DNA of 59,075 nucleotides, filler included. It is 6 parts of 6 records of this genome, joined end to end, with 100 filler letters (N's around TTAATTAATTAA, not from the genome) between each part and the next. Parts side by side here need not be neighbours in the genome. Positions count along the whole stretch, not along the records: positions 20,172 to 25,704 come from SRR31156797_17259; 5 more parts are not named here. The stretch is one strand, 5' to 3'. Of the stretch, positions 1 through 59,075 are shown in pieces. Position numbers and translations under genes: made by a program. The first letter of the stretch is position 1; each line of letters begins with the position of its first letter. Under the pieces are notes generated by a model, which worked only from the letters and a program-made list of their open reading frames with translations, did no database searches and had not been told where the DNA came from.

Positions 1-767
1 ATTCGGGTCAGCGGGGTTCTCAGGTCGTGGGAAACACCTGCCAGCATCTCCGTCCGTTGCCCGATTTGACGTAAAATGCGTTCGCGCATGGCAAGAAAGG
101 CCGAGGCGGCCTGACGCACTTCTTTTGCACCTTCCGGCTTGAAACGCGACACCTCCCGCCCCTTGCCGAGATTGTCGGCGGCAATGGCCAGGCGCCTGAT
201 CGGTTTTACCTGGTTTCGCATGAATATCGTCGCCACACCGAAAAGAATGAGCGATGTGCCGACCATCCACAGAACGAAGACATAAATGGTCGAACTGAAA
301 AGCCGTTTGCGCGGCGTGATGATTTCGAGCACGCCTTCGCTGAGTTGAACCCTGACAACGACGTATTTTTCGAGGGTTACGGTGTCGATTTGGAAGGGCT
401 TGCTAATTCTTTCTCGCAAGGCGCCGGTCAGCATCGTTTCCATCTGGCCATCGCCGTGTGCGGGTTCGTTGGGCAATATCTCATCATTCCGGAGGCGAGC
501 GGAAAGACCCATGTTTCCGGCGGCGACTCCAAATATCCATTCACTGTTTTCGGGGCCCGGAAACTGGCGCATCAACGAAATAATCGCAGCGATATCGCCG
601 GCAACGCCGCGCGCCAGGCTTTGGCTCACCTTATCCCAGTGGCTTTCGTAGAAAATCGTGCCGGACACGATTTGAAGAAGAACAAGCGGCGTCACGATGA
701 TCATCAACGATCGGCCGAACAAGCTGCGCGGCAGTATTTTCTTTACGTTGTTTTGGATGCCTCCCAT
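1..767 (-). CDS. EnvZ-like sensor histidine kinase, 3'-truncated by window edge (missing from the ORF track)
   Basis: Manual translation from ATG at 767: MGGIQNNVKKILPRSLFGRSLMIIVTPLVLLQIVSG (TM), later second TM/HAMP region and H-box EMLAGVSHDLRTPLTR at the window start; lies 6 nt downstream of the OmpR-like gene. Confidence 0.9.
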   Translation of the reverse strand, partial: MGGIQNNVKKILPRSLFGRSLMIIVTPLVLLQIVSGTIFYESHWDKVSQSLARGVAGDIAAIISLMRQFPGPENSEWIFGVAAGNMGLSARLRNDEILPNEPAHGDGQMETMLTGALRERISKPFQIDTVTLEKYVVVRVQLSEGVLEIITPRKRLFSSTIYVFVLWMVGTSLILFGVATIFMRNQVKPIRRLAIAADNLGKGREVSRFKPEGAKEVRQAASAFLAMRERILRQIGQRTEMLAGVSHDLRTPLTR

Positions 768-773
768 GGTTTC

Positions 774-1457
774 CTAATCCGGGCGCAGGACGTAGCCACG
801 GCCCCGAACCGTCTGCAGGTATCGGGGAAGCCTTGGATCCGGTTCGATTTTCCGCCTCAGGCGCGTCACCTGTACGTCGACGGCACGGCCGCCGCCGGTG
901 GCCCCGGTCCTGTCGATTAGTTCGTCTCGGCTGAAAATGACGCCGGGTCTTTCCGAAAGAACGCACAACAGCGCGGCCTCGACCGAAGTCAGGCGAATCG
1001 GCCGGCCTTTGCGGTTCAACCGTTCGCGGCCGGGATCGAAGACGACATCGCCCATTCGGATCTCGGCCGGTTTCGTCGGGCGCGTCGGAACCCGTCTCAG
1101 AATACTGCGGATCCGCAGCAGAAGCTCGCGTGGCTCAAAGGGTTTCGTCAGGTAGTCATCGGCACCGCGTTCGAGCCCGGCAATCCGGTCGTCGGGTTCG
1201 CTCATGGCGGTCAACATCAGGATCGGCACCGTGTTGCGACTGCGAACGTCGGCGGCGAAATCGAGGCCGCTTTCGCCCGGCATCATCAAATCGAGGACAA
1301 TCAAATCGAATGTCAGGCCGGCCATGCGCGTTCGGGCATCGGCGGCATCGGCGGCGGCCGAAACCATGAAACCGTTCTCGGTCAGAAACTTGCGCAACAA
1401 TTCCCGCAGGCGGTCGTCATCATCCACCACCAGTATATGGGGAAGATCGGATTGCAT
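774..1457 (-). CDS. OmpR-family response regulator (PetR/OmpR-like)
   Basis: Receiver motifs ILVVDDD, LDLMMPGESG, DDYLTKPF; winged-helix C-terminus RAVDVQVTRLRRKIE...LQTVRGRGY. Confidence 0.95.
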   Translation of the reverse strand: MQSDLPHILVVDDDDRLRELLRKFLTENGFMVSAAADAADARTRMAGLTFDLIVLDLMMPGESGLDFAADVRSRNTVPILMLTAMSEPDDRIAGLERGADDYLTKPFEPRELLLRIRSILRRVPTRPTKPAEIRMGDVVFDPGRERLNRKGRPIRLTSVEAALLCVLSERPGVIFSRDELIDRTGATGGGRAVDVQVTRLRRKIEPDPRLPRYLQTVRGRGYVLRPD

Positions 1458-1622
1458 CCGTTTCTCCGCTTCGTTTAACGACGCCGTCGGCGGCTAAGAC
1501 TAGCACATCCAATGGTCGGCCGGTCAAAGGATGCGATGACACGTTCTGCGCATTTCGGGCATTTTCCTGTTGCCCGGGTCATCTGCTATGATTCGGCAAA
1601 CGATGTCCGACAGGAGTTGTGC

Positions 1623-2630
1623 ATGGGGCTCGCGCGGACAATGCGTGCAATGGTTTTGGATGGTGCCGGTACGCCCCTTCGCCTGCGGCATCTGCGACGG
1701 CCGGAAGCGGGGTCGGGGCAAGTGCTGGTTAGGGTGTCGGCCTGCGGCGTGTGCCGAACCGATCTGCATGTTGTCGACGGCGATCTGACCAAGCCCAAAT
1801 TGCCGATCATACCGGGGCACGAAATCATTGGCAGGATTGCCGAAACCGGCCATGGGGTCGAAGGCTTCGAGGCCGGGCAACGGGTCGGTGTTCCCTGGCT
1901 CGGCTTCACCTGCGGTGCATGCGGGTATTGCCGCGAAGGCCGGGAAAACCTGTGCCGCAAGGCGCAGTTCACGGGTTATCAGCTTGATGGCGGATACGCC
2001 GACTACGTCGTTGCCGACCATCGCTACTGTTTCCCGATATCCGGACACTATTCGGATGCCGAGGCGGCGCCGCTCATGTGCGCCGGATTGATCGGGTATC
2101 GTTCGCTTCGAATGGCCGGCGATCCGGCCCGCGTCGGTCTCTACGGTTTTGGTGCCGCCGCCCATATCGTTGCCCAGGTGGCCTGCTTCGAAGGACGGCA
2201 GGTTTTCGCTTCCACTAGGCCCGGCGACGATACGGCCATGGATTTCGCCCGTCGCCTGGGCGCCGTTTGGGCCGGGCCGTCCGATCGTCTGCCCCCCGAG
2301 CCGCTGGACGCGGCAATCCTATTCGCGCCCGTGGGCGACTTGGTGCCGGCGGCGCTTCGCGCCGTCCGCCCGGGCGGACGCGTTGTCTGTGCCGGCATCC
2401 ACATGACCCCGATCCCGAGCTTTCCATACGAAATCCTGTGGGAGGAGCGGGAAATCGTTTCCGTTGCCAATCTGACCCGTCGCGACGGAACCGAGTTCCT
2501 GGAACTGGCGCCGAAAGTCCCGGTCCGAACGACGGTGGAAACCTATCCGCTTGAGGACGCCAACCTGGCCCTCGACAATCTACGGTCCGGGCATATCCAC
2601 GGTGCCGCCGTTTTGATGGCGGAGGAATAG
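1623..2630 (+). CDS. Zinc-dependent alcohol dehydrogenase family protein
   Basis: CGVCRTDLH, GHE signature (IPGHEIIG), structural Zn CGACGYC...C, GLYGFGAAA. Start placed at ATG 1623, which follows AGGAG (1612-1616); ATG 1641 is an alternative. Confidence 0.93.
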   Translation: MGLARTMRAMVLDGAGTPLRLRHLRRPEAGSGQVLVRVSACGVCRTDLHVVDGDLTKPKLPIIPGHEIIGRIAETGHGVEGFEAGQRVGVPWLGFTCGACGYCREGRENLCRKAQFTGYQLDGGYADYVVADHRYCFPISGHYSDAEAAPLMCAGLIGYRSLRMAGDPARVGLYGFGAAAHIVAQVACFEGRQVFASTRPGDDTAMDFARRLGAVWAGPSDRLPPEPLDAAILFAPVGDLVPAALRAVRPGGRVVCAGIHMTPIPSFPYEILWEEREIVSVANLTRRDGTEFLELAPKVPVRTTVETYPLEDANLALDNLRSGHIHGAAVLMAEE

Positions 2631-2650
2631 GGGCGAAGCCGGTCTTCGGA

Positions 2651-3148
2651 TCATTCCGTGCCGAGATCCAATGGCGCGATCTGGTCCCTGTCCTCCTGGT
2701 TGATGATGCTGCGCAGAACGGTGCGGAACTCACGCGCCCGTTCCGTGCCCGCTTCCGCATAGGCTCGCGTAATCCGCCGGCTTTGCAACGCGGTCAGGGT
2801 CGATTCCAGTTCGCGTCCCTTGTCGGTGAGGAAAAGCAGGCGTTTGCGACCGTCTTCCCGGTCGGATTCCTGGGTCACGAACTCTTCGTGCAGGAGCTGC
2901 CGCAAGACCCGCGAAAGGCTTTGTTTGGTAATGCGAAGTATGGCCAGCAGATGGCTGACCGTCGCTCCGGGGTGGCGACCGACGAAATAGATGACGCGGT
3001 GATGGGCCCGGCCGAATCCGTACTCGGCCAATATCTCGTCCGGTTCCGCCGTGAAGTCACGATAGGCGAAAAACAAGAGCTCGATGGCCTGGCGCACTTC
3101 TGCGTCGGTCAATGGCGCCGATGCTTCTGGTTCGGAAACCGTATCCAT
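2651..3148 (-). CDS. MarR-family transcriptional regulator (PetP-like)
   Basis: IELLFFAYRDFT...GFGRAHHRVIYFV...LRITKQSLSRVLRQL...DGRKRLLFLTDKG; divergent from ilvE. Start uncertain (ATG 3148 chosen). Confidence 0.9.
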   Translation of the reverse strand: MDTVSEPEASAPLTDAEVRQAIELLFFAYRDFTAEPDEILAEYGFGRAHHRVIYFVGRHPGATVSHLLAILRITKQSLSRVLRQLLHEEFVTQESDREDGRKRLLFLTDKGRELESTLTALQSRRITRAYAEAGTERAREFRTVLRSIINQEDRDQIAPLDLGTE

Positions 3149-3161
3149 ATCCACCGTAAAA

Positions 3162-3188
3162 ATATATGTCAGTAATGTTGACGTATAT
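3162..3188. promoter_or_regulatory. Inverted repeat, candidate MarR operator between divergent marR and ilvE
   Basis: ATATATGTCA-gtaatgt-TGACGTATAT, 9/10 complementary arms, in the short divergent intergenic region. Confidence 0.6.
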
Positions 3189-3252
3189 CGCAAATCATGC
3201 TACCAACGCAACAACCTTTTTGTTTTATGGGCTCCAGACGAAAGAAAATTCC

Positions 3253-4149
3253 ATGGCGAAGACCGCTTTTGACGATCGAGACGGATTTATCTGGTACGAC
3301 GGTGAGATGGTTCCCTGGCGTGACAGCAAGGTTCATATCCTGACTCACGCGCTGCATTACGCCTCGGCGGTATTCGAGGGCGAGCGCGCCTATGCGGGAG
3401 AAATCTTCAAATTGGCCGAGCATACCGAGCGCTTGATTAACGGCGCCGGAATCCTGGGGTTCGAGATTCCCTATTCGGCGGCCGAGATCGATGAGGCTTG
3501 CCGCAAGACCTGCGAGGCGAACGACATCGTCGACGGTTATGTCCGCCCGGTCGCCTGGCGTGGCAGCGAAATGATGGGGGTGTCGGCCCAGGCCAACACC
3601 ATTCATCTCGGCGTTGCCGCCTGGCCGTGGCCGTCCTATTTTTCGCCGGAAGCCCGCAACAAGGGAATCCGCGTGACCATGTCCGACTGGCGGCGGCCGT
3701 CGCCCGATACGGCACCGGTCAAGACCAAGGCGGCCGGCCTTTACATGATCTGCACGCTTTCCAAACACGCCGCCGAGGCGAAGGGTTTCGACGATGCCCT
3801 GATGCTGGATTGGCGCGGACGTCTGGCCGAAGCGACCGGCGCCAACATTTTTATCGTGCTCGGCGACGGCAAATTGCACACACCGACCCCGGACTGTTTC
3901 CTTGACGGAATCACCCGGCGCACGGTCATCGACCTGGCCGGGAAGCGAGGGCTTGAGGTCGTCGAGCGCACGGTCATGCCCGAGGAACTTGCCGAAGCGA
4001 CCGAGATTTTCCTGACCGGAACGGCCGCCGAGGTGACACCGATCGGCGAGATCGACGGCAAGACCTATGCGGTCGGCGAGATCACCAAGGCATTGCGCGA
4101 GGATTACGAACGCCTCGTCGGCAAGGCGCCGGTCGAGGTAGCCGCCTGA
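3253..4149 (+). CDS. ilvE: Branched-chain amino acid aminotransferase
   Basis: LTHALHYASAVFEGERAY, YVRP, KAAGLY, EATGANIF, LDGITRRTV, EIFLTGTAAEVTPI (class IV aminotransferase). Confidence 0.95.
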   Translation: MAKTAFDDRDGFIWYDGEMVPWRDSKVHILTHALHYASAVFEGERAYAGEIFKLAEHTERLINGAGILGFEIPYSAAEIDEACRKTCEANDIVDGYVRPVAWRGSEMMGVSAQANTIHLGVAAWPWPSYFSPEARNKGIRVTMSDWRRPSPDTAPVKTKAAGLYMICTLSKHAAEAKGFDDALMLDWRGRLAEATGANIFIVLGDGKLHTPTPDCFLDGITRRTVIDLAGKRGLEVVERTVMPEELAEATEIFLTGTAAEVTPIGEIDGKTYAVGEITKALREDYERLVGKAPVEVAA

Positions 4150-4172
4150 TTTTCCGAAGAATAGTTGCCAAG

Positions 4173-4204
4173 AAAAAAGCCGGGCATCCTGCCCGGCTTT
4201 TTTT
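4173..4204. terminator. Bidirectional intrinsic terminator
   Basis: AAAAAA-GCCGGGCA-tcc-TGCCCGGC-TTTTTTT between convergent ilvE and LOG genes. Confidence 0.92.
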
Positions 4205-4221
4205 ATGCCAACGGCGAATGA

Positions 4222-5049
4222 CTACAGCCCCCAACCGGGGCGTTCCAGCGCGTGCTCCTGCAATTCGGTCGTGACGTATTCGAAAGCCTCGTCCACAGAA
4301 TCGGTTTTGAAAAACAGATTCAGATCCTCGGCGTCGATGACGCGATGACGGACCAGGGCCTGGAAGTCGATCACTTCGTCCCAGAAGGATTTGCCGAAAA
4401 GAACCATCGGAACGCGTTTTTCCAGCTTGCCGGTCTGGGCCAGGGTCAGGATCTCGAAGAATTCGTCCAGCGTCCCCATACCGCCGGGAAAGGCGATGAT
4501 GGCCTTGGCCAGATAGACGAACCAGAACTTGCGCATGAAGAAATAGTGGAATTCGAACAGAAGCTGACGCGTCACATAGGGGTTTTCGTGCTGTTCATGC
4601 GGCAGCGAAATATTCAGGCCCATGTTCAGGCCCTTCGCTTCCGACGCCCCTCTGTTCGCGGCTTCCATGATGCCGGGACCGCCGCCGGTGCAGATCAGGA
4701 AACGTCGGGTCGGGTCCTCCAATTCCTTCGACCAATGGGTCAGACGTTCGGCCAAATCGCGCGCCTCTTCGTAGTAGCGCGACATCTCCAACCATTGCTC
4801 GGCGGCCTTGACGTCTCCGTTGCCGGCCCGGGCTTCGGCCAAAGCCTTTTCGGCTTCGTCGCGCGGTTTTATTCGGGCCGAGCCGAAAAACACGATGGTA
4901 TCGCTGATATGGTGGTCGTGAAACCGTGCCTCGGGTTCCAGATATTCGGCCAGAAGGCGCAGGGTGCGGGCCTCGCGACTGCGCAGGAAATCCTCGTTGA
5001 AGTAGGCTTTTTTGAGAAGACTGTCCGAATCGGTCATGGTTTTGCCCAT
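4222..5049 (-). CDS. LOG family (TIGR00730-type Rossmann fold) nucleotide phosphoribohydrolase
   Basis: FFGSAR, TGGGPGIMEAANRGA, FHYFFMRKFWF, PGGMGTLDE (PGGxGTxxE). Start ATG 5049 or 5037. Confidence 0.9.
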   Translation of the reverse strand: MGKTMTDSDSLLKKAYFNEDFLRSREARTLRLLAEYLEPEARFHDHHISDTIVFFGSARIKPRDEAEKALAEARAGNGDVKAAEQWLEMSRYYEEARDLAERLTHWSKELEDPTRRFLICTGGGPGIMEAANRGASEAKGLNMGLNISLPHEQHENPYVTRQLLFEFHYFFMRKFWFVYLAKAIIAFPGGMGTLDEFFEILTLAQTGKLEKRVPMVLFGKSFWDEVIDFQALVRHRVIDAEDLNLFFKTDSVDEAFEYVTTELQEHALERPGWGL

Positions 5050-5080
5050 CGATCCAGTGGCGGCATGCGAATGCCCAAGC

Positions 5081-5749
5081 TTACCCGACCTTGGAGACCG
5101 GCGCACGCGGTGCCTGCAGAAATTGCTTGAGTTCGTTCATGTCCCCGACGGTCTTCGTCCCTTTTGGGAACGGATCGGGTGATTGGTTCAGGATGCGCCC
5201 GATGAAATCCAGGCCGGTTTCCCCCGCCGTCTCGAAATCGTAAATGGCGTCGCCGACAAACAGGCATCGCTCGGCCTTTAGGCCGTGGTCGGCCAGCAGT
5301 TCCCGGACAATCGGCGGTTTTCTCGGCGGCGAGCCGCAGACCTTCGTAAACAGCCCAGCCATATCGCGGCGTTCGACGATCCGAAGAATCTCGTCTTCCG
5401 GCGTTCCCGTGACGACGAATACCGGCAGTTTTCCGGTCAACTCCTGAAGCAGATCCTCGGCCCCCGGCACCCAGGGGCAGGCAACCACCGAATCCTCGAC
5501 CAGGTTGGTAAACCGGATGGCTAGGTCCGACAGGGCCTGTTCATCGAGATCGATGCCGAGAAATTCCCTGTGGGCGTATTGGATTTTCTCGACCCGCGAA
5601 ATCCCCTCTTTCCCTTCGACATAGTCCATCACGCGGGCAACCACGTCCGGGCCGTGCTCGGCATAGAGGGTTTCGAAGGCTTCCATTTTCAGTGCGTTCG
5701 ATTCGACGAGGACACCGTCGAAGTCGAAAAAGATGGCATCGTAGATAAT
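5081..5749 (-). CDS. HAD-superfamily hydrolase (phosphoglycolate phosphatase-like), probable non-canonical ATT start
   Basis: Motif I FDFDGVL lies upstream of the first ATG (5686) in the same frame; motif II VVTGT, K in PPRK, motif IV FVGDAIYD. Confidence 0.85.
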   Translation of the reverse strand: MIYDAIFFDFDGVLVESNALKMEAFETLYAEHGPDVVARVMDYVEGKEGISRVEKIQYAHREFLGIDLDEQALSDLAIRFTNLVEDSVVACPWVPGAEDLLQELTGKLPVFVVTGTPEDEILRIVERRDMAGLFTKVCGSPPRKPPIVRELLADHGLKAERCLFVGDAIYDFETAGETGLDFIGRILNQSPDPFPKGTKTVGDMNELKQFLQAPRAPVSKVG

Positions 5750-5764
5750 GACCCGGGCTCCGTT

Positions 5765-6220
5765 TTATTCAGGTTTGTTCCAGCGCTCGGCGGCGTCGGT
5801 ATCGGATTCCTTGGCTTCGACCCAATTCGCCCCTTCCCGCGTTTCCTCGCTTTTCCAGAACGGCGCTTTCGTTTTCAGCCAGTCGATCAGAAAGCGGCAG
5901 GATTCGAAGGCGGCGTCGCGGTGGGCCGAGGCGGTGGCGACCAGGACGATCCGATCTCCGGGCTCCAGTCGTCCATACCGGTGGATCACCAAGACGTCCT
6001 CGAGCGGCCAGCGGTCGCGGGCTTCGGCCTCAATCCGGGTCAGTTCTTTCTCGGTCATGCCGGGATAGTGTTCCAGCGTCATCGCCGACAGCGATGCGTC
6101 GTCGGAAAAGTCGCGCACCAGACCGATAAAGGCGCAGACGCCGCCGACACCGAGACCGTCACCGCCCAGGCGTTCAAGCTCGGCGCCGACGTCGAAATCC
6201 TCTTGCTGCACCCGTATCAT
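5765..6220 (-). CDS. moaE: Molybdopterin synthase catalytic subunit
   Basis: FIGLVRD, LEHYPGMTEK, VIHRYGRL, SAHRDAAFE, DWLKTKAPFWKSE. Confidence 0.96.
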   Translation of the reverse strand: MIRVQQEDFDVGAELERLGGDGLGVGGVCAFIGLVRDFSDDASLSAMTLEHYPGMTEKELTRIEAEARDRWPLEDVLVIHRYGRLEPGDRIVLVATASAHRDAAFESCRFLIDWLKTKAPFWKSEETREGANWVEAKESDTDAAERWNKPE

Positions 6221-6225
6221 CGATA

Positions 6226-6477
6226 TCAGCCACCCGTTACCGGCGGGAAAAAAGCGACTTCGTCGTCCGGGCCGACCGCGTGGTTGAGCGGAACGGCTTC
6301 CTGGTTGACGGCGGCCCGCACGCGATTGGGATCGGCAAACGCCTCTTCAAATCCGGAACCGCGGGTTTTCAACCAATCGATCATCGACATCACATCGGTG
6401 ACGCCATCGGGTGGCACGATGTCTTCCCGATCGACACCGGTTTTTTCGCGCAGCCATGCGAAATAAAGAACCCTCAC
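6226..6477 (-). CDS. moaD: Molybdopterin synthase sulfur carrier subunit
   Basis: GTG start overlapping the moeA stop (GTGA); VRVLYFAWLREKTG...DEVAFFPPVTGG with C-terminal Gly-Gly. The ORF track over-extends the 5' end to 6882. Confidence 0.95.
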   Translation of the reverse strand: MRVLYFAWLREKTGVDREDIVPPDGVTDVMSMIDWLKTRGSGFEEAFADPNRVRAAVNQEAVPLNHAVGPDDEVAFFPPVTGG

Positions 6478-7733
6478 TTGAATACCTCCGCGAAGGGAAG
6501 AAAATCGACCCAATCGCCTTCCTTCACATCTTCCTGATGTTCCAGCAACTCGATCAGGCCGTCGGCGACCGACATGGACATCAGAATTCCCGACCCGTCG
6601 GCGGCGAATTTCACGGCGCGCGGTTCGCCGGCGGCATCGCGCGTCAAATGGGCCCGCAGCCATTCCCGCCGGCCGGCCTTTTTCTTCATGGCGAAAGCCG
6701 AGCGGACCTTGTAGAGCCGCGGCTCCAGATCGGTTCGTCCGCCGAGGCGGAGCAGTGCGGGCCTGGCGATCCGCATGAATGTGATCATGGCCGCGACCGG
6801 ATTTCCCGGCAGTCCGACAAAGGTCGCCCGGCCGACCCGACCCAGCGCGATAGGGCGTCCCGGTTTGATCGCAATTCGCCAAAAATGCAGATTGCCCAAT
6901 TCTTCGACGGCGGCCTTCACATGATCTTCGTCGCCGACACTGACGCCGCCCGATGTGATCAGGACGTCATGATCGGCGGCGGCAGTCCGCAGGGCGTCCC
7001 GGATCGCCTCGAAACGATCGGGCAGGATGCCGATGTCCGTCACTTCGCATCCCAGGCACCGGACCAACGCCCCGACGGTGTATCGGTTGGAATCGAAAAT
7101 GCAGCCATCGGGGGCATCCTGGCCCGGATCGCGGATTTCGTCGCCGGTCGAAAACACCGCGACCCTTAAAGGCTTGTGCACGAGCAGCCGGCTTCGCCCC
7201 ACCGATGCCGCCAGCCCAAGATCCTGTGGCCGTAATCGAATGCCCGGTTCCAGGATGGCGTCGCCGGCGGCGATATCTTCGGCCCGAAGTCGCCGGTTGG
7301 CTCCCCGTTTGATCGATCCCGGGCCGAACAAAAGCTCGTCACCGTCGGTGCGGCAATCTTCCTGCATCAGAACGGTATCGGTCCCTTCCGGCATCGGTGC
7401 GCCGGTAAATATGCGCAACGCTTCGCCCGGCCCGGCGGCGCGGCCAAGCGGATGGCCGGCGGCAATGCGCCCGGTGATAGGAAGCCGGGTTTCTCCGTCG
7501 GCTACGATGTCGTCGAAATAGACCGCATATCCGTCGACGGCGGAATTGTCATGGGGCGGAACGTCGCGCTCGGCGGTCACGGTTTCGGCCAGGATGCGCT
7601 CAAGAGCATCCGGCAGTGGGACCTCTTCGACATCGGTTACGGGTTCCATCCGTTCCGTCAGGATTACAAGCGCCCGATCCAGGGGCATCAGATCCGCTCC
7701 CGGATCGAAACAGTCGTCGCGTACCGTCGTCAT
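6474..7733 (-). CDS. moeA: Molybdopterin molybdotransferase (gephyrin-like)
   Basis: PPHDNSAVDGYAV, RIFTGAPMPEG, STGDE, SGGVSVGDED, IKPGRP, GLPGNPV. Confidence 0.96.
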   Translation of the reverse strand: MTTVRDDCFDPGADLMPLDRALVILTERMEPVTDVEEVPLPDALERILAETVTAERDVPPHDNSAVDGYAVYFDDIVADGETRLPITGRIAAGHPLGRAAGPGEALRIFTGAPMPEGTDTVLMQEDCRTDGDELLFGPGSIKRGANRRLRAEDIAAGDAILEPGIRLRPQDLGLAASVGRSRLLVHKPLRVAVFSTGDEIRDPGQDAPDGCIFDSNRYTVGALVRCLGCEVTDIGILPDRFEAIRDALRTAAADHDVLITSGGVSVGDEDHVKAAVEELGNLHFWRIAIKPGRPIALGRVGRATFVGLPGNPVAAMITFMRIARPALLRLGGRTDLEPRLYKVRSAFAMKKKAGRREWLRAHLTRDAAGEPRAVKFAADGSGILMSMSVADGLIELLEHQEDVKEGDWVDFLPFAEVFK

Positions 7734-8248
7734 CGTTTTGCCCCACGGTTCAGTCCGCAGTGATCGGCTATGAAATTGGCGATCACATCAATATCCGACA
7801 ATGGCAGAACGGGAACTTTTACATCGGCGACCGGGCCGTCGCTGGCGACGGCGACGATTGTCGGGTCGTTCGCGGACAGAGGGGCCTTGCCGTTGATCGG
7901 CCGGTTTACTTCCAACTTCGGAAACGGGTGGCTCTTGAATCCTTCGACCAGGATCAGATCGACCGGGCCCATGCGCTCGACAAGCTGTTCCATATCGGGT
8001 TCCGGAGTGTCACGGAGTTCGTGAACCAAGGCCCAGCGCATGGGCGAGGTGATGACCACTTCCGTGGCGCCGGCTTCGCGATGCCGGAAAGAATCCTTGC
8101 CGGGCTTATCGATTTCAATGTCGTGGTGCGTGTGTTTGATGGTCGAAACGCTGATGCCGCGGCCGATCAGAACCGGAACCAGATCGGTCATCAATGTCGT
8201 CTTTCCGCTGCCGCTCCAACCCACCAGTCCGAATACTTTTTTCTTCAA
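7730..8248 (-). CDS. mobB: Molybdopterin-guanine dinucleotide biosynthesis protein B
   Basis: P-loop GWSGSGKTT, IKHTHH, DKPGKDSFRHREAGA, DLILVEGFK; TTG start. Confidence 0.95.
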   Translation of the reverse strand: MKKKVFGLVGWSGSGKTTLMTDLVPVLIGRGISVSTIKHTHHDIEIDKPGKDSFRHREAGATEVVITSPMRWALVHELRDTPEPDMEQLVERMGPVDLILVEGFKSHPFPKLEVNRPINGKAPLSANDPTIVAVASDGPVADVKVPVLPLSDIDVIANFIADHCGLNRGAKR

Positions 8249-8366
8249 GGCTTAAGCTTTCCGCTGTTCAGGGGTCGATCACAAGCATTTCACCGGGATC
8301 CCGATTTCGGCTGACGCGCCTGCCCCGGGCCGATGTCGAGAGCTGTCCGATGGACGCAAATTTCAC

Positions 8367-8948
8367 CTAATCGGCAGCCACGTTGTCGGAACCGTTGATG
8401 TGCTTCAGTCCGGTCCGCAAATAGTCATAGCCCGTGATCAGGGTCAAGACGGCGGCAATCCAAAGCCCGATAATGCCGATCTCCGTCGTTGAAAGCGGGC
8501 CGAACTGAGGCCCGGCCCGGCCAACGATCAAAAACCCCAGCGCGATCATCTGAAGGGTCGTCTTCCATTTCGCCAACTGACTGACCGGAACGCTGACCCG
8601 GACTTCGGCCAGGAATTCCCGCAGGCCGGAGACGAGGATCTCTCGGCACAGAATGACGATCGCCGGAAGCAACGCCAGGCCCTTGACCTCGCCGCTGGCA
8701 ACGATCATGAGAATGACGGCCGAAATCAGGATTTTATCGGCGATCGGGTCGAGAAAACGCCCCAGCGCCGACTGCTGTTCCAGCACCCGGGCGAGGTAGC
8801 CGTCGAAAAAATCCGTGATACAGGCATAGGTGTAGGCGGCGAGAGCCAGCCAATTGCCCAACGGCGGATCCATGAACATCAGGCCGACGATCAGGACCAT
8901 CGCAACGATGCGCGAAAGGGTCAGAAGATTCGGAAGATTGGTCGCCAT
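8367..8948 (-). CDS. pgsA: CDP-diacylglycerol--glycerol-3-phosphate 3-phosphatidyltransferase
   Basis: NLPNLLTLSRI, TDFFDGYLAR...GRFLDPIADK (CDP-alcohol phosphotransferase motif); follows uvrC as usual. Confidence 0.96.
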   Translation of the reverse strand: MATNLPNLLTLSRIVAMVLIVGLMFMDPPLGNWLALAAYTYACITDFFDGYLARVLEQQSALGRFLDPIADKILISAVILMIVASGEVKGLALLPAIVILCREILVSGLREFLAEVRVSVPVSQLAKWKTTLQMIALGFLIVGRAGPQFGPLSTTEIGIIGLWIAAVLTLITGYDYLRTGLKHINGSDNVAAD

Positions 8949-9005
8949 GGAACTTCCGTGTTGTGGTGTCGGCGGGTGGACGACGCATTATTCAAGCGCG
9001 CCATA

Positions 9006-11024
9006 TTAACCGTCCGTATGGAACCATTCATAGACTTTGTTGGCAATTTCCTGGCTGATTCCTTCAACCGCCTCCAGATCCGCCTGTCCGGCGGCCGCGA
9101 CAGCGGCAGCGGAGCCGAAATGATGAAGCAAAGCTTTTTTTCGTTTCGGGCCGATATTGGGGATTTCGTCGAGGGTCGATTTCGTGATTCCACGCGACCT
9201 TTTTCCCCGATGAGCGCCAATGGCGAAGCGGTGTGCCTCGTCGCGAAGCCTCTGCAGGAGGTACAGAACCGGATCCCGGGCGGGAAGCGTGAAGGGTTTA
9301 CGGTCGGGGAGAAATATCTTCTCGCGACCGGCGTTGCGATCGGGTCCCTTGGCGATGGCCGCAAGGGCGACATCCTCGATCCCCAGTTCGGCGAAGACTT
9401 CGCGGGTCACACCCAATTGCCCGGCCCCGCCGTCGATCAGGACAAGATCCGGCCATTGGCCGCGCCCGCGGTCGGGGTCCTCTTTGAGGGCGCGGGCGAA
9501 CCGGCGGGTCAGCACTTCCCGCATCATGGCGTAGTCGTCGCCGGGAGAAGCCGTCTCGCCGTCGCCATCTTCCGGTGCCTCATTTTCAGCATGTCCGCGA
9601 ATATTGAATTTGCGATAGGCCGCCTTGATAAATCCTTCCGGTCCGGCGACGATCATCGCGCCGACCGCCCGGCTGCCCGATATGTGGCTGTTGTCGTAGA
9701 CTTCGATCCGTTGCGGCGGCCCTTCCAACTCGAACGTGGCCGCCAGGCCTTCCAACAACTTGCGTTGGGTTGCGCTTTCCGTCAGGCGGCGGCTCAAGGC
9801 TTCCCGGGCATTGGCGGCTGCGTGGTCGACCAATGCCCGCTTGTCGCCTCGTTGCGGAGCAATAAGACGGACCCGGCGGTCAGCCCGCACCGAAAGCGCC
9901 TCGGCGACAAGCGCCGCGTGCGGCAATCGGTGGCTTAGCAGTATCGTGTGCGGGGGCGGGTTCGACGCATAGAACTGTCCCAGAAACGCTTCAAGGACCT
10001 GCGGTGCCTCCTGGTCCTGGGCATGGCTTGGAAAATAGGCGCGGTTGCCGTAGTTGCGGCCGGCCCGGAAAAAGAAAACCTGTATGCAGGTCTGGCCACC
10101 GGCCTGATGGGCGGCGACCACATCGGCACTGGAAATGCCGCCGATGTTGATGTCCTGGTGGGCCTGTACACGAGTCAGAGCGTTTATCCGGTCCCTGTAC
10201 TGGGCGGCGGCTTCGAATTCCAGCCGATCGCTCGACTGCTGCATCAGTCCGGCCAGGCGCTTTTGAACTTTCTGGCTTTCGCCGGTCAGAAATTCACGCG
10301 CCTCGCCGACCAAAATAGCATAGTCGTCCTCGCTTACCTTTCCAACGCATGGGGCACTGCAACGCTTGATCTGGTGCAGGAGGCACGGGCGGGTTCTGGC
10401 GGCGAATACGGCATCGGTGCAGGAGCGCAGCAAAAAGGCCCGCTGCAGCACCGCCAAGGTTTCGTTGACCGCCCAGGCCGAGGCAAACGGGCCGAAATAA
10501 TCCCCTTTGCGGCCGCGGCCGCCGCGATGCTTCAGCACCTGGGGGAATTCGTGATCGGCCGTCACCAAAATGGACGGGAAGGATTTGTCGTCGCGAAGCA
10601 GAATATTGTAGCGCGGCTTGAACCGCTTGATCAGATTTGCCTCGAGCAGCAGTGCCTCGGCTTCGGTGTGGGTGGTGACGAATTCCATGGTCTCCGTCTC
10701 CGAGATCATGCGCCGGAGGCGGTTGGGTTGCCGCAACAGATTGGTATAGCTGGCAACTCTTTTTTTCAGGTTTTTGGCCTTGCCGACGTAGAGCACATCG
10801 CCGGTCCGATTGATCATGCGATAGACGCCCGGTTTGGCCGGCAGCGTTCGCAGGTATCCATTGATGACGGCGACGCCGGAGGCGATCCGCGATTCACTCA
10901 TCGGTGGCGGTGGAGATTCGCTCGGCCGGTCGGGATTTCGCGGCCGGTTCGCCCGTGAACGCGGGGCCTTGTCGTTGGCCCGGGTATCCCGGCGCACTCC
11001 CGAATTTTGACGCTTGGCGTTCAT
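9006..11024 (-). CDS. uvrC: Excinuclease ABC subunit C
   Basis: GIY-YIG (PGVYRM...[13 protein letters not shown]), Cys cluster [43 protein letters not shown], Hh[11 protein letters not shown]. Start uncertain (ATG 11024 or 10901). Confidence 0.96.
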
Positions 11025-11112
11025 GGCTTCGTATTTGGAGGAACTGGTCTTCCGCGTCAACGCGCAAGAACAGGCTTGGCGGCGGATACTGTTTGTCGGA
11101 TGCGACAAATAG

Positions 11113-11332
11113 TAATCCACGATTTGTGTGGATAAGTCTGTTGATTTTCGTCTTGTCGGGCGTGCGGTCCCACCAATTCCGCCATTTTCCACGCTTTGCA
11201 TAAATTTTGTGCAGATTTGTAACGCCTTGATTTTACTGACGAATATTCATGTCAGGTTGGTGCATTACGGGTATGTGATAAACCTGAAACACAAGGCTCA
11301 CAAAAGGGAAACAAACCGCAGGCTGTGAACAA
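11113..11332. promoter_or_regulatory. DnaA-box cluster with IHF consensus site (DARS/datA-like or DnaA-regulated promoter)
   Basis: Perfect TGTGGATAA at 11127-11135; imperfect boxes TAATCCACG 11113-11121, TGTTGATTT 11139-11147, TTTTCCACG 11185-11193, TTTGCATAA 11195-11203, TGTGAACAA 11324-11332; minus-strand AATCAAGGCGTTA (11220-11232) matches IHF WATCAANNNNTTR. Confidence 0.6.
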
Positions 11333-11397
11333 CTTGGGAAAAATGCACGCAATTTGCATGAACTTTGAAGACGTCTTCAGAATTGAGGTCGCAGGAT

Positions 11398-11811
11398 TTA
11401 AGTGCGTACGCGTTCGATTTCGACACCGACACTTTTGGTATCAGTAAAGACGTCCAGCTTCTCTATGCGTACCCTAACCGAAAGGATCCGGATGTCCTCG
11501 AGACATAGGGTTGCGATATCCTCTGCCAGGGTCTCGACCAGATTGACGTGGCCCCGCCCGACGATGGCCCGAATTCCGTCGGCGACGTCTTCGTAACACA
11601 CGACATTCGCGAGATTGTCGTTCAGTTTTCCTGTCGTTTCCCGGACCGCCATATCGAGGTTGACCCGTACCCTTTGCGTGCCGGTTCGTTCGTGCCTGTG
11701 AACGCCGATGAAGCAGGGAAGCACCAAGTCGCGAATGAAAACGTGGCGGACGGCATTGCGGGCGTCGGCAATGTGAAAGGGGCGGACGATATTGCCGCTA
11801 TCGGCAGTCAT
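11398..11811 (-). CDS. folB: Dihydroneopterin aldolase
   Basis: VFIRDL...IGVHRHER...QRVRVNLDM, VCYE, HVNLVETLAE, VRVRIEK, SVGVEIER. Confidence 0.92.
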   Translation of the reverse strand: MTADSGNIVRPFHIADARNAVRHVFIRDLVLPCFIGVHRHERTGTQRVRVNLDMAVRETTGKLNDNLANVVCYEDVADGIRAIVGRGHVNLVETLAEDIATLCLEDIRILSVRVRIEKLDVFTDTKSVGVEIERVRT

Positions 11812-11852
11812 TCAATCGGTTCTCCATGGCGCCAATGGTTAACTTGGGCCGG

Positions 11853-12623
11853 CTATTCCTCGATATGCTCGACCCGAGCCGGCGGCGCCCAACCAAGGTG
11901 CTGGCCGCCGTCGAGGGCGATCATCTGCCCGGTCATCGACGGGGCGCCCAGAATATAGCGGACGGCCTCGCAAATTTCTTTCGGATCGACCTGTCGTGCC
12001 AGGGGCAACATTCCCCATTGCCGTTTGAACTGCTCTTCCGTCTGGCGGGCGCTTGGCAGGGTCGGGCCGGGACCAACCGCATTGACACGAATACCTGGCG
12101 CCAATGCCAAGGCAAGCGTTTGGGTCAATGTCCACAGTGCCGCCTTGCTGACCGTATAGGACGTGAACGATCCGGTCAGGTTCCAGACCCGCTGATCGAT
12201 AACATTGATGACGTTGCCTTCCGTATCGGGTGGAAGCTGCGCCGCGAACTTCTGAACCAGAACGAATGGTGCCCGCAGATTGACCTGCATATGGGCATCC
12301 CAGGATTCCTTGGTTGCCGTTTTCGGCGAGTCCTTTTCGAATATGGAAGCGTTGTTGACCAGGCAGGAAATCGGGCCGACAACGCTGGCGGCAAGGTCGA
12401 CAAGGGCGGCGCAATCCATTTCGTCACCGAGATCGGCGCGCACCGGTGCCGCTTTGCCGCCGGCATTGGCGATTTCGTCGCATACCCCAATGGCGTCCGA
12501 TTCCGAATCGCGATAGTGAATGGCTACGGCCCAGCCGTTTGCGGCGAGATCGAGGGCAATCGCTCTGCCGATCCGCTTGGCCGCTCCGGTAATCAGGGCG
12601 GCGCGATGGTTTATCCCACTCAT
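11853..12623 (-). CDS. SDR oxidoreductase, pteridine reductase/FolM-like
   Basis: TGAAKRIGRAIA, NNASIF, YTVSK (YxxxK), DGGQHL; directly upstream of folB. Confidence 0.9.
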   Translation of the reverse strand: MSGINHRAALITGAAKRIGRAIALDLAANGWAVAIHYRDSESDAIGVCDEIANAGGKAAPVRADLGDEMDCAALVDLAASVVGPISCLVNNASIFEKDSPKTATKESWDAHMQVNLRAPFVLVQKFAAQLPPDTEGNVINVIDQRVWNLTGSFTSYTVSKAALWTLTQTLALALAPGIRVNAVGPGPTLPSARQTEEQFKRQWGMLPLARQVDPKEICEAVRYILGAPSMTGQMIALDGGQHLGWAPPARVEHIEE

Positions 12624-12768
12624 GGCCCGCAGAATGATCCAACCGGCGAAGGGATTCAAGCATCGGCCCGGTGCCGAAAATCGATGACTTCAGGAAATCA
12701 TGTGATATCCGAAGTTTTATTTCGTCTCTCCCGCCGAAAATCCGTCAGTGAATTTGCTTCCGTGTCGA

Positions 12769-13260
12769 TCAGCTAGATGACGAACGGGCGAATTTGCCGA
12801 ATTCGTCCACGACCTTTTCATATACGGGCCGCTTGAAAGAAACAACAAGCGCCGGGATTTCCAGGGCCGGGGTCCATTTCCAGGACGAAAACTCGGGATT
12901 GGGGCAAGCATTCAGGTCGATTTCGGCGTCGTTGCCGTGAAACTTGAGCGCAAACCACTTTTGCGTCTGGCCGCGGTAGCGTCCTTTCCAGGTTATATCC
13001 CGAAGTTCTCGCGGCAGGTCGTAGCTAAGCCAGCGCTTGCTCTCGGCCAGGATTTTCACGTTTCGGATTCCGGTTTCTTCCGCCAGTTCCCTGAGGACGG
13101 CGGTTCGGGGTGTTTCGTTCCCTTCGATTCCGCCTTGCGGCATTTGCCAGGCGAGCTTGTCGAAACCGGCCCGCTGGCCGACAAAGACCAAGCCTTCGGC
13201 ATTGATTAGGAAAGCACCGACGCAGGGCCGGTAGGCCGGATCGGGCAAAATCTGCGTCAT
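12769..13260 (-). CDS. rppH: RNA pyrophosphohydrolase (Nudix)
   Basis: YRPCVG, WQMPQGGI, Nudix box GGIEGNETPRTAVLRELAEETG, YRGQTQKWF, PEFSSWKW. Confidence 0.95.
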   Translation of the reverse strand: MTQILPDPAYRPCVGAFLINAEGLVFVGQRAGFDKLAWQMPQGGIEGNETPRTAVLRELAEETGIRNVKILAESKRWLSYDLPRELRDITWKGRYRGQTQKWFALKFHGNDAEIDLNACPNPEFSSWKWTPALEIPALVVSFKRPVYEKVVDEFGKFARSSSS

Positions 13261-13267
13261 GTCATTT

Positions 13268-14404
13268 TCAGCGCGCGCGCTGCTTGCCTGCGACGGCCGA
13301 GGCGGGAACCAGCTTTACCGCCCTTGTTTTCAATGTCGACGACCATTCCGCAATCGCGGCGATGGATATGGGGTAGGGCCGGGCCAGGGCGACGGCGGCC
13401 CCCCTTTCCCTGGCGGCGCTTTCCAGTGAATCGAGCTGTCGGCGGATCGAGGCCCGCGACGGATTGTCATCCAGCGACACGTCGACGAATGCGGCTGGCA
13501 GTTCGAATTCCGCTGAAAGACGCGGCCCGACCGTGTCCGAGGCGGTAAAGGCGTCGACGAACATAAGCCCCCGCCGGTTCAGGGCCTGGAGGACCGGACG
13601 CATCTGATCTTCGGCCAATGTGAAACGAGATCCCATCGCGGTGACGACACCGACATATCCGGAAAGCCGGCTGAGAAGGAAGTCCAACCGGCCCAGGTTT
13701 TCGGCCGGGCTGATCGAGGCCATCAGAGCCCTCGGGCCGGGATCCTGGGTCGGAAAGTCCGACGGTTCCATCGGCAATTCCAAAAAAACCTCGTGCCCGG
13801 CCTGGCGGGCGGACGACACCCAGTCGGCCAAGCCGGTGCCGTACGGTTTGAACGCCAGGGAGACCTCCGCCGGCAGGTATTTGATCGCGGCTTCGGTCGT
13901 TGCACGGCTCATTCCCAGTTCCGTGACAATGATCGCGATCGGCGAATCGGCGTCGCTTCCTTCGTACGGCCGGGCATAGATCTGCCAGGGTTTGCGTCCG
14001 TCGTCGCCGACCCTGGGAAGCGGCCCTGCCGGACTGTTCTCGATAAGACCGGAATCGGGCGCTTTCGCCAATGCCTGTCCGGCTGGTGCAGCCGGTAGAT
14101 TACCAAATGCCGAGAGAACGACCGGTGTCACCACGACACCGGCACCGGGGCCTTCCGATACGGCCGCTATGGCGTTCAGCGTATCGGTTGCGCTGAGTTT
14201 TTGTCCGGCTCGCGGCAGAAGACGTCCCTGGTTCGGACGGGGACGCGGCGCGATATCAAGAACGATGCGAGAGTCGTCGGCCTCGACATTTTGAACTGTC
14301 GACGGGTCCGATTCCGAGTCGCTGCCCAGAAACCACCAAGCCGCTCCGCCGATGATCAGGATGGCTGCAAGGGTTCCGCCACCGATGGCGACCAGCAGAA
14401 CCCG
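13268..14404 (-). CDS. Divergent polysaccharide deacetylase family protein, 5'-truncated by contig edge
   Basis: IAIIVTELGMS, GHEVFLELPMEP..DPGP, GYVGVVTAMGSRFT; frame stays open to the contig end with an N-terminal TM segment (VLLVAIGGGTLAAILIIGGAAWWFL). Confidence 0.88.
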   Translation of the reverse strand, partial: RVLLVAIGGGTLAAILIIGGAAWWFLGSDSESDPSTVQNVEADDSRIVLDIAPRPRPNQGRLLPRAGQKLSATDTLNAIAAVSEGPGAGVVVTPVVLSAFGNLPAAPAGQALAKAPDSGLIENSPAGPLPRVGDDGRKPWQIYARPYEGSDADSPIAIIVTELGMSRATTEAAIKYLPAEVSLAFKPYGTGLADWVSSARQAGHEVFLELPMEPSDFPTQDPGPRALMASISPAENLGRLDFLLSRLSGYVGVVTAMGSRFTLAEDQMRPVLQALNRRGLMFVDAFTASDTVGPRLSAEFELPAAFVDVSLDDNPSRASIRRQLDSLESAARERGAAVALARPYPISIAAIAEWSSTLKTRAVKLVPASAVAGKQRAR

Positions 14405-14405
14405 A

Positions 14406-14505
14406 NNNNNNNNNNNNNNNNNNNNNNNNNNNNNNNNNNNNNNNNNNNNTTAATTAATTAANNNNNNNNNNNNNNNNNNNNNNNNNNNNNNNNNNNNNNN
14501 NNNNN
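14406..14505. other. Artificial contig spacer
   Basis: N-run with central TTAATTAATTAA (stops in all six frames); abrupt GC-rich to AT-rich switch across it. Confidence 0.99.
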
Positions 14506-14575
14506 CGATGAAGATTTTGTTTTGCCCACGCGCTTCTGCCCTTCGAGACAGTTTGGGAAGCCCACTCACATTGCA

Positions 14576-14626
14576 CACATTTGCAATTCACACAAGCAGC
14601 CCCAGAAACCAAAATTTGCAAAAGAG
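14576..14626 (+). repeat. Hairpin-forming direct repeat, copy 1
   Basis: CACATTTGCAATTCACACAAGC...CCAAAATTTGCAAAAGAG; near-identical blocks recur at 19898-19947. Confidence 0.75.
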
Positions 14627-14842
14627 TGCAATTTCCCAACCTAAATATCAATTATAATCATTTCATATCAAACCTTTAAACTTAGCTAATTAAACAATTT
14701 TAAAATCCTTTTTAATACGAACCTACTGCACTTAACCTGCTCACAAAATGCGACTTAGCGAAATTTATATAAAAAAAAAAAAAACGGAATGAAACAAAAA
14801 ATATTTATATAGATTTTTAGCAAAGTGAAGGGATTAATTATT

Positions 14843-14850
14843 TATATTTG
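14843..14850 (+). promoter_or_regulatory. Bacteroidota -7 promoter element (TAnnTTTG)
   Basis: TATATTTG upstream of the three-gene operon; only a weak -33 match (TTAG at 14817-14820). Confidence 0.45.
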
Positions 14851-15292
14851 TTCTACCATTAAAAATATCGCAATTAATTTTAACCCGAATTATTGACGCT
14901 TGAAAACAGAAGAATATGTTACAACTCCAAATTAACCTTGAGAAACAAATCTCTAAAGAAAAAATACTGAAGTCCTTGCTTACATTCTATTCCCAATTAA
15001 TGGTATATGAAGTATTCATTGAGAATACCAAACAAATCTGCTGTAGAACTTTATAAGGAAAAGTTATTTAATCATTTTTTCCATAACCTCAAATCATGAA
15101 ATCAAAATTGAAAAATCAAAAAACCAATTTTCATTTATTTCTTAAATCAATAAGGATTTAAAACAAGCAAACATTAATATAATTCAAGGGTAAAAAGCAA
15201 CCCAGCCCTTTAAAAGAACCAGGTTGCACAAATTGTTTTAATAACCGGAATGGGGAGCAGTAACTCTCCATTCCACAAAACTTTACAAAGTA

Positions 15293-16351
15293 ATGAAAAA
15301 TTTTATTGTATTTGCTATGGTAATAGCAGGATTAACCATTTTAAATGGTTGCCAAAAAGATGAACTTGTAGTTAGCCATCTGACTGATGATGTGCTTTCG
15401 CAAGAAGCTTTTAAGCCAGATGTTTACGTAGAAAATGATTATCTGGTATTCAAAGACTACCAAACTTATTCTTCTATTTCAGATGAACTTGATTTAATGG
15501 ACGATGAACAAATCGACAACTGGGAAAGAAAACTTGGTTTTCATTCGGCGAGGTCGTTCATGAATGAGGTTTATAAAAAACTTGACGAGGATATTTCCAT
15601 AGAAAACTATGAGAAAGTAAAAGAGGAATATCAGGGAAGGTTAATTTTTACCGAAGATATGGACTTATTACTTCCATTTTATGCCACTGCATGGGAGAAA
15701 GTATTAAATCCAAAGGGAGAAATGAAAATTGGGCATACTATTTATAAGTTTTATCAAGACCGGGAAGTTATGATAATGGATGGTTCAGATAGTGATTTGG
15801 ACAATCTTTCCAAAATTATATCCGACACAAGTAAAGTCAAAGTATTTTATCCAAACAAAAACAATTTACTAAAATCAGTTCAGTGGGGAACTTTATTGAG
15901 TGGAACTGAATGGAATGGAAGTAAAATGAGGTTAGACTGGAATTATCAACTTATAAGTTTATATTATTATGGCACCGGATATGGTTCCATTTACTATACA
16001 GAAAAAGGTTTTGAACTCAAACATTGGATGCGCCAAAAAAGAAAAAAATTATGGTGGTCATATAACAAAACACAGTACTATATGACAAATATGAATTTAC
16101 ATATTGAATTTTACAGGGATTATAGCAACTTATTGGGTTGGTCAAACAAGTTTGTTTATAATCAAACAATTCAAGACTATACATCACCAGAAACAACACA
16201 AGGTTGCACTTATCGATTTTTAAGATATTATGATGTTGTTTTAGGTTATTGCCCACAAGTAAATCCTGAAATATATGATAATACATTTACATTTTGGTCA
16301 AGAGGATTAGATTACGCAAACAGAAAAACAATAAATTATACCAATCAATAA
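15293..16351 (+). CDS. Bacteroidota lipoprotein, DUF4848-like N-terminal domain
   Basis: Signal II with lipobox ILNGC followed by QKDE (surface-export-like signal); VENDYLVFKD...IDNWERKLGFHS...VLNPKGEMKIG pattern recalled from DUF4848; Tyr/Trp-rich C-terminal half. Confidence 0.7.
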   Translation: MKNFIVFAMVIAGLTILNGCQKDELVVSHLTDDVLSQEAFKPDVYVENDYLVFKDYQTYSSISDELDLMDDEQIDNWERKLGFHSARSFMNEVYKKLDEDISIENYEKVKEEYQGRLIFTEDMDLLLPFYATAWEKVLNPKGEMKIGHTIYKFYQDREVMIMDGSDSDLDNLSKIISDTSKVKVFYPNKNNLLKSVQWGTLLSGTEWNGSKMRLDWNYQLISLYYYGTGYGSIYYTEKGFELKHWMRQKRKKLWWSYNKTQYYMTNMNLHIEFYRDYSNLLGWSNKFVYNQTIQDYTSPETTQGCTYRFLRYYDVVLGYCPQVNPEIYDNTFTFWSRGLDYANRKTINYTNQ

Positions 16352-16355
16352 CTTA

Positions 16356-16392
16356 AAATTCCGAGTTGGACATAACATCCGGCCCGGAATTT
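16356..16392 (+). terminator. Intercistronic stem-loop (partial terminator or mRNA stabiliser)
   Basis: AAATTCCGAGTTGGA-cataaca-TCCGGCCCGGAATTT followed by T-rich sequence, right after the first gene's stop. Confidence 0.6.
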
Positions 16393-16411
16393 AGTTTTAT
16401 TTAAAAAACTG

Positions 16412-17311
16412 ATGTTGAAAATAAAAGCTATTTTTGTATTATCTATTATATTAACTTCATGTATCAGTGAAGTTAATATTCAATTACCTCAGGATGAACT
16501 TGAAATCACACTAAACTGTGTTTTGCGACCAAATAGTGATACCGTTATAGCCCTCCTATCTTATTCAAAACCATTGTTATCTACGGTGAGTTTTGAAGAT
16601 GTAAAGAATGCAAAAGTAAGGTTATTCGAGGATGGTAAAATATTAGGAGAGTTTGTCAAATCAGATTCAACAGCATGGAGTATGCCATACCGAGTTATTC
16701 CAGGGAAAGAGTATAAAATTGAAGTTGCTCTCAATAATGAATCAATCTGGGGTAAAACCACTATTCCTAAGAATATTGATATTGACATTTCGGTAATGAA
16801 AGAAGTTAATTACCGTTTTGATTATCAAGTTTCTTTTATTGACAGCAAAAATGAAGAAAATTTTTACTGGATTTCGGCAAAAGGATACAGCCAGTATCAG
16901 GGAAAACCTATTTTGGAACAGGCTCCAGCACTTTACACCGACTACAGTCTTGCCGATGATTTTAACCGTTATATCGAAACATTTGCAGGGTACCAATATA
17001 TGTACGAAGATTACATTCGAATAACAGATAAAATGATATCAGGAGAATCTGTTATGTGCCAGTTTAGTCCTGCCAGTATTGATATAAATTTGGGACCACA
17101 ACAAATCTTTGTTCTTTCAATCGACTATCATTTAGATAAATATATGAAATCAAGTTTATTGATGGAGGAAAACGATTTATGGGCTGAAGAAGTCCCTATT
17201 GTTTATGCCCCATTTTCAGTTTACTCAAATATTCATAATGGAACTGGAATTGTCGGGTCGTATAATAGTTACAATAGAACTTTTTCAAAAAGTAAGCATG
17301 ATAACTATTAG
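16412..17311 (+). CDS. DUF4249-like lipoprotein (TonB-receptor partner)
   Basis: Lipobox LTSC; GKEYKIEV...GKTTIP; FIDSKNEENFY; C-terminal VYSNIHNGTGIVGS typical of DUF4249. Confidence 0.8.
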   Translation: MLKIKAIFVLSIILTSCISEVNIQLPQDELEITLNCVLRPNSDTVIALLSYSKPLLSTVSFEDVKNAKVRLFEDGKILGEFVKSDSTAWSMPYRVIPGKEYKIEVALNNESIWGKTTIPKNIDIDISVMKEVNYRFDYQVSFIDSKNEENFYWISAKGYSQYQGKPILEQAPALYTDYSLADDFNRYIETFAGYQYMYEDYIRITDKMISGESVMCQFSPASIDINLGPQQIFVLSIDYHLDKYMKSSLLMEENDLWAEEVPIVYAPFSVYSNIHNGTGIVGSYNSYNRTFSKSKHDNY

Positions 17312-19646
17312 ATATAGATTCATTTTAATTTTACTGATAAGCTTTTTGTATACTAGCTATACTTTTTCGCAAGAAAAAGCAACAATAAGTGGTTATGTTA
17401 CAGACAAAGCCACTGGCGAACTGTTAATGGGTGCAACAGTATTTATACCTAAATTAAATATTGGAACGACTTGCAATAATTACGGATTTTATAGCCTAAC
17501 AATTCCTAAGGGCGAAGTTAAAGTAATAATTCGTTTTGTCGGATTCGATGTACTTCAGATTCCTCTCAGTCTGTTAAACGATTCTATTTTAAATATCCAG
17601 TTAGAGGCAAATAATATAATTGATGAAGTACAAGTAAAAGCAACATCTATGGAGAGTTTCTTGATGTCTCCAACTATGAGCATGCACCGTTTAAATGCAA
17701 AAGAGGTCGAAAAAATCCCAGTGGTACTTGGTGAGCCTGATTTATTAAAAGCAATACAACTTTTACCTGGCGTATCGTTTGCGAATGAGGGAGCCACGGG
17801 TTTTAGTGTTCGAGGGGGGAATCCTGACCAGACGCTAATTTTGCTCGATGGAGTGCCAGTTTATAATGTAAACCATTTGTGGGGATTTATGTCGGCATTT
17901 AACAACGATGCCATAAACGAGTTAAGACTGTACAAAGGAGGTTTACCTTCACGTTTTGGAGGTAGGTTAAGCTCGGTGCTTGATATAAGCATGAAGGAAG
18001 GAAATTTAAAAAAACAGTCGGGGACTTTTTCAATCAGTCCTATTGCCGGACGTTTCACCCTTGAAGGACCAATTGTTAGAAACAAAGCCTCATTTATGGT
18101 TTCTGCACGAAAAACATGGGCAGATGCTTTGTTGCTGGGAGTTCAGAAATTGCAAGGAGAAGATGCACAAGTATTAACCTATGGATTTTGGGACATTAAC
18201 GCAAAAACGAACTGGATTTTAAATCGTAATAATAGGGTGTACATTAGTTTTTACACCGGACGAGATGCTTATGTAATGGAAGATGGGGGAGGTAATAATA
18301 GCGACTATGCAAAATTCAGTTACAATTGGCAAAATGTGACGGGTGTCCTACGCTGGAATCATATCTTTACTCCTGTATTATTTGCCAACTTCTCTTTATA
18401 TAATAGCCGATTCAGACAGGAATACTATAATAAATTCGATAAAAAAGGAAATGAGTATTATCGGGGTTATAATAATTTAAATGATATATCATTCAAAGCT
18501 GATTTCGACTGGCTCCCTAAGGCTAATACTGAATTCAAGTTCGGCTATAATATTTCTTTACAGGCATTTAGCCCTGAAATAATTACATTTAAATCAGATA
18601 CAACCTCAATTGAACTTAATAAAGATGTTTTTACACGCAATTTTATTTCAGAGATTTATACCGAGGGAAATATAGACCTTTCTCAAAAGCTTAAAGGGAA
18701 TTTTGGATTGCGTCTTGGGAATATGTCTACAAGTGATAAAAACTATTTTAGTCTCAGGCCACGAGTCTCGCTTCGTTACCTTTTTTCTGAAAATTTGTCA
18801 GGAAAGATATCCTATTCGCGCATGAAACAGTTTCTGCATCAATTACAAAACACAACTTTGGGTATCCCTACTGAATTATGGGTTTCTTCTACCAACAAGA
18901 TAAAACCTGGTACGTCAAACCTTTTCTCATCAGGTTTATTTTTTAAACCTATTGATGGTTATAATTTCTCTGCTGAAATATATTATTCGCAATTAAAAGA
19001 TGTATTACGGTACAAAGAAGGAACACTAGCATTAAAAGAACAAGGTGACAGCTGGGAAGATTTCGTTGCTTCAGGCAAAGGAAAAACTTACGGATTGGAA
19101 TTACAAGTTAAAAAAACGACAGGAACTTTAACCGGGTGGGTTGCCTACACTCTTTCTAAAAGTATACGACAATACGATGAAATAAACTTTGGTAAACCTT
19201 TCCCATATGCATACGACAGAAGGCACCAATTGAATGTTAATGCCAATTATATTCTTGGTGAAAAAAATAAAAACGGTAAAAAAATAAATAAAGACTTTTC
19301 TGCAAACTTTAATTTTGCAACTGGAAAACATATTACTCTTGCAGTGCAAGAGTATCAGGGTTTACCATTGCCAATGATGGAAGGTCTAATTGAAAGGAAC
19401 AACTGGTTTGAAAGAAGGAGCTTACTCAATTCAGTAAACAATTTCCAAATGCCTGCATTCCACAATTTAAACATCTCGTACAGAATTGAGCACCAAAGCA
19501 TTGACAAGACAGTAATTTGGAATTTTACAGTTTACAATACTTACAACCGGCTAAATCCATGGTACTATTACAAAAAAGATGACAAATTAAAGCAGATAAC
19601 TTTATTCCCAATAATTCCTTCTGTTTCATTTACTTACAAATGGTAG
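17298..19646 (+). CDS. TonB-dependent receptor with N-terminal carboxypeptidase-regulatory-like domain
   Basis: ISGYVTDKATGELLMGATV, plug LGEPDLLKAIQLLPGV...VRGGNPDQTLILLDGVPVYN...RFGGRLSSVLDI, barrel ending PSVSFTYKW; ATG 17298 overlaps the upstream gene. Confidence 0.93.
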   Translation: MITIRYRFILILLISFLYTSYTFSQEKATISGYVTDKATGELLMGATVFIPKLNIGTTCNNYGFYSLTIPKGEVKVIIRFVGFDVLQIPLSLLNDSILNIQLEANNIIDEVQVKATSMESFLMSPTMSMHRLNAKEVEKIPVVLGEPDLLKAIQLLPGVSFANEGATGFSVRGGNPDQTLILLDGVPVYNVNHLWGFMSAFNNDAINELRLYKGGLPSRFGGRLSSVLDISMKEGNLKKQSGTFSISPIAGRFTLEGPIVRNKASFMVSARKTWADALLLGVQKLQGEDAQVLTYGFWDINAKTNWILNRNNRVYISFYTGRDAYVMEDGGGNNSDYAKFSYNWQNVTGVLRWNHIFTPVLFANFSLYNSRFRQEYYNKFDKKGNEYYRGYNNLNDISFKADFDWLPKANTEFKFGYNISLQAFSPEIITFKSDTTSIELNKDVFTRNFISEIYTEGNIDLSQKLKGNFGLRLGNMSTSDKNYFSLRPRVSLRYLFSENLSGKISYSRMKQFLHQLQNTTLGIPTELWVSSTNKIKPGTSNLFSSGLFFKPIDGYNFSAEIYYSQLKDVLRYKEGTLALKEQGDSWEDFVASGKGKTYGLELQVKKTTGTLTGWVAYTLSKSIRQYDEINFGKPFPYAYDRRHQLNVNANYILGEKNKNGKKINKDFSANFNFATGKHITLAVQEYQGLPLPMMEGLIERNNWFERRSLLNSVNNFQMPAFHNLNISYRIEHQSIDKTVIWNFTVYNTYNRLNPWYYYKKDDKLKQITLFPIIPSVSFTYKW

Positions 19647-19897
19647 AAATGAATAATTCATTTCTAATTACATATGGACTAAAACGAACATAATATTTTG
19701 CCAAAAGCAATTTCAAGTAACAAAATTTGAGTGAAAACTTGGAATATATTTGGGTTTTTGTGAATACCGTGTGTCGAAAAAGGAAAATATCTGTGTACTT
19801 TTGATACCATTAAAAGTAAAAAGGCATCAACCAGAACTTATATAAAAATACTAAATGACTTGTCCATATATAAAATTAGCTACCCACAACCGCCAAG

Positions 19898-19947
19898 CAC
19901 ATTTGCAATTCGCACAAGCCAACACACAACCAAAAATTACAAAAGAG
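19898..19947 (+). repeat. Hairpin-forming direct repeat, copy 2
   Basis: CACATTTGCAATTCGCACAAGC...CCAAAAATTACAAAAGAG, matching 14576-14626. Confidence 0.75.
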
Positions 19948-20071
19948 CTTATCTGTTTTCCATCGCTTTTTTTTACGACCCAGAAAACAAAATCAGGTTG
20001 GTGGTAAATATGGTAGTGAAGCACTTTTATGAAAGGAAATTAAAACCCAGCAGGTAACACGTGTTAAATTT

Positions 20072-20171
20072 NNNNNNNNNNNNNNNNNNNNNNNNNNNNN
20101 NNNNNNNNNNNNNNNTTAATTAATTAANNNNNNNNNNNNNNNNNNNNNNNNNNNNNNNNNNNNNNNNNNNN
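20072..20171. other. Artificial contig spacer
   Basis: N-run with TTAATTAATTAA. Confidence 0.99.
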
Positions 20172-20172
20172 A

Positions 20173-21051
20173 CTGTTCGATGTCCCGGCGTCCATGCTTC
20201 CGGAGGTCAAGAGTTGCAGCGAGGTGTACGGCGAGACGGGGACTGCATTCCTCTCGGCGAAGATTCCCATCGCCGGTATCGCGGGCGATCAGCAGGCCGC
20301 CGCGTTCGGGCAGATGTGCACCGAAGAGGGGATGATCAAGAACACCTACGGCACCGGCTGCTTCATCGTGATGAACACCGGAGACAAACCCAAGCATTCC
20401 ACGAACAATCTGCTCACCACCGTTGCCTGGAAGCTGGATGGCAAAGTCACTTACGCGCTGGAGGGGAGCATCTTCATCGCGGGCGCTGTCGTGCAATGGC
20501 TGCGGGACGGCCTAGGCTGCATCACTACGTCCGAACAGGTCGAGACACTCGCCGGTTCGGTCGAGGACAATGGCGGCGTCTATATGGTCCCGGCGTTTGC
20601 CGGCCTCGGGGCGCCGCACTGGGATCAATACGCCCGTGGCGCTATTTTCGGTATCACGCGGGGCACGACCGATGGCCACATTGCCCGGGCCTGCCTCGAA
20701 TCGATCGCGTTCCAGACGAAAGATGTGCTGGACGCCATGGCTGACGACGCAGGCATTCCGATCACGGAACTGCGCGTCGATGGCGGCGCCTCGATCAACG
20801 ACGCACTGATGGAGTTCCAGGCGGGTCTGACCGGTGTCACCGTCATTCGGCCCGAGACGCTGGAGACCACGGCCATGGGAGCGGCCTTCTTTGCCGGCCT
20901 GGCGGTCGGATACTGGAAAGACCTGGACGAGATCAAACAGATCTGGAAGCAGGGGGCCCAGTTCGAATCGCACATGGCCCCCGAGACGCGGGCGGAACTG
21001 CTGAAGAACTGGCACAAAGCGGTCGACCGCGTGCGCGACTGGGATCGGTAA
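20173..21051 (+). CDS. glpK: Glycerol kinase, 5'-truncated
   Basis: [65 protein letters not shown]. Confidence 0.95.
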
Positions 21052-21117
21052 TACGAATGTCACTGGACCGACGGTGCGACGGGCGCCGTCCATCACGACT
21101 CAGTGGGAGAAATACTC

Positions 21118-21870
21118 ATGAGCGAACTTACGGCCGAATTTGGGGCGGAATTCATCGGGACCATGATCCTGGTCCTCCTGGGCGACGGCGTCGTGGCGAA
21201 CGTCTGTCTCAAAGGGACGAAGGGCAACAACGCCGGGTGGATTGTGATCACGATGGGTTGGGGGCTGGCCGTCTTCACCGCGGTGTCCGTCACGGGCGAG
21301 GTCAGCGGGGCGCACATCAATCCCGCCGTGACGGTCGGTCTGGCGGCCGCCAGCGTGTTCGCCTGGGCCAAGGTCCCGGTCTTTCTGGCCGCGCAATTCC
21401 TGGGCGGTGCGGCCGGCGCCTTTCTAGTCTGGTTGTTCTACCGGGACCACTATGAAATGACGGAGGACAAGGATGTTATCCTGGGCACCTTCGCAACCGG
21501 GCCGACGGTGCGCAAGCCCCTGAGCAACGTCTTTTCCGAAGTCGTTGGTACCTTCGTTCTGATCATGGCCGTGCTGTACATCGCCGTTCCGAAGTTCACC
21601 TCCGACGGTGAGGAGGTCAAGATGGGGATGGGTGCGCTCGGGGCCATCCCGGTCGCGTTCGTGGTGATGGGTATTGGCATGTCACTCGGTGGCACGACTG
21701 GCTATGCCATCAATCCCGCCCGCGATCTGGGTCCGCGCCTGGTGCACCACTTCGTGCCCATCACGCATAAAGGCCCCAGCGACTGGGGTTACAGTTGGAT
21801 CCCGGTAGTCGGGCCGATCCTCGGCGCTTTGCTGGCGGCACTGGCTTATTTATTGGGCCCGGTCACCTAG
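21118..21870 (+). CDS. glpF: Aquaglyceroporin (MIP family)
   Basis: SGAHINPAVT and GYAINPARDLGPR (two NPA motifs, NPARD glyceroporin signature); follows glpK. Confidence 0.95.
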   Translation: MSELTAEFGAEFIGTMILVLLGDGVVANVCLKGTKGNNAGWIVITMGWGLAVFTAVSVTGEVSGAHINPAVTVGLAAASVFAWAKVPVFLAAQFLGGAAGAFLVWLFYRDHYEMTEDKDVILGTFATGPTVRKPLSNVFSEVVGTFVLIMAVLYIAVPKFTSDGEEVKMGMGALGAIPVAFVVMGIGMSLGGTTGYAINPARDLGPRLVHHFVPITHKGPSDWGYSWIPVVGPILGALLAALAYLLGPVT

Positions 21871-22769
21871 CGCGCCTCGCGAACGTAGCGCGTGATGTGC
21901 TCCACGGTATCGATCCAGATCCCGTTGTTGGGATCGCGGGCATACTCGCAGATGGCTCTGAGCGTATCGATGCGCGTGGTCTGGCGGCCACCATCACCAA
22001 TCTCATGGCCGGCGAAGACCAGCCAGGTCCCGTTTTCGACCGCCGTGTCGATGAGTTTCCTGGCTTGCTCGAAGTCGAGCCCGTCCAGTTCCATGCCGAG
22101 CAGTTGAGCCGGGTCGCAAAAGGCCGGATCGTTGGCGGCTTCATCCATCCATCCGCGTCCGGCCGAAAACATCGTCGCCACCAACGGAACGTAGCTCTTC
22201 AGTTGCCGGCCGCGGCCGACGAACTTCTGCCCGCAGGGATAGGCAAACGTGGCCGGTTGCACGCCCAGCGCCGCTTCGATATGGGCATTGGCCGCTTCCA
22301 GTTCCTGCTCCATCTGCTTCAGCGTGTAGTCCTCCAGCGCTTTCTCCCGGGCGAACGCGAAGTTGCCCGTGCACGGATGGCGCAAGGAATGGTTGCCGAT
22401 CTCGTGACCATTGGCGAGTGCCTGCTTCCAGGCGGACAGTCGCTCGCCGAGCGGTCGGGGTGAGACGTAGAACGTGGCCTTGACGCCGTAGCTGTCGAGC
22501 AGGGGGACGCCCACGTCGGCCTGGCTGAGCCGCGCATCGTCGAACGTCAGGCTCACCGCTGCCCGCTTGCCCTCAGGCCACACGAACGTGCCGGTCCGCT
22601 CGACCGTCACGGCATAAGGATCGGCCCCCGTCCCTTCAGGTTTCGCGGCCTCTCGCCCACAGCCGCACAAGCCGGCGCCGACAGTCCCCAGCAACAAACC
22701 CGACCAGAGTACGCCACGAACCACCGCCGGCCGCATGATGCGACAGCGCCTACTGTCGTTTTGGTCCAT
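21867..22769 (-). CDS. Exported/lipoprotein polysaccharide deacetylase (CE4/NodB-like)
   Basis: SLTFDD, ATFYV, GHEIGNHSLRHP, FAYPCG, VFAGHE; N-terminal hydrophobic stretch ending LCGC. Start uncertain. Confidence 0.88.
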   Translation of the reverse strand: MDQNDSRRCRIMRPAVVRGVLWSGLLLGTVGAGLCGCGREAAKPEGTGADPYAVTVERTGTFVWPEGKRAAVSLTFDDARLSQADVGVPLLDSYGVKATFYVSPRPLGERLSAWKQALANGHEIGNHSLRHPCTGNFAFAREKALEDYTLKQMEQELEAANAHIEAALGVQPATFAYPCGQKFVGRGRQLKSYVPLVATMFSAGRGWMDEAANDPAFCDPAQLLGMELDGLDFEQARKLIDTAVENGTWLVFAGHEIGDGGRQTTRIDTLRAICEYARDPNNGIWIDTVEHITRYVREAR

Positions 22770-22989
22770 CTTTCGCCTCACCGCAATTCCATCTGCCTGG
22801 GCAAAGCACACCGTATCAGCGACGACGCGACCGGTGCGGCCACCGTCATTGTAGCGAGCACCCCGCGTGGGGTGCAAGATGCGAGTCGGTCCGCGGAGTT
22901 TTGAATCCCCGCTGCAATATGTATAATTTTATGGGAAGGGGTATCGAAGGACACTCGGCTATCGACTGGGTCAAGCAAGGTGGGGACAA

Positions 22990-23451
22990 ATGAGAGCGAG
23001 AGAGGGCTTCACACTCGTCGAAATCCTGATTGTGGTGACGATTCTCGGCATCCTGGCGGCCATCGTGGTGCCCCAGTTCAGTTCGGCTGCCAAAGATGCG
23101 CAGGTCTCGTCGCTACGCACCAACTTACAGGCATTCCGCAAGCAAATCGAGCTGTACAAATACCATCATGACGACAGCATGCCCGCCATTGCGGGCGAGA
23201 GCAGCGCCGACTTCACGCGCCGGATGACCGAGGAAACGGATATCGATGGTGACGTCGGCACCGACTTCGGTCCCTATCTGGAGCGGATTCCCATCAATCC
23301 CTTCAACCGGCTCAACACCGTCCGCGTGGGAGACGCTGCGGCCGGCGCCAACACGCACGGCTGGCGCTTCGATCCGGCCACCGGGGTGATCCAGTCCGAC
23401 GACAACTACGACGGCGACGGCGACAGCACCCCCGATCACATCGGGCTCTAG
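22990..23451 (+). CDS. Type IV pilin / T2SS GspG-like prepilin
   Basis: Class III signal G|FTLVEILIVVTILGILAAIVVPQF; GPYLERIPINPF; C-terminal DGDGD acidic loop. Confidence 0.9.
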   Translation: MRAREGFTLVEILIVVTILGILAAIVVPQFSSAAKDAQVSSLRTNLQAFRKQIELYKYHHDDSMPAIAGESSADFTRRMTEETDIDGDVGTDFGPYLERIPINPFNRLNTVRVGDAAAGANTHGWRFDPATGVIQSDDNYDGDGDSTPDHIGL

Positions 23452-23467
23452 GTCGAGCGCGTTCGGG

Positions 23468-25704
23468 TCAATCGAGGTTCATCAACTTTCGGCAGATCGA
23501 CTTCACCACCGGATTGAGGTCGGGCTCGCTGAATCCGTCGAGCGGCTGACCGATATCGTGCGCCGCCTGGATGTCCTTCAGGGGCGTCTGGTCCCAGAAG
23601 CACTCGCTCAAGAGGGCGATCACCATTCGGGCCCGGCCCTCTTCGCGCGCGCGAAGCAGGTAGGGCAGTTCGTGCTGCATGATGAAGTCGGAGGCCAGGA
23701 AGTGGGGGCTCACCAGCAGCAAACCTGACCGTGCCATATGAAGGGCCCGATCGATCTCCTGTTGCCAATTCTGGCTGGCGCTGATGTCCTGGTCCGACCA
23801 GGTCGTGATGCGTCCGTCCCGTACCAGGGGCTTGAGCATGATGTTGAAACGCTCCAGCCACGGCGCGTCGGCGTGGGCATAACTGATGAAGACGTCCAGG
23901 CCAGCCGGATGGCGAAGGCCTTGCAGTAGATCGTTGACGCTTATTACAATCAGATCGTCGCCTACCTGGACATGATCTACTTGGAGGCCCCGCTCCTCGA
24001 ACTTCAGGAGTCGACTGTAGGGAACCAGCACCCCCGGGTGCTCGGGCAGCGGGATTTTCTCCACGACTGCCAGACGCGGAATGGTGGCGTGAATGGCATC
24101 GAACTGATCGCGGATCGATTGCAGGAAGCGGCGCCGGCCGGCGACCTGGCCCCGGATGCAGATGTCGATCTGCGCATCTTCGAAGTCCGCCCAGACGCGG
24201 GCCTGGGCGTCGCCGTCGAGGGATTCCAGGACGACGCCTTTGCGCCAGTAGATCTCGTCGCTGATGCGCTGGTGCATCCGCACGATGAAGCGCGACATGA
24301 CGCTGGCCGGTAGCATCTCATAGTCGTAGCGGAAACCCAAACTGTCGTCCCAATCGTCGTCAATGTTGTCGGGTTGCTCCAGGGGGAGCAGGCCCGGTAC
24401 GAGGAACTTCAAGTTGGCCTGGCCCTCGAAGTCGAAGAGCAATTCGAACCGGCGCATCATCTCGATCAGAAACATCTGGCGGTCGCCGGGATAGGCGAAT
24501 CGTTTGTCGGCCACGGCCTTCAGAAGCGCGTCCAATTCCCCGAACGTCAGGACGCCGTGGGCCGCTGACAAGTGCTCGCTGGTGAGGATGCGATAGATGG
24601 CGGTCGTCACCCAGAGCGGATTGAGGATATTCAGATCGCGGAGGATGGGATGGTCGTGGAAGTGTAGGACGATGCCCAGATCGTGGAGAAAGCTGATCAG
24701 TTGCCTCTGTTCCTTCTCCTCGACGATACCCTTGCCCTCGCACAGTTCCACGTAGGTTGTGTAGAGCAGGCAGCTCTCGGTACTCTCCTCCAGTTCCTGC
24801 TTGACGGCGAACCACGTCTCGGGAAAGAGCGTATCGACGTGCTCCAGGTGGGCGATTTCCTGCTCGATCGCGCCGGATACTTCGTCGACGCCTCTGTCCT
24901 GGGCGCAGGAAACTTCTTTGACGTAGCAGCGGATCTGGGGATACTTGGCCTGGAGGCCTTTCCAGTCGAGCTGCATGGTTTGCTGATCGCACTTATTGCA
25001 GACGACGATCACGGGCGAATCCTCACCGAAGCTGTGGATCAGCTTCAGCCAGTATTCGATGCGGCTCTGCCGCTCATTCTGGCGCGAGTCGAGCACCAGC
25101 AGGTAGAGACTGCGCTTGGTGAGGAAGAACTGGTGTGTCGCGTGCATGATCTCCTGGCCGCCAAAGTCCCAGACGTTCAGCCGCACGGTGCGGTTCTCCA
25201 GCGCCAGGTCCCAACGATGGGTCTTGATACCGTGCGTCTGATCTTCATTGGGGTCGAAGTTCTGTCCTCGCAGCCGCTTGATCAGCGACGTTTTGCCCAC
25301 CTCCGCTTCGCCCACCACCAGCACCTTGGCCTCGTTCAACGGCCGCACGGGCTGAGTTCGCGAACGAAACCAGTAGTCGAGAATCTCCTGCGGTGAGTCT
25401 CGCTTGGCGACGATTTCCGGCGGCAACCCGAGCCGACAGTTGGAGGCACTGAGGAATGAAAGCTGCTTGAGGTTTTCCAGGGGCGACAGATCGCTGATCG
25501 GATTATCCCTGAGATGTAGACCGGTTAACTGGGGCAGGCTGCCCAGGGCCCCCAGATCGCTGATCTGATTCTCACTGAGATATAGCGTGGTTAACTGGGG
25601 CAGGTTGGCCAGGGGTGCCAGATTACTGATCTGGTTGGCACTGAGGTTCAGTGAGGTTAGCTGGTTGAGGTTTTCCAGGGGCGCCAGATCGCTGATCTGA
25701 TTGG
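23468..25704 (-). CDS. Roco-family protein: LRR - Roc GTPase - COR - TIR, 5'-truncated inside the LRR array
   Basis: Frame open from the contig edge through 22-aa LRRs (NQISDLAPLENLNQLTSLNLSA etc.); Roc motifs GEAEVGKTS, THGI, WDFGGQ, NKCD; COR LHDLGIVLHF...ILNPLWVT...RFIVRMH; TIR DVFISYAHAD...WSDQDI...LLLVSPHFLASDFIMQHEL. Confidence 0.92.
25445..25704 (-). repeat. 66-bp tandem repeats encoding 22-aa internalin/SDS22-like LRRs (at least 4 units)
   Basis: CAGATCGCTGATC-like block at 25487, 25553, 25619, 25685 (period 66); exact 19-mer at 25467 and 25665; exact 16-mer at 25523 and 25589. Confidence 0.92.
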
Positions 25705-25804
25705 NNNNNNNNNNNNNNNNNNNNNNNNNNNNNNNNNNNNNNNNNNNNTTAATTAATTAANNNNNNNNNNNNNNNNNNNNNNNNNNNNNNNNNNNNNNNN
25801 NNNN
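25705..25804. other. Artificial contig spacer
   Basis: N-run with TTAATTAATTAA. Confidence 0.99.
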
Positions 25805-25971
25805 GGAGTCTACGCTTACCTTTTGCTGCCAAAATACTGAAGAAGGTGGTGCCGCATGGACTGACCTCTGGTGAGTATTTTGTCTTTTTATATCTTGTTG
25901 GTTTTTATAATATCACCCTGAAACTACTACTTTTTTTAGGAAATGAGTAAAGTGCTCATGAGGAATCCGGG

Positions 25972-27258
25972 TTAGCCTCTTTTTAAGAGCATTGCTCCAC
26001 CCTGACCACCTCCAATGCAGAGCGTTGCCAGGCCCAGTTTTGCCTTTCTTTGGTGGAGGATATTGAAAAGGTGGAGCACTATGCGGGCCCCGCTGCACCC
26101 CACCGGGTGCCCCAGGCTTATGGCACCGCCATCAATGTTGATCCTCTCTTCGGGGAGAGTGCCGACCGGGGTTTCCAGGCCAAAGTGTTGCCTGCAGTAT
26201 GCTGGATCGGCAAATGCCCGGAGGCAGGCAATAACCTGGGCGGCAAAGGCCTCGTTGAGTTCCCAAAAATCAATATCTGAGAGTTGGAGTTGGTTTCTGG
26301 CAAGTAAGGGGATCGTGGCATGCACCGGTCCGAGTCCCATGTGTTCCGGCGGGAGGCCTGCCCAACAGGTGTCTTCAATGGTGCCAAGTACTGGCAGTTG
26401 GTATTGCTTGACTGTTTCAGCATTTGCCAGCAGGAGTAGTGCTGCACCGTCGGTTATCTGGGCCCCGTTGCCAGCTGTTATTTTACCGAATTTGGGGTCA
26501 AAGACTGGACGCAACCGTGACAGTTTTTCTAAAGTAGAATCTCTTCTCAGTCCATTATCTTCGGTAAACGCGTGTCCATTGTGGTCATAGATGGGTGTGA
26601 CTTCGCCCATTCTTTCCTGTTCATATGCCGCAGCCAGGCGTTGGTGGCTGCGCAGGGCATACTGATCCATCTCTTCTCTTTGTATATGAAACATGTCGGC
26701 CAGGTTTTCAGCGGTCTGTCCCATGTTGAGATTGACTACCGGATCTGTAAGGCCTCTTAATATACCAAATACCGGTTGCAGGTGGTGGGGACGAAGCTGG
26801 GAAAACTGGCGGATTTTAGCTAGTAGTCCTTTAGCTTTACTCAGATCTGTCAACCAGCTAATCATGTCATCGTTTAGAAGTACCGGGGCATGGCTCATGG
26901 CATCTACCCCGCCTGCAAGAATAAGGTTTGAGTGACCATCCCTGATTCTGTCTACAGCTGTCTCCAGAGCCTGCATGCCTGAACCGCAATTTCTCTGTAC
27001 GGTCCAGGCAGGTACCTTATGTCCGCAGCCCAGCCGCTGCGAAGCAACTCTGGCAATGTTCACTTCATCCGGGCTCGGGAGTACGCTGCCGATGATAACT
27101 TCGCTGAGTACGTCCGGTGAAAACGGTTGTCGGGCAAGGAGTTGCTTGCCTGTCGCTACCAGGAGGTCGGCAGAGGTAAACGGTCCCCGTTTTCCGGTTG
27201 ACTTCAGAAAGGGGGTGCGGCTTCCGTCAACTACATATACGGGTGGTTGATGGGTCAT
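25972..27258 (-). CDS. Acetyl-CoA C-acyltransferase (thiolase, FadI-like)
   Basis: RTPFLK, catalytic NCGSGMQA, NEAFAAQV, GHPVGCSG, CIGGGQG; FadI-type insertion (WLTDLSKAKG...QLRPHHLQP). Confidence 0.93.
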   Translation of the reverse strand: MTHQPPVYVVDGSRTPFLKSTGKRGPFTSADLLVATGKQLLARQPFSPDVLSEVIIGSVLPSPDEVNIARVASQRLGCGHKVPAWTVQRNCGSGMQALETAVDRIRDGHSNLILAGGVDAMSHAPVLLNDDMISWLTDLSKAKGLLAKIRQFSQLRPHHLQPVFGILRGLTDPVVNLNMGQTAENLADMFHIQREEMDQYALRSHQRLAAAYEQERMGEVTPIYDHNGHAFTEDNGLRRDSTLEKLSRLRPVFDPKFGKITAGNGAQITDGAALLLLANAETVKQYQLPVLGTIEDTCWAGLPPEHMGLGPVHATIPLLARNQLQLSDIDFWELNEAFAAQVIACLRAFADPAYCRQHFGLETPVGTLPEERINIDGGAISLGHPVGCSGARIVLHLFNILHQRKAKLGLATLCIGGGQGGAMLLKRG

Positions 27259-29678
27259 ATGGATGCCTCCGGTGACAAGGTTGGGAAGTCGTCAACCGCT
27301 ATAATTTTATTACGGTATTGTTCCAGGCTCAGCAGCAGTTCGGCCTGGCTTGGCGAGAGAATATTTTTCTGTGCTGCTTCTTTAATACGCCCTTCAGCAG
27401 TTGTTGCCGTGAGCATATTTGTTTTAACCGCATCCTGGAGGGCTGCTTCTCCTGACTGTGCTTGGATCGAAGTTGTTAAGTAGGCATCAAGTAGAGTGAG
27501 TGGCTCCCCCGGGTTATCAGGCAGGAAAACACCGTCAGTGAGTCGGTCCCTTGCGGGGGAATCGGTAAGGAGGATGCCTGCTACTCGTCTTCCAAGTTGG
27601 TCATCTGGCTGAGAGTAGGGACGTCCCAATGGGAAAACGGTCAAGCGAAGGACGTGGCCAATCGCTTTTATGGGAAAGTTGGCAAACAAGGACAGCAGGC
27701 TTTCCTGGGCAGCATAGAGGCACTTTTGACAGGACCACTCAACCAGCGGCTTATCTTGTGCAGGTGCCCCTGTATCATGGTAATGCTTGATAACAGCCAT
27801 GGTCAGGAACAGGTTGCTGATGACGTCACTCAGTCTTCCTGTCAGTTTCTCTTTTCGTTTTAAATTTGCGCCAAGAACCAACATGGAAATATCACCAACA
27901 AGGGCAAAGGCCGCTGAAAGTCTCGTCACCTGGCGGATATATTGCCCCGTCAGCTTATCGCTTTGTGCTGGAAGCAGTGCAGTACCTCCAAGTCCCATGG
28001 ATAAGGTTCGGCTGAAGTTACTGAGCAGGAAACCGATGTGGCCAAATAGGGCCTGGTCAAATTGCTTAAGGCTACCGGTTTCAATGGCCTTGATTTCCTG
28101 CTGAATAAATGGGTGACAACGCAGGAGGCTCTGGTTGAAAATGATAAAGGTGCGAGTGAGGATGTTGGCACCTTCAACGGTAACACCTATGGGCGCCGAT
28201 TGATACATTCGACCAAGAAGATTCTTGGGGCCAAGGCAAATCCCAGCTCCGCCCTGGACATCCATGGCATCGTTGATCACGGTACGCATGAGTTCGGTCA
28301 GGTGGTACTTTACAATGGCCGTGACCACGGCAGGCCGTTCACCGTTATCGATCCCGTGCACCGTTATTGCCCGTGCACTGTCCATGATATAGGTGTTACC
28401 GCCAATTCGGGTAAGGGCTTCTTCAACTCCTTCAAAGCGATGGATGGGCAGATTAAATTGTTTCCTCGCTGCTGCGTAGGCACCAATGGTTCGGCTTGCC
28501 AGCTTTGCTCCACCGGTAGACAGTGCTGGTAGTGAAACGCCTCTTCCGGCAGCAAGTGCTTCCATGAGCATGCTCCACCCATTACCGACACCATCTCTCC
28601 CGCCAATGACCATATCCAAGGGGATAAAAACATCCTTGCCTGTATTAGGCCCGTTTTGGAAGGGGCAGTTCAGTGGGAAATGACGATTGCCTGTCCAGAT
28701 TCCGGGGGTCTCACGGGGGATAAGGGCAAATGTGATCCCCAGATCTTCCTGGTCGCCCAAGAGACGATCAGGGTCATAGAGTTTAAATGCCAGTCCAATA
28801 ATGGTGGCAATGGGACCCAGTGTAATATAGCGTTTGTGCCAGTTTAAGCGAATGCCCAGTGTCTCTTGTCCATGGTGTTCCCCCTTACAGATAATCCCAG
28901 AGTCAGGGGTCGCGCTGGCATCGCTGCCTGCTGTAGGACCGGTAAGGCCAAAACAGGGTATCTCTTTTCCTGAGGCAAGTCTGGGCAGGTAATAATCTTT
29001 TTGGTTTTGGGTGCCGTAATGGAACAGCAACTCTGCCGGGCCAATGGAGTTAGGCACCATTACTGTGACTGCTGCCGGAATGCTGCGACTGGCAATTTTA
29101 GAAATGATAGCAGAGTGGGCAGTGGCAGAAAAACCGAGCCCTCCGTACTCTTGGGGGATGATAATGCCGAAGAATTTATTGTCTTTAAGATACTGCCAAA
29201 CCTCCGGCGGAAGATCGAGCAGGGTATGGGTGATCTGCCAATCATCGATCATGCGGCAAAGTGTATCTACTGGTCCATCGATAAAAGATTGCTCTTCATG
29301 TGTCAGGGAAGCTTGAGGGTAAGTAAGAATTGTTTGCCAGTCTGGTGCTCCACTCCATATCTCTGCATCCCACCATACCTTACCCGCATCCAAGGCTTCT
29401 TGTTCGGTTTGACTGACCCTGGGCATGATCGCCTGTGCCTGAGTAAACAGCGTTTGAGTAAGAAAACGTTGCCTGAAAGGAGGATGGTTGAGGACCACCA
29501 TAAGGGCAAGGGTACCCGCAAAAAACAGGATAAACAGCCAGGTTGGCGGTGAAATGAACATCGTCCACCCCAAAAGAGCTCCCAACAAGATAATGGAGGA
29601 GGATTTGAGTGAAAAGCGAAATGCGGAAAGGAGAAAAAGAAGAACAAATACAAGAATAATGAGTGCCAGAAACCCCAT
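27255..29678 (-). CDS. fadE: Long-form acyl-CoA dehydrogenase (FadE type, N-terminal TM, C-terminal DUF1974-like domain)
   Basis: SQTEQEALDAG, VMVPNSIGPAELL, CFGLTGPTAGSDA, KRYITLGP, TVEGANILTR, EKLTGRLSD; ATG 29678 with AGGAGG RBS; overlaps the thiolase start. Confidence 0.92.
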   Translation of the reverse strand: MGFLALIILVFVLLFLLSAFRFSLKSSSIILLGALLGWTMFISPPTWLFILFFAGTLALMVVLNHPPFRQRFLTQTLFTQAQAIMPRVSQTEQEALDAGKVWWDAEIWSGAPDWQTILTYPQASLTHEEQSFIDGPVDTLCRMIDDWQITHTLLDLPPEVWQYLKDNKFFGIIIPQEYGGLGFSATAHSAIISKIASRSIPAAVTVMVPNSIGPAELLFHYGTQNQKDYYLPRLASGKEIPCFGLTGPTAGSDASATPDSGIICKGEHHGQETLGIRLNWHKRYITLGPIATIIGLAFKLYDPDRLLGDQEDLGITFALIPRETPGIWTGNRHFPLNCPFQNGPNTGKDVFIPLDMVIGGRDGVGNGWSMLMEALAAGRGVSLPALSTGGAKLASRTIGAYAAARKQFNLPIHRFEGVEEALTRIGGNTYIMDSARAITVHGIDNGERPAVVTAIVKYHLTELMRTVINDAMDVQGGAGICLGPKNLLGRMYQSAPIGVTVEGANILTRTFIIFNQSLLRCHPFIQQEIKAIETGSLKQFDQALFGHIGFLLSNFSRTLSMGLGGTALLPAQSDKLTGQYIRQVTRLSAAFALVGDISMLVLGANLKRKEKLTGRLSDVISNLFLTMAVIKHYHDTGAPAQDKPLVEWSCQKCLYAAQESLLSLFANFPIKAIGHVLRLTVFPLGRPYSQPDDQLGRRVAGILLTDSPARDRLTDGVFLPDNPGEPLTLLDAYLTTSIQAQSGEAALQDAVKTNMLTATTAEGRIKEAAQKNILSPSQAELLLSLEQYRNKIIAVDDFPTLSPEASI

Positions 29679-30171
29679 GCTGCACCTCCTGGAAGTGTTT
29701 GCCTGTAAACTGCAACACATCCCTGCTTATTTGAATTTGCAGGGTGGAAATGACCTTGCCCGTTTCTTACATACTAAGCAGAAATGAGGAGTATGCATTC
29801 TTATTGAGTGTTTTTTTATATAACTGGTAGAAATAAAACGGAAAGCCTTACCTCCTAAGAGCGTGTTTCTCTTTTTTCTAAGAAGAAGGGGTATGTGCAT
29901 AACTGCTTGAAATTGTGAATTTTTGTTTGTTGGGGAGGTTGGTGCGGAGAGAGCTGGCAAATACTGTTTTGGTTATTCGGCTATCTCCTTCCATCGTGAT
30001 GTTTTTTTACAGATTTGGGCATAATAACGTTACCAGGTAAATTAATGCTGTTTGTCATTTATAAATGTATATTTGACTAGCGAAATGGCTTGACTTTGTC
30101 AGTAACTTGCCTACTTTCAAGTGTATTCTCATTGATTTTATTAAATATATACCCAGATATCTCTATCAATA

Positions 30172-31056
30172 ATGGACACAGCATCTGACTCAAAATCCGA
30201 ACCCCACTCGACCGAGCGGGGATTTCTGGCGTGGCTTAAATCTTTTTTACGTTTTCGCGGTGCCCCGGATACCACTGAAGAACTCGAAAATGAAATCCAG
30301 GAACTACTTGAAGAGGGTGAAGAACAGGGGTTAATAACCCGTCAGGAAGAGCGGTTGATCAGTTCTATTTTTGATTTTCGGGAGACAATGGCCTCGGAGA
30401 TTATGACCCCTTCTGCTGAGATAGTTTGCGCGGAAGAAAACGCCACCGTGGAAGAACTGGTGGGGATGATCAATGAAGAGGGGTACACTCGTATCCCGGT
30501 GTATAAAGAAACCCATGATCATGTGATCGGTATTCTGCATGCAAAGGATCTGCTCAAGATATGCGCCGGTAATGACAGTGTCGGTTTTGCTATCAATGAT
30601 TATTTAAATGCCCCCATGTTTATCCAGGAGTCCAAGCCCATAACTGAGCTGCTTCGAGATTTCCAAACAAAAAAAACACACATGGCCCTGGTCGTTGATG
30701 AGTTCGGCGGTGTTCGGGGGCTCATTACTTTAGAAGATGTTATTGAAGAGATTGTTGGTGACATAGACGATGAACATGACCAGGAGGAGAGTGAACTCCG
30801 GGTTGTTGATGAACAAACCATCATCATTGATGCCAAAATCGATATAGAGGAAGTAGAATCTCATTTCTCCGTCACCTTGCCGGAAGGACCTTACGAGTCT
30901 GTAGGCGGTTTTATTATTCATCAGCTTGGCAGGGTGCCCGAAGTAGGTGCCCAGGTAGAATATGAATCACTGCATTTCGGAGTGCTGGGTGCTGACAAGC
31001 GGCGGGTTAAAACCATCAGGGTTACCCGAAAAGAGATTGTAAATCAGGATGACTAA
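30172..31056 (+). CDS. corC: CorC/HlyC family CBS-domain protein
   Basis: EIMTP, YTRIPVY, IGILHAKDLL, HMALVVDEFGGVRGLITLEDVIEEIVGDIDDEHD; upstream of lnt. Confidence 0.9.
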   Translation: MDTASDSKSEPHSTERGFLAWLKSFLRFRGAPDTTEELENEIQELLEEGEEQGLITRQEERLISSIFDFRETMASEIMTPSAEIVCAEENATVEELVGMINEEGYTRIPVYKETHDHVIGILHAKDLLKICAGNDSVGFAINDYLNAPMFIQESKPITELLRDFQTKKTHMALVVDEFGGVRGLITLEDVIEEIVGDIDDEHDQEESELRVVDEQTIIIDAKIDIEEVESHFSVTLPEGPYESVGGFIIHQLGRVPEVGAQVEYESLHFGVLGADKRRVKTIRVTRKEIVNQDD

Positions 31057-32629
31057 ATTTTCGCCCCGTGTCACCCTTGGCTTTGGGTTCCTGACACCTC
31101 TGTTACTTGGCCTTGCAATGCCCGGCCGTGTTGGCTTTTGGCCGTTGCTTTTCGTCGCTATTGTTCCCTTGCTGCAACTCTGTCTCTCTCTGTCGCCTAA
31201 AAGAAGCTGTCTCGTTGGTTTTGCAACTGGCTTTCTGTACCACCTTTTCCTGCTTTACTGGATTGTTATTGTGGTCGGCCGTTACGGTGGCTTGCCTCTT
31301 CCTCTCTCGCTAGGGGCATTGGTTTTGCTCGCGCTCTACATGAGTTGTTTCTGGGGTCTATTCTGTTTTTTACTCAGCACATTTGCTGGTCGTTCCTGGA
31401 ATAAGGAACGCTCGATCTCTACCCTGGTCTGGCTCGCACCTGTGCTCTGGGTGGCTTGTGATTACCTCCGCAGCTTAGTGTTTACCGGTTTTCCCTGGAT
31501 GGATATCGGCTATGGCCTGTACTCTCAACCTCGCCTGATCCAAGCCGCTGACCTGGGAGGGCACCACGCAGTTAGCTTTGCCCTCTTGCTCTGTAACAGT
31601 TTAGTTGTTGCCATTATCGATCGGCAGCGTTCGGATGTGCGTTGGAATATACGAATGGAGAGACGTTTGCTGCTGTTGGCCTGCGGCTTTCTAGTTTTTA
31701 TTTTTGGGTACTCAATTCTGCGCTATGACATCGTGAGCAGTGCTGTCTCAAGAGGGCTGCAGTCCAAAATTGCCGTAGTACAGGGTAATGTTGACCAGGC
31801 AGATAAGTGGACTCCAGGTAAAAAAGAGCAGACTGTGGCCACCTATGTTCGCCTTGCAGAAGAACTTCTTGATCAACGGGATACAGAGCTTGTTGTCTGG
31901 CCGGAAACGGCGCTGCCCTTTTATCTGCAAAATGATCCGTTGGCATCCAGAATCGCCCAATTTGTCAGCGCAAATAACATTTGGTTATTAACCGGAGCGC
32001 CAGCGTATACTATCACGGGTACGCATGCAGACGGGCGTCGGGATGTCGATTATTTCAATGCTGCAATGTTGATTGATGCTGGCGGGAGGTTGGCTGGTCA
32101 GTATCAGAAACAACATCTTGTTCCTTTTGGTGAATATGTTCCTCTAAAAAAATATATGCCGTTTTTGTCGCCCTTGGTGGTCAGCGTAGGTGATTTTACT
32201 GCGGGGCAATCCAGTGAACCCCTTGTTATGGGGAAAATACGAATGGGCGTACTTGTCTGCTTTGAATCGATCTTTCCAGAGATTGCCAGAGAGAGTGCTG
32301 CCGCAGGGGCAAACCTGTTGGTAAATTTGACTAATGATGCTTGGTATGGGAGGTCAAGCGCGCCTTATCAGTCCATGGCCATGTCAGTCTTTCGTGCTGT
32401 TGAGACCAAGCGTTCACTGGTAAGGGCTGCCAATACCGGTATTAGTGGGTTTGTCGACCCGGTTGGTAATATAACCCAAAGGAGTGAACTCTTTGTCCCG
32501 ACCGCACTTGCCAGCCAGGTCCCTTTATGGGAAGAGGCAACGATTTTTACCCGAAACGGTTATCTGTTTGGTGCCTGCTGTCTTTGCGGCATCGTTGCTA
32601 TTTTCCTGTTTCGAAGAAAGGAAGCGTAG
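31049..32629 (+). CDS. lnt: Apolipoprotein N-acyltransferase
   Basis: FTGFPW, VQGNV, VWPETA, KQHLVPFGEYVP, VCFESIFP, TNDAWYG, RAANTGIS (E-K-C triad). Confidence 0.96.
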   Translation: MTKFSPRVTLGFGFLTPLLLGLAMPGRVGFWPLLFVAIVPLLQLCLSLSPKRSCLVGFATGFLYHLFLLYWIVIVVGRYGGLPLPLSLGALVLLALYMSCFWGLFCFLLSTFAGRSWNKERSISTLVWLAPVLWVACDYLRSLVFTGFPWMDIGYGLYSQPRLIQAADLGGHHAVSFALLLCNSLVVAIIDRQRSDVRWNIRMERRLLLLACGFLVFIFGYSILRYDIVSSAVSRGLQSKIAVVQGNVDQADKWTPGKKEQTVATYVRLAEELLDQRDTELVVWPETALPFYLQNDPLASRIAQFVSANNIWLLTGAPAYTITGTHADGRRDVDYFNAAMLIDAGGRLAGQYQKQHLVPFGEYVPLKKYMPFLSPLVVSVGDFTAGQSSEPLVMGKIRMGVLVCFESIFPEIARESAAAGANLLVNLTNDAWYGRSSAPYQSMAMSVFRAVETKRSLVRAANTGISGFVDPVGNITQRSELFVPTALASQVPLWEEATIFTRNGYLFGACCLCGIVAIFLFRRKEA

Positions 32630-32699
32630 GCTTTTTGCACCGGATTTGAGAAAAAGCAGGCTTTTTTTCAGAAGAGTCTGGAAATCTTACGTTCCCTAC

Positions 32700-32728
32700 T
32701 TGAGACTTACGGGCTAACTGTATAGTAT
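32700..32728 (+). promoter_or_regulatory. Candidate sigma70 promoter for prfB
   Basis: TTGAGA-17 nt-TAGTAT about 60 nt upstream of the ATG at 32790. Confidence 0.45.
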
Positions 32729-32789
32729 ACGGCGCTTGTCTTATCTAATGTTAGCTAGAAGTTATTTTTTTTATAAAGAGGTGTGTACC

Positions 32790-33900
32790 ATGGCGGAAAT
32801 TAGTGAATCTGCGGATTCCAGACAGTTACTCAATGAACTCAAGGGTAAAATGCTTGCGCTGAAGGAGCATCTTTGACTTAGATAACAAGAAAGAACAGGT
32901 TGAACTGCTGGAACGACAGACCCTTATGCCCGATTTTTGGAATAATCAGGCAACCGCAAAAAAGGTTCAGCGCCAGCTTGGGCAGCTGCAGGAGGTCATA
33001 AACTCATGGGAAAAGAGCTATAATGATCTCGATGATACAGAGATGCTTTTAGAGATGGCCGTTGAAGAAGATGATGGCGAGACCTATGGTGAAATTGTAT
33101 CCACTCTTGCAGGCTTGCGTAAGCGGATAGATCTGGTTGAGCTGGAATGTATGTTTGACGGTGAATACGACGGGAATAATAGTATTATTACTATCCATGC
33201 AGGTGCTGGCGGTACCGAGGCCCAGGATTGGGTCGGTATCTTGTTACGCATGTACCTGCGATGGGCTGAAAATAAAGGGTTTAAAACCGATATCCTTGAC
33301 CTGCTGCCTGGTGATGAAGCCGGTACTAAGAGTGTTACCGTTCTTGTAAAAGGGAAAGATGCCTATGGATATTTGCGATCAGAAATAGGTATTCACCGGT
33401 TGGTACGAATCTCGCCCTTTGATGCGAGCGGAAGAAGGCATACCTCATTTGCTTCGGTCATGGTTCTCCCTGAGCTTGATGATGATGTGGACATCGATAT
33501 TCAAGATAAAGATATTCGCATAGATACCTATCGAGCCAGTGGTGCCGGAGGGCAGCATGTCAATAAAACTGACTCTGCAATCAGGATCACCCATCTGGAA
33601 AGCGGTATTGTCGTACAGTGTCAGAATGAGCGTTCTCAACACCGCAATAAAGACATGGCCATGAAAATGCTGATGGCTCGTCTTATGGAGCGAGAAAGGG
33701 AAGAACAGGCCAAACATCATGAAAATCTCCAGGGGGATAAAAAAGAAATTGCCTGGGGGTCACAGATCCGTTCGTATGTCCTGCAGCCATACAGGCTGAT
33801 AAAGGACCACCGTACCAATTGCGAAGAAGGCAATGTGGATGCAGTGTTGGACGGGAAGCTTGATCGTTTTATTAAGGCCTATTTGCTGTGGCAGCCTTAA
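32790..33900 (+). CDS. prfB: Peptide chain release factor 2, with programmed +1 frameshift
   Basis: 28-codon ORF1 MAEISE...LKEHL ends CTT TGA C (32871-32877), continues in +1 frame DLDNKKEQ...MPDFWNN; SPF and GGQ motifs. Confidence 0.97.
32863..32877 (+). promoter_or_regulatory. RF2 autoregulatory frameshift cassette
   Basis: Internal SD AGGAG, 3-nt spacer CAT, slippery CTT-TGA-C. Confidence 0.95.
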
Positions 33901-33996
33901 GCGATCTCTTGAGGGAGTTGTTCCGGAATTTGTTGGACAACTCCTAAGGGGAGAAATAAGAAAACTTAAGTTGAGGAGTCGGTTTCCGATAATGTC

Positions 33997-35079
33997 ATGA
34001 ATCTTACAATCCGGCAGCAGCAGGAAGAGTTGGAGAAACGTACTCTCTCCCCTAATGCCTGCCTGAGCAGTCAGTCTCGAGGGCGATTTTCTTCGCGGCA
34101 GGAGCATCTGCCCTGCGAGTTGCGCAGTGCTTTTCAACGTGATCGCGACCGTATTATTCATTCCAAGACATTTCGTCGGCTGAAACATAAGACCCAGGTG
34201 TTTCTGGCCCCGGCAGGAGACCACTACCGCACGCGGCTCACCCACGTGCTTGAGGTGTCGCAGATAGCTCGGACAATGGCTACCTGTCTACGTCTTAATG
34301 AGTATCTGGCTGAAGCCATTGCCCTGGGGCATGACCTGGGGCATACTCCTTTTGGTCATGCCGGCGAGTTCAGTCTTAATCAACTGCATCCCAAGGGATT
34401 TAAACATTTTCAACAGAGCCTTCGTATTGTGGATTTTCTTGAAAATGACGGCCAAGGGTTAAATCTTACCTGGGAGGTCCGCAATGGTATCCTCAAGCAT
34501 TCCAAAGGCTATGGAGATATTTTGCCGGAGAATACCGGGGAGTTGGCAGCTACTTTGGAGGGCCAGTTGGTACGAGTGGGCGATATTATGGCCTATGTTA
34601 ATCATGATCTGGACGATGCGATGCGGGCGGATATGGTAAAAAACAGTGACCTGCCGGCACAACTGCGAAAAGTTCTGGGTGAACGTTCTTCTCATCGGAT
34701 AAAGGCCATGGTGGGTGATCTGGTGAAAGCCACCTTGGCAGCCGATGATGGGCATCTCCATTTAAGCGACGGCATGACGGAAACCATCAATGAGCTTCGC
34801 AGCTTTCTCTATGACAATGTGTATAGAAACTGGCGGGTCCACGATGAATTTGAAAAGGCCCAGCGCATTATCAGGGATCTGTATGGATACTTTCTTAAGC
34901 ATGATTTTCCTGTGCATGGTGCCGGGGCCTGTTGTCAGTTGCGACAACCGATATTTACCAAAGATGAAGAAACCAAGCGGCATAGACAGGTGTGTGATTT
35001 TATCGCAGGCATGACGGATCGTTACGCTCTTGGTCTTTATTCGCAGATTTTTATGCCCAAACCATGGAGCATGCTTTAA
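33997..35079 (+). CDS. dgt: dGTP triphosphohydrolase-like HD protein
   Basis: FQRDRDRIIHSKTFRRLKHKTQVF, RTRLTH, GHDLGHTPFGHAGE, DFIAGMTDRYA. Confidence 0.94.
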   Translation: MNLTIRQQQEELEKRTLSPNACLSSQSRGRFSSRQEHLPCELRSAFQRDRDRIIHSKTFRRLKHKTQVFLAPAGDHYRTRLTHVLEVSQIARTMATCLRLNEYLAEAIALGHDLGHTPFGHAGEFSLNQLHPKGFKHFQQSLRIVDFLENDGQGLNLTWEVRNGILKHSKGYGDILPENTGELAATLEGQLVRVGDIMAYVNHDLDDAMRADMVKNSDLPAQLRKVLGERSSHRIKAMVGDLVKATLAADDGHLHLSDGMTETINELRSFLYDNVYRNWRVHDEFEKAQRIIRDLYGYFLKHDFPVHGAGACCQLRQPIFTKDEETKRHRQVCDFIAGMTDRYALGLYSQIFMPKPWSML

Positions 35080-35237
35080 TCAGAACACTCATTGTGTTAA
35101 AAGCGTGTTGCAAGAGGAGTGAGGGCTCCTTCTGGTCCGGGCGTAATGTGGGCAACATTCCTTTTTAGAATCACTCTCGATTTACTTAAATTATTTAGAT
35201 ATTATTTGCTCCGGTCATGAGCCGGTATGAGAAAAAG

Positions 35238-36509
35238 ATGGAAAACCCAACAACACAAGAAAACGAAAAGTACGATTTGCCCAAGGGCTATGAGTTTGAT
35301 GAGGTAGAACAGCGCTGGTACAGTCGCTGGCTCGAGGAAAAAAGTTTTTCCGCAGCAATGGAGGAAGGTAAAAATCCCTTCTCCATAGTCATACCGCCTC
35401 CTAATGTGACCGGTGTTTTGCATATTGGCCATGCGCTTAATAACACCCTGCAGGATATTCTTGTTCGCTATCACCGGATGAAAGGAGATAACACTCTTTG
35501 GGTACCTGGCACCGATCACGCCGGTATTGCGACTCAAAATGTTGTTGAACGTCAGCTGGCAGCCGAAGATACAAACCGTCATGCCCTTGGTCGGGAAAAA
35601 TTCATCGAGCGAGTCTGGCAGTGGCGGGAAGAAAAAGGCGGTACCATCATCAACCAGTTGAAGCGGATGGGAGCATCCTGTGACTGGGACCGGGAAAGAT
35701 TTACCATGGACGAGGGGCTTTCCAGTGCGGTTCGGGAGGTGTTTGTCCGTTTGTTTAAAGAAGGGTTGATCTACAAGGGGGATTATATTGTTAATTGGTG
35801 CCCCCGATGCCACACAGCCCTGGCTGATGATGAGGTTGAGCATGATCCCACTGATGGTAAGCTCTATCATCTCCGCTACCCATACGCTGACGGGTCCGGA
35901 CATGTGGTGGTTGCGACCACTCGCCCGGAGACAATGCTTGGCGATACAGCAGTAGCGGTTCACCCTGAAGACGAACGGTACCAGGGGCTTGAGAAAATTG
36001 GTATTGCTTTGCCGCTGACTGACCGAATTCTTCCTGTTGTGCTCGACCATCATGTACAGCGAGAGTTTGGGACCGGCGCGCTCAAGGTGACTCCGTCCCA
36101 TGATCGTGATGACTATGAAATCGGGCTGCGTCACAATCTTGATCGTCTCAAAGTGATGGACGACAAAGGAGTGATGAACGAAGCTGCAGGGGCTTATGCG
36201 GGGCTTGATCGTTTTGCCTGTCGAAAACAGATCGTGGCAGATCTGGAAACGCAAGGCTATCTCGTCAAAATAGAAGACTACCAGCATGCCGTGGGCAAGT
36301 GTTACCGCTGCACCACTGTGGTGGAACCCACCACTTCCAAACAGTGGTTTGTCTCGGTGCGGCCGTTGGCTGACAAGGCGGTTGCTGCGGTGGAGGAGGG
36401 GCGGATTAACATTCATCCTCCTACCTGGAACAAGACGTTTTATTCCTGGATGGACAATATCCGTGATTGGTGTATTTCCAGACAGATCTGGTGGGGACAC
36501 CGGATACCG
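35238..36509 (+). CDS. valS: Valyl-tRNA synthetase, 3'-truncated
   Basis: PPPNVTGVLHIGHA (HIGH), PGTDHAGIATQ, ATTRPETMLGD, DWCISRQIWWGHRIP. Start 35238 or 35217. Confidence 0.97.
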
Positions 36510-36609
36510 NNNNNNNNNNNNNNNNNNNNNNNNNNNNNNNNNNNNNNNNNNNNTTAATTAATTAANNNNNNNNNNNNNNNNNNNNNNNNNNNNNNNNNNN
36601 NNNNNNNNN
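36510..36609. other. Artificial contig spacer
   Basis: N-run with TTAATTAATTAA. Confidence 0.99.
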
Positions 36610-36716
36610 ATCAGAATCTTCAGGTTTCGGAACAGGGCCTCTTTTTTATACATCAGCTCTGCCAGCTTTCCCTGGACGTCGATAATGGTAAGGATTGTTT
36701 TGTTCGGTTCTATCAT
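36610..36716 (-). CDS. Isochorismatase-family hydrolase, N-terminal fragment
   Basis: MIEPNKTILTIIDVQGKLAELM: the (L/I)IDVQ motif of cysteine hydrolases; cut by the contig edge. Confidence 0.7.
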
Positions 36717-36795
36717 TGCTGCATAATAACCCCGTCGGCTGTTGGTTTTCAAGACCGGAGGATTATGATAAAACGGGAGGAAAGGAGAGCAGAAA

Positions 36796-37017
36796 ATGGC
36801 AGAATTCAGTTATGAAATCCTGAAAACAATCGGTGTCATCTCGACCAGCCCCAAAGGGTGGAATCGGGAACTTAATCTTATCAGCTGGAACGGCCGGAGC
36901 CCTAAGTACGATATACGGGACTGGGCTCCGGATCACGAAAAAATGGGCAAGGGGATCTCCCTGAGTACCGAAGACCTGGCCGGGCTGAAGAACCTTTTAA
37001 ATGAAATTGAGGTCTGA
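36796..37017 (+). CDS. YdbC/PC4-family ssDNA-binding protein
   Basis: KGWNRELNLISWNGRSPKYDIRDWAPDHEKMGKGISL; AGGAG RBS. Confidence 0.92.
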   Translation: MAEFSYEILKTIGVISTSPKGWNRELNLISWNGRSPKYDIRDWAPDHEKMGKGISLSTEDLAGLKNLLNEIEV

Positions 37018-38226
37018 GGGACCCTTTCTTTTTTCCCGGCGGGGAGCGGAACCGATCAGTTTTAGACTCATATAGTCGAATTCCACCGGTTCCAGAATCA
37101 CCTCTTCCAAAAAATTCCCGAGTTTTCTGTTTCCCAGCAGGGGGCCGAGCTGATTGTCCTCCGCAAGCTCCTGTAACCGGCTTCCAAGCCAGTCGGGCGG
37201 AAGGGAGCGTTTGCGGTTGAATTCCTTCCTCAAGGGGGCCAGCCAGGAGGTGTACCGCTTCTCGGCATCTCTGACCGGTTTTATGTCGATCCCCCGGGGG
37301 CTGTAGAGCTGTTCCAGATGTTTCAGCAGTATATGAACTTCATCGGTAAGAGATATTTTATCCCTGAAGATCCGGTGAGGCATCTGATGGGGGATTTTTT
37401 CTGTCTGGAGAAGACGGTAGATCCGGGAGTAGAGAGCTTTTGTGTAGGAAGGATGGGGAGCCCCGGAGAGCCGGTTTTCTTCGTAGAGACGCGTGTACTC
37501 TCCTGTGAGACCCGGTCGAAACGTGTTCAGGGCTTTCATATAGGTCTCTTTCTGTATCCCCGGCCTTAAGGTCAGGGAGGCCGGGAGGATGTAATCGACC
37601 CTGGATTTGAGGGCGGCAAACAGTTCACCCAGTCTCTCTTCGGTATCCCAGAGGAGGGGGAGGAGGGGCATGGCGCATACCCCCGTCGGTATTCCCGCCG
37701 CCCGGGCTTTTTCGAGAAGGGCAAGCCGCTCTTCCACCGGAGAGGCTCCGGGTTCGAAGATCTTCCTTTCCTCCTCATTGAGGGTGCAGAGGGTAATGAG
37801 GAGGATAAACCCCGCTTTTTCGTTAATTTTCGTCATTAGTGTCAAATCCCGCTCGGGAAGGACACTTTTTGTCAGGACTATCGCCGGGAATCCTGTTTTA
37901 TGGATGAGTTCCAACGCCCCGGTCATAAGCCTCTCTTCGGCTTCGATCGGCTGGTAAGCATCGGTAACTCCCGATCCGGCGAGGATGTAGCCCGTCTCCC
38001 GGAGGAGGGGCAGTTCCTTTGCAAGCCGTTCCACCATATTACCGCGGATGACGATATCCGAACCAAAATCACCCGGGACGTAGTACTTTTCCGCCCTGCC
38101 GTCACAGTAGAGGCAGGCATGGGCGCAGGCGCGGTAGGGAGAGAAACTGTAGCGGTTACCGAAGTAGTAATCGGCGAGAGGAGACCGGCGGAGGACCTTT
38201 TTGACTTCTATCCGTGTGGTCTTCAT
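36997..38226 (-). CDS. Radical SAM protein, spore-photoproduct-lyase-like (Rv2578c-type) family
   Basis: SPYRACAHACLYCDG (CxxxCxxC), TDAYQPIE, LTKS, FEPGASPVEERL. Confidence 0.88.
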   Translation of the reverse strand: MKTTRIEVKKVLRRSPLADYYFGNRYSFSPYRACAHACLYCDGRAEKYYVPGDFGSDIVIRGNMVERLAKELPLLRETGYILAGSGVTDAYQPIEAEERLMTGALELIHKTGFPAIVLTKSVLPERDLTLMTKINEKAGFILLITLCTLNEEERKIFEPGASPVEERLALLEKARAAGIPTGVCAMPLLPLLWDTEERLGELFAALKSRVDYILPASLTLRPGIQKETYMKALNTFRPGLTGEYTRLYEENRLSGAPHPSYTKALYSRIYRLLQTEKIPHQMPHRIFRDKISLTDEVHILLKHLEQLYSPRGIDIKPVRDAEKRYTSWLAPLRKEFNRKRSLPPDWLGSRLQELAEDNQLGPLLGNRKLGNFLEEVILEPVEFDYMSLKLIGSAPRREKRKGPSDLNFI

Positions 38227-38234
38227 TTTCTGTC

Positions 38235-39443
38235 CTAAAAGGCGATGCCCGGGAAGAGGGTGGTCAGGATGTACCGGGAGAGGATGTCGCTGCCGGCCCG
38301 GGCATAGTGAACGCCGTCGGTGGCGCGAATTCTGACCTGCCGTTCCCCGATGATCTTGTACTCCAGATATTTGCCCTCCTCATTTCCCATAACGGTTTCA
38401 ATCGGCAGGTAGGAGATCTCCTGTTCCCGGCAGATTTCCGAGATTCTGTTATTATGTCCTACCATTTTTGCGGAGTAGGATTTTTTAAGCATCGGCGGGA
38501 TCCCTACCCAGTATATCCGGGAGCCGTCGGACTTCATCTTCTGGATCAGATTCTCCGCCCGTTCCCGGTAGATCTCCTCCCATCTTTCAGTGCCGTATTC
38601 CCAGCGTTTTCCGTCCTCAACGATGGCCTGGGCGGCGTTCGCCCCCATCATAAGGATAATGATATCGAAATGTTTCTGTTCCAGAACCTGATCCAGCTCT
38701 TTGAACCACTCATCGAATACGGGATTGGAGAGGTTTGCGGAGACCTTCCCGTGTTTGACCAGCTCCAGGTCGTCCCTGCGGTTCACCAGGGGTACGAAGG
38801 CTGTTCCGCAGGAGTTGGCCAGGGAGTCGCCCATTAGGAGGATCGTTTCTCCCCGGGGTATCTCCTTTATCAGAGGGGGCTGGGGGTCCGGGACGCTCTC
38901 TATTGCCGAAGCCGGCGTTTCGACCAGAAGAGAGGTTCCCTGAAGGGCGGCCAGGACGGCCGAATTTCCCGGGATCTCCCCTGCTGCGACCGAATCCTGA
39001 GGAACCGGCAATTCCGTCGTCATTTCCGTGGATTGATCCGCCGAAGGTTCGGGGGCTGTCGGGACGGCCTGAACCACCTTGATTTCATCCTGGAGCTCCT
39101 CCCTGTTGAAAAGAGTTCTGACGCTTCCGATCCACTGGGTTGCGATTGTGGTGATAAAGTCACCCGTTTCCGGGAGATACTCCTCCATGATCCTATCGAA
39201 GGGGATTTCCCTGTATTCATGGAAGGCTGTTTTTGCTTCCGGGACCATTCCCTCCACTCCGGCGGTCAGGGAAAAGGATTCCAGGGGGGTGAAGATCAGC
39301 TGGAAAAGGATCCGCGGCCGCTTGGCCTCGATCTCCCGACCCCAGCGCTGCAGTTCACGGATCCCGAAAACCGAATAGAAAAGACCTGCAAGAATGAGAA
39401 CAATAAGTATTTTTTGCCAGTTGGTCAGTTTTTCCTCTTTCAC
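38235..39443 (-). CDS. Membrane-anchored SGNH hydrolase/O-acetyltransferase (DUF459-like)
   Basis: N-terminal TM; SGNH blocks GDSLA, MGANA, WVGIPPM, DGVH; immediately downstream of the MBOAT gene. Confidence 0.8.
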   Translation of the reverse strand: MKEEKLTNWQKILIVLILAGLFYSVFGIRELQRWGREIEAKRPRILFQLIFTPLESFSLTAGVEGMVPEAKTAFHEYREIPFDRIMEEYLPETGDFITTIATQWIGSVRTLFNREELQDEIKVVQAVPTAPEPSADQSTEMTTELPVPQDSVAAGEIPGNSAVLAALQGTSLLVETPASAIESVPDPQPPLIKEIPRGETILLMGDSLANSCGTAFVPLVNRRDDLELVKHGKVSANLSNPVFDEWFKELDQVLEQKHFDIIILMMGANAAQAIVEDGKRWEYGTERWEEIYRERAENLIQKMKSDGSRIYWVGIPPMLKKSYSAKMVGHNNRISEICREQEISYLPIETVMGNEEGKYLEYKIIGERQVRIRATDGVHYARAGSDILSRYILTTLFPGIAF

Positions 39444-39451
39444 CTCAATTC

Positions 39452-40858
39452 CTAAAATTGAAAATAGATAAACGGCGCCACTCCCTTGGGAGAGAGCATA
39501 TGAAGACCCAGGAGAAATGCCCCGAAAAGAATCCCCTGAACAAGCACAGGCAGTCTGGCATTTATCTTTCCGACTCCGGTTTTCAGCCCCGGGGGAAAGT
39601 ACTGCATCAGAAGACTCCAGAGAAGAAGGAGAATCACAAAGGGGGATAGTATTCCTGCTGCTTCCTGCCCTCCGGCAAACCCCTTTAAAAATTCGATGGC
39701 TGTCCTAAGATTGGGAGCCCGGAAAAAAATCCAGCAGAGGCAGACGAAATTGAAAACGGCGACCCGTTTGAGGAGACGGCCGAAAAATCCGTTTATTTTC
39801 GTAGCGGTGCCGAGCGCTCTCTCCAGGGCCTGAGCCCCGCCGTGAAGGGTGCCCCAGATGACAAAATTCCAGGCGGCGCCGTGCCATAATCCTCCCAGGA
39901 CCATTGTAATCATCAGGTTCCTGTATGTTTTTCTCTTACTGCCCCGGGAGCCGCCCAGGGGGAGGTAGAGATAATCCCGCAGCCAGCTGGAGAGGCTGAT
40001 ATGCCAGCGCCTCCAGAAATCCTGAAAACTCGAAGCCCTGTAAGGCTGGTTGAAGTTTTCAGGAAATTTATAGCCTAATAGGGCGGCAATGCCGATGGCG
40101 ATATCACTGTAGGCCGAAAAGTCGCAAAAAATCTGAAAGGCATAACCGTAAACTCCCAGAAGCAGTTCCAGGGGGGAGTAGACTGAAGGGTCCAGGAAGA
40201 CAGGATCCACCAGAAGGACGGCCAGGTAGTTGGCTATCACCGTTTTTTTAAAGAGTCCCGAAGCAATCCTGACAAAGGCCGTCCCCGCGGGAATCTGGTC
40301 TTCGGCGGGGTTTGTATCCAGCTGGGGAAGGAAGACCGACGCCCGGACGATGGGGCCGGCCACCAGTTGGGGGAAGAAGGAGACATAGAGGAGGACATCC
40401 CCTGCGGATTCCCGGGCGTGTATCTCTCCCCGGTAGACATCGATCACGTAGCTCATGGCCTGGAAGGTAAAAAAGGAGATTCCCACCGGCAGAATAACCG
40501 GCAGAATCCTTAACGAGGGATCGATTCCGAAGAAGAGAGCTGTATTGGTAACGGAATTCATAAAGAAGCCGTAGTACTTAAAAAAGAAGAGGATTCCCAG
40601 GTTTATGATGACCGCTCCGGCCAGCCAGCGTTTTTTAACCTTCCTGTATTTAGCGTTGGAGATTCCCAGGGCCATAATGTAGTTGAAAAAGGAGCAGGAG
40701 AAGAGGAGGGCTGTAAAACGCCAGTCCCAGAAACCGAAGAATATGTAAGAGGCCAGGACGAGAAACCATTTTCTCTTTTCCGGAAAACGGATCAGCATCC
40801 AGGATAGAAAGAATACGATGAAAAAGAAAATGCCAAACTCAATGGTCGGGAAAAGCAT
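39452..40858 (-). CDS. MBOAT O-acyltransferase (AlgI/PatA/DltB family)
   Basis: LPVGISFFTFQAMSY, FFPQLVAGPIVR, DFSAYSDIAIG, FWRRWHISLSSWLRDYLY, GLWHGA, C-terminal FIYFQF. Confidence 0.95.
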   Translation of the reverse strand: MLFPTIEFGIFFFIVFFLSWMLIRFPEKRKWFLVLASYIFFGFWDWRFTALLFSCSFFNYIMALGISNAKYRKVKKRWLAGAVIINLGILFFFKYYGFFMNSVTNTALFFGIDPSLRILPVILPVGISFFTFQAMSYVIDVYRGEIHARESAGDVLLYVSFFPQLVAGPIVRASVFLPQLDTNPAEDQIPAGTAFVRIASGLFKKTVIANYLAVLLVDPVFLDPSVYSPLELLLGVYGYAFQIFCDFSAYSDIAIGIAALLGYKFPENFNQPYRASSFQDFWRRWHISLSSWLRDYLYLPLGGSRGSKRKTYRNLMITMVLGGLWHGAAWNFVIWGTLHGGAQALERALGTATKINGFFGRLLKRVAVFNFVCLCWIFFRAPNLRTAIEFLKGFAGGQEAAGILSPFVILLLLWSLLMQYFPPGLKTGVGKINARLPVLVQGILFGAFLLGLHMLSPKGVAPFIYFQF

Positions 40859-42102
40859 CAGGAGGTCCGCCGTCCCTTTCTTCTCAGAATCATACCCGAT
40901 GATACCATAAAACCGGTGAGTGAGAGGAGACTCAAAAAGAAAACCGCCCCCGGAACCCCGGCGTGCTGATAGACCAAACCTCCGATATAGGAGCCGAAGG
41001 CTGCTCCGGCGGTGAGGACTCCCTCATGGACGGCCATCCGGCCACCCCGGTTTGTAACCATGGCACAGCCGTGGAAGATTGAGTTATTGTAGGCGGCGGT
41101 GAAGATCAGTCCGAAGAGGGTGAGGGTCAGGATGTAGGGAACGAGGGAGCCTTCTCCCGAAAGCAGGATGAGGGGGAGAAAGATAATGATCCCCTGGGTT
41201 ATCACAAGCCATCGGCGGTTGAAATGCCATTTAACAGTTTTGCCCAGAAGGGTAAATCCGAGAAGGGAGGCGATCCCCCGGATAAAGAGAAGGTTTCCTG
41301 CGGTCTGTTCCGAAAAGCCCAGGCCGTTCCGGATTTCCAGTGGGATAATGTTGATAACCACTCCCAGAAAGGCGTAGGCCGTGAAAATTCCGACCCAGGA
41401 GGGAAAACGGAGTGGAGAGCCTGTTTCTTCAAGCGCTGTAGAGTCTCCGGCTGCCGGGGCTTTTTCCATTCGGGAGGGTCCGGTCTTTCTTTCGGTACGG
41501 GTCTGACGCATTTCCCTGTTGATAAGGGTTGAGGCTGCCAGAAAGAGGGTGAGGCCGCCGAAACTGGCAATGTACATGAAGAAGGCGAACATGGGGCCCT
41601 GGGAGTAGAGGATTCCGGATATAACCGGTCCCAGGAGGGCTCCGATTGACCAGGCCTGATTGAACCGGCCCAGATCTTTGTTCAGCTTTTCACCTTCGAG
41701 GCCACGGGTGATCCAGCCCATCAGAGGGGGCCAATAGAAGGCTGTGGTCCATTGAAGGACCGCCCAGGCGGCGGCCGTCAGGATCGGACTGGGACTGAAC
41801 CAGATTGTAAGGGCGGCTATGGTCATTGTCAGGGTGGCCAGGGGAATGCAGAAGCGAATATCGATACGTTCACCTACCCTCCGGAAGAATTCACATCCGG
41901 CCATATAGGAGCCGTATCCCAGGGCGAGGAAGAGACCAATGGTGCCGGCACCGAAGGAAAAGCGGTCGGAAAGGAGAAAGATCAGGCCGAAACCTATGCC
42001 GAATATAGTGGTTGCCATAATAAAAGTGGCTGTAAACAGGATGTGGTTCTTTCGCATACGCCTCTGCCCGGGATTCTTGAATTCAGCACTCAGAATATTC
42101 AT
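40858..42102 (-). CDS. Major facilitator superfamily transporter
   Basis: About 12 hydrophobic segments in two halves separated by a polar linker; start could be the downstream ATG (MRKNHILF). Confidence 0.82.
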   Translation of the reverse strand: MNILSAEFKNPGQRRMRKNHILFTATFIMATTIFGIGFGLIFLLSDRFSFGAGTIGLFLALGYGSYMAGCEFFRRVGERIDIRFCIPLATLTMTIAALTIWFSPSPILTAAAWAVLQWTTAFYWPPLMGWITRGLEGEKLNKDLGRFNQAWSIGALLGPVISGILYSQGPMFAFFMYIASFGGLTLFLAASTLINREMRQTRTERKTGPSRMEKAPAAGDSTALEETGSPLRFPSWVGIFTAYAFLGVVINIIPLEIRNGLGFSEQTAGNLLFIRGIASLLGFTLLGKTVKWHFNRRWLVITQGIIIFLPLILLSGEGSLVPYILTLTLFGLIFTAAYNNSIFHGCAMVTNRGGRMAVHEGVLTAGAAFGSYIGGLVYQHAGVPGAVFFLSLLSLTGFMVSSGMILRRKGRRTS

Positions 42103-42155
42103 ATTTTTGAAATTAATCTATATATCAGAAGAAATAAAAACCGGACCCGAAGGCC

Positions 42156-42255
42156 NNNNNNNNNNNNNNNNNNNNNNNNNNNNNNNNNNNNNNNNNNNNT
42201 TAATTAATTAANNNNNNNNNNNNNNNNNNNNNNNNNNNNNNNNNNNNNNNNNNNN
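42156..42255. other. Artificial contig spacer
   Basis: N-run with TTAATTAATTAA. Confidence 0.99.
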
Positions 42256-44225
42256 CCTGTTGCCCTTTTGAAGAGAATGCTGCTGTATTTTTCAGAGATA
42301 TTGAGATAAAGGGCTATATCAGTGAGGCTGATGTCCCGTCGGTAGTTGGTTTGAATGTATTTCAGGACCTCCTCGGCAATCTGATTGTTTCGGTTGAGCT
42401 TCTCGCGAATGGTCGTTTCCATCAGCTCCAGAAAAAGCCCTTTCAATCGGTCTTTCAGGAGCGGCGTTTCGTTCATCTCCAAAAGTTCGCCTATCAGCTT
42501 TTCTGCGTCTTCAGGCTCTTCTATCTCCGTCTGCCACTCCTGACGGATCCGATTCAGTGAGGCGCAGAGCGAAAGCAGAAAATTCCTTCTTTTGCGCGGT
42601 TCCATTCTCCTGTTGGTCAGATTTTCATCGATCAGCAGATCCAGGACAGCTTCCACTTCCTCCCTGTTTCCCCCCAGGGCTCCGTTGACCAGTCTGTTTT
42701 CCAGTTTCAGAGGGAAATAATAGTCCCTGTCTCCCAGCCCTTCCAGATCTACCTTTCTGATAATCTGACGCAGTCCCAGGGAGTTGCGAAAGTCCATGAT
42801 ACGGCAGGCTTCCTTGAAGGAGCGACTGATCTGAAGTAAATCCTCAACCGGCTCTCCCAGAGCTGCGAAGGCCAGGATTGAATTCCCATCCTCCATACCT
42901 TCGATAATCTGTTTGAGCAGCATCTCTTTTCTATCGGAGGGGAGATCGGGAAAGATCAGGACGAAGCTGTCATGGTCGATGTCAACAAAAACGCAGGGGC
43001 CATCACCGCCGCAGAACCGGCGTACTTTCCCCTTGATCTCTTCGGGTATATAAGGGGCTTCCCCTTCCTTCTCCATATGAAAGAGAACAGCCTGACAACT
43101 GTCATCGGGGGGGAGGAGACTCAGGCTGTCCTTCAGCTCTCCGTTCCGGATGCCGTAGAGCATATCCTTGTAGTACTTCTCACGCAGAATCTCAGAGTTG
43201 GCGCTGATCTCCCTTGCTTTGGAGCGGAAAAACTCAAACTCATCCAGAGCTTTTATCTCTTCTTCTTCTGTGGAGAAGGCGCCCAGAATCGAAAGTATGG
43301 GGTTGTAAAGGATCTGTGTGAGTTTCCAGGCTGTCAGCAGGCTGAGGCCGATCCCCAGAATCCAGAGGAGGATGAAACTGTAGAGGTAGGGAGGAATTTT
43401 CACTTCCTGTTGGGGGAGCAGATAGATATAGTTCCAGTCTGATACCCGGGAGGCAACACGGTATTCGCCTTCCCCCGTCTGCCTGCTGTATTCCAGGGGG
43501 GCGTCCCTATCCAGGGGGGATCTCGGAAGATCGCCGGGTCGGGAAGGGAAGGAGGCTGTTCCCGTCAGGATCTTCCCTGTGTTCTTCTCTATAAACCAAT
43601 CCCCGCTCATCTCAGCCGGCGAAGAGAGGAAGCTGTTCTGATCTATCATAAGATAGATAAAGATGTCTCTGTCCCCATAGCTTATCATATGGATCGTATT
43701 GATCGAGAGTCCGTTCTTCACCAATCCCGTCAGGCTTTTTCTCCTCACGAAGCCCACACCGGACTGCAGTTCCTTTTCCATATCGTCGGAGCTTATTTCG
43801 GGGATGCCCAGTCTCTGTTTATAGAAGGATGCTTTATCCATGCTGCTGTCCCGGGAGATCACAGAATAACCGGGGCCGGCAAATGACACGGCGACATCGT
43901 AGCCTATAGAGACCAGGCTCTGCACATTGCGGCGCAGCTCTTCCTGGATAAGAAGGGAGTTGTAGTAGTACTCCTTCCCACCCGAATAGGCCCAGCCTTC
44001 CAGACGGTGAGAGGTGAGGATGGCATTTAGGGCGGACAGGGCGATATTGAGCTGAAGGTCCAGCTGCTGGGTACGGGAGAGGATCATCGCCTCCAGGTTG
44101 TGACGGTTTTCTCTGCGTATGGACTGGCTCACCTGTATATACAGAACGCTTGTCAGGGCGGTCATCAGTATGAGAATGAGGGTAGAGTATATCAAAAAAA
44201 TTTTATTTCGATAACGATTCCGCAT
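42256..44225 (-). CDS. Membrane-anchored AraC-family regulator (YesS-like), 3'-truncated
   Basis: TM - extracytoplasmic domain - TM, then cytoplasmic region ending in AraC HTH YIQTNYRRDISLTDIALYLNISEKYSSILFK. Confidence 0.88.
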
Positions 44226-44310
44226 CTAATGAATTTATCCCATGTCCGGTGCTTCCGCAATCAATAAACGATATCAGATTCTCCTGCTGCGATTGTAACA
44301 GGAATCTTCC

Positions 44311-45714
44311 CTAAGGGACTTCGAGCGGAAGGAAATCCCCCTGTTCCGAGCGGCGGCGCCTGCAGCGCCGGCGCAGAAGATGTATCGTCTCTGAATACGC
44401 GGGGCTCCGGGCCAGATTGATCCGTTCGTCGGGATCCGTATGAAGATGGTAAAGCTCCTCCTCATCGCCCGGAGACCAGATATACTTCCACTCTCCCGTT
44501 ACTAGCCCCCGACGGAAGTCGCCGTACCAGGAGATCCCGGAGAACTGTAGGAAATGGCTGAAATCTCCTTCGCGGAAGCTCTTTTCGGCAGTTGGCGAAT
44601 GATTCTTCAGGATCGGTTTCAGTGACAGACCCTCAAAACTCTTCTGGTCCTCCCGCAGACCAAAGAGCTCCGTCATCGTCGGAACTATATCCAAATGGGA
44701 GACCAGCGAGTCCGCAGATCCGGCGGGGTATCCGGGAACCCTGATCAGCAGGGGCACCCTGACCGCCTGTTCGTAGAGCTCCATCTTCTGATACATTCCG
44801 TGCTGGCCCATATGATCTCCATGATCAGAGCTGAAGAGGATGACCGTACTTTCCCAGAGCTTATTCCTCTTCAGGGACTCAAGTACCTTAGCGATCGCCT
44901 GGTCCGCCAGGTGGAGCAATCCCAGGTGGGCCGACCAGGCCTCCCTCCAGAGGGGCTCATCCATCCCTTCGCACAGCCGCGCGGGAACCGACCGGCGACG
45001 TCCCGCGGGCTCGCCTTCCGAGGGGATGCCCAGATCGTCGGGCAGGTCTAATTCTTCCGGCGGAAAGAGGTCATAGTAGGGGGCGGGCAGTACAAGGGGC
45101 GGGTGGGGGGCCCATAGGTTGAGGAAGAGGGCGAAGGGATTTCCTTTCCGCCCTTCCAGAAACTCTTCGGCCTGCCGGGCGAACCAGTTGTCTTTGAACC
45201 AGTATTCGTTCTCATCAAATAGACGGCGGCGGGGATTGGAGTAGCGCCTTTCCCGGATCTCTCCGTTCTCTTCGGGCATCAGGAAGAGGGTACGGCACCC
45301 TTCGGGCTCCCTTATCGTGATTCCCCCGGCCTCAAGACAGGCCTTGTAGTCCTCCTCGTCCTTCCAGAAGGCGAAAGGCAGCGACTCCTGTAAGGGGGGA
45401 AGGACCCGCACATGATGCACGCCCACATGGGCCACATCGTAACCAGCGTCGTAGAGACGGGAGTGGAGGGTTTTCTGCTCGCTGGCCGTTCGTCCCTCCC
45501 AGTCGTTGTAACATACCCCGTTTCTCAAAGGGGAGACCCCTGTGGCCAGGGCCGTTCTGGCCGGGACGCAGAGGGGACAGCAGTTATAGGCCCTGGTGAA
45601 GCGGGTAGACTCTTCGGACAGACGGTTCAGATGGGGAGTCACCTCCCGACCGCACTGCACCATGCCGAGGCTGTCGAATCTCTGATGGTCGGTCATGATA
45701 TGGAGGAGGTTCAA
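44311..45714 (-). CDS. Cys-type (formylglycine-dependent, S1) sulfatase
   Basis: NLLHIMTDHQR, CVPARTALATG (CxPxR), PHPP, SDHG..GQHG..QK; TTG start overlapping the upstream stop (TTGA) with GGAG RBS. Confidence 0.92.
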   Translation of the reverse strand: MNLLHIMTDHQRFDSLGMVQCGREVTPHLNRLSEESTRFTRAYNCCPLCVPARTALATGVSPLRNGVCYNDWEGRTASEQKTLHSRLYDAGYDVAHVGVHHVRVLPPLQESLPFAFWKDEEDYKACLEAGGITIREPEGCRTLFLMPEENGEIRERRYSNPRRRLFDENEYWFKDNWFARQAEEFLEGRKGNPFALFLNLWAPHPPLVLPAPYYDLFPPEELDLPDDLGIPSEGEPAGRRRSVPARLCEGMDEPLWREAWSAHLGLLHLADQAIAKVLESLKRNKLWESTVILFSSDHGDHMGQHGMYQKMELYEQAVRVPLLIRVPGYPAGSADSLVSHLDIVPTMTELFGLREDQKSFEGLSLKPILKNHSPTAEKSFREGDFSHFLQFSGISWYGDFRRGLVTGEWKYIWSPGDEEELYHLHTDPDERINLARSPAYSETIHLLRRRCRRRRSEQGDFLPLEVP

Positions 45715-47150
45715 GACCAGGCTCCGAAGGGATCGCCTATGGCCTTCAGCCGCTCTTTGAGCCGCAGCTCCATGGCCGGCGCCGGGCATTCGCCGGCGTC
45801 TCCGCCGGGCTGTTCTACCGGGACGGAGAGGATCAGAGGATTCATCTGGAAAGGATCAGCCGCCAGGTCATAGAGGTAACGTCGGGTCTCCTCTCCCGGG
45901 GCATAACCCCGGTGGATAACATAGCAGTGGCGCTCCGTCCGCAGTGCGCGCCAGCCGTAGGCCAGGTTGTTGAGCCCCTGCTCTTCGAAGACAGCCACCG
46001 CATTGGCACGCCCGGGGTAGGCCGCCAGGAGAGCGTCCTCCGGAAGCGCCTCATCCCCTTTTCCCATAATATGACCGGCATAGTCGAAGCCCTCCACGGC
46101 CCTACCGCATTTCACATCCATAAGGGAGAGCAGGGTGGGCAGATGGTCTGGGCTGTTCAACAGGGCGGCGCTCCGGCCGGGGGCCACCCGCCCCTTCCAG
46201 CGCAGGAGGAAGGGAATACCCACCGACTCCTCATACCAGACATGCTTGTGCATCAGCTTGTGGGAGCCCAGCATCTCCCCGTGGTCTGCGGAGAGGACTA
46301 CGATGGTGTCCTCCTCCAGCCCCTCTTCCTTCAGGTAGGCCAGCAGGCGTCCCACATGGTCGTCTATCCCCGTGACGGCGGCATAGTAGTTCTTCGTATC
46401 CTCCAGAAGCTCCTCCGGGCTCTTCTCTTCCCAGGGACCTGTGTGGTCCTTGACCTTACCGGCTCGGGCGTTCTGCCGGGGAGGGGCCTTCAGATCCTTG
46501 TAGAGGGCCTTGTACTTCTCCGGAACCTGATCGAAGGGGGTATGGGGAGGGTTATATGAGATAAACAGGGCGAAGGGAGTCTTTCTGTCCCGTTTCTTCA
46601 GGTAGTCTAGGGCCACATCCGTTTCATGGGCCACAGACCAACGGCCGGGTTTTATCTTCCTGTGGTCATCTCTCCAGTAGTGGGGATCCTTGTGATTGTC
46701 CATGGCCCCGTAGGAGTGCCAGTAGTCGAATCCCTGACGTCTTTCTCCCGGCGGTGTATAGACGTCCCAGCCCTCAGCTCCCGACAGGGGCTCGTCATTC
46801 AGATTCTGTTCCGGATAGTCCAGATGCCACTTGCCCAGATAGGCGGTACCATAGCCCTCCCGTTTCAAGCGGTTTCCGAAGGAATCCGGATCGGGGCGGA
46901 GGTAGACCTCCCGGGAGAGCCCCGTCTTGCAGTTGGTCCAGACCCCTGTATTCAGGGGATACTTACCGGTCATCAGGGAGGCCCGGTGGGGGGAACAAAG
47001 GGGACAGGCCGACAGGGCGTTATCGAAGACCAGGGACTCGGCGGCAAAACGGTCCATGCGGGGGGTATGGACTGGGTCCTCCCCCATGAATCCCAGGGCC
47101 TGACGCCTCCACTGGTCGGCAAAGATGTACAGCAGGTTCGGTTTTCTCAA
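45711..47150 (-). CDS. Cys-type sulfatase, resembles chondroitin/dermatan 4-O-sulfatases
   Basis: KPNLLYIFADQWR, CSPHRASLMTG, GKWHL, NPPH, ADHGE. DPVHTPR and WDVYTP..RRQGFDYWHSYG..HKDPHYW motifs recall Bacteroides GalNAc-4-O-sulfatases (from memory, not aligned). Confidence 0.9.
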   Translation of the reverse strand: MRKPNLLYIFADQWRRQALGFMGEDPVHTPRMDRFAAESLVFDNALSACPLCSPHRASLMTGKYPLNTGVWTNCKTGLSREVYLRPDPDSFGNRLKREGYGTAYLGKWHLDYPEQNLNDEPLSGAEGWDVYTPPGERRQGFDYWHSYGAMDNHKDPHYWRDDHRKIKPGRWSVAHETDVALDYLKKRDRKTPFALFISYNPPHTPFDQVPEKYKALYKDLKAPPRQNARAGKVKDHTGPWEEKSPEELLEDTKNYYAAVTGIDDHVGRLLAYLKEEGLEEDTIVVLSADHGEMLGSHKLMHKHVWYEESVGIPFLLRWKGRVAPGRSAALLNSPDHLPTLLSLMDVKCGRAVEGFDYAGHIMGKGDEALPEDALLAAYPGRANAVAVFEEQGLNNLAYGWRALRTERHCYVIHRGYAPGEETRRYLYDLAADPFQMNPLILSVPVEQPGGDAGECPAPAMELRLKERLKAIGDPFGAWS

Positions 47151-47228
47151 TATGTGTCTCCTTGTTCCCGGAATCGCGAGAGCGAGGGGAGCGCTCTCCT
47201 CCCGCAGAAAATCTTATCAGCCTCGGGG

Positions 47229-48791
47229 CTATTCCCTCACATAGGTGCTATAGGCTTCCTGGTTGATGGAGATGGCCCGGTCTATACCGCGTTCCTTCAG
47301 TCTCTGGAGGTATTCGGGATAGGTTTTCTCGAAGTCGGCGCTGCCGATCATCCACTTCTGGATCATCTCCAGGGTGTAATTCTTCACTTGGCTCATGATC
47401 TTCAGGTACTCCTTTTCCTGTTCTGGGGTGTACTTGAGATAGAGCTCCCCCTCATTCTGAGGAATCACCCGATTAACATAGCCTCCGTCAATATAGCTTT
47501 GCATACCGTCTGCGGCGATCTGGTTCAGCCAAGCCTTTTCATAGGCGAAGTCCTGGAGCATTCCGATCCTGTACTGAACGCCGAAACTTCTCAGGGTGGC
47601 CAGAGCGGTCTTATCGGAGTGCATCACCTTATCGGTGTAGACGGGCTTGCCGTCCACCAGATCATAGGTATCCCCCTCGATTCCGTAGTTGATCAGCTTG
47701 TGGCCCTCGGGTGTGAAGAAGTAGTTGAAGAGCTTCATAACCGTGGCGGGATCCTCACAGGAGGCGGAGATTCCCCATCCAGGGACGTGGTTTCGAGCAG
47801 TTTTCTCCTTGCGCTCTCCCTTCTGGTTCACAACGGGAGCCATGGGGAGGAACTCGAAACCTTCGATCTGACCGGCCAGCTTGGTGTTGTAGTTGGCGGT
47901 GCTGCCGAACCAGTCGTGGGTGAAGCCTCCCAGGTTCTGACCCAGAAGGGCGTCCCTGGCTCCCAGCCCCCTGGTGAAGATCTCAGGGTCGATCAGACCC
48001 TCGGAATACCACTGACTCATGGTGGTCATGGCCAGTCGGAACTCCTCTTCCATGGGGCCGTAGACGACCTTGCCGTTCTTGAGATCGAACTCACTGGAGG
48101 CGTCCCAGATATAGAACAGGTTCCAGAGGTTGCCGTTGGGATTGCGGCGGAAGAAGGGAACCTCGTCGGCCAGTCCGTTGCCGTTGGGGTCCTGGGTCTT
48201 AAAGGCCTTGAGAACCGTATAGAGCTCGTCCAGGTTCTGAGGGACCTCGAGATTCAGCTTTTTCAGCCAGTCGGTCCGGATGTAGTACCCCATAGCGACC
48301 TCCACCTCCATAAATTTGGGGATGAAGTAGATATTGCCGTCCAGGGAGGTGGCGGCCTTCTTGTAGTCGGGGTTTTCATCCAGGAGTTTCTGGATATCGG
48401 GGGCATGCTCGGCAATCAGGTCGTTCAGGGGAATCAGGCCTCCCTCACGTCCCAGGGATTCCAGCTTGGACATATCCAGATAGCCGATGATATCGGGCAG
48501 ATCCCCCGAGGTGACCATGAGGTTGAAGGCCGAACGCTCGTCTGAGGCGCTTTGAGAGGCCACGCCTTTCAGACTGATATTGGTATTCTCCGCCACCTTC
48601 TGGAAGACAGGCCATTCGGGATTGAAGGGCATGTTGTTGAAGATGTTAAAGTAGGTGAATTCCACCGGCTTGGCCGAGATCCGACTTCCTGAGACTTCCT
48701 TGCCGCGGGAGCTCTCTTTCTGAGCGCCGCATCCGGCCAGAAGGGCTCCCGTCAGCAGGAGCAGGGCCGTCGCTTTTACTGTCGCTTTCAT
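47229..48791 (-). CDS. ABC transporter solute-binding lipoprotein (AlgQ/LplA-type, uronic acid oligosaccharides)
   Basis: Lipobox LAGC; FNLMVTSGDLPDII, IRTDWLKKLNLEVP, DPNGNGLADEVP (Ca loop), WYSEGLIDPEIFTR. Confidence 0.92.
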   Translation of the reverse strand: MKATVKATALLLLTGALLAGCGAQKESSRGKEVSGSRISAKPVEFTYFNIFNNMPFNPEWPVFQKVAENTNISLKGVASQSASDERSAFNLMVTSGDLPDIIGYLDMSKLESLGREGGLIPLNDLIAEHAPDIQKLLDENPDYKKAATSLDGNIYFIPKFMEVEVAMGYYIRTDWLKKLNLEVPQNLDELYTVLKAFKTQDPNGNGLADEVPFFRRNPNGNLWNLFYIWDASSEFDLKNGKVVYGPMEEEFRLAMTTMSQWYSEGLIDPEIFTRGLGARDALLGQNLGGFTHDWFGSTANYNTKLAGQIEGFEFLPMAPVVNQKGERKEKTARNHVPGWGISASCEDPATVMKLFNYFFTPEGHKLINYGIEGDTYDLVDGKPVYTDKVMHSDKTALATLRSFGVQYRIGMLQDFAYEKAWLNQIAADGMQSYIDGGYVNRVIPQNEGELYLKYTPEQEKEYLKIMSQVKNYTLEMIQKWMIGSADFEKTYPEYLQRLKERGIDRAISINQEAYSTYVRE

Positions 48792-48809
48792 GTTTTATTT
48801 CTCCTTTTA

Positions 48810-48834
48810 TATCCCGTCCCCGAAGGGATGGATA
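48810..48834 (-). other. cUUCGg stem-loop between permease and SBP genes
   Basis: Minus strand TATCCATCCC-TTCG-GGGACGGGATA just upstream of the SBP RBS. Confidence 0.55.
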
Positions 48835-48848
48835 GGGTTCCGGGTTTT

Positions 48849-49745
48849 TCAGCCCTTGACCGAGCCGACCATGGCTCCTTTCTTGAAGAAGCCCTGGATA
48901 TAGGGGTAGATCACCAGCATGGGGATCACGGCGATGATGATCAGCGCGTAGATCACCGTCAGGGGTGAACTCATGGATTCGGGGGTGATCAGGGAGGCTT
49001 CGTTGGCTCCCGCCACCCGGTCTACGATCAGCTTCTTGAGCAGAACCTGCAAGGGGATCTTGGAGTCGTCCCTGAGGAAGACCATGGACCAGAAGTATCC
49101 GTTCCACCGGGAAACGGCATAGAACATGCCCACCGTGGCCAGGGCCGGTTTGGAAAGGGGCAGGTAGATCCGCGCGAAGATATGCAGGCTGTTGGCTCCG
49201 TCCATAAAGGCCGCTTCCTCCAGAGACGCGGGGACCGACTCGAAGAAGGTCTTCATGATCATCAGGTTGTAGGTGTTGACCGCAAAGGCCAGGAGGATGG
49301 CGGCGCGGGTATCCATCATGTTCAGGGAAACCACGTTCAGAAAGAAGGGGATGGTCCCCGCCCTGAACCAAAGGGTCACCACGGCCATAAGGGTGAAGAA
49401 GCGTTTGAAAAGCAGCCTCTCCTTGGAAAGCACGTAGGCTCCCGTGGCGGTGAAAAACATGTTCACCAGAGTACCGATGATGGTGTAGTAGAAGGTATTG
49501 GCATAGGCCGTCCAGAGCCCGGGGATCGCCAGCGCTTTCCGGAAAGACGCCAGTGTGAAGCCTGCCGGGAGGACAGTCACATCCCCTGTGAGTATGAAAT
49601 AGGGGCGGCTCACGGAGGCGATCACGATATAGTAGAGGGGATAGAGAACCACCACAGTCAATAGGACGCAGAGAGCTGCGTTGACAGTGTTGAAGATTTT
49701 TTCACCCGTGGATTCGGTATGCAGTTTTGTCTTTTTCCGTATCAT
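48849..49745 (-). CDS. Carbohydrate ABC permease (LplC/MalG-like)
   Basis: EAA loop SLEEAAFMDGAN, LPLSKPALAT, YPYIQGFFKKGAMVGSVKG. Confidence 0.94.
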   Translation of the reverse strand: MIRKKTKLHTESTGEKIFNTVNAALCVLLTVVVLYPLYYIVIASVSRPYFILTGDVTVLPAGFTLASFRKALAIPGLWTAYANTFYYTIIGTLVNMFFTATGAYVLSKERLLFKRFFTLMAVVTLWFRAGTIPFFLNVVSLNMMDTRAAILLAFAVNTYNLMIMKTFFESVPASLEEAAFMDGANSLHIFARIYLPLSKPALATVGMFYAVSRWNGYFWSMVFLRDDSKIPLQVLLKKLIVDRVAGANEASLITPESMSSPLTVIYALIIIAVIPMLVIYPYIQGFFKKGAMVGSVKG

Positions 49746-49756
49746 CAGAGGGCCTC

Positions 49757-50689
49757 CTACCACAGTCCGTTTTCCGTTATCTTTTTGCTGATGGCGTTGG
49801 ACATCAGCACCAGGATCAGGGCTATGATCGCTTCGAAGAGTCCCGCCGCCGTGGCCAGGCCGAACTGTTGCTGTTGGATCCCCATTCTGTAAGCGAATGT
49901 GCTGATCACATCGGCGGTTTCAAAGGTCGCCGGCTGATAGAGGAGGATGATCGATTCGAATCCTATCTGAATCATCTTTCCTATGTTCAGGACGAACATG
50001 ACCACAATGGTCGGCAGAATGCAGGGGATGGTGACATGGACCATCTGGTACCACTTGCCGGCCCCGTCCACCCGGGCCGCCTCGTAGAGCTGCTGGTCTA
50101 TGCCTGCCAGGGCCGCAATGTAGACGATGGCGTTGAATCCCGTCTCCCGCCAGATCAGCATGGAGGTGTAGATCCCGCGGAAGTACCCGGGCTTAACCAT
50201 GAAATAGACGGACTCTCCTCCGGCCTTCTGGATAAGGGTGTTGACGATACCTGTTCCGGGAGAGAGAAAGTTCACCACCATACCGCAGACGACGACAATG
50301 GAGATAAAGTAGGGAAGAAAGGACACGGTTTGCACCGTCTTCTTCAGCCATTTGACCCGCAGTTCGTTGATCATCAGGGCGAGGACGATGGATGCGGGAA
50401 AGGCGAAGACTATGCGATACAAGGTAATAAAAAGGGTGTTCCTTATGGTACGCAGAAAGTCTTCGCTACCCATAAAGTCTCTGAAGTTTTGGAGGCCTAT
50501 CCAGTCGCTACCGCCCATGCCTTTGAAAACGCTATAATCCTGAAAGGCTATCAGTAATCCGCCCATGGGTTTATATGCAAATAGGATATACCATATGAAC
50601 ATGGGCAGAAGGAGCAGGTAGAGGGTCCAATCCTGCCTTATGGTTTTGCCGCAGCTCTTAATTGTTACGGTAAGACCTTGCTGATTCAT
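49757..50689 (-). CDS. Carbohydrate ABC permease (LplB/MalF-like)
   Basis: QTVSFLPYFIS, LYEAARVDGAGKW, ADVISTFAYRMG; ATG 50689 with GGAGG RBS. Confidence 0.94.
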   Translation of the reverse strand: MNQQGLTVTIKSCGKTIRQDWTLYLLLLPMFIWYILFAYKPMGGLLIAFQDYSVFKGMGGSDWIGLQNFRDFMGSEDFLRTIRNTLFITLYRIVFAFPASIVLALMINELRVKWLKKTVQTVSFLPYFISIVVVCGMVVNFLSPGTGIVNTLIQKAGGESVYFMVKPGYFRGIYTSMLIWRETGFNAIVYIAALAGIDQQLYEAARVDGAGKWYQMVHVTIPCILPTIVVMFVLNIGKMIQIGFESIILLYQPATFETADVISTFAYRMGIQQQQFGLATAAGLFEAIIALILVLMSNAISKKITENGLW

Positions 50690-50746
50690 TCGTTCCTCCG
50701 TATTGTTTGTAACAAATCGAACACTCTGAAAATGGGAGCCTTCTGT

Positions 50747-50775
50747 AGGATAAGGGGGGGGTGGGAATCTGTAAA
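50747..50775 (-). promoter_or_regulatory. Candidate sigma70 promoter of the ABC-sulfatase operon
   Basis: Minus strand TTTACA (50775-50770), 17-nt spacer containing C8, TATCCT (50752-50747). Confidence 0.6.
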
Positions 50776-50778
50776 TTG

Positions 50779-50853
50779 TCATTTTTCAACAGATCGTCAA
50801 TAGTACATAAATGCCCGTCGGAGGATGGGAATGGGGCATCATCATTTTTCAAC
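50779..50853. promoter_or_regulatory. 12-bp direct repeats, candidate activator sites
   Basis: TCATTTTTCAAC at 50779-50790 and 50842-50853 (63-bp period), the first abutting the -35 element. Confidence 0.5.
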
Positions 50854-51089
50854 GTATGTGCAAAAAGCAATCCTTCTGCGGGATGCCCGGTTCTATTGCA
50901 TAAATGTTAATGAGTAAAGAATATAGACCTTGGATCTGTGAGATTACATGCCCTCGGTACACCCCTTTTTCCCGCCTGTGCAAGCGGGGCGCCGACCCTC
51001 TGTTCCGGGGAAAAAACAATAAGCTTGTTTTAGATGGAATATCGTTGTATTGTTGTATGCAATAAATTGAAAATGAAGGATGTATAGCT

Positions 51090-52097
51090 ATGAAAATGAC
51101 CTCCTTAATTATCATGACTCCTGACCAGCTGGACAATATCTTCGGTCCCGATCAGATCCGCCAGATCGAAGAACTGACCGATCTGCTTCATCCGCCCTTA
51201 AGCGCCGCAGAGGCTCTTGAACGGCCTGATCTGCTGTTCCGGGTACGGGTCATCTTCGGCGGATGGGGGACGGTCTGCGCCGACAGAGCCTTTCTGGAAC
51301 GGTGTCCCGAGCTGCAGGCCTTTTTCTATGCCGCGGGCTCTATCCGTCAGATCGTGACCCCTGCCTTTTGGGAACGGAATATCCTTATCACATCCGCCTA
51401 CCAGCTGAACGCCCTGCCCGTGGCGGAGTTCTGCTTTGCCCAGATCATCCTCGCCCTGAAAAAGGCTCCCCAGATTAGCCGCATCTGCCGGGAGGAGGGC
51501 AGCTGGCGGGCCGGGAAGGAGCGCGATCGGTCTATTCCCGGCTGCTATAAAAGCACTGTGGGTCTTGTTTCCCTGGGGATGATCGGGTGTATGGTCCTCG
51601 ACTTCCTGGGAGCCCTGGACGTGGAGGTCCTGGTCTATGACATAAACCGGGATGAGGAGCTGGCCGGAGAGAAGGGATTCCGCTACTGCTCCCTGGAGGA
51701 TCTTTTCGCACAGAGCGACGTGGTCTCCTTGCATACCGCCCATATCCCGGCTACCGTAGGGATGATTTCCCGGGAGCTTCTGAGCTCCATGAAGGAGGGG
51801 GCTTCCCTGATAAACACCGCCCGCGGAGCTATTGTGGATGAGCCTGGCCTGGCTGCGGTATTGATGGAGCGTCCTGATCTGAGCGCCTTTCTCGACGTCC
51901 TGACTACCGAGCCTCCGGAAAAGGACAATCCCCTCCTCTCTCTGTCCAATGCCTATCTGACTCCCCATATAGCCGGTTCCCAGATGACCGAGTGCCGCCG
52001 CATGGGGGATCATGCCATAGAGGAGTGCCGTCGTTTTCTACAGGGGGATGAGCCCCGCTGCGCCGTAAATGAAGCCATGATGATGACCATGGCCTGA
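51090..52097 (+). CDS. D-isomer-specific 2-hydroxyacid dehydrogenase
   Basis: GLVSLGMIG, DVVSLH, LINTARGAIVDE, LDVLTTEP, TPHIAG. Confidence 0.93.
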   Translation: MKMTSLIIMTPDQLDNIFGPDQIRQIEELTDLLHPPLSAAEALERPDLLFRVRVIFGGWGTVCADRAFLERCPELQAFFYAAGSIRQIVTPAFWERNILITSAYQLNALPVAEFCFAQIILALKKAPQISRICREEGSWRAGKERDRSIPGCYKSTVGLVSLGMIGCMVLDFLGALDVEVLVYDINRDEELAGEKGFRYCSLEDLFAQSDVVSLHTAHIPATVGMISRELLSSMKEGASLINTARGAIVDEPGLAAVLMERPDLSAFLDVLTTEPPEKDNPLLSLSNAYLTPHIAGSQMTECRRMGDHAIEECRRFLQGDEPRCAVNEAMMMTMA

Positions 52098-52108
52098 GGG
52101 AGAAAGAA

Positions 52109-52891
52109 GTGATTATACCCGGATTGTGTTCCATATCCTTCAGGAAGATGAAGGTTGAACAGATTCTCGAGCTCTGCGAAAGATGGGAGCTCGCTGCTGT
52201 GGAGTGGGGAGGGGACATCCATCTGCCCCACGGAGACTTGAAAGGGGCCGAAAGGCTGCGCGGGCTCTGCGGTCGGGCGGAGATCCGCTGCCCTTCCTAC
52301 GGCTCCTACTACAGGGTGGGCGAGAGCGAAGCGGCGGGGCTTCCCTTTTCGGCCGTCCTGGAGACTGCCGCCGTCCTGGGTTGCGAAACCGTCCGTGTCT
52401 GGGCGGGGAGCCGGGGGCCGGAGGAGGCTGACCGTGATTACTATGCCGCAGTGGCGGACGACGGCCGGCGGATTGCGGATCTGGCTTCGGAGAAGGACAT
52501 GACGGTTTCCTTTGAATACCACGGGCATAGCCTCACCGAAACCCCGGCTTCCCTGCGTCTTCTGGACGAAGGGATCGCCCATCCGGCTATACGTTACTAC
52601 TGGCAGCCCCCCCACGGGTTATCCGACCGGGCCTGTCTGGACTCACTGAGAGCCCTGGGACCGAAGCTGACCAACCTTCATGTGTTTCACTGGCTTCCCT
52701 CCGCCGGGGAGGAGCACGATCGCCGCCCCCTCGAGGAAGGAGCCGCCCGCTGGAAGCGTTTTCTGCGGGCCGCCGGAGAGATGGAGGGAAGGACGGAGCG
52801 TTACGCCTTTCTGGAATTTGCCAGGAACGACGATCCCGCTCAGATGTGCCTGGACTCGGCCGTACTTAAGGAACTGTCCGGCGGGATCTGA
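52109..52891 (+). CDS. Sugar phosphate isomerase/epimerase, xylose-isomerase-like TIM barrel
   Basis: GLCSISFR, EWGGDIH, SYGSYYR, VRVWAG, FEYHGHSLTE, YWQP, NLHVFHW, FLEF. Confidence 0.88.
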   Translation: MIIPGLCSISFRKMKVEQILELCERWELAAVEWGGDIHLPHGDLKGAERLRGLCGRAEIRCPSYGSYYRVGESEAAGLPFSAVLETAAVLGCETVRVWAGSRGPEEADRDYYAAVADDGRRIADLASEKDMTVSFEYHGHSLTETPASLRLLDEGIAHPAIRYYWQPPHGLSDRACLDSLRALGPKLTNLHVFHWLPSAGEEHDRRPLEEGAARWKRFLRAAGEMEGRTERYAFLEFARNDDPAQMCLDSAVLKELSGGI

Positions 52892-53156
52892 GCGGGACGG
52901 ATTAAGGCTGTGGCGGATGAGCCGGTCAGGAGATTGCGCTTTCCCGACCTCCATGCTTCTTCCCGGGGCGGGCTGCCGTCCGGGAGTGGAATATGCTTCC
53001 TTCAAGTTTGTGTCTCGCAGACGATCATATGATTCTTCCTTCATAGCCGGGAGCTCTGCCCTTTCTTTCGGGGCATTGATCAGAATCGCCGGGAATATTG
53101 ATGAGAGCTGCCGGAGCATGAAGGGGAAGACGCTGGAAACGAGGCTTCAGGCTCTT

Positions 53157-54134
53157 TCATCCCTCGTTGATCATAAGCTCGGGCTCATGGACCAGGCTGA
53201 TGGACTCCCTCTCCCCTTTTATAAGCTGCAATAGGGCCTCCGCCGCGTCCCTGTAGATGGTCCTGATGCCGATCTCGATGGAAGCGGGCTTCCGGTCCAG
53301 CACCAGCAGCTCCGTGCTGTTGTCATACCCGATAAGGGGGAAGAGCCTCTGGATATCGTAGTTCCTGCGGAACATCCTGGTGACCGTTTTGACCAGGGTC
53401 ATGTCGTTGACGAAGGCGATGCCGTCTATCTCTTCCCCTTCTACCAGGGTCAGAAGCTCCTTCTTTATCTCTCCTGTGTCTGAAGAGTTTATGATGCGGG
53501 CCTCGGGATAGATACTGAGAAATCCCTTCTTTCTCAGGGAGTGGGAGAAGGGATCCTCTTCGTCCAGGATATAGACCGGCCTGCTGCAGCCGCAGTTCTT
53601 CAGATAGCGGCCCTGCAGCTCTCCTCCGCCCAGATTGTCCGTGGCCGAGTGGTTGTAGTCGGCCAGATGGATGGAACGGTGACAGAGCACATAGGGGATT
53701 TTCCATTCGGCGATGTAGGCGGACTCCTCTTCGTTCACAAAGTCGAAGACCAGTATGCCGTCGCAGTGGTCTCTGACCTCCGACTCCTTCAGGGAGAAGA
53801 CGGAGTTGACCTGTTTTATTTCGAATATGTAGGGATGGTCCTCAAAGAAGGAGGTCAGGGAGAGGATGGCCTCGGTGAAGATCCAGTAGTTTCTTTTTAC
53901 ATTGGTCCAGTAATCCCCTTCGCCCCGTTTGACATAGAGGAGGAGGATCGTATTGGTTCCCCTTCTTCTCAGGGCGCTGGCGTTCTTATCCGGTTTGTAG
54001 CCCATGGACTCGGCCACATCCATGATCTTCCGCCTGGTGGCGGCGGAGACCTTGTGGGGATTGCTGAACGCCCTGGATACGGTGGCCTGGGAGACTCCTG
54101 CTATTTTCGCTATAAGATAACTGTCGACCTTCAT
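53157..54134 (-). CDS. LacI-family transcriptional regulator
   Basis: IAKIAGVSQATVSRAF...GYKPDKNASALR HTH and hinge; C-terminal LIGYDN. Confidence 0.93.
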   Translation of the reverse strand: MKVDSYLIAKIAGVSQATVSRAFSNPHKVSAATRRKIMDVAESMGYKPDKNASALRRRGTNTILLLYVKRGEGDYWTNVKRNYWIFTEAILSLTSFFEDHPYIFEIKQVNSVFSLKESEVRDHCDGILVFDFVNEEESAYIAEWKIPYVLCHRSIHLADYNHSATDNLGGGELQGRYLKNCGCSRPVYILDEEDPFSHSLRKKGFLSIYPEARIINSSDTGEIKKELLTLVEGEEIDGIAFVNDMTLVKTVTRMFRRNYDIQRLFPLIGYDNSTELLVLDRKPASIEIGIRTIYRDAAEALLQLIKGERESISLVHEPELMINEG

Positions 54135-54153
54135 GTTGATCCTTGTTTGTCGC

Positions 54154-54167
54154 TACATTCGAATGCA
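54154..54167. promoter_or_regulatory. LacI-type operator, copy near lacI start
   Basis: TACATTCGAATGCA, one mismatch from the palindrome at 54265-54278. Confidence 0.75.
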
Positions 54168-54235
54168 ACTATGATCTTTCTATTACAGATATATATCATA
54201 TTTCTTTGCTGAAAGCAAATAACACTCTTTTTTTC

Positions 54236-54265
54236 TTGACAGGATTTGATGTGCAGGATTAGAAT
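54236..54265 (+). promoter_or_regulatory. sigma70 promoter of the second ABC operon
   Basis: TTGACA-18 nt-TAGAAT, about 35 nt upstream of ATG 54300. Confidence 0.7.
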
Positions 54266-54279
54266 GCATTCGAATGCAT
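54264..54279. promoter_or_regulatory. LacI-type operator, perfect 16-bp palindrome
   Basis: ATGCATTCGAATGCAT with central CG, overlapping the -10/+1 region. Confidence 0.82.
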
Positions 54280-54299
54280 AACCCTAAAAGGAGTCTTCT

Positions 54300-55571
54300 A
54301 TGAGAAAAATCATGACTGTTCTGATGACCTGTCTTCTGATTTCCCCCCTGTTCGCGGCGGGTCAGCAGGAAGCCGCAGAGAAGGGACCCGTTACCCTGAC
54401 CTTCGCCAGCTGGAGTATCCAGGAAAAAGGCGCTCAGGGCTATTTCGAAGAGCTGAAGAGCGATTTCGAAGCCGCCCATCCCGACATTAAGATTGAGTTT
54501 TCCAGCTATCCCTACGGAGAGCTGAAGAAACAGGTCCTGATCATGGCCAATGCCGGTCAGTCCCCCGATATTATCCAGTGCGCCCGCTCTTGGTATCCCA
54601 GTTTCGTATCCGGCGATTACGCTGCGGAGCTGGATTCCATTCTCGGCGCCGACTATCTGGCAGATATCTATCCCGAGATCCTGAACGATATGAAGGTGGA
54701 CGGTAAGACCTATGGAATCCCCTGGAAGGCCAGCCCTTTTGTCCTGTTCTATAACAAGGACCTTTTCAAGGCCGCCGGTCTGGATCCCGAGAAGGCCCCC
54801 TCCACATACGAAGAGGCTATGGAGTACGCCGAAAAACTGTCCGCCCTCAAGGACGCCGACGGCAACGCCGTATACGGCCTGGGTCAGACCACCGGCGCGG
54901 TTCCCGTTTCCGGCGGCGCGGTCCTCTCCATGTTCTTCAGCCACGGCGGAGGCATCATGGACGCTTCCGGCAGTGTGAATGTGATCAACGAAGGCAACAA
55001 GGCCGCTCTGGAGAACCTGGCGATGATGCATGAGAAGGGCTTCAACCCCGAGGGCGCCAAGCTGAAGGATCTGAGAAACCTCTTCGCCATCGGCAGACTG
55101 GGCATGTACTTTGATCAGCTCTGGGGCATGACAGGCGCCTACGCCATCAATCCCGATCTGAGATCCGCCGTGGGCGTATCCAATCCCTTGAGCGGCAACG
55201 GCGCGCCCGCCGGCTCCACCCTGGAGGCCCACCTGATTCTGATCAGCGAGGACTCTCCCCACAAGGACGCCGCCGGCGAGTTCATCAAGTTCGCCACCAG
55301 CCCCGCCCAGATGGCCAGGTACTACTCCATCACTCCCTTTCTGCTGCCCCGGGTCAGCCAGGTCGAGGCCGCTCCCGATTACAAGAGCGATCCCGGAATC
55401 GTTCCCGTGCTGAACTATGCCGAAACCATCCGCTCCGTTGAGAAGCACCCCGAGATGGAGAATGTATTCCTCGCCCTCACCACCGCGGCCCAGTCCGTAT
55501 CCGTCGGCGGCATGTCCTCCGACGAAGCCCTGGCGAACCTCGATAAAGAGCTCAAGGCTCTGTTAAAATAA
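54300..55571 (+). CDS. Sugar ABC transporter solute-binding protein
   Basis: Signal LISPLFAAGQQEA (spirochaete style), FEAAHPDIKIE, DGKTYGIPW, LFYNKDLFKAAGLDP. Confidence 0.93.
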   Translation: MRKIMTVLMTCLLISPLFAAGQQEAAEKGPVTLTFASWSIQEKGAQGYFEELKSDFEAAHPDIKIEFSSYPYGELKKQVLIMANAGQSPDIIQCARSWYPSFVSGDYAAELDSILGADYLADIYPEILNDMKVDGKTYGIPWKASPFVLFYNKDLFKAAGLDPEKAPSTYEEAMEYAEKLSALKDADGNAVYGLGQTTGAVPVSGGAVLSMFFSHGGGIMDASGSVNVINEGNKAALENLAMMHEKGFNPEGAKLKDLRNLFAIGRLGMYFDQLWGMTGAYAINPDLRSAVGVSNPLSGNGAPAGSTLEAHLILISEDSPHKDAAGEFIKFATSPAQMARYYSITPFLLPRVSQVEAAPDYKSDPGIVPVLNYAETIRSVEKHPEMENVFLALTTAAQSVSVGGMSSDEALANLDKELKALLK

Positions 55572-55580
55572 GTTTCTATC

Positions 55581-55604
55581 CTGGACCGCCTTCGGGCGGT
55601 TCAG
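55581..55604 (+). other. cUUCGg stem-loop after SBP gene (mRNA stabiliser/attenuator)
   Basis: CTGGACCGCC-TTCG-GGCGGTTCAG with no poly-U tail. Confidence 0.65.
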
Positions 55605-55632
55605 TCGCCACCTTGAATAAATGAGATAAGAT

Positions 55633-56523
55633 ATGACGCTCAAAAGCAAAACCGGTGACGAGGTTTTCGGGACAGTACTGCTCCTGCCTTCGATCCTGAT
55701 CGTCGGAGGATTTATCTTCCTCCCCGTTGTGCAGTCCGTTTTTTACAGCTTCTTCAACTACAAGCTGAGCCGTAAGAAGGTTCCTCTGGACTGGAACAAT
55801 TTTGAAAACTACAGATCCCTCTGGGAATCGGGCAAGCTGCAGAACGCCTTCGGCATCACCTTCAGCTTTATGCTTATGGTGGTTCTGGCCGTATTCGTCC
55901 TCGGCCTTCTGATGGCCCTGTTTATGAACCGCGGCAAGTCGGGTGAACGGATCAGCCGCTCCCTGGCCCTCCTGCCCTGGGGCACCCCCACGGTGATCGT
56001 GGCCCTGCTCTGGTCCTGGATGTTCCAGGGAGAGTACGGCGTGGTCAACTTTATCCTTCTGAAACTGCATATAATCGCCGAGCCTCTGAGCTTTCTGGTG
56101 AATCCCGATACAGCCCTGGGCTCTGTGGCCGTGGCCGCCATATGGAGGCAGCTGCCCTTCATGTTCATCATGCTTCTGGCCGGCCTCCAGGGCATCCCCG
56201 GCGAGATGTACGAGGCCGCCCATATAGACGGAGCCTCTCCCCTGGCCGCCTTCCGGCATATCACCCTGCCGTTCCTGAGGAATGTGATCCGGTCCAGCAT
56301 CCTGGTGACGATCATCACCAACTTCAAGCAGTTCCCCCTGTTCTGGACCATGACCGGAGGAGGCCCCATGGGTAGAACCGAAACCCTGGCGGTCCTGACC
56401 TATAAGAATGCCTTCGGAAACCTGAACTTCGGTGTGGGGGCCGCCGTCGCCGCCGCCTGGATGGCCGTGCTGATCGTGTTCTCCCTGCTTTATAACAGAA
56501 TCTTCAAGGAGGCGGAGTACTGA
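55633..56523 (+). CDS. Sugar ABC permease (MalF-like)
   Basis: EAA loop MYEAAHIDGAS, HITLPFL, MTGGGP. Confidence 0.94.
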   Translation: MTLKSKTGDEVFGTVLLLPSILIVGGFIFLPVVQSVFYSFFNYKLSRKKVPLDWNNFENYRSLWESGKLQNAFGITFSFMLMVVLAVFVLGLLMALFMNRGKSGERISRSLALLPWGTPTVIVALLWSWMFQGEYGVVNFILLKLHIIAEPLSFLVNPDTALGSVAVAAIWRQLPFMFIMLLAGLQGIPGEMYEAAHIDGASPLAAFRHITLPFLRNVIRSSILVTIITNFKQFPLFWTMTGGGPMGRTETLAVLTYKNAFGNLNFGVGAAVAAAWMAVLIVFSLLYNRIFKEAEY

Positions 56524-56524
56524 T

Positions 56525-57361
56525 ATGAAAACGAAAATCAGACCTATGACCGCTCTGTCCGCCATCGTGATCACGGTCCTCTCCCTGTTTCTCCTCTTTC
56601 CCCTCTACTGGATGATCGTCACATCCTTCAAGAGCAATATGGATATCTACAGATTTCCGCCCCAGTTCCTGCCGGTGAACTTCACCATGGAACACTACAG
56701 GGCGATCTTCGAGGACGCTTCGGTTCCCCTCTACCTGTTCAACAACCTCTTCGTATCCGCCGGAACGACGGTCGTCACTCTGGCGGCCGCCGCCCTGGCG
56801 GGTTACTCCCTTTCCCGCTATTCCACCCCCTTCGGGGAATTTGTGAAAACCGCTCTCCTTTCCACCCAGATGTTCCCCATCGTGGGACTCATCCTGGCCC
56901 TCTATATGATCTTCCGGAACATGGGGCTGATCAACACGAGCGCCAGCCTGATCCTCTCTCTGGCGGCGGTAACCATCCCGTTTTCCACCATCCTGATCAA
57001 GGGCTTCTTCGACGACATCCCCCGGTCCCTGGAGGAGGCCGCCCGGATTGACGGATGCTCCCGTTTCCGCACCCTGCTCTCCATTATAATGCCCCTGGCC
57101 AAGCCGGGGATGCTGGCGATCGGACTGTTCACCTTCATGCAGGCCTGGGACGATTTCCTCTTTGCCATCACCTTCATTCTGGAGGATGCGAAACGAACCC
57201 TGTCCTCTGGAATCGCCATGAAATTCCTGGGAGAGGTCTCCTACGACTGGGGCATGGTCACTTCGGTCTCCGTATCGGGGGTGCTGCCCATGTTTCTTCT
57301 GATCTTCCTGTTCCAGCGCCATATGGTCGCCGGACTCACCGCCGGTGCGGTAAAGGGCTAA
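56525..57361 (+). CDS. Sugar ABC permease (MalG-like)
   Basis: SLEEAARIDGCS, PLAKPG, FQRHMVAGLTAGAVKG. Confidence 0.94.
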   Translation: MKTKIRPMTALSAIVITVLSLFLLFPLYWMIVTSFKSNMDIYRFPPQFLPVNFTMEHYRAIFEDASVPLYLFNNLFVSAGTTVVTLAAAALAGYSLSRYSTPFGEFVKTALLSTQMFPIVGLILALYMIFRNMGLINTSASLILSLAAVTIPFSTILIKGFFDDIPRSLEEAARIDGCSRFRTLLSIIMPLAKPGMLAIGLFTFMQAWDDFLFAITFILEDAKRTLSSGIAMKFLGEVSYDWGMVTSVSVSGVLPMFLLIFLFQRHMVAGLTAGAVKG

Positions 57362-57365
57362 TCCA

Positions 57366-58973
57366 ATGAAAGCTGATAACTCCAAAAAAAATGACTTCCG
57401 AGAAAGCTATATCGACGAACTGACCGGAAAGGGCCCCTTCGGCCTGGATACCGGAAAAAAGAGACCCCATATTTTGCTGGTCACCATGGATATGGTCCCT
57501 CCCGAGTTCCACAACGGCGAGTGCTCCATGCGCACGCCCGTTCAGAGAGGCCTCGCCGATGAGGGGGCCGACTTCAGGAGATGCCACTCCACATCCCCCC
57601 TCTGCGGGCCCTCCCGGGCCTCCATCCTGACGGGACGCTACAGCTATATCACCGGGAACTCCGAACGGGCCCACGATGGTCATCAGACCCATCTGCGTCC
57701 GGATGACATTATCTGGCCCGAATACCTGAAGGCCGCCGGCTACCATTGCCGCCATATAGGCAAGTCCCATGTGGGGACAGAGCATTTCATGCGGGCCTTT
57801 TCAGAGAACAGCTCCCCCTGGGACCGCTGGTCGCCTCCCTGGTACAACGAGGACCTGTACATCCAGTTCCTGGCCGACAAGGGGCTGGAGCGCTTCAGCT
57901 TCGAAAAAGAGATCCGGGGGATGAGTTGGGACGGCGAAAGGAAGGGCAACTCCTACGGCGGCTGGCTGGCCGATCAGAAGGGAAAGCCCTTCCCCGAGGA
58001 CGCCCTTTATCCCTCCTTCCTTGTGGACAGGACTATCAATGCGATCCGGAACAGGGAGGCCGACGGCAAGCCCTTCTATATGCAGCTGGACTTCTTCGGC
58101 CCCCATCAGCCCTTCGCCATACCCGGAGGCTGGGAGGAAAGGGAGGCCGAGATCCGGAAGGACCTAAAGCTCCCTGAGAACTGGCTGGCCTGGGAGGCCG
58201 CAGGCTTCCCCTCCGGCTCGGATGATCCCAGGGTCTACGATATGTACCGGAAGAACTGGGGTATGCGCAGCCGGCAGGACCTGGAGGACTATCTCACGGC
58301 CAACCAGCTCCAGTACGAGATCCTGGATCATCAGCTGGGCCGTCTTTTCGACTACCTCAAAGCCGAGGATCTGTACGATGACACCATGATCATCTTCACC
58401 GCAGACCACGGCGAGATGAACGGCCGCAAGGGCTGTGTCGACAAGGGAGCCTATCTGAATCCCCAGGTGCTTCGCGTTCCCCTCCATCTGAAGCCCGCCG
58501 CGGGACAGCCCGTTTCCCCGGGAACCACGGTGGATACGGTCTGCTCCCTGCTGGATATCGCTCCCACTGTCTATGAGGCCGCGGGGCTCCGCATCCCGTC
58601 CAGAACCGACGGAGTCAGCTTCTTCCAGACCGCAGCCGGTACCGAACGTCCCGGGGACAAGCCCGTTATGTTCGATGTATGGAACCATGTCGTTCCCAAT
58701 CCCTGCGCGGGGGCCGTGGTCTCTGTGGACGGCGATGAGTACATATACAGTTACAATACCACCGCGGCCCGGGATGAGCTTTACGCCCTGAACGACGGCG
58801 ACAGGCTGAACAATATAATCGATGCCGATTCCCGATTGACCAACGCCGCCCGGCGTCAGATGCTGAAGATCCTTTCCGCGGACATTCGCTGGGATGTGTA
58901 CAATTGCTACTTCAAGCTTGAATACGCCGCCCAGCTGGGACTGAAGCCCGGAGATAACCAGAAATTTGAATAG
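57366..58973 (+). CDS. Cys-type sulfatase-family protein, divergent
   Basis: RPHILLVTMD, CGPSRASILTG, GKSH, GPHQP, ADHGEM; no signal peptide. Confidence 0.88.
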   Translation: MKADNSKKNDFRESYIDELTGKGPFGLDTGKKRPHILLVTMDMVPPEFHNGECSMRTPVQRGLADEGADFRRCHSTSPLCGPSRASILTGRYSYITGNSERAHDGHQTHLRPDDIIWPEYLKAAGYHCRHIGKSHVGTEHFMRAFSENSSPWDRWSPPWYNEDLYIQFLADKGLERFSFEKEIRGMSWDGERKGNSYGGWLADQKGKPFPEDALYPSFLVDRTINAIRNREADGKPFYMQLDFFGPHQPFAIPGGWEEREAEIRKDLKLPENWLAWEAAGFPSGSDDPRVYDMYRKNWGMRSRQDLEDYLTANQLQYEILDHQLGRLFDYLKAEDLYDDTMIIFTADHGEMNGRKGCVDKGAYLNPQVLRVPLHLKPAAGQPVSPGTTVDTVCSLLDIAPTVYEAAGLRIPSRTDGVSFFQTAAGTERPGDKPVMFDVWNHVVPNPCAGAVVSVDGDEYIYSYNTTAARDELYALNDGDRLNNIIDADSRLTNAARRQMLKILSADIRWDVYNCYFKLEYAAQLGLKPGDNQKFE

Positions 58974-58994
58974 GATCTCTCCGTAACTCCTTCT

Positions 58995-59030
58995 GCCGCA
59001 GCGGGCTTTCTCCTTCCGCTGCGGCCTTTT
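58995..59030 (+). terminator. Intrinsic terminator
   Basis: GCCGCAGCGG-11 nt loop-CCGCTGCGGC-CTTTT after the sulfatase stop. Confidence 0.75.
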
Positions 59031-59075
59031 CGGGTTATAATGGGGGCATGGAAAGGCGCTCCGGTCCTGTCCGAA

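Follow-up and report, generated by a model that had tools for sequence, protein, structure and literature searches.

A Partial LRR-Roc-COR-TIR Roco Gene on a Planctomycetota-Like Contig, a Candidate Sensor-Switch-Effector of the AP-GTPase Counter-Invader Class

We describe a partial gene that encodes an LRR-Roc-COR-TIR protein of the Roco type on a Planctomycetota-like contig. With moderate confidence we read it as most likely a sensor, switch, and effector in one self-contained unit, which would belong to the AP-GTPase counter-invader class and work by a three-step, NAD+-cleaving immune mechanism. The architecture is not new. In the accessible part of Kaur et al. 2021 it is catalogued and the class is predicted to be counter-invader, and the supplement of that paper lists the exact architecture, for example in Npun_F6039 and Halhy_6078; the gene reported here adds a member to a class already predicted by computer analysis. 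No experimental test of any LRR-Roc-COR-TIR member was found in the literature, in agreement with the original prediction that the architecture was known and its function not experimentally shown.

Results

Open Frame and Domain Order

The window (the whole stretch of DNA analyzed, 59,075 nt with filler included) is made of six contigs joined via N44 + TTAATTAATTAA + N44 spacers, and the contig that holds the gene spans 20172-25704. The ORF listed at this locus had been suspected to be the tail of a longer frame, which proved correct: 744 codons are open without a stop up to base 25702, and the contig edge at 25704 truncates the gene on its 5' side. When aligned to its closest homolog (P0002, 871 aa, 81% identity), the fragment begins at P0002 residue 119, so that about 118 N-terminal residues are missing. 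The features are summarized in Table 1.

Table 1. Features of the partial Roco gene and their positions in the window
Feature	Residues	Position	Strand	Basis
LRR-Roc-COR-TIR Roco gene, partial		23468..25702	(-)	744 codons + stop, open frame, Pfam domains
Listed ORF, 652 aa		23468..25426	(-)	TTG start
Four 22-residue LRRs, end of a longer array	1-90	25433..25702	(-)	LRR_4 (3 stretches) and LRR_8
66-bp tandem array in the LRR DNA		25470..25702		3.5 copies, 77% matches
LRR-Roc linker	91-125	25328..25432	(-)	61-89% identity to homologs
Roc GTPase	126-283	24854..25327	(-)	Roc E 6.9e-33, Ras E 1.2e-19
G1, GEAEVGKTS	131-139	25286..25312	(-)	
G2, THGI	156-159		(-)	
G3, WDFGGQ	178-183	25154..25171	(-)	
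G4, NKCD	236-239	24986..24997	(-)	
G5, SCA			(-)	
COR-A	294-439	24386..24823	(-)	PF16095, E 2.1e-38
COR-B	454-593	23924..24343	(-)	PF25497, E 2e-29
C-terminal TIR	604-744	23471..23893	(-)	TIR_2, residues 604-713, E 1.7e-16
Glu678 codon	678	23669..23671	(-)	
Stop codon		23468..23470	(-)	

The HMM check that the original prediction called for was run with Pfam, and LRR_4, Roc, COR-A, COR-B, and TIR_2 were all matched. The Pfam Roc match (PF08477) covers residues 126-239. The four G motifs on which an intact GTPase had been claimed are all present, as is the fifth, and G131, G136, K137, T138, T156, D179, G181, N236, D239, and S265 are invariant in 46/46 TIR-bearing homologs (35-81% identity). The predicted COR is found in both its halves, contiguous with Roc. 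At the level of sequence the protein is thus a Roco, i.e., a Roc domain with G1-G5 followed by COR-A and COR-B.

The LRR-Roc-COR core is similar to that of CtRoco (PDB 6hlu, 8r4b, 3dpu), with E ~5e-148 for 6hlu/8r4b over residues 1-574, and it also aligns with the RocCOR of Methanosarcina barkeri Roco2 (4wnr, E 2.4e-90). The CtRoco match runs through the conserved LRR-Roc linker, which corresponds to the hinge described for CtRoco in the available portion of Galicia 2024. Unlike CtRoco, the window protein carries a TIR after COR-B, at a spacing of about ten residues; the PDB matches reach only to residue 574 and do not include this domain.

The TIR Domain and Its Catalytic Glutamate

The C-terminal TIR had been claimed on a FISY motif, a WxD motif, and a Glu at the catalytic position. 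These are found as FISY (605-608), WSD (635-637), and FIMQHEL (673-679), together with a BB-loop that reads ISASQNW. The domain aligns with the PDB TIR proteins 3h16, 7uwg, 7uxr, and 8g83, which include AbTir and PdTIR, and in this alignment Glu678 falls on the catalytic E208 of AbTir and F673 on W204. Glu678 is invariant in 46/46 TIR-bearing homologs. In the accessible parts of the AbTir literature, E208A is inactive and TIR activity needs self-association. The window TIR is probably an NAD-cleaving domain. It lacks the BB-loop Gly that is needed for the head-to-tail TIR interface (G174 in AbTir, where G174A is described with no or very low activity in the portion of the source at hand): at position 643, 37 of the 46 sequences have Gly, 8 have Ser, and one has Asn, and the window protein has Ser643. 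In PADLOC the TIR is matched by the ThsB TIR-like model (E 1.7e-20) and also by the SAVED_TIR model; TIR models alone match the protein, and PADLOC includes no model for the Roc-COR part. A structure prediction for a two-copy COR-B-TIR complex gave a score of 0.00, which is no verdict either way.

Variable Repeats and Exchanged Effectors

The claim of at least four LRRs was borne out by four 22-residue repeats, which are seen with LRR_4, with LRR_8, and in the 66-bp periodicity of the DNA. They had been called internalin-like, a description that holds for the repeat type but not for the internalin models, since the NCBIfam scores are ~60 bits against cut-offs of 1050-1600. The same scores speak against a secreted internalin-like virulence factor, which is also ruled out by the cytoplasmic-type GTPase that makes up the remainder of the protein and by the full-length relatives, in which no obvious signal peptide appears in our reading of the sequences. 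The repeats form the probable, predicted ligand-binding arm. The LRRs of the closest Roc-COR relatives differ from them in being of a 23-24-residue type.

The LRR is the least conserved region of the protein: it is 62% identical to P0002, compared with 79-89% in the other domains, and 29-40% identical to P0003-P0011, relatives in which Roc is 78-85% identical. In P0003-P0009 (Roc-COR 70-76% identical) LRR similarity to the query was not detectable, and after P0002 the best LRR matches sit in proteins whose Roc-COR is merely 40-44% identical. The length of the part N-terminal of the P-loop varies from 15 to 639 aa among the homologs, and the segment from P-loop to TIR is steady at 473-505 aa. 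We concluded that the LRR array is a fast-changing, exchangeable module and that LRR diversity in this family arises as repeats are gained or lost and cassettes are exchanged.

The other end of the protein is exchanged as well. The query type of TIR is promiscuous: a search at E<=1e-3 gave 23,656 cluster representatives, and the 150 matches listed lie in proteins that range from 161 to 1928 aa; a query-like TIR was found in 48/120 homologs among the matches listed. P0010 and P0011 have a Roc that is 78-80% identical and a TIR that is only 18-21% identical, i.e., a different TIR. The C-terminal effector is thus swapped among close relatives.

Genomic Context and Distribution

Downstream of the gene the window holds a pseudopilin-like gene, a polysaccharide deacetylase gene, glpF, and glpK; the upstream neighbors are not readable because of the contig edge. 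Relatives of the deacetylase neighbor at <=52% identity occur in 6/151 sampled genomes (class of G001), and in four enlarged deacetylase loci there was no Roco gene and none of the other three neighbor genes within ~7 kb. An ortholog on the complete chromosome CP070744.1 is 72% identical. At 16 homologous loci the nearest neighbors are housekeeping genes such as truB, prkA, icd, purK, aroC, argB, and the like. The homologs had been proposed for a check of defense-island enrichment, and none was seen: at 1e-10 PADLOC matched 6 of the 126 neighboring ORFs at these loci, all of them with generic ATPase, protease, or regulator domains.

In Pyrinomonadaceae the Roco-TIR gene lies inside a prkA/DUF444 stress-gene cluster. 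Among 28 public prkA loci of this family it follows prkA directly in 4 and is absent from the site in 21; in these relatives it is inserted as an accessory gene. On a phage-like contig, an LRR-Roc-COR gene is found in a stretch with Mu-F-like and terminase genes. The original prediction had named homologs in conserved housekeeping contexts with invariant LRRs as the contrary outcome. The contexts are indeed housekeeping, but no part of the protein varies more than the LRRs, and the gene is accessory in relatives.

These loci bear on two other readings of the gene. The TIR could be a signal synthase whose cyclic ADP-ribose-type nucleotide product activates a separate effector whose gene lies elsewhere, in the way that ThsB activates ThsA in Thoeris; the ThsB TIR-like model is the best PADLOC match, the catalytic Glu is conserved, and the contig edge hides the upstream neighbors in the window. 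We regard this reading as unlikely, since no conserved partner gene is seen (the three closest homologous loci have no neighbors in common), no neighbor at the 16 homologous loci matched ThsA or other effector models at 1e-10, and the gene behaves like one that stands alone. A Thoeris gene pair was not seen: the TIR domain alone matches ThsB, and no ThsA is found downstream or among the 126 neighbors at the 16 loci.

Alternatively, the protein could serve the cell's own physiology, in stress, development, or cell-cell recognition, as a GTP-dependent regulator of signaling or programmed cell death; its TIR would then be a regulated NAD+ enzyme or a protein-protein scaffold. A role of this kind, which we consider improbable, would suit the housekeeping neighbors in the window and at the homologous loci, the stress cluster in Pyrinomonadaceae, the absence of a defense-island signal at the 16 loci, and the frequent occurrence of the family in bacteria that are filamentous or complex in other ways, e.g., Nostoc. 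However, hypervariable LRR arrays that are exchanged, swapped effectors, presence or absence at a fixed site (4/28), and a relative on a phage-like contig are seen more typically with conflict genes than with core regulators; nor would a protein that acts purely as a scaffold account for a Glu that is invariant in 46/46 sequences.

The Missing 5' End

Recovery of the full gene from the reads, which the original prediction had suggested, did not succeed. An independent 10,433-bp contig from the one DNA run that contains the window contig, and is probably its source, adds 4.9 kb beyond the glpK end, yet it stops at 25700, so that the ends of the two contigs lie within 5 bases of each other; beyond 25700 the DNA run has one 34-base piece, which covers 25671-25704. 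The missing 5' end was not encoded by any match in a tblastn search of the other contigs of the window, and none of the RNA sequencing runs was listed as containing the Roco contig. A metagenome scan gave no close full-length relative and 10 TIR-region matches at 35-43% identity. Because the 5' end is missing, the intactness of the gene cannot be shown.

The window copy could also be a gene in decay, cut short or interrupted upstream and without present function. This would fit the 5' part absent from the assembly with both contig ends at nearly the same base, the replaced BB-loop Gly, and an ortholog (L002) whose LRR region contains an in-frame stop and which adjoins an IS200-like transposase gene. 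We consider it very unlikely: 744 codons are open with every catalytic motif intact, the GC3 matches the host genes, a break of the assembly within tandem repeats of 66 bp is the artefact to be expected, and the BB-loop Ser recurs in 8/46 sequences and so is a clade trait, not one damaged copy. Composition also gives no sign of recent transfer, as the GC3 of the Roco gene (0.80) equals that of its neighbors (0.78-0.80).

Discussion

Proposed Mechanism

On the immune reading that we favor, the product would be a cytoplasmic single polypeptide that consists of a variable LRR arm, a hinge, Roc, a COR-A/COR-B dimerization module, and a TIR. In the first step a foreign molecule, probably from a phage, would be bound by the LRR arm. 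Binding would then alter the nucleotide state of Roc-COR and its monomer/dimer state. In the third step the TIRs would associate, composite active sites would form, NAD+ would be cleaved, and growth of the infected cell would stop. It is reasonable to suppose that an LRR ligand would gate Roc/COR assembly and thereby the TIR. By analogy, the window protein probably cycles between dimer and monomer with its nucleotide state and moves its LRR hinge as CtRoco does. In weighing an immune-type role we counted in its favor the LRR exchange, the effector swap, the presence or absence at 4/28 loci, and the relative on the phage-like contig; counted against it were the housekeeping neighbors, the Ser at the BB-loop Gly, the missing 5' end, and the monomeric state of CtRoco on GTP.

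The direction of the switch deserves separate comment. According to the available parts of the CtRoco papers, COR-B is the dimerization half of COR (Wauters 2019), GTP converts the protein to a monomer, and the nucleotide-free/GDP form is a dimer (Wauters 2019; Galicia 2024). This is a poor fit to a simple model in which the GTP-bound form is the oligomer. Since the TIR sits about ten residues behind COR-B and the GTP-free form of CtRoco is a COR-B dimer, two TIRs might lie next to each other in the GTP-free dimer alone. One might speculate from this analogy that the polarity is opposite to that of STAND receptors, i.e., that the protein is held off by normal cellular GTP and fires upon ligand-sped hydrolysis or GTP drain; we consider it doubtful. 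If true, the protein would guard the nucleotide state as much as it senses a ligand.

Comparison With Known Systems

The closest comparison is the AP-GTPase counter-invader class of Kaur et al. 2021, with which the window gene shares the domain order, the fast-varying LRRs, the exchangeable C-terminal effector, and the organization as a single stand-alone gene. Nothing essential separates the two; the window copy is partial, lies on a Planctomycetota-like contig, and has a Ser at the BB-loop Gly position.

STAND-type receptors (plant TIR-NB-LRR; bacterial Avs and bNACHT) are alike in logic: a single chain combines a repeat-based sensor, a switch run by NTP, and an effector of cell death. In those that carry a TIR, its activity depends on induced self-association as far as the accessible portions of the sources describe it, which is parallel to our proposal. 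The window protein differs in its switch, a Ras-like Roc GTPase with COR, and in its domain order of sensor, switch, and TIR; no Pfam or PADLOC match to NB-ARC or NACHT was found in it. It may therefore be NLR-like in its working, but it is not a STAND NLR. STAND receptors are usually described as oligomerizing when NTP-bound. CtRoco, in contrast, is a monomer in that state, as described in the parts of the reports available. Thoeris ThsB, TIR-SAVED, TIR-STING, and AbTir have a TIR_2-type domain with the conserved catalytic Glu in common with the window protein. Unlike Thoeris, TIR-SAVED, and TIR-STING, it has no ThsA, SAVED, STING, or CBASS partner domain within the protein or adjoining it, and control of its TIR would come from Roc-COR.

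Interest in Roco proteins comes largely from LRRK2 and its link to Parkinson's disease, and we know of no biological role for CtRoco. The latter is treated as an LRRK2 model (Wauters 2019, accessible part). A bacterial Roco with an enzymatic output, NAD+ loss, would offer a simple assay of how Roc-COR transfers a signal to its effector, and would also test the published prediction of GTPase-based, NLR-like immune receptors in bacteria. The window copy leaves our knowledge of the class itself unchanged; it adds a Planctomycetota-type member and, for the family, the observations of LRR cassette exchange, effector swapping, a fixed site at which the gene is present or absent, and a relative on a phage-like contig.

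Eukaryotic Roco proteins such as LRRK2 and DAPK1 have the Roc-COR tandem in common with the window protein (LRRK2 match, E ~1e-18), which differs from them in its output, a TIR in place of a kinase or death domain, and in being encoded by a bacterial single-exon gene. In the available excerpts of the algal literature, exon shuffling diversifies the LRRs of brown-algal LRR-ROCO proteins, which are put forward as candidate immune receptors, and a ROCO-TIR fusion (TPR-ROCO-TIR) is reported in the red alga Chondrus.

A partial LRR-Roc-COR-TIR gene at a contig edge

The minus strand of the 5.5-kb contig 20172-25704 carries an incomplete gene that adds a new member to a published, computationally predicted architecture. 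As stated in the original prediction, the listed ORF is only the tail of a longer frame, which continues without a stop as far as 25702 at the edge of the contig and comprises 744 codons (residue numbers refer to this fragment). Every Roc and TIR motif quoted there was found in the encoded protein, hereafter the window protein, in which the TIR sits ~10 residues behind COR-B. This one protein combines a variable, sensor-like arm of repeats with a hinge, an intact GTPase and the dimerisation module that belongs to it. It is fairly probable that an LRR ligand operates the Roc-COR switch, leading to NAD+ cleavage by the TIR and cell arrest.

Compared with the closest homologue P0002 (871 aa, 81% identity), ~118 N-terminal residues are absent, and they are not encoded on any other contig of the window. 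The LRRs are encoded by a 66-bp tandem array, which probably caused the assembly break at the 5' side. An independent contig from the only public sequencing run found to contain this DNA, probably its source, extends 4.9 kb past the other contig end, yet stops at base 25700. The convergent prepilin-motif gene ends 17 bases from the Roco stop, with no terminator-like site between the two. GC3 is 0.80 for the Roco gene and 0.78-0.80 for its neighbours on the contig, so that nothing in their base composition points to recent transfer. The window itself is six contigs joined by spacers (N44 + TTAATTAATTAA + N44) and not a continuous genome stretch; G+C of the contigs runs from 0.33 to 0.615. Several organisms are probably represented, and adjacency across spacers is therefore meaningless. 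The lowest value, 0.33, belongs to contig 14506-20071, encoding a CarboxypepD_reg-type outer-membrane protein.

Features of the window protein, its contig and the spacers
Feature	Position	Strand	Remark
Listed ORF	23468-25426	-	
LRR_4	residues 1-90		Pfam
Roc	residues 126-239		Pfam, E 6.9e-33
COR-A	residues 294-439		Pfam, E 2.1e-38
COR-B	residues 454-593		Pfam, E 2e-29
TIR_2	residues 604-713		Pfam, E 1.7e-16
Glycerol-kinase-type gene (FGGY_C), 3' part	contig 20172-25704		
Glycerol-facilitator-type MIP channel gene	contig 20172-25704		
Polysaccharide deacetylase gene	contig 20172-25704		
Small protein with prepilin N-methylation motif	22990-23451	+	convergent with Roco gene
Spacers	14406-14505, 20072-20171, 25705-25804, 36510-36609, 42156-42255		

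Relatives and module shuffling

A protein search with the window protein gave 7809 matches at E<=0.001 among 8000 candidates scored. The nearest relatives include Phycisphaerales/Planctomycetota MAG proteins (65-81% identity), followed at ~40% identity by numerous proteins of Nostoc and other cyanobacteria that share the LRR-Roc-COR-TIR layout; loci found in genomes extend the range to Pyrinomonadaceae and other Acidobacteriota, Nitrospira, Longimicrobiaceae, Abditibacteriaceae and Verrucomicrobiota. A query-like TIR occurs in 48 of the 120 homologues listed, the remainder carrying other C-terminal domains or none in precomputed Pfam lists. In a comparison with solved structures, the LRR-Roc-COR part matches Chlorobium tepidum CtRoco (6hlu, 8r4b; residues 1-574, E ~5e-148), Methanosarcina barkeri MbRoco2 (4wnr; E 2.4e-90) and LRRK2 (E ~1e-18).

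Between P0002 and the window protein, identity reaches 79-89% across the linker, Roc, COR and TIR and drops to 62% in the LRRs. P0003-P0007 keep 69-85% identity in Roc, COR and TIR with LRRs at 29-37%, and their repeats are of a 23-24-residue 'NxLxxLPxxI' kind instead of the 22-residue type. No LRR similarity to the window protein was detectable for P0003-P0009 despite Roc-COR identity of 70-76%, while the best LRR matches after P0002 (51-55%) belong to proteins with Roc-COR just 40-44% identical. Among homologues, some of them partial entries, 15 to 639 residues precede the P-loop, whereas the distance from P-loop to TIR stays constant at 473-505. Pyrinomonadaceae copies with common prkA and DUF444 neighbours (L060, L062, L069) differ by whole-repeat insertions or deletions. 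P0010 and P0011 retain Roc identity of 78-80% with a TIR at only 18-21%. The effector end, like the LRRs, is swapped among relatives by module shuffling.

The available text of Kaur, Iyer, Burroughs and Aravind (eLife 2021) describes prokaryotic 'AP-GTPase' (= Roc) + COR proteins in which the N-terminal LRRs evolve rapidly and the C-terminal domain is one of at least 24 alternatives, TIR included, and predicts that they are counter-invader systems. Our literature search, with most subscription-journal papers outside its reach, found no experimental test of LRR-Roc-COR-TIR proteins, in agreement with the earlier statement that this architecture was known and its function not experimentally shown. 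In the accessible part of a 2019 Roco review, prokaryotic Roco proteins are so far all simple LRR-RocCOR and the term 'TIR' is absent, as is 'Roco' from that of a 2026 review of bacterial defence systems. In the accessible part of a study on brown algae, LRR-ROCO proteins are put forward as candidate immune receptors, and a red alga is mentioned as having TPR-ROCO-TIR.

Neighbouring genes at related loci

The window locus and its two closest relatives, L001 and L002, have no neighbours in common. L001 lies on a complete Phycisphaerales chromosome, in a genome with a single orthologue; its Roco gene has PLP decarboxylase, LemA and M48 peptidase genes to one side and, to the other, unknown genes plus one encoding an FHA protein. 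At L002 the neighbours encode an ABC auxiliary lipoprotein, a Gly-zipper protein and an IS200-like transposase. The L002 orthologue (Planctomycetota, L002:1312-4293, 66% identity) contains an in-frame stop within the LRR region, being either a pseudogene or an assembly error, and the IS200-like (Y1) gene (L002:4293-5063) follows it directly.

Defence-island enrichment of homologues was looked for and not seen. Among 126 ORFs within 5 kb at 16 TIR-bearing loci (from 148 ORFs at 20 loci, four being left out for size), only 6 matched PADLOC at 1e-10, all generically (an ABC-type ATPase, an AAA ATPase, a subtilase, a sigma-54 activator, a short mad1-model match and an IetA-like ATPase), and Pfam identifies the closest neighbours as housekeeping genes; there is thus no defence-island signal. 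The gene nevertheless behaves as an accessory insertion. Among prkA loci of public Pyrinomonadaceae genomes, 28 in all once two unpublished genomes had been left out, Roco-TIR directly follows prkA in four (L104, L105, L108 and L117; comparison set L106-L133), a hydrolase in 18, then DUF444 where the locus is long enough, DUF444 in three, and something else or a contig end in three. In those four, Roco-TIR lies between prkA and the hydrolase/DUF444 (yeaH-type) genes, a site without it in 21 of the 28. Two Pyrinomonadaceae genomes have a methyltransferase in its place. Housekeeping neighbours would favour, and accessory distribution would speak against, a non-immune regulatory or cell-death role, which we consider unlikely.

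A phage-like IMG/VR contig of 86 kb carries an LRR-Roc-COR gene without TIR (L091:4779-7945), split over two adjoining frames and adjoined by an amidoligase gene; Mu-F-like head, D12 adenine methyltransferase and large-terminase genes lie in the same 12.6-kb stretch. This is a possible phage-borne Roco.

Predicted active sites and mode of action

Across 46 aligned homologues that bear a TIR and are 35-81% identical to the window protein, Roc-domain residues G131, G136, K137, T138, T156, D179, G181, N236, D239 and S265 are invariant, as are TIR-domain residues F605, S607, Y608, H610, D612, W635, D637, W646 and E678. When TIR residues 595-744 were searched against PDB sequences, E678 paired with the Glu of PdTIR (3h16), 7uwg, 7uxr and AbTIR. 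The Glu proposed at the catalytic position is borne out, aligning with AbTir E208, and the active sites of both predicted enzymes, the Roc GTPase and the TIR, are conserved. According to the available text of a preprint (10.1101/2022.05.07.491051), the E208A change abolishes AbTir activity, W204A and T205A each impair it, and self-association is required for it.

In the favoured reading, the LRR concave face would bind a foreign molecule, which would change the nucleotide state of Roc and shift the balance of monomer and dimer mediated by COR; the TIR domains, thereby released or brought together, would form composite active sites, cleave NAD+ and arrest the cell. A Thoeris-like signal synthase acting through a distant effector seems improbable to us. 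The accessible text on CtRoco (PMC5714945, PMC11052575, PMC6337361) describes a dimer when nucleotide-free or GDP-bound, a monomer on GTP, and a transition in which the LRR swings widely around its linker to Roc. Because GTP yields monomers, CtRoco does not imply a STAND-like 'NTP-bound = assembled = on' scheme. By analogy, polarity could be reversed, with TIRs paired in the GTP-free COR-B dimer, which we regard as quite unlikely. The observation behind the original prediction of an NLR-like sensor-switch-effector was confirmed; its interpretation as a defence or conflict system is only partly supported.

Of the 46 homologues, 37 have the BB-loop Gly, and Ser643 replaces it in the clade of the window protein (8/46). 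Alanine at the equivalent AbTir G174 left no or very low activity in the portion of the same preprint available, so Ser643 would count against an intact TIR enzyme. That the copy is decaying in this organism is nonetheless very doubtful, both active sites being conserved as described.

Other occurrences of the TIR

This TIR type is widespread, with 23,656 cluster representatives found at E<=1e-3, of which 132 reach <=1e-30, and, among the 150 matches listed, occurs in proteins of 161-1928 aa. The top library matches, P0122 (1921 aa), P0124 (1928 aa) and P0123 (629 aa), contain 4-7 tandem TIR-like stretches. On soil metagenome contigs this TIR subtype (~40% identity) lies N-terminal on a Ser/Thr protein kinase (L081:1375-3204, L082:3380-5482 and L086:1694-3583), one of these proteins having a weak globin-like tail. 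Pyrinomonadaceae genomes carrying Roco-TIR have extra matches to its C-terminal region on other contigs (e.g., G152:C47:134799-135533), which cover residues 612-854 of 860 at 39-54% identity and may be stand-alone TIR genes or TIRs fused to other scaffolds.
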